Below, piece by piece: positions 1 to 64,000 of a stretch of DNA of 64,000 nucleotides. Source of the stretch: Escherichia coli (lineage in GTDB: Bacteria; Pseudomonadota; Gammaproteobacteria; Enterobacterales; Enterobacteriaceae). Position 1 is the stretch's first letter; each line of letters begins with the position of its first letter. The notes beneath the pieces are model-generated. The model searched no databases and had not been told where the DNA came from. It saw only the letters and a list, made by a program, of their open reading frames with translations. The position numbers and the translations under genes were made by a program. Where the stretch lies: NCBI RefSeq assembly GCF_003334785.1, contig NZ_QOWV01000001.1; one strand, given 5' to 3'.

Positions 1-106
1 CCGGAATATGTAAATCCAGTTGGTTCAGGACGATATTTTCCGCGTAATGTTTGCTTACTGCATTGAGCAACAATGGCGTGCCCTGGTTCAGACGAGCAGT
101 ATTCAT
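1..106 (-). CDS. ssuB: Aliphatic sulfonate ABC transporter ATP-binding protein SsuB, N-terminal fragment running off the window
   Basis: Minus-strand ATG at 106..104 overlapping the ssuC stop (ATGA); translation begins [35 protein letters not shown]; operon context ssuEADCB. Confidence 0.8.
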
Positions 107-894
107 ACCGTGGCCTCCTTCAAATGATAAGCCGGGTTCCAGCGCAACCAGAGGCGCTCTAACAGCTGCGCGCTGACGTCAGCCAGTTTGCCGAGCAGGG
201 CGTAAAGAATAATAGCGACTACCACCACGTCCGTTTGCAAAAACTCCCGCGCATTCATCGCCAGATAACCAATGCCTGAATTGGCAGAAATGGTTTCGGC
301 AACAATCAGCGTCAGCCACATCAGGCCCAACGCAAAACGCACGCCGACCATAATTGAGGGCAGGGCACCAGGCAGGATCACATGGATAAACAGCGGTATG
401 CCGGATAATCCATAGCTACGCGCCATCTCCACCAACCCGCGATCGATATTACGGATGCCATGCCAGGTGTTGATATAAATGGGGAATAGCGTACCGAGCG
501 CCACCAGAAAGATTTTTGCGGATTCATCAATGCCAAACCACAAAATCACCAGCGGGATCAGCGCCAGATGCGGCACGTTGCGCAACATCTGAATTGAGGT
601 ATCCAGCAGCCGTTCTCCCCAGCGAGATAGCCCGCTAATCAGTCCCAAAATCAACCCCAGCGATCCGCCAATTGAAAAGCCAATCAGCGCCCGCCAGGAG
701 CTGATCGCCAGATGCTGCCACAGTTCGCCGCTGGCGGAGAGCGTCCAGAACGCCGTCACCACTCCTTCCGGTGAAGGCAAAATACGCGTCGACAGCCAGC
801 CAACCGAGGAGGCCAGTTGCCACACCGCCACGATGCCCACCGGTAAAAACCAGGGGGCAACGCGCAATAACCACTTCTTCACTGGCGTTGCCAT
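103..894 (-). CDS. ssuC: Aliphatic sulfonate ABC transporter permease SsuC
   Basis: ORF 103..939 trimmed to the internal Met ([12 protein letters not shown]...), giving 263 aa as expected for SsuC; multi-TM permease sequence. Confidence 0.9.
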
Positions 895-904
895 TATTTC
901 TTCC

Positions 905-2050
905 TTAGCTTTGCGCGACTTTACGGGGGATAAAATCATTCGCCACCGCTTCGCCTTGCGGATTCAGCGGCTGCGGCTGGGGAATTTCCGGGATGGCGAC
1001 ATCCAGAAGCGGGAACAGCAACTCGCCAACCCGATACGCTTCTTCCAGATGCGGATAGCCCGAAAGCACAAAACTGTCGATGCCAAGCGCGGCATATTCG
1101 TTGATTCGCGCAGCGACCGTAGGACCATCGCCCACCAGCGCCGTCCCGGCACCGCCGCGCACTAAGCCAACGCCCGCCCATAAATTGGGGCTGATCTCCA
1201 GATTGTCGCGCTTGCCGTTATGTAACGCCGCCATTCGCTGTTGCCCTACGGAATCCGTCCGGGCGAATGCGGCCTGTGCTTTGGCGATAGTTTCATCATC
1301 AAGATGCGAGATTAACCGCTCGGCGGCCTGCCACGCTTCGTCGTTAGTTTCACGAACAATCACATGCAGACGAATACCGAAACGAATTTTGCGTCCATGC
1401 GCGGCAGCTTTCGCCCGCACTTGTTCGATTTTCTCTTTAACCAGTTCCGGCGGTTCGCCCCAGGTGAGGTAGAGATCAACCTGTTCTGCCGCCAGCTCCT
1501 GGGCGACATCTGACGATCCGCCAAAGTAAAGTGGCGGATACGGCTGTTGAATCGCCGGGAAGAGCAGTTTTGCTCCGCGCACATGAATATGTTTACCGTT
1601 GAAATCGACGGTTTCTCTCTGCAATAAACGCCGCCAGACCTGGGTAAATTCCGCCGAGGCTTCGTAGCGCTCGCTATGATCAAGGAACACTCCGTCGCCT
1701 GCCAGCTCTTGTGGATCGCTGCCTGTGACCAGGTTAAACAACGCACGTCCATTTGAGAGACGGTCAAGCGTGGCGGCCTGGCGGGCGGCAACGGTAGGTG
1801 AGGTTACGCTGGGACGCAGGGCGACAAGAAACTTCAGCCGCTGCGTCACCGGGATCATCGATGCGGCAACCAGCCACGCATCTTCGCAGGAGCGCCCCGT
1901 TGGAATTAGCACACCGGTATAGCCAAGACGATCCGCCGCTTGCGCAATTTGTTGCAGATAACCGTGATCAACCGGGCGTGAACCTTCTTCCGTTCCCAGA
2001 TAATGCCCGTCACCGTGGGTCGGTAAAAACCAGAACATATTCAGACTCAT
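905..2050 (-). CDS. ssuD: FMNH2-dependent alkanesulfonate monooxygenase SsuD
   Basis: 381-aa ORF starting [19 protein letters not shown], matching SsuD length and sequence as recalled. Confidence 0.93.
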
Positions 2051-3006
2051 AATTGTTTTCCTTCCAGTTGAGTGGGCTGCCAGATGCGCTGGCGAATATC
2101 GACTTTTTTCGGCACCAGACGATTTTCATAAAACAGATCTGCCGTTTGCTGCTGTAAGGCGGCAACCTCGGCGTTAACCGGTTTGATGGTGGTAGGAGGG
2201 CGATGATCTAAGTAAGAGGCAATCACCGGTGCCGGTAAGCCCATCGTTTTTGCCAGTAAAGCGATGCTTTGCTCGCGCTGGCTGCGGGTTAACGCATCGG
2301 CCTCACTAAAGGTTGCCAGTACGCCCTGAATAAAAGCGCCGTTTTTTTCTGCATAGGGACGAGCTGCCAGATAAAACGATCCAGTTTGATTGAGATCGGT
2401 GCCGTCTTTCAGCACCCGCACGCCGCCCTGTAATAATGCAGCAGAGTAGTAGGGATCCCAGATAGCCCAGGCGTCAACGTTACCTTGCTGGAACGCGGCG
2501 CGGGCATCAGCGGGCGTCAGGTAAGTGGGTTGGATATCGGTAAACTTAAGTCCGGCCTGACGCAGTGCACGCAGTAAAAGGTTGTGTGAACTGGAACCTT
2601 TCTGAAAGGCAACTTTGTGACCTTTAAGATCGGCTACGGTTTTGATCGGGCTGTTTTCTGCCACCAGAATCACTTCGGCTTTGGGCTTCGGTGGCTCGAC
2701 GCCCACGTACACCAAATCAGCCCCGGCAGCCTGGGCAAAGATTGGCGGAATATCCCCGGTACTGCCGAGATCAATACTGCCAACGTTTAACGCTTCCAAC
2801 ATTTGCGGACCCGCGGGGAACTCCACCCAGGAGATTTTTGATTCCGGATAGCGTTTTTCCAGTAACTGGTGGCTTTTTGCCAGCACCATACCAATACTGC
2901 CTTTCTGATAGCCTATACGTAACGCTTCAGGCGAGGATTCTGCAGCAACCGCAAAAGTAGAGACGCTAAGCAATCCCGCCAGCGCCAGTTTAATGATGTT
3001 ACGCAT
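2047..3006 (-). CDS. ssuA: Aliphatic sulfonate periplasmic binding protein SsuA
   Basis: ORF 2047..3048 trimmed to [21 protein letters not shown] (signal peptide), 319 aa; overlaps the ssuE stop. Confidence 0.9.
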
Positions 3007-3574
3007 GGGCATTACCTCGCAGAGACAGAAGGTCAGGAACCTGAACATCGCGGCGGTGCAATGCCTGCCAGAAAGTTTCTAGCGCGGTATCAAGACGGGT
3101 TTGCAGATTTGGCGTGAACTGGGGTCTGTGATGGTAATCAATTACTTGTGAGTCATCGGCAAACACGCCGTGCAGGATCTCCTGAGCTTTCAGTGCGCTT
3201 AAAACTGGTTTAAGGGCATAATCGACCGCCAGCAGATGGGCCACGGTACCGCCCGTCGCCAGCGGTAGCACCACTTTGCCTTGCAAAGCGCGTTCTGGCA
3301 GCAGGTCGAGCAGGGTTTTCAACGCACCGGAATAGGCGGCTTTATACACAGGCGTGGCGACAATCAGCCCATCGGCCTGTTGCAGCTGTTCGGTGAAGGT
3401 CTTGAGTGCCGGACTATCGAAACGAGCATAAAGTAGATCTTCCGGGGCGAAGTTTTGCAGATTCCAGTGATAAACCTCTACATCCAGGCCATTTAGTTTT
3501 TCCCGCGCATATTCCAGCAAGGAGCTGGAGCGAGAAGGAAAGCGAGGACTACCCGCCAGGGTGATGACACGCAT
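2999..3574 (-). CDS. ssuE: NADPH-dependent FMN reductase SsuE
   Basis: 191-aa ORF (MRVITLAGSPRFPSRSS...), first gene of the ssu operon on the minus strand. Confidence 0.92.
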   Translation of the reverse strand: MRVITLAGSPRFPSRSSSLLEYAREKLNGLDVEVYHWNLQNFAPEDLLYARFDSPALKTFTEQLQQADGLIVATPVYKAAYSGALKTLLDLLPERALQGKVVLPLATGGTVAHLLAVDYALKPVLSALKAQEILHGVFADDSQVIDYHHRPQFTPNLQTRLDTALETFWQALHRRDVQVPDLLSLRGNAHA

Positions 3575-3929
3575 ACTCTCTCCTTATAACCAATTGTTCT
3601 TTTTTTGTTAACATTGATAACAATTCGGTCAGTCTGTCGGAGAGACAAGAAAATTCCAAATATAAATTTTGTGTATCTTTTTCTGAAAATAAACTAAAGA
3701 AAGGGCTTTATATATCACGCATATTTATTTATCGGATAGTCATTAGATGTTGAATCAATGAATTACTCGTTCAGTTAATATTTAAATATTCATGAAATCT
3801 ATAAATTAAAGATTTGTCACTTATTGGATTTAGTATGCTTGATTTAAATGGCGGACAATTATTGTTATTATTAAGTCTAATGTCATTTAAAGGCATTATC
3901 ATATTTACGAAGAGATCAGGATGATAACG

Positions 3930-4469
3930 ATGAAAAAAAGTGTATTGACGGCGTTTATAACTGTGGTATGTGCAACGTCCAGCGTTATGGCTGCTGATGA
4001 TAATGCTATCACGGATGGCTCAGTAACATTTAATGGTAAAGTTATTGCTCCAGCTTGTACCCTGGTAGCTGCGACGAAAGATTCCGTGGTGACTTTGCCA
4101 GATGTTAGTGCCACGAAGTTGCAAACCAATGGTCAGGTTTCTGGCGTGCAAATTGATGTGCCAATTGAATTAAAAGATTGTGATACTACCGTAACAAAAA
4201 ATGCAACGTTCACCTTTAATGGCACTGCGGATACTACTCAGATTACAGCGTTTGCTAACCAGGCCTCATCTGATGCTGCTACAAACGTGGCCCTGCAAAT
4301 GTATATGAATGATGGTACAACGGCCATCACGCCAGACACAGAAACCGGGAACATTTTGTTGCAGGATGGAGATCAGACGTTGACTTTTAAAGTTGATTAT
4401 ATCGCTACGGGGAAAGCGACTTCAGGTAATGTGAATGCGGTAACAAATTTCCATATTAACTATTATTAA
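3930..4469 (+). CDS. elfA: Fimbrial major subunit ElfA (YcbQ)
   Basis: ORF trimmed to MKKSVLTAFITVVCATSSVMA (signal peptide), 179 aa; fimbrial subunit with C-terminal ...NFHINYY; preceded by a long AT-rich upstream region. Confidence 0.9.
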   Translation: MKKSVLTAFITVVCATSSVMAADDNAITDGSVTFNGKVIAPACTLVAATKDSVVTLPDVSATKLQTNGQVSGVQIDVPIELKDCDTTVTKNATFTFNGTADTTQITAFANQASSDAATNVALQMYMNDGTTAITPDTETGNILLQDGDQTLTFKVDYIATGKATSGNVNAVTNFHINYY

Positions 4470-4551
4470 TAGAACTCATTAATTGTTTTATTAATTAGTA
4501 CCCCTCCAGTGTTCTGGAGGGGATATTCATATTTTTTAAGAGTGACTATTT

Positions 4552-5253
4552 ATGAAAACTTGCATAACAAAGGGAATTGTGACCGTAAGTTTAACGGCAA
4601 TATTACTCAGCTGCTCATCCGCATGGGCGGCAGGTAAAGGCGGGATTGGACTTGCAGCAACACGTCTTGTTTATTCAGAAGGTGAAGAGCAAATTTCACT
4701 GGGTGTACGTAACACCAGTCCGGATGTTCCTTATCTTATTCAGTCATGGGTGATGACCCCAGATAATAAAAAATCAGCAGACTTTATTATTACACCACCG
4801 CTATTTGTGCTGAATCCGGCAAATGAGAATCTGTTACGCATTATGTACATTGGAGCGCCGTTGGCGAAAGACAGAGAAACCCTTTTCTTCACTAGCGTAC
4901 GGGCAGTCCCTTCAACAACGAAGCGGAAAGAGGGAAATACCCTGAAGATTGCCACACAAAGCGTCATCAAACTTTTCTGGCGACCAAAAGGTTTAGCGTA
5001 TCCCTTAGGCGAGGCTCCGGCGAAACTGCGTTGCACTTCGTCAGCTGACATGGTTACGGTCAGTAACCCAACACCTTATTTCATTACCCTGACAGACCTG
5101 AAAATAGGTGGAAAAGTAGTTAAAAATCAAATGATTTCCCCCTTTGATAAATACCAATTTTCTCTGCCAAAGGGGGCCAAAAATAGCAGCGTAACGTATC
5201 GAACCATCAATGACTACGGGGCGGAAACGCCGCAACTCAACTGTAAATCGTAA
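4552..5253 (+). CDS. elfD: Periplasmic fimbrial chaperone ElfD (YcbR)
   Basis: 233-aa ORF with signal peptide and PapD-like chaperone sequence. Confidence 0.9.
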   Translation: MKTCITKGIVTVSLTAILLSCSSAWAAGKGGIGLAATRLVYSEGEEQISLGVRNTSPDVPYLIQSWVMTPDNKKSADFIITPPLFVLNPANENLLRIMYIGAPLAKDRETLFFTSVRAVPSTTKRKEGNTLKIATQSVIKLFWRPKGLAYPLGEAPAKLRCTSSADMVTVSNPTPYFITLTDLKIGGKVVKNQMISPFDKYQFSLPKGAKNSSVTYRTINDYGAETPQLNCKS

Positions 5254-5277
5254 GCCGTCTTCAGTTAAGAGAGCGAG

Positions 5278-8973
<3,696 letters not shown>

Positions 8974-8984
8974 CGCGTGAACGT

Positions 8985-9527
8985 ATGAAGAAAAAAACGA
9001 TATTTCAGTGCGTTATCTTGTTCTTTAGCATTCTTAACATCCATGTCGGGATGGCTGGGCCTGAACAAGTTAGTATGCATATTTATGGGAATGTGGTCGA
9101 TCAGGGCTGTGATGTCGCCACCAAAAGTGCATTACAAAATATTCATATTGGTGATTTTAATATCAGTGATTTTCAGGCCGCGAATACCGTAAGCACTGCT
9201 GCTGATTTGAATATCGATATCACCGGTTGTGCCGCTGGTATTACTGGCGCGGACGTCCTTTTTAGCGGCGAGGCTGACACCCTTGCGCCGACACTGCTCA
9301 AACTAACTGACACAGGCGGAAGCGGTGGTATGGCAACGGGGATTGCCGTGCAAATTCTTGATGCGCAAAGTCAGCAAGAAATCCCGCTCAATCAGGTCCA
9401 GCCTCTTACGCCCTTAAAAGCCGGGGATAACACACTCAAATATCAACTTCGTTATAAGTCCACAAAGGCGGGAGCAACGGGCGGTAATGCGACGGCGGTT
9501 CTCTATTTTGATCTGGTTTACCAGTGA
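8985..9527 (+). CDS. ycbU: Fimbrial-like protein YcbU
   Basis: 180-aa ORF with signal peptide and fimbrial subunit-like sequence. Confidence 0.88.
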   Translation: MKKKTIFQCVILFFSILNIHVGMAGPEQVSMHIYGNVVDQGCDVATKSALQNIHIGDFNISDFQAANTVSTAADLNIDITGCAAGITGADVLFSGEADTLAPTLLKLTDTGGSGGMATGIAVQILDAQSQQEIPLNQVQPLTPLKAGDNTLKYQLRYKSTKAGATGGNATAVLYFDLVYQ

Positions 9528-9534
9528 AGGAGTG

Positions 9535-10050
9535 ATGTTGAAACGGATAATCTGGATTCTGTTCTTATTGGGATTAACGTGGGGCTGTGAGCTATTTGCC
9601 CATGATGGCACGGTCAACATTAGCGGATCGTTTCGCCGTAATACATGCGTGCTGGCACAGGATAGCAAGCAAATCAATGTGCAGTTAGGCGATGTCTCGC
9701 TGACACGTTTTTCTCATGGGAATTATGGCCCGGAGAAATCTTTCATCATTAATTTGCAGGATTGCGGAACAGATGTCAGCACGGTTGACGTCACCTTTTC
9801 AGGAACCCCCGACGGAGTGCAGAGCGAAATGTTGTCCATTGAAAGTGGTACGGATGCAGCCAGCGGGCTGGCAATTGCGATTCTGGATGATGCGAAGATA
9901 TTGATTCCGCTTAACCAGGCGAGTAAAGACTACAGCCTACATAGCGGTAAGGTGCCATTAACTTTTTATGCGCAATTGCGACCTGTCAATAGCGATGTGC
10001 AGTCGGGTAAAGTGAATGCCAGCGCGACATTTGTACTTCATTATGACTAA
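9535..10050 (+). CDS. ycbV: Fimbrial-like protein YcbV
   Basis: ORF 9487..10050 trimmed to MLKRIIWILFLLGL (ATG at 9535 after a GGAG Shine-Dalgarno), 171 aa. Confidence 0.85.
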   Translation: MLKRIIWILFLLGLTWGCELFAHDGTVNISGSFRRNTCVLAQDSKQINVQLGDVSLTRFSHGNYGPEKSFIINLQDCGTDVSTVDVTFSGTPDGVQSEMLSIESGTDAASGLAIAILDDAKILIPLNQASKDYSLHSGKVPLTFYAQLRPVNSDVQSGKVNASATFVLHYD

Positions 10051-10753
10051 TACGTGGAACAGATTGGCGCTCTTGATTTTCGCCGTTTTATCGCTGCTGG
10101 TGGCGGGTGAATTGCAGGCAGGAGTGGTGGTCGGCGGAACGCGATTTATCTTTCCGGCAGACAGAGAATCGATATCTATTTTACTGACTAATACCAGTCA
10201 GGAATCCTGGCTTATTAACAGTAAAATCAACCGCCCAACGCGTTGGGCCGGGGGGGAAGCGTCGACAGTGCCAGCACCATTACTGGCCGCTCCGCCACTT
10301 ATTCTCCTGAAGCCCGGTACGACAGGCACGTTGCGCTTGCTGAGAACGGAAAGCGACATCTTGCCTGTGGATCGCGAAACGCTATTTGAGTTAAGCATTG
10401 CCAGCGTGCCATCCGGCAAAGTTGAAAATCAGAGCGTAAAAGTGGCGATGCGCTCGGTATTTAAACTGTTCTGGCGACCCGAAGGTTTGCCGGGCGACCC
10501 GCTGGAAGCTTATCAACAATTACGCTGGACACGGAATTCGCAGGGTGTACAACTCACTAACCCAACGCCTTATTACATTAACCTGATTCAGGTGAGTGTA
10601 AATGGTAAAGCGTTAAGTAATGTGGGAGTTGTGCCGCCTAAAAGCCAGCGTCAGACAAGCTGGTGTCAGGCAATCGCACCGTGTCATGTCGCCTGGCGGG
10701 CGATAAATGATTACGGCGGGTTGAGTGCAAAGAAGGAGCAAAATCTGCCCTGA
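10043..10753 (+). CDS. ycbF: Fimbrial chaperone YcbF
   Basis: ORF 10016..10753 trimmed to MTNTWNRLALLIFAVLSLL, 236 aa, PapD-like chaperone. Confidence 0.85.
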   Translation: MTNTWNRLALLIFAVLSLLVAGELQAGVVVGGTRFIFPADRESISILLTNTSQESWLINSKINRPTRWAGGEASTVPAPLLAAPPLILLKPGTTGTLRLLRTESDILPVDRETLFELSIASVPSGKVENQSVKVAMRSVFKLFWRPEGLPGDPLEAYQQLRWTRNSQGVQLTNPTPYYINLIQVSVNGKALSNVGVVPPKSQRQTSWCQAIAPCHVAWRAINDYGGLSAKKEQNLP

Positions 10754-10863
10754 AACAGGTTCGGAAAACGTTTGCGTTTTTTTTGCCGCAGGTCAATTCC
10801 CTTTTGGTCCGAACTCGCACATAATACGCCCCCGGTTTGCACACCGGGAATCCAGGAGAGTTC

Positions 10864-11874
10864 ATGTACTACCCCTTCGTTCGTAAAGCCCTTTTCCAGC
10901 TCGATCCAGAGCGCGCTCATGAGTTTACTTTTCAGCAATTACGCCGTATTACAGGAACGCCGTTTGAAGCACTGGTGCGGCAGAAAGTGCCTGCGAAACC
11001 TGTTAACTGCATGGGCCTGACGTTTAAAAATCCGCTTGGTCTGGCAGCCGGTCTTGATAAAGACGGGGAGTGCATTGACGCGTTAGGCGCGATGGGATTT
11101 GGATCGATCGAGATCGGTACCGTCACGCCACGTCCACAGCCAGGTAATGACAAGCCGCGTCTCTTTCGTCTGGTAGATGCCGAAGGTTTGATCAACCGTA
11201 TGGGCTTTAATAATCTTGGCGTTGATAACCTCGTAGAGAACGTAAAAAAGGCCCATTATGACGGCGTCCTGGGTATTAACATCGGCAAAAATAAAGATAC
11301 GCCAGTGGAGCAGGGCAAAGATGACTATCTGATTTGTATGGAAAAAATCTATGCCTATGCGGGATATATCGCCATCAATATTTCATCGCCGAATACCCCA
11401 GGATTACGCACGCTGCAATATGGTGAAGCGCTGGATGATCTCTTAACCGCGATTAAAAATAAGCAAAATGATTTGCAAGCGATGCACCATAAATATGTGC
11501 CGATCGCAGTGAAGATCGCGCCGGATCTTTCTGAAGAAGAATTGATCCAGGTTGCCGATAGTTTAGTTCGCCATAATATTGATGGCGTTATTGCAACCAA
11601 TACCACACTCGATCGTTCTCTTGTTCAGGGAATGAAAAATTGCGATCAAACCGGTGGCTTAAGTGGTCGTCCGCTTCAGTTAAAAAGCACCGAAATTATT
11701 CGCCGCTTGTCACTGGAATTAAACGGTCGCTTACCGATCATCGGTGTTGGCGGCATCGACTCGGTTATCGCTGCGCGTGAAAAGATTGCTGCGGGTGCCT
11801 CACTGGTGCAAATTTATTCTGGTTTTATTTTTAAAGGTCCGCCGCTGATTAAAGAAATCGTTACCCATATCTAA
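10864..11874 (+). CDS. pyrD: Dihydroorotate dehydrogenase (quinone) PyrD
   Basis: ORF trimmed to [21 protein letters not shown], 336 aa; classic PyrD sequence. Confidence 0.95.
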
Positions 11875-11905
11875 TTATTTCTTCGAATTCCTCTTTATAA
11901 GATAA

Positions 11906-11935
11906 TCAGGGCTTTATTTTCAGCCCTGGTTGTTT
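11906..11935 (+). terminator. Putative intrinsic terminator after pyrD
   Basis: Hairpin cagggct...agccctg followed by a T-rich tract immediately after the pyrD stop. Confidence 0.5.
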
Positions 11936-12047
11936 TATATTCATCGCTGTTGCTTATTTAGACATTTTGTACTTTTATTGTTGAGGTTATTAAGCGAAGC
12001 GACAATGGATTGTGTTGCTGCGGTTTTATAGGGTAGGGGAGAGGCAG

Positions 12048-12590
12048 ATGCGAATTAAACCAGACGATAACTGGCGTTGGTATTACGATGAAGAGCACGA
12101 TCGAATGATGCTCGATTTAGCCAATGGTATGCTATTTCGCTCACGTTTTGCGCGCAAGATGTTGACTCCAGATGCCTTTTCTCCCGCAGGCTTTTGCGTT
12201 GACGACGCCGCGCTCTATTTCTCTTTTGAAGAAAAGTGCCGCGATTTTAATTTATCTAAAGAACAAAAAGCCGAACTGGTGCTGAATGCACTGGTAGCAA
12301 TTCGCTATCTCAAACCGCAAATGCCGAAAAGCTGGCATTTTGTTTCCCATGGTGAAATGTGGGTGCCCATGCCGGGCGATGCGGCCTGCGTTTGGTTGAG
12401 CGATACTCACGAGCAGGTCAATTTGCTGGTCGTTGAATCTGGCGAAAATGCCGCACTATGCCTGCTGGCACAACCCTGCGTTGTTATTGCGGGTCGCGCG
12501 ATGCAGTTGGGCGACGCCATTAAAATCATGAACGACAGGCTGAAACCGCAGGTTAATGTTGACAGCTTCAGCCTCGAACAGGCAGTCTAA
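12048..12590 (+). CDS. zapC: Cell division protein ZapC
   Basis: ORF trimmed to [24 protein letters not shown], 180 aa. Confidence 0.92.
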
Positions 12591-13696
12591 CGCGCCAACT
12601 TAAGTGCAGTCTTCGGTACACAGCTACAGCAAAGAATGGTGCCATCATCGCCCATTGCTGATTTTTTCAGCGGCGTGACTTCGCCTTCTAAAAGCTGAAC
12701 ACGGCAACTTCCACAAATGCCCGCGCGGCAAGAATAAGGGATACGAATTCCCTGATTTTCTAATTGCTCCAGCAACACCTGTTGGTTATTTCCACGAAAT
12801 GCCTGTCCCTGCCAGTCAATATCTACATTTGCGTCCGGTTGTTGCGTGATGTTGGCGGTATCATCAGCGGCAGCTGCGCCGTAAATTTTTGCCGGAGCCG
12901 TTGCCAGAATTTCCACCTCATCGCCAACGCGAATCACGCCGCTATTACGGGCAATTAAATTCTGACCAAAATCGACATCGCCGTTATCCTGGGCAGTGCG
13001 GAAAGATTGCAATGTTTTTAATGGTTCGCCTGCCGGATGTTTTTGCCCTTTTTCTGGGCTGACGGTGGTGAAAATACAGCGGCTACAAGGTTTAACCACA
13101 TCAAACACCACATCACCAATGCGAATCACTTTCCAGCGATCTTCTTCCCAGGCTGACGCGCCGGAAACCACCAGATTGGGGCGGAATTGCTCCATTTTTA
13201 CACTGGCCGGACAACGTTGTTGGAGATCACGTAACGAGGCTTCGTTAGCAAGAAGGTAAGGATAGCCATCAGCAAATGACAGAGGTACAGTGTTGTGGCG
13301 TTTCACGCGCCGGGTCATTTGTGGCCCCACCCAGCGTAATTGCACTTCGCGGGAGAAAAATCCACTTAGCCATTTGTTGATCGCGTCTGGCGCAATTCGC
13401 GCGGTAAAATGTGTGCCCCAAACTTCGGTTGGTGCGTCTTGTGTGGCGAAATCAGCAAAACGAACATATGCGCTACTGCCATCTGGTGCGGTGAGATGCA
13501 AGCCATCATGCACAGGTGAAGGAGTAAACCGTACCATCTGGGGAAACTGGCGAGCGGTAATAAACGTACCGTCAGGTTCCGTGATCATAAAGATGCGATC
13601 GAAGGCCAGACCACTGACATCTGCCAGAGCATGTGTAAGACCAATGCCGCGCATCGATTTAACAGGATGAATAAAAAGCCGGATTAATGTCGCCAC
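12587..13696 (-). CDS. ycbX: MOSC/2Fe-2S domain protein YcbX
   Basis: 369-aa ORF with a C-terminal ferredoxin-like Cys cluster (CRAGICGSC). Confidence 0.9.
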
Positions 13697-13939
13697 GGTG
13701 CGGTCCTCAAATGAAAATAAGCCCTCAACTTTATGACATGACGCGCTTATTAGCTATAATGCGCAACAATTTTCTTAGCGCCTGTCCCATTAGGCTATTT
13801 TATTTGTCAGTTTGGCCCTGGGTTATGCTCGAAATCCTCACGTACTTGTGTACGCTCCGGTTTCTCCGCGCTGTCCATGTCCAGACTGACTGCAACAATT
13901 ACGCCTACTGCGGTAGGCTCTTAGAGTAAAAGTGACGAT

Positions 13940-16048
13940 ATGAATTCTCTGTTTGCCAGTACGGCCCGTGGGCTGGAAGAGCTGTTAAAAACTGAACTGG
14001 AAAACCTGGGGGCCGTTGAATGCCAGGTGGTTCAGGGTGGGGTCCATTTCAAGGGCGACACACGGCTTGTTTACCAGAGCCTGATGTGGAGCCGCCTGGC
14101 CTCGCGTATTATGTTGCCGCTGGGCGAGTGTAAGGTTTACAGCGATTTAGACCTCTATCTCGGTGTTCAGGCGATCAACTGGACAGAGATGTTTAATCCT
14201 GGCGCGACCTTCGCTGTCCACTTCAGTGGTTTGAATGACACCATCCGCAACAGTCAGTACGGCGCGATGAAAGTGAAAGACGCGATCGTCGATGCTTTCA
14301 CGCGGAAAAATCTGCCGCGTCCAAATGTTGATCGCGATGCGCCGGATATCCGCGTTAACGTCTGGCTGCATAAAGAAACCGCCAGTATCGCTCTTGATCT
14401 GAGTGGTGATGGTTTACATCTGCGTGGCTATCGCGATCGTGCTGGTATTGCGCCGATCAAAGAAACCCTGGCAGCCGCTATTGTGATGCGATCCGGCTGG
14501 CAGCCAGGAACACCGCTGCTCGATCCGATGTGTGGTTCCGGTACGTTGCTGATTGAAGCAGCGATGCTGGCGACCGATCGCGCACCAGGCTTGCACCGTG
14601 GGCGTTGGGGCTTTAGCGGCTGGGCGCAGCATGATGAAGCTATCTGGCAGGAAGTGAAAGCGGAAGCGCAAACTCGCGCCCGTAAAGGCCTGGCTGAGTA
14701 TAGCTCTCATTTTTACGGTTCGGACAGCGACGCACGGGTGATTCAACGTGCACGCACTAACGCCCGTCTTGCGGGGATTGGTGAACTGATCACCTTTGAG
14801 GTGAAAGATGTCGCGCAACTGACCAATCCGCTGCCGAAAGGGCCGTACGGCACAGTGTTGAGCAACCCGCCATACGGGGAACGTCTGGACAGCGAACCGG
14901 CGCTGATTGCGCTGCATAGCCTGCTGGGTCGGATCATGAAAAACCAGTTTGGTGGCTGGAATCTCTCTTTGTTTAGTGCCTCGCCGGATCTGCTAAGCTG
15001 CTTGCAGCTGCGTGCAGACAAACAGTACAAGGCGAAAAACGGCCCGCTGGACTGCGTACAGAAAAATTACCACGTTGCCGAAAGCACTCCAGACAGCAAA
15101 CCGGCGATGGTAGCGGAAGACTACACCAACCGCCTGCGTAAGAACCTCAAAAAATTCGAGAAGTGGGCTCGCCAGGAAGGGATTGAATGTTACCGCCTGT
15201 ATGACGCCGATCTGCCAGAATATAACGTTGCCGTTGACCGTTATGCCGACTGGGTGGTGGTGCAGGAGTATGCGCCGCCAAAAACTATTGATGCTCACAA
15301 AGCGCGTCAGCGTCTGTTCGATATTATCGCTGCAACCATTTCGGTACTGGGGATTGCGCCAAACAAACTGGTGCTGAAAACCCGTGAACGCCAGAAGGGC
15401 AAAAACCAATACCAGAAACTGGGCGAGAAGGGCGAGTTTCTTGAAGTTACCGAATATAACGCTCACTTGTGGGTGAACCTGACGGATTATCTCGATACTG
15501 GTCTGTTCCTCGATCACCGCATCGCCCGTCGTATGCTCGGTCAGATGAGCAAAGGCAAAGATTTCCTCAACCTGTTCTCTTATACCGGCAGCGCCACCGT
15601 GCATGCGGGATTAGGCGGTGCACGCAGCACCACCACCGTGGATATGTCGCGTACTTATCTGGAATGGGCAGAACGCAACCTGCGTCTGAATGGCCTGACC
15701 GGGCGTGCGCATCGCCTGATTCAGGCCGATTGCCTGGCGTGGCTGCGTGAGGCAAATGAACAGTTCGATCTGATCTTTATCGATCCGCCAACCTTCTCTA
15801 ACTCAAAACGAATGGAAGATGCGTTTGATGTTCAGCGCGATCATCTGGCGCTGATGAAAGATTTGAAACGTCTGCTGCGTGCAGGTGGGACGATCATGTT
15901 CTCGAACAACAAACGTGGCTTCCGTATGGATCTCGACGGCCTGGCAAAACTGGGACTGAAAGCACAAGAAATTACGCAAAAAACGCTCTCCCAGGATTTC
16001 GCCCGTAACCGCCAGATCCACAACTGCTGGCTGATTACCGCAGCCTGA
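13940..16048 (+). CDS. rlmL: Bifunctional 23S rRNA m2G2445/m7G2069 methyltransferase RlmKL
   Basis: 702-aa ORF ([25 protein letters not shown]...), exact expected length. Confidence 0.93.
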
Positions 16049-16059
16049 AAGGAATAGTA

Positions 16060-27233: not shown

Positions 27234-27863
27234 ATGAAAAGCCTCTCCTATAAGCGGATCTATAAATCACAAGAATACCTGGCAACGTTGGGCACAATTG
27301 AATACCGATCATTGTTTGGCAGTTACAGCCTGACCGTTGACGACACGGTGTTTGCGATGGTTTCTGATGGTGAGTTGTATCTTCGGGCTTGTGAGCAAAG
27401 TGCACAGTACTGTGTAAAACATCCGCCTGTCTGGCTGACATATAAAAAGTGTGGCCGATCCGTTACCCTCAATTACTATCGGGTTGATGAAAGTCTATGG
27501 CGAAATCAACTGAAGCTGGTGCGTCTGTCGAAATATTCTCTCGATGCAGCGCTGAAAGAGAAAAGCACGCGCAATACCCGGGAAAGACTGAAAGATTTGC
27601 CCAATATGTCTTTTCATCTGGAAGCGATTCTCGGGGAGGTGGGGATTAAGGATGTACGGGCGTTACGTATACTTGGGGCAAAAATGTGTTGGTTGCGACT
27701 GCGGCAGCAAAACAGTCTGGTGACAGAAAAGATTCTGTTTATGCTTGAAGGTGCCATTATCGGCATTCATGAAGCTGCGCTCCCGGTGGCACGCCGCCAG
27801 GAGCTTGCAGAATGGGCTGACTCTCTTACGCCGAAACAGGAGTTTCCTGCGGAACTTGAGTAA
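27234..27863 (+). CDS. sxy: Competence regulator Sxy (TfoX)
   Basis: 209-aa ORF MKSLSYKRIYKSQEYLATLGTIEYRS... Confidence 0.9.
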   Translation: MKSLSYKRIYKSQEYLATLGTIEYRSLFGSYSLTVDDTVFAMVSDGELYLRACEQSAQYCVKHPPVWLTYKKCGRSVTLNYYRVDESLWRNQLKLVRLSKYSLDAALKEKSTRNTRERLKDLPNMSFHLEAILGEVGIKDVRALRILGAKMCWLRLRQQNSLVTEKILFMLEGAIIGIHEAALPVARRQELAEWADSLTPKQEFPAELE

Positions 27864-29979
27864 TCTGGCGTTGCAGACGACCAATCTCAGGCAGTAATGC
27901 AATCAATAATCCAACTTGTTGTACGACCAGAGGTTCTTTGCTGTCTGCCCGTGGTTCAAGTTGCTGCATCCGCTGTTTCAGGCTAGCTAATGCCTCATTG
28001 ACGCGTTCTTCATCAGCAGGTTGATGATGTAACGCGTCATCAACATAGCAAACTGCGTCATCAAGAAACGCCAGAATTTCAGGATTAGTTAACTGCTCCC
28101 GGTGAGCACCGAGGGCTGAGATATAGCTGGTAAACGTATGGTTAAGGCACAGCAACCGAAACGCGGCTTCGCGAATTTGCGGGGTAACGTTCGGCTCGCT
28201 GGACATATTTGATACCACCGACGCCAGCTCAGCATCACGGTTGTGTGCATCGCGGCGGGCAATACGATACGCCAGACGGTTATCACGCCCCTGATGGTAT
28301 TGCTCCAGTATGGCATCGAGATACCGACAGTTGGCCTCTGTGGCGCGTTCGAGCATGCGCGGCAGATTGCGAAACTGCCAGTCAGGCCAGATGTAGCTCA
28401 CTGCCGCCCACGCAATGGCACAACCAATCAGCGTATCGATTACGCGAGGTAACGCTACTTCAAAACCTTCACCCAGTAAGTTAAAACACAGTAGCACCAA
28501 AAGTGTGATGAACATCGTTGCATGAGCGTATTGCACGTTACGGAAGGCAAAAAAGAGCACGCCGGTAATAACCAGCAGCACCAGCTGCCCTTCCAGTGAT
28601 GGCACAAACCACAGCACAGGAATGCCAATGGCGATACCTACCAGCGTACCAATAATCCTTAACTTCAGGCGGTGGCGCGTGGCGTTATAGTTTGGCTGGC
28701 AGACAAACAAACTTGTCAGCAAGATCCAATACCCGTGATGCATTCCGGTTATCTGAATGATGGCGTAGCCGAAGCACAACACCAGCGACATTCTTACCGC
28801 ATGACGGAAGAGGGCGGATTCCGGCGTGAAGTGACGGCTAAGACGCAGCCAGATATCACTCAACCCGTGCGGGCTGTCATCAGCGAGCTCATTTTCGTCA
28901 TTATTATGGGGTAGTGCCTGGGCCTGTTCTGATTCAATTGTTGCCAGTTGGGCATCAATGGCGCGTAAATTGTTCAGCAAAAATCCCAGTGTTTTGAGTA
29001 AATCGGCGGGTGCGCCGTTATCGCGCATCCGCTCCAGCGCAGCATCAATATGCGTAAAAGCGCGCTCAAAATGCGGATCATGTTGATAAGGCTGACGCAA
29101 CAAAATACAGCGTGACAGTTGCTGGCACGCCTGGCCCTGCATCGACATCAGCCGCTGAAAACGGAACAGCACGTCGCTGTGGCGAAAATGTTCACGCAAT
29201 GTTTGATACTGAATATGAGAAGAGCTGGCACGCTCGTGAATATCCTGTGCGACAAAGTAATAATGCAGCGTGCGACGCGTTCCCCGTTGACCACGATCGC
29301 CACGTAAGCGGGTCAGCAGCGAGAGTTTCGTCTGATTCAATGTCGCCATCAGCAGACCGTTGGCGAGAGCCAAATCGTACAGCGGTGCCTGGCTTTGATC
29401 TTCAATATCAGGATCAAACATGCGCGACTTGAGCTCAAGATAACGCGCCAGTTGTTCATAGCAACGCGCCAGGTTGTCCTGCAGCGGGCGGACCGGGAAC
29501 AGCAGATGACCAATAAGTGTCAGGACGTTGTACCAGACGGCACCGGCCAGCAGATACATCGGCTGCTGATACCAGTGCTCATACAGTGATGTTCCCAACA
29601 TAGTGTAAATGGCGATCAGCAATGCACCGAAGGCAATTGTTGCATAGCGTTGACCCAGACCGCCGAGCAAAATGAAGCCGCTGGTAGAGAGCGTTAAGCC
29701 AATCGCAAATAGCCAGGGCCAGGGAAACAGCAATTCTACTGAGGCCGAGGCGATAAAAAAGCAGAACAGCGTAATGATGAGGTTACGCAAACGTCCCGCC
29801 AGTCGGTCATCGAGATCGGTCAGCGCCGCTGCCACCATCCCCAGCGTTAGCGGAATCGTCAGTTTTACATCACCCAGCCACCACGGAAACGCTGTGGTTC
29901 CACAAAGCGCAATAAAAATACGCGCGTAATACAGCCAGGCGCTGTTCCAGGTATAGCGTTTGAGCAAAGGACTTAGCAT
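27826..29979 (-). CDS. yccS: Inner membrane protein YccS (putative efflux-like)
   Basis: ORF 27826..29988 (720 aa); probable start 3 codons in (MLSPLLKRYTWNSAW), giving 717 aa. Confidence 0.85.
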   Translation of the reverse strand: MLSPLLKRYTWNSAWLYYARIFIALCGTTAFPWWLGDVKLTIPLTLGMVAAALTDLDDRLAGRLRNLIITLFCFFIASASVELLFPWPWLFAIGLTLSTSGFILLGGLGQRYATIAFGALLIAIYTMLGTSLYEHWYQQPMYLLAGAVWYNVLTLIGHLLFPVRPLQDNLARCYEQLARYLELKSRMFDPDIEDQSQAPLYDLALANGLLMATLNQTKLSLLTRLRGDRGQRGTRRTLHYYFVAQDIHERASSSHIQYQTLREHFRHSDVLFRFQRLMSMQGQACQQLSRCILLRQPYQHDPHFERAFTHIDAALERMRDNGAPADLLKTLGFLLNNLRAIDAQLATIESEQAQALPHNNDENELADDSPHGLSDIWLRLSRHFTPESALFRHAVRMSLVLCFGYAIIQITGMHHGYWILLTSLFVCQPNYNATRHRLKLRIIGTLVGIAIGIPVLWFVPSLEGQLVLLVITGVLFFAFRNVQYAHATMFITLLVLLCFNLLGEGFEVALPRVIDTLIGCAIAWAAVSYIWPDWQFRNLPRMLERATEANCRYLDAILEQYHQGRDNRLAYRIARRDAHNRDAELASVVSNMSSEPNVTPQIREAAFRLLCLNHTFTSYISALGAHREQLTNPEILAFLDDAVCYVDDALHHQPADEERVNEALASLKQRMQQLEPRADSKEPLVVQQVGLLIALLPEIGRLQRQITQVPQETPVSA

Positions 29980-29997
29980 AAAGGCCATATTAGTGGA

Positions 29998-30444
29998 TTA
30001 TTCAAAACGACGACGTGCATTGGCTTCACGCGCAGCTTGCGCTGTTTCTACCGATACCACGCGACGACCAACCGGCCATAGTGCAATAGCGGCAATTTTA
30101 AAGTTCGCAATGCCGACAGGAATGCCAATGATTGAAATACATTGTGCGATGCCCGTTGCAATGTGCATCAGGCATAACCACCAGCCAAAGAAAATCAGCC
30201 AGAAAATATTCAATACCGTACCGCCAGTATTCAGCAGCACATTTTTGCCAGCCGGGTTCAGTTCATCGACATGAATAGCTTCATTGCCATAAGGCACCAG
30301 AGACAGTTTAGTGATCTCCCAGCAGGATCGTGTCAGCGGTAAGGTAAAAATCAGCACAATACTGACCAGAGTCGCCAACAGCCAGCCCAGAGTGGTGGCA
30401 AATCCGCCAAGCACAAAGTTCAGAATGTTCAAAACGGTACGCAT
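29998..30444 (-). CDS. yccF: Inner membrane protein YccF
   Basis: 148-aa hydrophobic ORF MRTVLNILNFVLGGFATTLGWL... Confidence 0.88.
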   Translation of the reverse strand: MRTVLNILNFVLGGFATTLGWLLATLVSIVLIFTLPLTRSCWEITKLSLVPYGNEAIHVDELNPAGKNVLLNTGGTVLNIFWLIFFGWWLCLMHIATGIAQCISIIGIPVGIANFKIAAIALWPVGRRVVSVETAQAAREANARRRFE

Positions 30445-30566
30445 AAAACCTCGCTTTACTGTGGTTTTCAGTAATGGGCGGCAATTGTAACGTTTTTTTG
30501 GGCTGGAGCACGTTTTCTCTGACGGTTACACTGATAAGAAATAATTTCGTGTGGATCTACAGAGTC

Positions 30567-32621
30567 ATGGAACTGAAAGCGACAACGCTTGGAAAACGTC
30601 TGGCACAGCACCCTTACGATCGGGCGGTGATCCTCAATGCCGGGATTAAAGTCTCCGGCGATCGCCACGAATACCTTATTCCTTTCAATCAATTACTGGC
30701 GATTCACTGTAAGCGCGGTCTGGTATGGGGCGAGCTGGAATTTGTACTGCCGGACGAAAAAGTGGTGCGTCTGCACGGCACCGAATGGGGCGAGACGCAG
30801 CGTTTTTACCATCATCTTGATGCTCACTGGCGGCGGTGGAGTGGCGAGATGAGCGAAATTGCGTCTGGTGTTTTACGCCAGCAACTGGATTTGATTGCCA
30901 CGCGCACTGGGGAAAATAAATGGCTGACGCGTGAGCAAACCTCTGGCGTGCAGCAACAAATCCGCCAGGCTTTGTCGGCGTTGCCGTTGCCGGTTAACCG
31001 ACTGGAAGAATTCGATAACTGCCGTGAGGCGTGGCGTAAATGTCAGGCCTGGTTGAAAGATATTGAAAGCGCTCGGTTGCAGCATAACCAGGCGTATACC
31101 GAAGCCATGCTTACCGAGTATGCGGATTTTTTCCGCCAGGTCGAGTCTTCACCGCTGAATCCGGCGCAGGCCCGGGCAGTCGTTAATGGCGAGCATTCTC
31201 TGTTAGTGCTGGCAGGTGCAGGAAGCGGAAAAACGTCGGTGCTGGTGGCCCGTGCAGGCTGGTTGCTGGCGCGTGGTGAAGCGTCCCCTGAGCAAATTTT
31301 ATTGCTGGCGTTTGGTCGCAAAGCCGCTGAAGAGATGGACGAGCGGATTCGCGAACGGCTACATACCGAAGACATTACCGCACGCACGTTTCATGCGCTG
31401 GCGCTGCATATTATTCAGCAGGGCAGCAAAAAAGTTCCGATAGTCAGCAAACTGGAAAATGATACCGCTGCCCGTCATGAACTCTTTATTGCTGAGTGGC
31501 GCAAGCAATGCAGCGAAAAGAAAGCGCAGGCGAAGGGCTGGCGGCAATGGCTGACGGAAGAAATGCAGTGGTCAGTGCCAGAAGGTAACTTCTGGGATGA
31601 TGAAAAATTACAGCGTCGCCTTGCCTCTCGCCTCGATCGCTGGGTAAGTCTGATGCGGATGCACGGTGGTGCACAGGCAGAAATGATTGCCAGTGCACCC
31701 GAAGAGATTCGCGATCTGTTCAGTAAACGTATCAAGTTGATGGCCCCGTTATTAAAAGCCTGGAAAGGTGCGCTGAAGGCAGAAAACGCTGTCGATTTTT
31801 CGGGCCTTATTCATCAGGCGATTGTGATTCTGGAGAAAGGTCGCTTTATCAGCCCGTGGAAGCATATTCTGGTTGATGAATTTCAGGATATCTCGCCGCA
31901 GCGGGCAGCGTTGTTAGCGGCATTACGCAAGCAAAACAGTCAGACGACGTTGTTCGCTGTTGGTGATGACTGGCAGGCGATTTACCGATTCAGCGGTGCG
32001 CAAATGTCGCTCACCACCGCTTTCCATGAAAACTTTGGTGAAGGCGAACGCTGTGATTTAGACACGACTTACCGTTTTAACAGTCGTATCGGTGAGGTGG
32101 CAAACCGGTTTATTCAGCAGAACCCAGGCCAGCTGAAAAAGCCGCTAAACAGCTTAACCAATGGAGACAAAAAAGCCGTCACGTTATTGGATGAGAGTCA
32201 ACTTGACGCTTTGCTGGATAAGCTCTCTGGTTATGCCAAACCGGAAGAGCGCATTCTGATCCTGGCGCGTTACCATCACATGAGGCCTGCCAGCCTGGAA
32301 AAAGCGGCAACACGCTGGCCGAAGTTGCAAATCGACTTTATGACCATTCATGCCAGCAAAGGGCAACAGGCGGATTACGTCATCATCGTTGGCTTGCAGG
32401 AGGGAAGTGATGGTTTTCCGGCTGCGGCGCGGGAGTCGATTATGGAAGAGGCGCTACTGCCACCGGTTGAGGATTTCCCGGACGCTGAAGAACGGCGGTT
32501 AATGTACGTGGCGCTGACCCGGGCACGCCATCGGGTATGGGCACTGTTTAACAAAGAGAATCCCTCTCCCTTTGTGGAAATACTGAAAAATCTGGATGTG
32601 CCGGTGGCGAGAAAACCGTAA
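30567..32621 (+). CDS. helD: DNA helicase IV HelD
   Basis: ORF trimmed to MELKATTLGKRLAQHPYDRAVI, 684 aa; UvrD-like helicase with Walker A AGAGSGKTS. Confidence 0.92.
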   Translation: MELKATTLGKRLAQHPYDRAVILNAGIKVSGDRHEYLIPFNQLLAIHCKRGLVWGELEFVLPDEKVVRLHGTEWGETQRFYHHLDAHWRRWSGEMSEIASGVLRQQLDLIATRTGENKWLTREQTSGVQQQIRQALSALPLPVNRLEEFDNCREAWRKCQAWLKDIESARLQHNQAYTEAMLTEYADFFRQVESSPLNPAQARAVVNGEHSLLVLAGAGSGKTSVLVARAGWLLARGEASPEQILLLAFGRKAAEEMDERIRERLHTEDITARTFHALALHIIQQGSKKVPIVSKLENDTAARHELFIAEWRKQCSEKKAQAKGWRQWLTEEMQWSVPEGNFWDDEKLQRRLASRLDRWVSLMRMHGGAQAEMIASAPEEIRDLFSKRIKLMAPLLKAWKGALKAENAVDFSGLIHQAIVILEKGRFISPWKHILVDEFQDISPQRAALLAALRKQNSQTTLFAVGDDWQAIYRFSGAQMSLTTAFHENFGEGERCDLDTTYRFNSRIGEVANRFIQQNPGQLKKPLNSLTNGDKKAVTLLDESQLDALLDKLSGYAKPEERILILARYHHMRPASLEKAATRWPKLQIDFMTIHASKGQQADYVIIVGLQEGSDGFPAAARESIMEEALLPPVEDFPDAEERRLMYVALTRARHRVWALFNKENPSPFVEILKNLDVPVARKP

Positions 32622-32652
32622 GAAACAGGTGGCGTTTGCCACCTGTGCAATA

Positions 32653-33111
32653 TTACTTCAGACGGTCCGCGAGATAACGCTGATAATCGGGGATCAGAAT
32701 ATCGACCGCGTCGTTGAAATGCGGCGACTGGATTATGAAGTCTGCCGTTGCCACGTTGGTGGCGACCGGAATGTTCCATACCGTCGCCAGACGCAGCAAG
32801 GCTTTCACGTCAGGATCGTGCGGCACGGCATTTAGTGGATCCCAGAAGAAAATCAATACATCAATTTTCCCTTCTGAGATCAATGCGCCAACCTGCTGGT
32901 CACCCCCCATTGGGCCACTCAACATCGCGTTGACGTTCATGCCGGTCGCGCGGGAAATTAAGTTACCGGTAGTGCCTGTTGCATACAGTACGTGTTGTTC
33001 CAGTAACGGTTGATGCCGTTCCACCCAGCTCATCAGCATTTGTTTGCAGTGATCGTGTGCCACCAGCGCAATATGTTTCCGCGCAGGTAAAGTGCGAGTC
33101 GTCAGTTCCAT
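32653..33111 (-). CDS. mgsA: Methylglyoxal synthase MgsA
   Basis: ORF trimmed to [23 protein letters not shown], 152 aa. Confidence 0.93.
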
Positions 33112-33206
33112 AATGTACATCCGTAGTTAACTTTCCTACAGATTACTGTAAGCACTTATCGCTGCAAGATAAAGACCGAAAAAGCCTGCGCACAGGCACA
33201 AAAATC

Positions 33207-33869
33207 TCAGGAAGATGGTTGTTTTTCCGCCCACTGCAGGAAAGTATTTCGCGTTTGTGGGTCAGCCAGTTTAAACCAATACTTCAGCCGTTGTTCTGTG
33301 AGCACCTGAGACTGCGGTGGAATAGCATCCAGCTCGGAAACACCCGAAAGCAGCGTACTGTCATCTGCCATCATCGTGGCAAATTGCGGTAGTGAAGCGC
33401 GTTTCGCGGATTTGTTATAGCGTTCAACCTCGACCTCATAATCAATCGTTTTTGCCGTTGAGGTAATGGCGAGAATATCCAGCTTTACCGGAATCGGCGT
33501 CGCATCGCCATCCAACAATTCAAGGCGCGGCGCGGCATCAAAATGGTTAGCTTCCCGCTCATTCTCCAGGCGAGGCAGGCGAAAATTGACCTGGTTGATG
33601 AGCTGGGTATTAAAACTGACCACCAGCGGTGGGGAGATATACAGCCGTTCTTCACTATTGGAAAGATGAATCGTCTTCTCAACGCGAAACACTAACTGAT
33701 GCGGTCCATTATCCAGTTCAATGCTGTCCGCACCGCGCAGCAGAGAGCTGGAAACCTTCTTGCCGTCGAGTACCAGAAGATCGACATCGGTTGAAAGCCG
33801 CAGCGTGGTGGCAAAAACGGATACCGGCAAACATAATGCAATCAAGGTGGTCACGATGCCGGTTTTCAT
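33207..33869 (-). CDS. yccT: Periplasmic protein YccT (DUF2057)
   Basis: 220-aa ORF with signal peptide [20 protein letters not shown]. Confidence 0.88.
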
Positions 33870-34041
33870 AGGTAGCTCCTGTCAAAAGACCGCCCGAATA
33901 ATAATGTGTCAAAATTTTTCTTTAATCATACTTACTAACATATAGACATATTTCCCGCTTTTGCTCTCATTCATTCGTATTAGCTGCATGGTTGGCATGT
34001 CGGCTTTGTCGTACACTTTGTTAAACAGTCTGGAGGAAATA

Positions 34042-34455
34042 ATGAAAGAAACCGATATTGCAGGCATTTTAACGTCCACTCACACCATTGCGCTGGTGGG
34101 GGCAAGCGACAAACCCGATCGTCCCAGCTATCGCGTGATGAAATATCTACTCGACCAGGGGTATCACGTCATTCCGGTTTCGCCAAAAGTTGCCGGCAAA
34201 ACGCTGCTGGGCCAGAAGGGGTATGGCACGCTGGCAGACGTTCCGGAAAAAGTCGATATGGTCGATGTTTTCCGTAATTCAGAAGCGGCGTGGGGCGTGG
34301 CACAGGAAGCTATTGCCATTGGCGCGAAAACCCTCTGGATGCAACTGGGGGTGATTAATGAGCAAGCGGCAGTACTGGCACGGGATGCCGGGTTAAATGT
34401 GGTGATGGATCGCTGCCCGGCTATTGAGATCCCTCGCCTGGGCCTGGCCAAATAA
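34042..34455 (+). CDS. yccU: CoA-binding protein YccU
   Basis: ORF trimmed to [30 protein letters not shown], 137 aa. Confidence 0.88.
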
Positions 34456-34492
34456 AAAATCCCCGGAAGGCAAAAACCTTCCGGGGATTTGT
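34455..34492. terminator. Bidirectional intrinsic terminator between yccU and hspQ
   Basis: aaaaaat-ccccggaagg-caaaaa-ccttccgggg-attt; 10-bp perfect stem. Confidence 0.75.
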
Positions 34493-34499
34493 TCAGGGA

Positions 34500-34874
<375 letters not shown>

Positions 34875-36065
34875 TTACATGACGCGACAGGCAAACCCTT
34901 TCAGATATAGCCCTTCCGGATAGGTAGCGATCACCGGATGATCGGCTGCCTGACGGAACTGCTCTATAAATTGTACATCACGACCGGCATCAATTGCGGC
35001 ATCCGCGATGATTTTCTGAAATAAATCGCTGGTCATCAGACCGGAACAGGAGAAAGTCAGGAGAATACCGCCTTCATTCAGCAGCTGAATCGCCAGCATG
35101 TTGATGTCTTTATAACCACGACACGCGCCCATCAACTGGCTTTTATTCTCAACAAACTTCGGCGGGTCCATCACGATAACGTCAAATTTTTCACCGCGAT
35201 CGCGATAAGTACGCAGCAATTTAAAGACATCATCACGGACAAACTCAGCCTTGCTCAGATCCAGTTTGTTCAGCTCAACGTTCTGCCGTGCAATATCCAG
35301 CGCTTCCTGGGAGGTATCAACGCTGACAACCTGGCTGCAACCGCCCATCAGTGCCGATACGGCGAAACCACCGGTATAGGAGAAACAGTTCAGCACACGT
35401 TTATTTTCAACGTAGCGGCGGGTAGCCAGGCGGCTATCACGCTGGTCCAGGTAGTAGCCCGTTTTGTGTCCGTGCTGAATATCCACCAGCAGTTTCATTC
35501 CGTGTTCTTCAATCGGCAGCAGGGCAGGTGGCAACTCGCCGGTGACGGGGCCCTGGGTCAGCTCCATTCCTTCTTTTTTACGTACCGCGACGTCGCTGCG
35601 ATCGTAAATCGAACATTCCGGGTACAGCGTTTGCAGGGCACTAATTAATGCCGCGCGCTGATATTCTGCCCCAGCACTCAGCAGTTGCAGCACCAGAAAA
35701 TTACCGAAACGATCGATAGTAATACCCGGCAGGCCATCAGATTCTCCGGCGATTAAACGATAGCTGTCGAGGCCATCTTTTTGCGCCAGCCAGTCACGCC
35801 ATTTTTGTGCTTGTTGCAAACGGCGGGAAAAAAAAGCAATGTCGATAGACTCAGACGGGTCAAACGTCCAGACGCGCGCCCGGATTTGCGAAGCTGGCGA
35901 ATAAGCGCCGCGTGCTAACCATTTTCCCTGATGATCAACAATATCGATGGTTTCACCGAGGCTGGCTTTACCTTCCATGCGGGCAACGGCCCCGGAAAAG
36001 ACCCACGGATGGCGACGAAGTAATGATTTTTCGCGCCCTTTGGCTAACACTAAACGTACACTCAT
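34875..36065 (-). CDS. rlmI: 23S rRNA m5C1962 methyltransferase RlmI (YccW)
   Basis: 396-aa [29 protein letters not shown]... Confidence 0.92.
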
Positions 36066-36159
36066 AATTTACTTTTCTGTCGATGCAAAGAAATGGGCGT
36101 CATTGTCCGGAGTTTTCCATGGATTTGCAACGCGTCCATTAAGGATAAGGAGAGCAGCA

Positions 36160-36438
36160 ATGTCGAAAGTCTGCATAATTGCCTGGGTTTACGGGCGAGT
36201 TCAGGGCGTAGGATTTCGCTACACCACACAGTACGAAGCGAAAAGACTGGGTTTAACCGGGTACGCCAAAAATCTTGACGATGGCAGCGTGGAAGTGGTT
36301 GCTTGCGGTGAAGAAGGGCAGGTGGAAAAATTAATGCAGTGGTTAAAGAGTGGCGGCCCGCGTTCTGCGCGTGTAGAACGGGTGCTCAGCGAGCCGCATC
36401 ATCCCTCGGGGGAATTAACCGATTTTCGTATCCGTTAA
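36160..36438 (+). CDS. yccX: Acylphosphatase YccX
   Basis: ORF trimmed to [38 protein letters not shown], 92 aa, acylphosphatase signature. Confidence 0.9.
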
Positions 36439-36764
36439 ATACATTTTACCGGTTTTGGCAGGCCAGCAATTTTGGTGGCTTGCTTAGCCGGACCTTTCGG
36501 AAACAGTCGGTATAAATAGCGGCTGTTACCTTTTTCTTCGCCAAATTTATTCGCCATCGCTTTTACCAGCATACGAATCGCCGGAGAAGTATTGAATTCC
36601 AGATAGAAATCACGCACAAAACGCACCACTTCCCAGTGTTCCGGTGACAGCGAAATCCCTTCGTTCTCTGCAATCACCACAGCCAGCGGCTCACTCCACT
36701 GGCTGCTTTCTTTGAGATAGCCTTCGGTATCCGTTTCTATCTCTTTACCTTCGAAGATCAGCAT
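36435..36764 (-). CDS. tusE: Sulfur transfer protein TusE (YccK)
   Basis: ORF trimmed to [28 protein letters not shown], 109 aa. Confidence 0.9.
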
Positions 36765-36854
36765 AATTATTACTACCTTAATCAGACTGGCGGCAGTGTA
36801 ACAAAAAACAAAGCCCCGCATAAAGCGAGGCTATGAAAGTGTTAGCGGGTGAGA

Positions 36855-37514
36855 TTAATCGCGGCTAGCGAAGCCCAGAATGCTCAGCAGGCTGACGAAG
36901 ATGTTGTACAGCGAAACATACAGGCTAACCGTGGCACGAATATAGTTCGTCTCACCGCCATGAATGATGTTGCTGGTTTCAAACAAGATAGCGCCAGAGG
37001 AGATCAGAATGAAGACCGCGCTGATCGCCAGATGCAGAGCAGGCAGCTGCAGGAAGATATTCGCAACCATACCAATCAGCACCACCACAATACCCGCCAT
37101 CAGCATACCGCCGAGGAACGACATATCTTTGCGGGTGGTCAGCACATATGCAGAGCAGCAGAAGAACACTAACGCCGTTCCGCCCAGTGCCATAGCGATT
37201 ACGTCACCCATTCCGGCAGACAGATAGGTGTTCAGAATAGGTCCGAGGATATAACCCAGAAAACCGGTAAAGGCGAATGCGGAGATAATCCCGGTCGGCT
37301 TATTCGCCGTTTTATAGGTCAGGAACATCAAACCATACATACCCACCAGCGTCAGAATCAGACCCGGAGATGGCAGCATCAGCACCGTACTGGCAGTTGC
37401 GGTAATCGCCGAAAAGGCCAGCGTCAGGCTCAGCAGAAAATAGGTATTACGCAGCACCTTATGGGTGCTAAGCAGTGATGTACGGTCATGTGAAGAACTA
37501 ACAATACGATCCAT
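36855..37514 (-). CDS. yccA: FtsH modulator YccA (Bax inhibitor-1 family)
   Basis: 219-aa seven-[35 protein letters not shown]... Confidence 0.92.
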
Positions 37515-37681
37515 TGAGTCACTCTCTATGACAGATGTAATTAATTAAGCAGCATAATGATAATGCGTAAGGGCACCCAGAAGTTTTACCCATCTTTACG
37601 CATTTGATCTGGAACAGGTTTAACAGCGGATTATCAGGTCATTAAGCAAATATAACGCCCTGAGAATTTCGACAGGCAAAA

Positions 37682-37715
37682 GAAAAAGGGGTTAGCATTT
37701 AGCTAACCCCTTATC
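37682..37715 (-). terminator. Intrinsic terminator of serT
   Basis: On the minus strand: ggggttagc-taaatgc-taacccc followed by a T-run, directly downstream of the tRNA 3' end. Confidence 0.7.
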
Positions 37716-37720
37716 TTATT

Positions 37721-37808
37721 TGGCGGAAGCGCAGAGATTCGAACTCTGGAACCCTTTCGGGTCGCCGGTTTTCAAGACCGGTGCCTTCAACCGCTCGGCC
37801 ACACTTCC
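37721..37808 (-). tRNA. serT: tRNA-Ser (anticodon UGA)
   Basis: Minus-strand 88-nt sequence GGAAGTGTGGCCGAGCGGTTGAAGGCACCGGTCTTGAAAACCGGCGACCCGAAAGGGTTCCAGAGTTCGAATCTCTGCGCTTCCGCCA; long variable arm, anticodon loop cUUGAaa, encoded CCA. Confidence 0.95.
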
Positions 37809-38234
37809 GGAATGACGCGCACTATAAACATCCCGATGCGGCGTGTAAACCCCTAATTTGTTTGTTTGCCTGAAAAACAGCCAAAAGTGCATTGATAGCG
37901 TGAAATAACAGCAGATTGATCATTTCATCACCATGAATTCCTTCTCTTTTACTCGTTTAGCAACCGGCTAAACATCCCCACCGCCCGGCCAAAAGAAAAA
38001 TAGGTCCATTTTTATCGCTAAAAGATAAATCCACACAGTTTGTATTGTTTTGTGCAAAAGTTTCACTACGCTTTATTAACAATACTTTCTGGCGACGTGC
38101 GCCAGTGCAGAAGGATGAGCTTTCGTTTTCAGCATCTCACGTGAAGCGATGGTTTGCCTTGCTACAGGGACGTCGCTTGCCGACCATAAGCGCCCGGTGT
38201 CCTGCCGGTGTCGCAAGGAGGAGAGACGTGCGAT

Positions 38235-39353
38235 ATGAATAACGAGGAAACATTTTACCAGGCCATGCGGCGTCAGGGCGTTACCCGGCGCAGCTTTCTC
38301 AAATATTGTAGTCTGGCTGCCACGTCGCTGGGATTAGGCGCGGGAATGGCACCAAAGATTGCCTGGGCGCTGGAGAACAAACCGCGCATTCCGGTGGTAT
38401 GGATCCACGGTCTGGAATGCACCTGCTGTACCGAATCTTTTATCCGCTCCGCTCACCCACTGGCGAAGGACGTCATCCTTTCCCTGATTTCCCTCGATTA
38501 CGACGATACTTTGATGGCTGCCGCCGGAACCCAGGCGGAAGAAGTCTTTGAAGACATCATCACGCAATACAATGGCAAATATATCCTCGCAGTAGAAGGT
38601 AATCCGCCGCTGGGCGAGCAGGGGATGTTCTGTATCAGCAGCGGTCGACCGTTTATTGAGAAACTCAAACGTGCCGCTGCCGGAGCCAGCGCGATTATCG
38701 CCTGGGGAACCTGCGCGTCCTGGGGCTGCGTGCAGGCCGCGCGACCCAATCCGACGCAGGCAACGCCTATCGACAAAGTCATCACCGACAAACCCATTAT
38801 CAAAGTACCTGGCTGCCCGCCGATCCCGGATGTGATGAGCGCCATCATTACTTACATGGTGACCTTTGATCGCTTGCCAGATGTCGACAGAATGGGCCGT
38901 CCGCTGATGTTCTATGGTCAGCGAATCCACGATAAATGCTATCGCCGCGCCCACTTCGACGCCGGAGAGTTCGTCCAGAGTTGGGATGATGACGCTGCCC
39001 GCAAAGGTTACTGCCTGTACAAAATGGGCTGCAAAGGGCCTACCACCTATAACGCCTGTTCCTCCACACGCTGGAATGATGGCGTTTCTTTCCCAATCCA
39101 GTCTGGTCACGGCTGCCTGGGCTGTGCGGAAAATGGTTTCTGGGATCGCGGTTCGTTCTACAGCCGCGTGGTCGATATTCCGCAAATGGGTACTCATTCC
39201 ACCGCCGATACCGTCGGTTTAACCGCGCTTGGCGTGGTGGCAGCGGCTGTTGGTGTGCACGCAGTCGCCAGCGCCGTTGACCAGCGCAGACGTCATAACC
39301 AGCAACCTACAGAAACCGAACATCAGCCAGGCAATGAGGATAAACAGGCATGA
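38235..39353 (+). CDS. hyaA: Hydrogenase 1 small subunit HyaA
   Basis: ORF trimmed to [26 protein letters not shown] (twin-arginine Tat signal), 372 aa. Confidence 0.95.
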
Positions 39354-51944: not shown

Positions 51945-54041
51945 TTATTGTCCAACCGGTACTTCTCGCTCTGCCGTCATTGGATAGAGCTGGTATTTGC
52001 GTGACAGCATTTGTCCACCATCACGCGTCAATGGTGTCCACGAAACCACCGCGCGGTTGCGGTTAGGTCCAATGGTCATCAAGTCGAATGGAATCGAGAT
52101 ATAAAAACCTTTACTAAAGCCGCCTTCGCCGTAGTCATCTTTAGATACGTTACTGATTGCCGCCCATACCCCTACCGCCACGCCGCTGTCAAAGCGTTTG
52201 GCGACGTCGATCGTTGCGCCTTTATCTTTTGCCAGATATTGCCCAACGCTAAGTTTCATCAGTACGCCATTGAGCGTCGGCGGGTTCCAGTAAGCCGTCA
52301 CGAAACCTGTTGGCGTGGAATAATCGGTGAAACGCATCATGTTGTCCCAGTCACGTTGCTTCACGTAGTTAACGTCCACACCCAGCGCCCAGCAGGCATC
52401 TAGCGGGCGATAAAGCAGCTCGGAACCGACACCGGCGTACATCGTTTCCAGATAACCGCCATACACCTGGCCATAGAAACCATTGCCTAAGTCAGCAAAA
52501 TAGTTCGCCTGCAAGTTGTTGAGATAAACGTCATTGCGAACGTAGTCACGGATATGCGTGCGCACGCGGGGCAGGGTAGAGTCCGCGGGCAACAGCGAAG
52601 ACTTAAACTTGTCGTAGTTGTTGTAAATATTGGTGAAAATACCGCCATCAAGCAGCAGGTGGTCGGTAAACCAGTAGCGGGCACTGGACATCAGCCCCAG
52701 CTGGAACATATAGAAATCTTCCGGGCCGCCCAGCGACTGTGAAAGTGTTGGGTTGAAAGAGTAGCTAAAGCGATCTTCACGAATACGGTAGCCCCGACCA
52801 AAGGCAGAAAGATCTTCAGCTTCAACACGTTGTTGTTGCAGTGGCTCTGATTGACCAGGCGCTGTACCTGCCAGCTGTTTGCGCAGGCTGGCTACGTCGG
52901 TTTCGGTAGTCACCATCGCCATATGCTCGCGCTTTTGCGTCACGCTAATCTTCTCAACGCCTTGCGGCAGGTTATTCACCAGAATCCGGTTGGCACGATC
53001 GACCGCTTCACGAGAGTCACGGTATTTGTATTGCTGACCAGACATATACAGTGTCTTATCGCGTAGCTGAATTTCTGGCGCGTCAAAGCCCGCGTTATAC
53101 TTCAGGGCGGTAAGTTGGTTTGCTACCGTGGTGTACTGCAATCCTTCAGATTCAGGCGCAGGTTGATATGCCGGTTTTGGCGTATCGCGCAGGGCAGGGC
53201 GCAGATCGTTGAAATTGGTCCGTAACGTGAAGCCAAACATCAACGTGTTACCGCGTTCATAACTCAGGTTGAGATCTGCCCAGCTGGCAGCGCGATAAAC
53301 TGCGCCGACGTTGAAATGGCTTGCCTGAGGCAGTTTGCCAGCGAAATCATTCTGGTAATTGTTTCCATCGTATTCGAGTTTCAGACGCAGGGGATTCCAC
53401 GGCGTTTGATACTCAATGCCGCCAAAGATGGAAGCCGGGCCACGAAAGATATCGCTAAAGCTGATATCGCCCGCATCGTGAGACTCTGCGCGATGACAAT
53501 ATTTATCGCTCACCCGGCAAAACGGGTTGGTAATATTGCCCGCATTACCGGCGTAGCCCCATGCCATCCCGAGGGTGAAATCAAATGGCCCCGCTTGCTT
53601 GCTGGCCACCAGATACTCACCGTCAAACAGACCCGTACCAGCAATATCACGTTTACCAAACGCCACTTGCGGTAGCCAGTAACCTTCTTCCCACAGGCGA
53701 AGTTTAAAATCGAATGATTTGTCTTTGTATGACTGATCGCCGCTGAAATCTTCCCACTGGCTATATTTGCGTGTGCGCACATCCGTATAACGAATGGTGC
53801 CTTCCAGCCATGGGAACAGCGCCACGGAGGTGGAGTAGAACCGGTATTGATCGTTATCCCGGTAGTTGACGCTGAATTCACCTTCCGGTGCGATGCGCGC
53901 ATTTGGCATCTGCAACAATCCTGTGCCGCCAAAGTCTGATTGCGACGAACCCAGCGGATCCGGGTAGGTTAATACTTCAGCATGACAGGCACTGGAGACG
54001 GCAATGGCCAGGCAGCTTAAAAGATAAGAATTCTTCTTCAT
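51945..54041 (-). CDS. gfcD: Outer membrane beta-barrel lipoprotein GfcD (YmcA)
   Basis: 698-aa ORF with signal peptide [21 protein letters not shown]. Confidence 0.9.
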
Positions 54042-54787
54042 CAGTCAGGAACACGTTGCGTTAAAACAGACACAATCTGGTCATTTAAATCAGCATATTT
54101 TTCGGGCAGTACATGCGCAGAAAAGCCCAACCAAAGCTGGCTGCCAGGCGGTGGTTCCACATGTCTTTTATTCCACAGGGCAACAGGGGCGACGACAGTC
54201 TCACCCTCAGGCGTAATCACCATAACGTTATTCTTGTCCGCGCCTGCAAGGCGGGGGTGATCTTGCAGATAATCGGTAACGCTACGGCCTGCCTGCCAGG
54301 GCAATTGCCCGGCCCCAGAAACCGCACCCAGCAGAGTAATAGTCACCGGACGCTGTACGGTATAGAGCGTATAGTCCCCGACCAACGGGGGATTGCTGTT
54401 CTCATCCACTCGTACAAAATCAGGGTCCAGTTTGACCGGTAAGCGACCAGTGATATTGAGATTGAGTAACTGCTGGCGCACGGATTTAATCGTTGCCGCC
54501 ACATCGTCGTCAGCTTCTGCTTCCCAGGAAGCAAGCTGTGCCATGACATGTTGGTAGTCTTTAAGCGCTTTAGCTTTCGCCGCAGAGTCGGTCAGCAAGG
54601 CACCAGGCCACCAGAGGCGATCGCGCAGTTGCGGTTGTGTCACCAACTGGACAACATTTTCCACGGGGCCAACGGAAAGTGTCTGTTGTTCGCCAGGCAG
54701 ATAAATAGTCACCGTTCCTTGCGCAAAGGCATGGGGTGTCATTACGTAAAGTACGCTGGCAATGAAATACGACTGTAATTTATTCAT
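54041..54787 (-). CDS. gfcC: Group 4 capsule protein GfcC (YmcB)
   Basis: 248-aa ORF with signal peptide. Confidence 0.9.
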
Positions 54788-55428
54788 GGTGCGGGTTTAA
54801 GAAACGTCATTTCTACGGGAATAACCCCTGCGCCTAACATTTGCCGACTTTGACGAACCTGGCCAGTAGCCGAATCGACCCAGAATGTGTTTTGCCACTG
54901 TTTTTCTGGCCGCGTGGAAGTCACCTCTTCCTGCCAGACATTACACAGCACATTGCGACCCGCAATATTCAGCGTCTCTAATCCAGCAAAGGAAAAAGTA
55001 GAACTCAGGGTCGCAGAGCGAAAATGGTTGTCTTCACTCCAGAGAATATCGCGCGTCCAGCGGCTGCCATCTTTTATTGCCAGCGCGTTACGCAGAGGGT
55101 CCTGCCCGGAATTTGTCACTTCCAGCAGATTATTATTAAGTTTGACGGTTTTTAAAAGACGTCCATTGTGGGTAACCAGCATGGCGTTATCCTGGGATAA
55201 CCATTTGCTTTGTTCTTGTTCTATATATCCCAGTACCACAAAGATTCGTTGCCCTTCATTAAGGCGTAAATACATAGTGGAATAAGGCAACGCCTGGATC
55301 TGCTGATCCGCTACGGTGATATCCTGATTATCGAAAAGGCTGGCGCGAAATGTATCGACCATACTTTGCTGGCTGTGCGTACATCCCGCAAGAAATAGTG
55401 CGAAAATCGATAAAATAAGAGGGCGCAC
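54784..55428 (-). CDS. gfcB: Group 4 capsule lipoprotein GfcB (YmcC)
   Basis: 214-aa ORF with lipoprotein signal (LAGCTHS). Confidence 0.9.
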   Translation of the reverse strand: MRPLILSIFALFLAGCTHSQQSMVDTFRASLFDNQDITVADQQIQALPYSTMYLRLNEGQRIFVVLGYIEQEQSKWLSQDNAMLVTHNGRLLKTVKLNNNLLEVTNSGQDPLRNALAIKDGSRWTRDILWSEDNHFRSATLSSTFSFAGLETLNIAGRNVLCNVWQEEVTSTRPEKQWQNTFWVDSATGQVRQSRQMLGAGVIPVEMTFLKPAP

Positions 55429-55534
55429 CTTTAATCCTTGAAAGGTTAATTAAAAAAATGCAAATCTCTAAAGCCCGGTACGAATATCGCAACCGGGTAT
55501 CATTTAACTTTAATTTCGACGCGTTAAAGCGGTA

Positions 55535-55840
55535 TTAGCGTGTAGTGGACGTGGTGGTTGAGGTGTTATGAGAACCGCCATCGCCACTGTCATTTGCTGC
55601 AACAACTGCCAACGTCGCCACACCAACAGCCGTTGCCACACCGACAACTGTCGCCGTGCCGACAGCGCCAGCAGCCACGCCACCAGTGGTAGTAGCAGTC
55701 GTGGTTGCGCCGGTAGTGGTCGTTGTGGTGCCAGTAGTACCCGTCGTTGCCTCGGTCCCGTTTGTTGCTTCAGGGGCAGCAAACGCAGCTGGCGTCGTCA
55801 ACATGAAGGCCATAAGGATTGCAGAAAGCTTGTGTTTCAT
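55535..55840 (-). CDS. gfcA: Thr-rich inner membrane protein GfcA (YmcD)
   Basis: ORF trimmed to MKHKLSAILMAFMLTTPAAFA, 101 aa; central low-complexity tract TTGTTGTTTTTTGATTTATTTGG. Confidence 0.88.
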   Translation of the reverse strand: MKHKLSAILMAFMLTTPAAFAAPEATNGTEATTGTTGTTTTTTGATTTATTTGGVAAGAVGTATVVGVATAVGVATLAVVAANDSGDGGSHNTSTTTSTTR

Positions 55841-56281
55841 AACTTTTCCTTTATTCATCGCATGGACAATACGTACGCTTGAGATCAGGATTGTCTACTT
55901 TGAGTATAACATCCTTGTGAAATCTCCCTTTCCTCATACCGCTTGCACTATATACTGCGGGTAGGAAAGGCGCGCAGAGGGAAATATAAGATTGTTAACT
56001 ATCCCCCTCTGGAAATACGACTTGTGAGCACAAGATAAATCTTAGCAAAATACAAATTAAAGATAAGGAAATTGTTACGAAAGCTATTAATTATTGTTGG
56101 TAATATAGTTTCAAGTGGTACTATAACTGGCTGTTAAATGGCATTTATAACTATTAGGTGCAGAGATATTCGCTTAAATGGATTAGTTTCTTTGTGGAAA
56201 AGTAACTGATGTTATAATGTATGATGTTGACTATTGCACTATTCCAATAAAACCAGTCAGCTTTAAACAAGCAGCGTCATA

Positions 56282-56494
56282 TTAAGAGAGATAAACATTT
56301 GCCGCTGTTGGTCCTCGCAGGCCATTTACGCGGCAAAATTCCACACGTAATCCTGGTATAAGCACTTCTGCGTCGCGGGGAGTGAATGCGGAAATATGGA
56401 CCTGAACTTCTTTACGACCGTCGGAGGGGATAATGAATCCTTTGCCGCTTTTGCGATCAAAGGTTTTGACAATTCCTGTCATTTTACGGGACAA
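56282..56494 (-). CDS. cspH: Cold-shock-like protein CspH
   Basis: 70-aa [29 protein letters not shown]... Confidence 0.93.
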
Positions 56495-56779
56495 ACAAAT
56501 TCCTTACTGAAAATACTGCGCTGCACTATACGGGGTTAATAAAATAAAGCCAGCGATATTTAAGACCGCCGGACGGCTAAAATAAAATTTGCTTAATCTC
56601 AATTATCATGCGTTAATAGCTGCGTCGGTTTGAAAGACAGACAGCATACAAAGTAGTTTACTAAAGCAGTTCTCATTATCAGGCATTATCCCCTTCTTTT
56701 GAGTCTCTCTCCTGAACACTAAGTAGTTTCTGTATTAAAGCCCTGTTTGCCGAAAGGCCCAAAATGAAGGAAGTAAAAT

Positions 56780-56992
56780 ATGTCTAATAAAATGACTGGT
56801 TTAGTAAAATGGTTTAACGCAGATAAAGGTTTTGGCTTTATCACTCCTGATGATGGCAGCAAAGACGTTTTCGTCCATTTCACCGCCATCCAGAGCAATG
56901 AATTCCGCACGCTGAACGAAAATCAGAAAGTTGAATTTTCTATTGAGCAGGGGCAACGTGGCCCCGCGGCAGCGAACGTTGTTACGCTCTAA
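56780..56992 (+). CDS. cspG: Cold shock protein CspG
   Basis: 70-aa [29 protein letters not shown]... with RNP motifs; about 285 bp upstream leader. Confidence 0.95.
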
Positions 56993-57191
56993 GGTTGCCA
57001 TTATTACTCAACATCTCCATTTCCGCTGTCCATGTTGTCATGGTTCACAGTACCGCACATCGGCATTCGATGTGACGGAGCGAAACCCTTTGGGCGCTAA
57101 GTGTATTTTTTGTAAATCGACGATGATCACCTTTGATAACGTCGCGCTGCAAATACGCACTGACCATGCGCCGCTGGATTTCACAAAATAA
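56931..57191 (+). CDS. ymcF: Small zinc-ribbon-like protein (probable YmcF); start codon uncertain
   Basis: ORF with two CxxC pairs (HFRCPCCHG ... KCIFCKS). The only ATG (56931) lies inside cspG; the real start is probably later and non-canonical. Confidence 0.4.
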
Positions 57192-57396
57192 TATCAGGCT
57201 CCCTCGTGGAGCCTTTTTTATATCTGCCTTATTTTTCTTCAACGCTGTATGTATAGTAAGCGATAACCTGTTGATTATTGAATCTTTCGGGGAGATGGCT
57301 TATAACATTTCTTACCTGACCAGGGTACCGGGAACCAACACCTTACTGGCGTGTTGCTGTCTTTTAAGACCAGAAGAGGTTAACAGTGAATATTGA
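57166..57396 (+). CDS. ymcE: Small membrane protein YmcE (Sfa)
   Basis: ORF 57133..57396 trimmed to [28 protein letters not shown], 76 aa. Confidence 0.8.
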   Translation: MRRWISQNNIRLPRGAFFISALFFFNAVCIVSDNLLIIESFGEMAYNISYLTRVPGTNTLLACCCLLRPEEVNSEY

Positions 57397-57559
57397 AGAG
57401 TTAAAAAAACAAGCCGAAACGGAAATCGCCGACTTTATCGCGCAAAAAATCGCCGAGCTGAACAAGAATACAGGGAAAGAAGTCTCTGAAATTCGCTTCA
57501 CCGCACGAGAAAAAATGACCGGGCTTGAAAGTTATGATGTCAAAATCAAAATAATGTGA
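57386..57559 (+). CDS. gnsA: GnsA (secG null mutant suppressor) small protein
   Basis: GTG-initiated 57-aa ORF MNIEELKKQAETEIADFIAQKIAELNKNTGKEVSEIRFTAREKMTGLESYDVKIKIM; too short for the ORF track. Confidence 0.8.
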   Translation: MNIEELKKQAETEIADFIAQKIAELNKNTGKEVSEIRFTAREKMTGLESYDVKIKIM

Positions 57560-57607
57560 TTTTGTGAACATCACCCCGTGCGAGGTGATGTTCCGCTTGT
57601 TGCTAAT

Positions 57608-58681
57608 TTAGTGACCAATCATTGGCGCTTGTGGAATTAAGCGTCGGTACAATTCCTCCGGCACCGGGCTTTGCCATACTCCCGCATACATTGCGTAACC
57701 AATCACCGCAAACATAATCCCCAGAACCAGTAGCGTCATTAACCAGCCAGACAACGCAAAGGCTTTTTTATTTGCCGCAGGTTTTTGCAGTGAAAAGGTC
57801 AATGTTGAGGCTACCGGACATGACTCTACGCAAGTCATACAGCCGGTACATTCCACTGTTCGTACCTGAATTAATTTATCGACCGGGATCCGTGATGGGC
57901 AATTTTTTGCGCATTTGCCACAGTCGATACAACTTTCGGCATTGCGACGAATCTTAAACGGCGACAATAGCGAAACCACGCCCATCAGCGCGCCATATGG
58001 GCAAAGATAACGACACCAGGCATGGCGAATAAACAGGCTGGCAATCAGCAAAACGGTCACGCTGATTAATGTCGCGGTCCCCATATGACGAAAGAAATCG
58101 AGCATTTTAACGTCCATCACCACGCTGTAGGGCGACAACATAAAATAGTGAATCGCCTGAGCGGGCATCAATAACGCGATATAGATAAAAAAACTCAACA
58201 GCAAATACTTCACGCCGCGCAGAGGAATATCCAGCCAGCGGGGAAGGACACATTGCCGACCAAACAGTTTGTTACCGAGATCGCCGATTAATTCAGAAAG
58301 CGTACCAACCGGGCATAACCATGAGCAAAAGGCCTTTTTGAGTAATAGACTGATGACGATAAAAGCGACCAATAACAGCATCGCGGCGGCGTGGACGGAC
58401 GGTAACTGACCTGTTACAAGGCTATATTTCAGATTCATCAGCCCGGCAATCGGTAGCCAGCCTTCGATACCTCCCGGTCTGGCGACAAATGTCGTGCTAC
58501 TTGCCGTTTCGTAATAGCGCACCCAATACCAGAACGTGATGGCAATATAAATATTCATTGCCAACAGTAATAATTGCGTCGCTTTACGCCAGGTCGTGGC
58601 ATTACGCCAGTCATTCCACGGTAATTTGCCGCCCGTCGTGCCTGGCCGCCGCTGCCAGCGGGTTCTTTTATTCTCTGCCAT
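57608..58681 (-). CDS. yccM: Polyferredoxin-like membrane protein YccM
   Basis: 357-aa ORF with two 4Fe-4S ferredoxin CxxCxxCxxxCP motifs. Confidence 0.9.
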   Translation of the reverse strand: MAENKRTRWQRRPGTTGGKLPWNDWRNATTWRKATQLLLLAMNIYIAITFWYWVRYYETASSTTFVARPGGIEGWLPIAGLMNLKYSLVTGQLPSVHAAAMLLLVAFIVISLLLKKAFCSWLCPVGTLSELIGDLGNKLFGRQCVLPRWLDIPLRGVKYLLLSFFIYIALLMPAQAIHYFMLSPYSVVMDVKMLDFFRHMGTATLISVTVLLIASLFIRHAWCRYLCPYGALMGVVSLLSPFKIRRNAESCIDCGKCAKNCPSRIPVDKLIQVRTVECTGCMTCVESCPVASTLTFSLQKPAANKKAFALSGWLMTLLVLGIMFAVIGYAMYAGVWQSPVPEELYRRLIPQAPMIGH

Positions 58682-58752
58682 GATTTTGCCAGTCCGTTAA
58701 GTTGTATACCAAATGCCACTATTCTAGTTGTTCTTAACTGGCTGATATTGAT

Positions 58753-61497
58753 TCAAATCGCGTTCAGGTCTTTCTTATGCAACCATGCTTCCAGAGCGGC
58801 AACACTGCGTGTAATTTCTTCGTGTGGAAGGGGGGCAGATAATGGCTGCTGCTCCAGTTGTGCGCATAGCTGGCTGGCGATATGCATTCCCAGACTCGAG
58901 CAACTGCTTTTTAGCTGATGCGCGGCACGCTTTATTTTCTCGCTATCCTGACTGGCGCGGGCAATGTCGATTTCATCGAGAAGCGGCAGGGCATGTTGTG
59001 TAAATAATACCAGCCATTCGTGGATCTTCTCCGTCCCCATTAACTGAGCATCTTCATTGAGTTGCGATACATCCAGCGATTGATCATTATTGACTTGCAG
59101 TTGGAGATAGTGCGCCAGTAACTGACCGAGCACTTCACGCGGCACCGGTTTAGGGATAATCCCGCGGAATAATGAACTGGTACGCTGGCGCAGCGTTTCG
59201 TCAATGACATGGGCGCTAAAGCCAATCAAAACCAGCGACGGATATTGCTGTGCCAGTTGTCGGGCAAGCGTAATGCCGTCGATATCCGGCAGATCAAAAT
59301 CCACCAGTGCGGCAGCAAACGGTTCGCTATTTTGCAGTGTCTCTAAAGCCTGCGCGGCATTGCCAACAGCAACAATCTGCGCACCACTGGTTTTCAGCAT
59401 CTCAATGGTAATTCGCTGGGTTAGCGGGTTATCTTCAATTAACAGCAAACGTAAACCGTCAAGACGCACCGCCTGATTGACTGTTTTTGGCACGGGTGCC
59501 GTGGCAACACGTAACGGCAAGCGTAAACAAAAACAGCTTCCAACCTCCGGCGTGCTGGTGGCGCTCAGTTCGCCGCCCATCGCCTGGGCCAGACGGCTAC
59601 TGATAGTCAGTCCCAGCCCGGTGCCGCCGCGTTTGCCGCTTACCTGCACAAATGGCTGGAAGATTTCTGCCAGTTTCGCGGGATCAATACCGCAGCCGCT
59701 GTCTTCCACTTCGACCAGCCATTGCTCGCCATCAGTGCGACTACGCAGGATAATGTACCCTTCGTCAGTAAAACGCAGGGCGTTGCTCAACAGGTTGGTT
59801 ATAACCTGACGAATACGTCGTGGATCGCCCATTAACGCGCACGGCATATCATCGGCAATTGCCGTTGCCAGGCGAATCGGGCGACCTTTCACCCGTCCGC
59901 TCATTAATTGCAGGGTACTTTCCAGCAGCGGGCGCGGTTCAAAGGGCTCATCGCTGACCGAAACATTCTTGCCACCTGCTTCGATAGCGGAATAATCGAG
60001 AATATCGTTGAGGATGGTCAGCAACGATTCACCAGAGTCAGTAATTGCCCGCAAATCATCACGCTGGGCGTTAAGTGCGGGGTTATCTGCCAGCAGTTGA
60101 GCAGTGCCGAGAATACCGTACAGCGGTGTGCGGATCTCATGGCTCATCGCCGCCAGAAACGCCGATTTTGCCTGGCTGGCTTTTTCTGCTTCCGCCCGTG
60201 CCTGTCGGTGTTCTATCACCAGTTCCTGCAATTCAGCTGTACGCGCTTTGACCTGCGCCGCCAGCTGTTCGCGGTGGCGATTCAGTGCATGAACATTGCT
60301 GCGAAACGCATCCATCAGCCGCCCGATGGTATCCAGCTCCCGTACGCCAGCGGTTTCCGGGAAAGGGGAGTCAATATCACCGTCCAGCAGCCGTTGCAGC
60401 GCCTGCGTTTGTTCGGCAAGTGGACGCGTGACTGAGCGATAAACCACGCGCCAGAGGATCAGAATCAGTGCGCAAAGTGAAACCATCCCCAGCAATAACA
60501 GGCTGTATTGCCCGCGTGCACTCGCTTTTTCCAGATGCGCCAGTCCGTGCTGATTACGCAGCTCAATGGTGTCGACCAGCTGACTGACTTCGCTACTAAA
60601 CTGCGCGAACTGGGCGATGTTATTTTGTGCGAGAGTTTGTAGGTGATTGCTGATTTCACTGTCCTGCTGATACAGCGCCAGCAAATCGCTATATTGGCTA
60701 ACGGTAGTTAACGTTGTTGCGACCTGCGCACGAACACCCGGATCTTCAATGCGTATTTGCCGACGTTGCAGAATTTTCACCGCATTATTGAGCTGCTTTT
60801 CCAGCGTTGGTGCATTTTTCTGGATCTGCTCCAGCCCCAGATTCATCACCATTTGCTGCACCCGCAGAGCGCTAAGGCGCAGTTCATTCATCTGGTTAAC
60901 ATACTCAAGATCGATATCAATCAGCCGATCGAGTGCACTTTCAGCAGCCTGACGCTGATCTTGTTCGATCAAATCGTAAATCCCGGCCTGGGTCGCTCCA
61001 GCGGAAGTTGTCGCATTATTCGCCTGACCTTGCGCCAGGCGTGCGATCTCATCGGCGGCAGCGACTATCTGCTGACTGAGTTGCTGTTGTTGCTGGCGCA
61101 GTTGCAAACGCTGCCCCACCAGTTCCCCTTGCTGACGTAACGAACGGGAGATCTCCTGCTCCTGTTGTTCAATAGCGGTGGTATCAAAACCTTGTTCCCG
61201 TAACGCTTGCAGCAACGCATTAATCTTCAGGCTTTGTGCGGTGAGCATTCGCCCCTGCGCCTGCCACATCTTTTCGTTATCGGCACTGGTCAGGTTCTGC
61301 GCGGCGAAAAGTTCCCAGGCGCTGGCTTCGCTCAACTGGCGCGCCATATTCATGGTAGGAATCAATGCCTGAGTGTTGTCTTTTTCCACCTGGCTGATAA
61401 AGCGCAGGTTGTCCCATCCCACCAGGGTACTGGTCAGGGTTAACAGCGCCATCAGGGCAAAGCCCATCCAGAGTCTTCGGGTCAGGGTTAAATTCAC
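58753..61497 (-). CDS. torS: TMAO-responsive hybrid sensor histidine kinase TorS
   Basis: 914-aa ORF with HisKA/HATPase, receiver and HPt domains. Confidence 0.93.
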
Positions 61498-61579
61498 GGT
61501 CGGTGCACTTTAGGTGAAAAAGGTTGAGTCGCAAAGCGGAATGCATCTAGCATAAAGCCTTATTATTGATGAGGCTATC

Positions 61580-62608
61580 ATGCGCGTACTGCTATTTTTA
61601 CTTCTTTCCCTTTTCATGTTGCCGGCATTTTCGGCTGATAACCTGTTGCGCTGGCATGATGCGCAGCATTTCACGGTGCAAGCCTCTACGCCGCTTAAAG
61701 CCAAACGCGCATGGAAACTGTGCGCGCTTTATCCCAGCCTGAAAGATTCATATTGGTTATCGTTGAACTATGGTATGCAGGAGGCTGCTCGCCGCTACGG
61801 TGTGGATTTAAAAGTGCTGGAGGCAGGCGGCTACAGCCAGTTGGCTACCCAGCAAGCACAAATCGACCAGTGTAAACAGTGGGGCGCAGAGGCCATTTTG
61901 CTCGGTAGTAGCACGACCTCATTTCCCGACCTGCAAAAGCAGGTAGCAAGTCTGCCGGTGATCGAACTGGTAAATGCTATTGATGCTCCCCAGGTGAAAA
62001 GCCGCGTTGGTGTGCCCTGGTTTCAGATGGGCTATCAACCGGGGCGATATCTGGTGCAATGGGCGCACGGTAAACCACTGAATGTGCTGTTGATGCCCGG
62101 ACCCGATAACGCCGGGGGCAGTAAGGAGATGGTCGAGGGTTTTCGCGCAGCCATTGCCGGAAGCCCGGTGCGTATTGTTGATATTGCGCTTGGTGATAAC
62201 GATATTGAAATCCAGCGTAACCTGTTGCAGGAGATGCTGGAACGCCATCCAGAAATCGACGTCGTTGCCGGAACGGCCATTGCGGCAGAGGCGGCAATGG
62301 GGGAAGGACGTAACCTGAAAACGCCGCTTACCGTGGTGTCGTTTTATCTTTCACATCAGGTGTATCGCGGGCTGAAGCGGGGAAGAGTGATTATGGCTGC
62401 CAGCGATCAAATGGTCTGGCAGGGGGAACTGGCGGTTGAGCAGGCCATCAGGCAATTACAGGGGCAATCGGTTTCTGATAATGTCAGCCCACCGATTTTA
62501 GTTCTGACGCCGAAAAATGCCGACCGTGAACATATTCGCCGCTCGCTGTCACCAGGGGGATTTCGTCCGGTCTATTTTTATCAGCACACATCAGCGGCTA
62601 AGAAATAA
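61580..62608 (+). CDS. torT: Periplasmic TMAO-binding protein TorT
   Basis: 342-aa ORF with signal peptide MRVLLFLLLSLFMLPAFSA. Confidence 0.92.
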   Translation: MRVLLFLLLSLFMLPAFSADNLLRWHDAQHFTVQASTPLKAKRAWKLCALYPSLKDSYWLSLNYGMQEAARRYGVDLKVLEAGGYSQLATQQAQIDQCKQWGAEAILLGSSTTSFPDLQKQVASLPVIELVNAIDAPQVKSRVGVPWFQMGYQPGRYLVQWAHGKPLNVLLMPGPDNAGGSKEMVEGFRAAIAGSPVRIVDIALGDNDIEIQRNLLQEMLERHPEIDVVAGTAIAAEAAMGEGRNLKTPLTVVSFYLSHQVYRGLKRGRVIMAASDQMVWQGELAVEQAIRQLQGQSVSDNVSPPILVLTPKNADREHIRRSLSPGGFRPVYFYQHTSAAKK

Positions 62609-63273
62609 CCTTCACCATGTTGCGTCACCAGTAAATCCGCGCTGAGTTTATGACGTAAACGACGAATTAACACATCGACGGTGCGCAGGTCAGGGTTTTC
62701 CACCCGACGCGCAGAAAGCATACGTAGCAGACGTTCACGGCTGAGAATTTCGCCCGGATTCGTCACAAATGCCACCAACATTTCATACTCTGCGCGGGTC
62801 AGTTTAATCGGCTCGCCATCCCGCTCCAGCGTATGGCGCGACACATTCAGGCAATAACCGGCAAAGCGATAGCAGTTGTCCTGAGTGTGCGGTTGAGCTT
62901 GTCGCGCGAGGTCGATTCGCCAGAGCAGATTTTTCACCCGTACTACCAGTTCGCGCAGTTCCAGCGGTTTGGTGACGTAATCGTCTGCGCCCATTTCCAG
63001 CCCAACAATACGGTCAATCCGATCGCTGCGTCCGGTAACCAGAATAATCCCCACCGTTGAGCGTTCTCGCAGGGCGCGGGTTAACATCAGGCCATTTTCA
63101 TCGGGTAAGTTGATATCCAGCAGAATTAAATCTACCGACTGATTCTGCATAATTTCCCGTAGCCCGGCACCGCTCGCCGTAACGGAAACGGTATACCCCT
63201 CCTGAGTGAAGTAGGATTGTAATCGCGCCTGGGTAACCGGCTCATCTTCAACAATAACAATGTGATGTGGCAT
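62581..63273 (-). CDS. torR: Response regulator TorR (OmpR family)
   Basis: 230-aa ORF MPHHIVIVEDEPVTQARLQSYF...; 3' end overlaps the torT 3' end (convergent). Confidence 0.93.
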   Translation of the reverse strand: MPHHIVIVEDEPVTQARLQSYFTQEGYTVSVTASGAGLREIMQNQSVDLILLDINLPDENGLMLTRALRERSTVGIILVTGRSDRIDRIVGLEMGADDYVTKPLELRELVVRVKNLLWRIDLARQAQPHTQDNCYRFAGYCLNVSRHTLERDGEPIKLTRAEYEMLVAFVTNPGEILSRERLLRMLSARRVENPDLRTVDVLIRRLRHKLSADLLVTQHGEGYFLAADVC

Positions 63274-63291
63274 CAGAGGGTTTTACTCATT

Positions 63292-63354
63292 CTGTTCATA
63301 TCTGTTCATATTCTGCCGTAAGCCGTTCATCCTGACCAGTGCCGCTGTTCATAT
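63292..63354 (+). promoter_or_regulatory. tor boxes (TorR-binding decamer repeats) in the torR-torC intergenic region
   Basis: Direct repeats CTGTTCATAT at 63292, 63302 and 63345 plus the degenerate CCGTTCATCC at 63323; matches the known TorR operator of torCAD. Confidence 0.85.
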
Positions 63355-63402
63355 TTGCTCATTAAGATCGCTTCACTAAACCATAATTCTACAGGGGTTA
63401 TT

Positions 63403-64000: not shown

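Follow-up and report, generated by a model that had tools for sequence, protein, structure and literature searches.

An empty IS1 target upstream of the gfc capsule operon and a nonsense codon in etk in an Escherichia coli genome

Introduction

In laboratory Escherichia coli K-12, an IS1 copy separates gfcA, the first gene of the group 4 capsule operon (gfc, also ymc), from its upstream neighbour cspH. The 64,000-nucleotide stretch of E. coli DNA analysed here (assembly GCF_003334785.1, contig NZ_QOWV01000001.1; hereafter the window) carries both genes with no such element between them. This raises the questions of whether the element was lost or never arrived, and whether an operon with an undisturbed upstream region would still serve capsule formation. 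The original prediction, made from the letters of the window, held that the capsule promoter is intact and that it is paired with a truncated Etk kinase in the same operon. That IS1 lies in the gfc promoter of K-12, unlike pathogenic strains, is already published, and the polymorphism has been described since 2005. The primary source of the K-12 statement is reportedly Peleg et al. (2005).

Results

The gfcA-cspH intergenic region

The intergenic region spans positions 55841-56281 (minus strand), downstream of cspH and upstream of gfcA, and is 441 bp long. Its G+C content is 35.4%, against 50.9% across the whole window. The gfcA gene (ymcD; 55535-55840, minus strand), which encodes a threonine-rich inner membrane protein, was recognized as an open reading frame and is annotated at the same positions in the closest genome, that of the human isolate AST198; its sequence is the same in both genomes. 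The cspH gene (56282-56494) lies on the same strand and was assigned from its reading frame and from the MG1655 and AST198 annotations.

An IS1-occupied state was defined by a 768-bp element between IS1 inverted repeats of about 23 bp. The IS1 terminal inverted repeat GGTGATGCTGCCAACTTACTGAT had no match anywhere in the 64-kb window with up to three mismatches allowed, and the list of open reading frames held no insA or insB frame within 55841-56281. No 12-mer was common to the gap and to IS1D, the MG1655 copy, and a blastn search of IS1D against the window returned chance matches only, the best of them 19 nt long (E=0.04). The predicted AT-rich gap of about 440 bp, free of insA/insB and of IS1 ends, was thus borne out. 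A search of 55000-57500 against Rfam at a permissive E-value gave no family match inside the gap. Beyond it, a strong match to the cspA thermoregulator (56624-57046; 159 bits, E=5e-43) spans the leader and coding region of cspG and is expected, since cspG is a cold-shock gene. A sub-threshold match to the Salmonella small RNA STnc220 in the ymcF/ymcE region (57149-57229; 34 bits against a gathering score of 60) is probably due to chance or to a distant relative.

Comparison with K-12 MG1655

The RefSeq annotation of MG1655 (NC_000913.3) places IS1D (insA4/insB4) at 1049778-1050545 between gfcA and cspH, as the original prediction had stated. A spacing of 33 nt separates the 768-bp element from the gfcA start codon downstream of it (at 1049744), and the gap between the two genes is 1,218 bp in MG1655 against 441 bp in the window. 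The genes and their order (b0987, b4516/b0988 for IS1D, b0989) are otherwise the same. Window positions 46096-55873 aligned to MG1655 1040000-1049777 without gaps and with 4 mismatches, and positions 55865-59319 aligned to 1050546-1054000 in the same way with 2 mismatches. The two sequences therefore differ by 6 SNPs in 13.2 kb around the gfc locus, with a flank identity of 99.95%, and the presence of IS1D in MG1655 is the only structural difference in the aligned region. The BLASTN comparison with MG1655 and IS1 that had been proposed as a check accordingly gave ungapped flanks and chance similarity to the element, and the window is, as claimed, not MG1655 verbatim.

The two alignment blocks overlap at window positions 55865-55873, and this overlap defines the 9-bp IS1D target, GACAATACG. 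In MG1655 the target stands on both sides of IS1D. In the window it is present as a single copy 25-33 nt upstream of the gfcA ATG, with no target-site duplication; the site is therefore a clean, empty, never-occupied one and not a deletion scar.

An assembly artefact, in which the strain carries the element and the assembler skipped it, might be proposed, since short-read assembly copes badly with repeats such as IS copies. Assemblers break at repeats, however, and would not splice the flanks to a perfect single copy of the target. Contigs from three independent public sequencing runs also read through the gap; these were compared with the window from among six run assemblies described below, were 99.99-100% identical to it and showed the same uninterrupted 441 bp. 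We regard an artefact as extremely improbable.

Frequency of the empty site

Population counts were made over 5,426 complete E. coli genomes. The gfcA-cspH intergenic region was found in 3,718 of these and gfcB in 3,703; the operon is probably missing from the roughly 1,700 genomes that have neither. The empty site, scored as unbroken coverage of a 141-nt probe with the target at its centre, occurred in 3,192 of the 5,426 genomes, while a 140-nt probe across the MG1655 gfcA/IS1D junction was covered by 413. From these counts, the uninterrupted state is the rule in natural isolates. The best 60 of the 413 junction matches all belong to laboratory K-12 or B strains, the K-12 derivatives among them including MG1655, DH5alpha, C600, J53, DH1 and NCM3722. 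The emphasis that the original prediction placed on the uninterrupted region was thus right for the window but described the default condition of wild E. coli. The E. coli B derivatives C3029 and C2566 have the IS1D/gfcA junction in common with K-12 at 100% identity, and IS1D must therefore either predate the K-12/B split or have passed between the two laboratory lineages.

Over positions 40000-64000, the window and AST198 differ at 2 of 24,001 bases, 48239 and 59647, neither of which falls in gfcA. The first of these changes etk (see below) and the second is a synonymous change in torS. This near-identity assigns the window to a wild, phylogroup-A-like background with a gfc locus very similar to that of K-12. 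MG1655 is more distant from the window than are many wild isolates, recovered from humans, pigs, food and wastewater. Relative to MG1655, the window also encodes a V121E substitution in Etk (position 49945, codon 121), which is common to AST198.

These comparisons bear on whether the window comes from a K-12 derivative that lost IS1D by precise excision or by engineering, as in an IS-free chassis. Flanks 99.95% identical to those of MG1655 and a junction consisting of exactly one target copy are what precise excision would leave. The 6 SNPs, with V121E among them, the closer wild isolates and the occurrence of the empty site in 3,192 genomes all stand against such an origin, which we consider very unlikely. 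An ancestral empty site in a wild strain is the preferred reading.

The region upstream of gfcA

The gfcA sense strand of the interval was aligned among four strains: the window, enteropathogenic E. coli (EPEC) O127:H6 E2348/69, O157:H7 H2495 and the avian isolate Jnd12. The 441-bp interval has no insertions or deletions relative to E2348/69 or H2495 and a single 1-nt gap in Jnd12. Alignment columns are on average 97% identical, and the approximately 200 nt proximal to gfcA are almost invariant. The comparison with EPEC O127 is one that the original prediction had suggested. An uninterrupted upstream region collinear with that of capsule-producing strains is therefore present in the window, and this part of the intact-promoter claim stood. 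Insofar as "intact" denotes structural collinearity, the activity of the promoter would follow only by extension from these strains.

The Shigella sonnei group 4 capsule operon has been cloned "with its own promoter", and complementation with the clone was successful (PMC4368438). The primer CAGCCAGTTATAGTACCACTTG used for that clone (PMC4368438) matches the window exactly at 56112-56133 on the minus strand, and positions 55841-56133 (minus strand) thus correspond to the upstream part of the clone. By homology, a sufficient functional promoter should lie within 55841-56133. A strict scan of 55700-56800 for sigma-70 promoters was negative for the gfcA strand, a terminator scan of the same positions gave none after cspH inside the gap, and the literature consulted yielded no transcription start site. 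Looser scoring of the gap picked out several promoter candidates, all of them weak, together with two extended -10-like motifs. One such motif found by the pattern scan, TGTTATACT at 55903-55911 (minus strand), is invariant in the four strains and is a candidate core promoter element. A search for repeat pairs found an inverted repeat at 55975-56011 (minus strand) with a 12-nt stem, a 13-nt loop and a central GTTAAC. The predicted fold of an 81-nt RNA segment around it includes this hairpin, at -17.8 kcal/mol. The hairpin is nearly invariant across the four strains and is followed by no T-run.

A nonsense codon in etk

Seven co-oriented genes, gfcA-B-C-D-E-etp-etk, lie between cspH and appA in the window and match the annotations of MG1655, AST198 and E2348/69 gene for gene. 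The reading frames of gfcB, gfcC, gfcD, gfcE and etp (50326-55428, minus strand; annotated from AST198 and MG1655) are all open. The last gene is not intact. Its reading frame (48240-50306, minus strand), aligned with that of MG1655, has 689 codons instead of 726 and ends in a premature TAG at 48237-48239 (minus strand), the result of a G to A change at 48239 on the plus strand that converts CAG to TAG (Q690*). The truncated Etk announced by the original prediction was thus traced to codon 690. The nonsense codon removes the last 37 residues of Etk, QAGVNIKGAILNGVIKRASTAYSYGYNYYGYSYSEKE, including a tyrosine-rich tail with seven tyrosines. Residues following position 689 are part of the kinase-domain construct whose crystal structure has been solved (PDB 3CIO). 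The C-terminal, autophosphorylated tyrosine-rich tail that characterizes bacterial tyrosine kinases of the Etk/Wzc type is consequently absent from the protein encoded in the window.

A 61-nt probe centred on 48239 had no exact match among the 5,426 complete genomes. It matched 2,935 of them at 95-99% identity, and in the rows sampled all but the last two had a single mismatch (98.4%). The exact 689-residue Etk was found, on an identical haplotype, in six public sequencing-run assemblies of the Logan collection, including ERR4899511, SRR3885710 and SRR28811438, and Q690* is therefore not a one-off error.

All seven gfc genes, etk among them, have been reported as required for capsule in EPEC, and in Shigella flexneri 2a an etk frameshift inactivates the operon (PMC4368438). 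The tyrosine-rich tail is the substrate of autophosphorylation, and cycling of its phosphorylation is required (PMC3366997). Deletion of the corresponding tail in VpsO of Vibrio cholerae lowers polysaccharide output (PMC7485978). On these grounds, the window most likely represents a lineage without group 4 capsule assembly despite its undisturbed promoter; the operon looks transcribable, and capsule export is probably defective. The same findings weigh against a fully functional operon, in which Etk 1-689 would retain enough function or a paralogue would substitute for it. In favour of such an operon, etk is the only one of the seven genes to be damaged, its shortened frame still encodes the Walker-type kinase core that precedes residue 690, and Wzc is a paralogous kinase in E. 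coli (PMC3366997). Set against the reported requirement for etk in EPEC, its inactivation in S. flexneri 2a and the role of the tail, full function appears unlikely, and an operon impaired at its last gene is the reading adopted here.

Another gene of the window is also disrupted. The usher gene elfC contains a perfect 34-bp tandem duplication (unit CAGCACCAGGCGCAGAGAATACTCGTGTGGCGAA; 7403-7470) that is single-copy in MG1655 and AST198. The duplication shifts the frame and splits the gene into open reading frames of 737 and 170 amino acids, making elfC the second pseudogene in a surface-structure operon of the window.

Insertions in related genomes

Six wild isolates related closely to the window, with near-identical flanks at the gfc locus, carry insertions or, in one case, a deletion that the window lacks. 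STO_Bone1B has an IS1 in the orientation opposite to that of K-12 (window-equivalent 55888-55895), ML35 an IS3 (55945-55947), HSP425 an IS2 (55988-55993), E70 an IS1 (56034-56042) and PK6 the IS5-like ISKpn26 (56041-56045). In PSS-13, an IS1B-flanked deletion (48497-56017) runs from within etk into the promoter region and takes most of the operon with it. With the IS1D of K-12 counted, at least six independent insertions fall within 180 bp (55865-56045): IS1 at three sites, IS2, IS3 and an IS5-like element. All six lie in the stretch predicted to hold the gfcA promoter. Six other genomes in the comparison are, like PK6, longer by about 1.2 kb overall.

Across the population, 237 of 3,718 genomes have less than 80% of the intergenic region in one piece, a figure that reflects probe coverage and not case-by-case inspection. 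The ompA-sulA intergenic region was used as a control and was interrupted in 1 of 5,426 genomes; it is under strong constraint and provides a contrast, not a neutral expectation. The AT-rich ssuE-elfA intergenic region was considered as a control for IS density and was dropped, being confounded by sequence replacement in other phylogroups. No paper in the literature library searched combined gfcA, cspH and insertion. We suggest tentatively, as a possibility we would not yet favour, that in commensal-type E. coli the approximately 180 bp upstream of gfcA (55865-56045) form a hot spot at which IS elements insert independently. Were this so, the hot spot, together with private mutations such as Q690*, would point to an operon that has repeatedly and convergently been lost, or been rewired by IS elements, and IS1D in K-12 would be one case of a general trend and not a laboratory oddity.

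Discussion

We put at roughly nine in ten the probability that 55841-56281 comes from a wild, phylogroup-A-like E. coli and is the regulatory region of its group 4 capsule (gfc/ymc) operon in natural form, never having been interrupted. On this reading, the gfcA leader of K-12, and of laboratory B strains, would have received IS1D as a derived, lineage-specific insertion, and the window would preserve the ancestral empty target. Since the layout matches that of EPEC O127:H6 and O157:H7 base for base, gfcA is presumably within reach of transcription that starts at the native promoter. The last gene of the operon carries, however, a lineage-specific nonsense codon that costs the kinase the end of its domain and every tyrosine of the tail, so that the group 4 capsule is most likely absent by a route other than that of K-12. 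Capsule formation also needs an O-antigen (Wzy-dependent) rfb locus as the source of the polymer, and this locus lies outside the window.

The empty IS1 site serves as a provenance marker, identifying the window as wild-type-like phylogroup A and not K-12. Assumptions drawn from K-12, such as a silent gfc operon or its IS positions, are therefore not transferable to this sequence. The empty-site state is ordinary, ancestral and already published, and it adds no new mechanism; the sole unusual feature is the lineage-specific nonsense codon in Etk. Two ways of disabling one capsule operon come into view, an insertion in the promoter or leader in K-12 and B and a nonsense codon in the kinase gene in the window. 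Silencing by IS1 in K-12 is itself an assumption and not proven, because etk-dependent phenotypes occur in K-12 despite the element (PMC2516531). Whether IS1 is present may have less effect on expression than has been assumed.

Among known systems, MG1655 agrees with the window in its gfc gene content but has a full-length Etk of 726 residues where the window has Q690*. In EPEC O127:H6 E2348/69, in which the capsule operon was defined, and in enterohaemorrhagic O157:H7, the seven-gene operon adjoins cspH as it does in the window. In the distal intergenic sequence, about 5-7% of positions are substituted between these strains and the window, and both strains have a full-length etk. A further parallel is the operon of S. 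flexneri 2a, which, like that of the window, is retained with its upstream region and has a kinase gene disrupted by a small mutation (PMC4368438). In that case a 14-bp deletion shifts the frame at about codon 47 of etk (PMC4368438), whereas the nonsense codon in the window falls at codon 690 and leaves most of the protein.

Follow-up and report, generated by a model that had tools for sequence, protein, structure and literature searches.

In Escherichia coli, infC (IF3) and pcnB carry an AUU start codon, and the AUU of infC serves autoregulation by the gene's own product, IF3 discriminating against such weak starts. The small gene ymcF, located immediately after the cold-shock gene cspG, belongs to the very few E. 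coli genes in which an AUU start is conserved. Like infC and pcnB, it has a conserved AUU or AUC initiator behind a Shine-Dalgarno sequence; unlike infC, it shows no evident autoregulatory loop, and unlike both, it is a second cistron, located 10 nt downstream of a gene that is translated at a very high level, and mostly carries ATG where that gene has been lost. In layout, cspG-ymcF is like coupled termination-reinitiation pairs, with 9-12 nt between stop and start, a Shine-Dalgarno sequence over the upstream stop and neither a terminator nor a promoter in between, although, in contrast to some such pairs, no sequestering hairpin is conserved at the csp-ymcF junction.

A paralogue resides in E. 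coli itself. In K-12, ynfQ (called ymcF by PGAP; WP_071524604.1) is located in the Qin prophage, where 10 nt separate it from cspI; the junction contains TGAGG, the start is ATT (L083), and the gene has been listed as "cold shock induced" (PMC11228462). Its product, likewise a PF23641 protein, agrees with YmcF in length, in its four Cys, in the ATT codon and in its position 10 nt after the csp stop; a 2026 review presents YnfQ with a rubredoxin topology in an AlphaFold-3 model (PMC13348028). The surroundings correspond as well, ynfQ being followed by a terminator, ynfR, ynfN and gnsB, and ymcF by a terminator and then a ynfN/ymcE-like gene and a gns gene. From the YmcF-like family PF23641 as a whole YmcF does not differ, being its founding member.

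We analysed this locus within a 64,000-nt stretch of E. coli DNA (the window), whose cspG-ymcF sequence is 100% identical to that of many complete E. coli genomes. The features that delimit the reading frame are the following:

56780..56992, + strand: cspG CDS, the first cistron (ORF list; RefSeq WP_000066490.1).
56931..57002, + strand: 5′ extension of the ORF as delimited in the first-pass annotation, from TTG 56931 up to the assigned start and outside the protein.
57003..57191, + strand: ymcF CDS, 62 aa plus stop (RefSeq, UniProt, Pfam PF23641, dN/dS).
57003..57005, + strand: assigned ATT start codon of ymcF (RefSeq CDS start; homologous codons across species).

In the translation of the window, the frame opens past a TGA at 56913-56915 on the + strand and closes at the TAA at 57189-57191, the last 26 nt being shared with annotated ymcE (start 57166). 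The first-pass annotation had correctly described this open, Cys-rich frame downstream of cspG, yet had not recognised it as the annotated gene ymcF. It had also stated that ATG, GTG and TTG are absent between the cspG stop (TAA 56990-56992) and the first CxxC, which the in-frame codons up to the first Cys codon (57027) bear out: AAG GTT GCC ATT ATT ACT CAA CAT CTC CAT TTC CGC. In contrast, its placement of the only ATG 60 nt inside cspG was mistaken, as the codon at 56931 is TTG. The portion of the frame inside cspG holds TTG 56931, TTG 56943, GTG 56958 and TTG 56979 and no ATG at all; the sole in-frame ATG is Met41 at 57123, which, like an in-frame GTG at 57072, lies 3′ of the first CxxC.

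RefSeq annotates 57003..57191 (1804..1992 in the coordinates of locus L001) as ymcF, "cold shock small protein YmcF" or "cold-shock protein" (WP_071524879.1), taking the second of two tandem ATT codons as the first codon. The resulting 62-residue sequence is exactly that of UniProt YMCF_ECOLI, and its residues 1-62 match positions 1-62 of the 62-position Pfam model PF23641 (YmcF-like; E 1.7e-49). The locus was found in 5,404 of 5,426 complete E. coli genomes. ymcF is thus an already known, real gene with RefSeq, UniProt and Pfam entries rather than a new one. In the literature that we searched, ymcF and ynfQ figure only in gene lists, and no paper that maps the ATT start or comments on it came up. 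We place the probability that the frame is ymcF and is initiated at ATT 57003 at roughly 85%.

Selection on the frame is strongly purifying. Across 78 distinct orthologous sequences, the median pN was 0.12 as compared to a pS of 0.80, dN/dS was ~0.07 where synonymous sites were unsaturated, and column entropy was highest at codon position 3 (1.2 bits, versus 0.40 and 0.24 at positions 1 and 2). By these measures the frame is clearly coding, and the low dN/dS contradicts the option, left standing in the first-pass annotation, that it is not translated.

To compare start codons, we assembled 80 species-level loci from Enterobacteriaceae genomes, anchored on the CPxCxGSQ motif. The codon homologous to 57003 was distributed as follows:

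ATT: 42 of 80 loci.
ATG: 31 of 80 loci.
ATC: 3 of 80 loci.
ACG: 3 of 80 loci, with ATG three codons upstream.
TAC: 1 of 80 loci, with ATG as the next codon.

Among the taxa with ATG are Klebsiella, Raoultella, Enterobacter, Leclercia, Lelliottia and Silvania. Of the options that the first-pass annotation had listed, initiation at a non-canonical codon such as ATT is therefore the one favoured by the comparison, given ATG at the very same codon in 31 species, the RefSeq start and the extent of the Pfam match. The preceding ATT (57000) is not conserved: most other E. coli have GTT there, and GAT, AAT or AGA occur elsewhere. An exact 91-mer with GTT-ATT occurs in 2,451 E. coli genomes, and the same 91-mer with ATG in place of ATT had no exact match in E. 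coli genomes (best 98.9%).

Two canonical-start alternatives bear on this assignment. The first, corresponding to the proposed overlap with cspG, has translation begin at a TTG or GTG inside cspG (56931, 56943, 56958 or 56979), giving a product of 70-86 aa whose N-terminus overlaps cspG out of frame. These codons are in frame in E. coli, and 70-72 aa forms from other genera with upstream starts have been deposited (P0004, P0016, P0020, P0033). The upstream starts are not conserved, however. In many orthologues the counterpart of 56931..57002 contains in-frame stops and no canonical start. Specifically, in at least 11 ATT loci (e.g. L008, L015, L027, L028, L036, L038, L044, L047, L048, L055 and L060) an in-frame stop is found 4-8 codons upstream, and ATG, GTG and TTG are lacking across the whole open frame before the Cys motif; including ATT loci L063, L068 and L075 brings these to 14 loci, for which the stop is 4-16 codons away and CPCC is not preceded by any canonical start. 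With a stop so close upstream and no canonical codon available, ATT would be the sole possible initiator in those loci. For Kosakonia (gap 9), the csp stop also serves as the in-frame stop. Moreover, the TTG at -8 is a by-product of conserved csp codons for Asn-Val-Val, residue 1 of the 62-aa form is where the Pfam model starts, and the ATG orthologues begin exactly at the position of 57003. A start within cspG is consequently very improbable.

The second alternative places the start at GTG 57072, yielding 39 aa without the first CxxC. The codon is canonical, and a 39-aa product with this N-terminus (P0124, MTERNPLG...) has been deposited for several E. coli O157 genomes in older automatic annotations. 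This is what a gene caller restricted to canonical starts would yield, at the expense of the first CxxC. Yet residues 5-23, which this start would discard, are among the best conserved of the protein (invariant C9 and C12; G14, S15, Q16, Y17 and R18), synonymous substitution is saturated across them, and the ATG orthologues begin 23 codons upstream of the GTG. We regard initiation at 57072 as extremely unlikely. For annotation, the lesson is that software accepting only ATG, GTG and TTG as starts either overlooks this core gene or cuts it to 39 aa, losing half the metal site.

The conserved part of the protein centres on two zinc knuckles:

57027..57038, + strand: first zinc knuckle, C9-P-C-C12; C9 and C12 are invariant in 43 sequences including distant homologues.
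57102..57113, + strand: second zinc knuckle, C34-I-F-C37; C37 is invariant and C34 is present in at least 90% of sequences.

In the same 43 sequences, G31, A32, I35, F36 and K38 are invariant too, as reflected in the motif GAKCIFCK. Since C9, C12, C34 and C37 are the only possible metal ligands that are conserved, the predicted metal site is Cys4. The family is narrow, as a search of 1.84 billion representative proteins recovered only 42 clusters. AlphaFold2, run with the 43-sequence alignment, returned a mean pLDDT of 73, rising to 87-91 over residues 11-40, with short strands around both knuckles, a helix at residues 44-53 and a disordered tail. Sequence and fold searches against solved proteins gave no significant match; the weak structural matches were all of the zinc-ribbon or rubredoxin-like knuckle class. 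With two CxxC knuckles 21 residues apart, probably on β-hairpins, YmcF is like Cys4 zinc ribbons (the TFIIE-alpha zinc finger, the TFIIB N-terminal ribbon, eL43 and RPB12) and rubredoxin-like knuckles, from which its family is set apart by its own C-terminal helix and disordered tail. YmcF is thus predicted to be a 62-residue Cys4 zinc-ribbon protein, the likeliest class being small metal-stabilised proteins that bind nucleic acid or a larger protein.

Two other affiliations were considered for the protein. The stretch CPCHGSQY aligns locally with cytochrome b6f Rieske proteins (E 0.02-0.1), recalling box II (CPCHGS) of a Rieske-type [2Fe-2S] site. Distant members retain the GSQYR motif but neither C11 nor H13, having Q, L, S, G or K at H13 and K, A, H, T or S at C11, so that a Rieske site was rejected and the resemblance, judged by these replacements, is coincidental. 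YnfU, another small zinc-knuckle protein from the Qin prophage (ECs_2282 family), gave no BLASTP alignment with YmcF, and the NCBIfam match to that family reached 17 bits against a cut-off of 37; YmcF is not a member.

We then examined the transcript on which ymcF lies, for which three further features are relevant:

56624..56779, + strand: cspG cold-shock leader, the 5′ UTR of the cspG-ymcF mRNA (Rfam match; alignment).
56990..56994, + strand: TAAGG, in which the cspG stop merges into a Shine-Dalgarno-like AAGG; 8 nt separate it from the ATT.
57196..57220, + strand: intrinsic terminator-like hairpin AGGCTCC-CTCGT-GGAGCCT (57196-57214) plus T run (terminator scan).

A -10-like promoter element, TGCGTTAAT, is present just upstream of the leader (~56609-56617). 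The Rfam cspA thermoregulator (RF01766) matches 56624-57046 with 159 bits (E 4e-43); this model comprises 428 nt, i.e. a whole cspA-type mRNA, and the match extends 54 nt past the cspG stop, over the ymcF start. On the + strand, the terminator scan detected no site between cspG and ymcF, the only one following ymcF, where the hairpin begins 5 nt after the stop; an equivalent hairpin is present at the paralogous cspI locus. A cspA leader before cspG and a terminator only after ymcF together argue for a two-gene cold-shock mRNA, cspG-ymcF. In published transcriptomes, ymcF is co-regulated with cspG and ymcE (PMC10920338), and upon butanol exposure it goes down together with cspG, cspH and cspI (PMC11728337). 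In every genus examined, ymcF falls within the cold-shock regulon. Further upstream in the window, cspH occupies 56282-56494 on the - strand, divergent from cspG, and K-12 records contain an IS1 copy farther upstream still.

The 3′ end of this transcript overlaps additional small genes. The ymcE CDS (57166-57396) starts inside ymcF, and its first 20 codons traverse the terminator hairpin at 57196-57220. In the Qin prophage, the coding sequence of the 21-aa YnfR (MKAPSGAFLL...) crosses the corresponding hairpin in the same way, and the tagged protein, whose gene lies just downstream of the ymcF paralogue, was strongly induced by cold shock (PMC6001520). In Salmonella enterica subsp. diarizonae (L014), the Rfam sRNA STnc220 (RF02077, 102 bits) maps to 1647-1726 of the locus, where it overlaps the terminator of the ymcF orthologue together with the final 40 nt of that gene. 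The overlap is suggestive of an RNA derived from the 3′ end of the csp-ymcF operon in Salmonella; STnc220 had no match in the E. coli window.

At the junction itself, cspG and ymcF are separated by 10 nt. TAAGG or TGAGG coincides with the csp stop in 38 of the 39 loci in which a csp gene lies directly upstream. In the remaining one (L029), the csp stop has been shifted upstream (TAATG, gap 29) by a frameshift close to the end of the gene, and TAAGG is still found 10 nt before the ATT. Outside L029, the gap is 10 nt (9 nt in Kosakonia), and the last G of AAGG or GAGG stands 8 nt before the start codon in the csp-adjacent loci. RNA folding uncovered no conserved structure that might mask this region: the single-sequence fold at the junction was no better than shuffles (z-score -0.65), and RNAalifold on 22 csp-adjacent junctions gave a consensus of -1.0 kcal/mol with no supported helix, ruling out a conserved hairpin over the ymcF start.

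So short a gap invites the idea that ymcF is never initiated separately and that its sequence instead forms part of a CspG-YmcF fusion, produced through +1 frameshifting or readthrough of the cspG stop. Nature provides an in-frame case in Citrobacter sedlakii (L019), and in Kosakonia, with its gap of 9, the two frames coincide. The C. sedlakii csp, though, lacks RNA-binding motifs and looks degenerate, and many genera have ymcF alone, with ATG and no csp. More directly, the gap differs between loci (10 nt in most, 9 nt in Kosakonia, 12 nt in L086), so that the frame relation of csp and ymcF is not conserved, which speaks against a frameshift or readthrough product. Such a fusion is hardly credible, and separate initiation at the ATT is retained as our reading.

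Start-codon identity varied with the presence of csp, which was scored by tblastn with CspG and inspection of the upstream DNA. All 39 loci with csp directly upstream start with ATT (36) or ATC (3), and none with ATG, GTG or TTG; they represent Escherichia, Citrobacter, Salmonella, Kosakonia, Yokenella, Trabulsiella, Siccibacter, Intestinirhabdus, Pluralibacter and other genera. Conversely, csp is not adjacent in 41 loci, and 37 of these have ATG at the homologous codon or beside it. There, ymcF lies directly behind a promoter and leader alignable with those of E. coli cspG and cspI, sharing TGCGTTAAT, GGTTTGAA, AAGCAGTTCTCAT and a GCCGAAAGGCCCA-like box, and usually possesses an AGGAG Shine-Dalgarno sequence. 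An Rfam search for the cold-shock leader found no match in these csp-less loci even at E 0.01, which we attribute to the cspA model being mostly coding sequence; direct alignment was used instead.

Several loci retain traces of the missing gene. In the K. oxytoca group and Raoultella, the 3′ end of csp survives as a remnant, and Atlantibacter combines a decayed csp with a start region that reads ATT ATG. In C. sedlakii, where the degenerate csp is fused in frame to ymcF, the ymcF start is ATG. That csp-like ORF (~1297-1689 of L019) has altered RNA-binding motifs (VKEFN, FVPS) and has lost its stop, leaving a 130-aa ORF through ymcF.

Raw Fisher's tests of start codon against csp adjacency gave ~1e-18 for the 80 loci and ~5e-16 with extra loci, values that treat as independent loci that are not phylogenetically so; by rough lineage grouping, p was ~0.02. 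About seven separate csp losses were accompanied by gain of ATG. Exceptions occur in both directions. ATT or ATC is kept without an intact adjacent csp in at least four lineages (Pseudescherichia L040/L063/L068; L075; L084; L085), and a distant lineage (L086/L087) has an adjacent csp at a gap of 12 nt, with TAAGGAGG, and starts with ATG. The association, which may be a small new observation, suggests translational coupling; that YmcF synthesis depends on cspG translation has, on the comparative pattern, roughly even odds.

A mechanism in keeping with these data would run as follows. Translation of a conserved protein, encoded by the second cistron of the cold-shock cspG mRNA, would start at ATT 57003, and the TAAGG containing the cspG stop would supply the Shine-Dalgarno-like sequence 8 nt upstream. 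Ribosomes ending cspG translation 10 nt upstream, or 30S subunits held at AAGG, could then initiate at the weak AUU, and YmcF would be produced in a low, constant proportion to CspG, whose synthesis during cold shock is very high. Upon loss of the csp cistron, ymcF would come to lie directly behind the same leader, usually with ATG and AGGAG.

How much of this the choice of codon reflects can be weighed from the same loci. In one account, the ATT simply initiates weakly and so keeps YmcF at a low level, with 30S subunits binding AAGG de novo and independently of cspG translation. AAGG or GAGG 8 nt upstream in all csp-adjacent loci would suit this, as would the persistence of ATT or ATC without intact adjacent csp in the lineages named above and the use of ATG by the csp-adjacent L086. 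It sits less well with the avoidance of ATG, GTG and TTG by every one of the 39 csp-adjacent Enterobacteriaceae loci, and with the pairing of csp loss and ATG gain on about seven occasions. We consider de novo initiation quite possible, if short of an even chance. In a stronger version of coupling, the AUU or AUC start would be a selected device that ties YmcF to ribosomes terminating on csp, possibly also to the cold-induced rise of IF3; we offer this tentatively, as an idea that is on balance unlikely. If true, ymcF would have the third physiologically meaningful AUU start in E. coli, and the replacement by ATG upon csp loss would amount to an evolutionary experiment on reinitiation at non-canonical codons. 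Either way, the two natural states, i.e. ATT or ATC 9-10 nt behind csp versus ATG alone behind the leader, allow the metering of a second cistron by weak starts to be tested.

Among the exceptions, the Pseudescherichia-like loci L068 and L040, which have no csp, contain an 8-codon mini-ORF (ATG AAA AAA GGA CAC/TAC TAT TAT TAC TAA) ~20 nt upstream of ymcF that ends 3 nt after the ATT. Whether this mini-ORF could replace csp as the coupling partner is uncertain, as L063 lacks its ATG. Separately, one locus came from a record titled Chryseobacterium sp. 18061 (L058), whose csp-ymcF hardly differs from that of Citrobacter sp. 18056 (L059) from the same study; it probably represents contamination or a mislabelled assembly and not a Bacteroidota homologue.

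Finally, the csp-ymcF pair also travels with phages. Lambdoid phages carry a csp-ymcF-ynfN-gnsB block behind their lysis genes, and the copy in phage Tritos shows TGAGG, a 10-nt gap and ATT. The block csp - ymcF - ymcE/ynfN - gnsA/gnsB is accordingly seen in three settings: the chromosomal locus (56780-57559), the Qin prophage (5865-6923 of L083) and the intact lambdoid phage Tritos (978-2037 of L088), there behind the lysis genes. Its recurrence in Qin and in lambdoid phages argues that chromosomal cspG-ymcF-ymcE-gnsA is one copy of a phage-associated cold-shock cassette.
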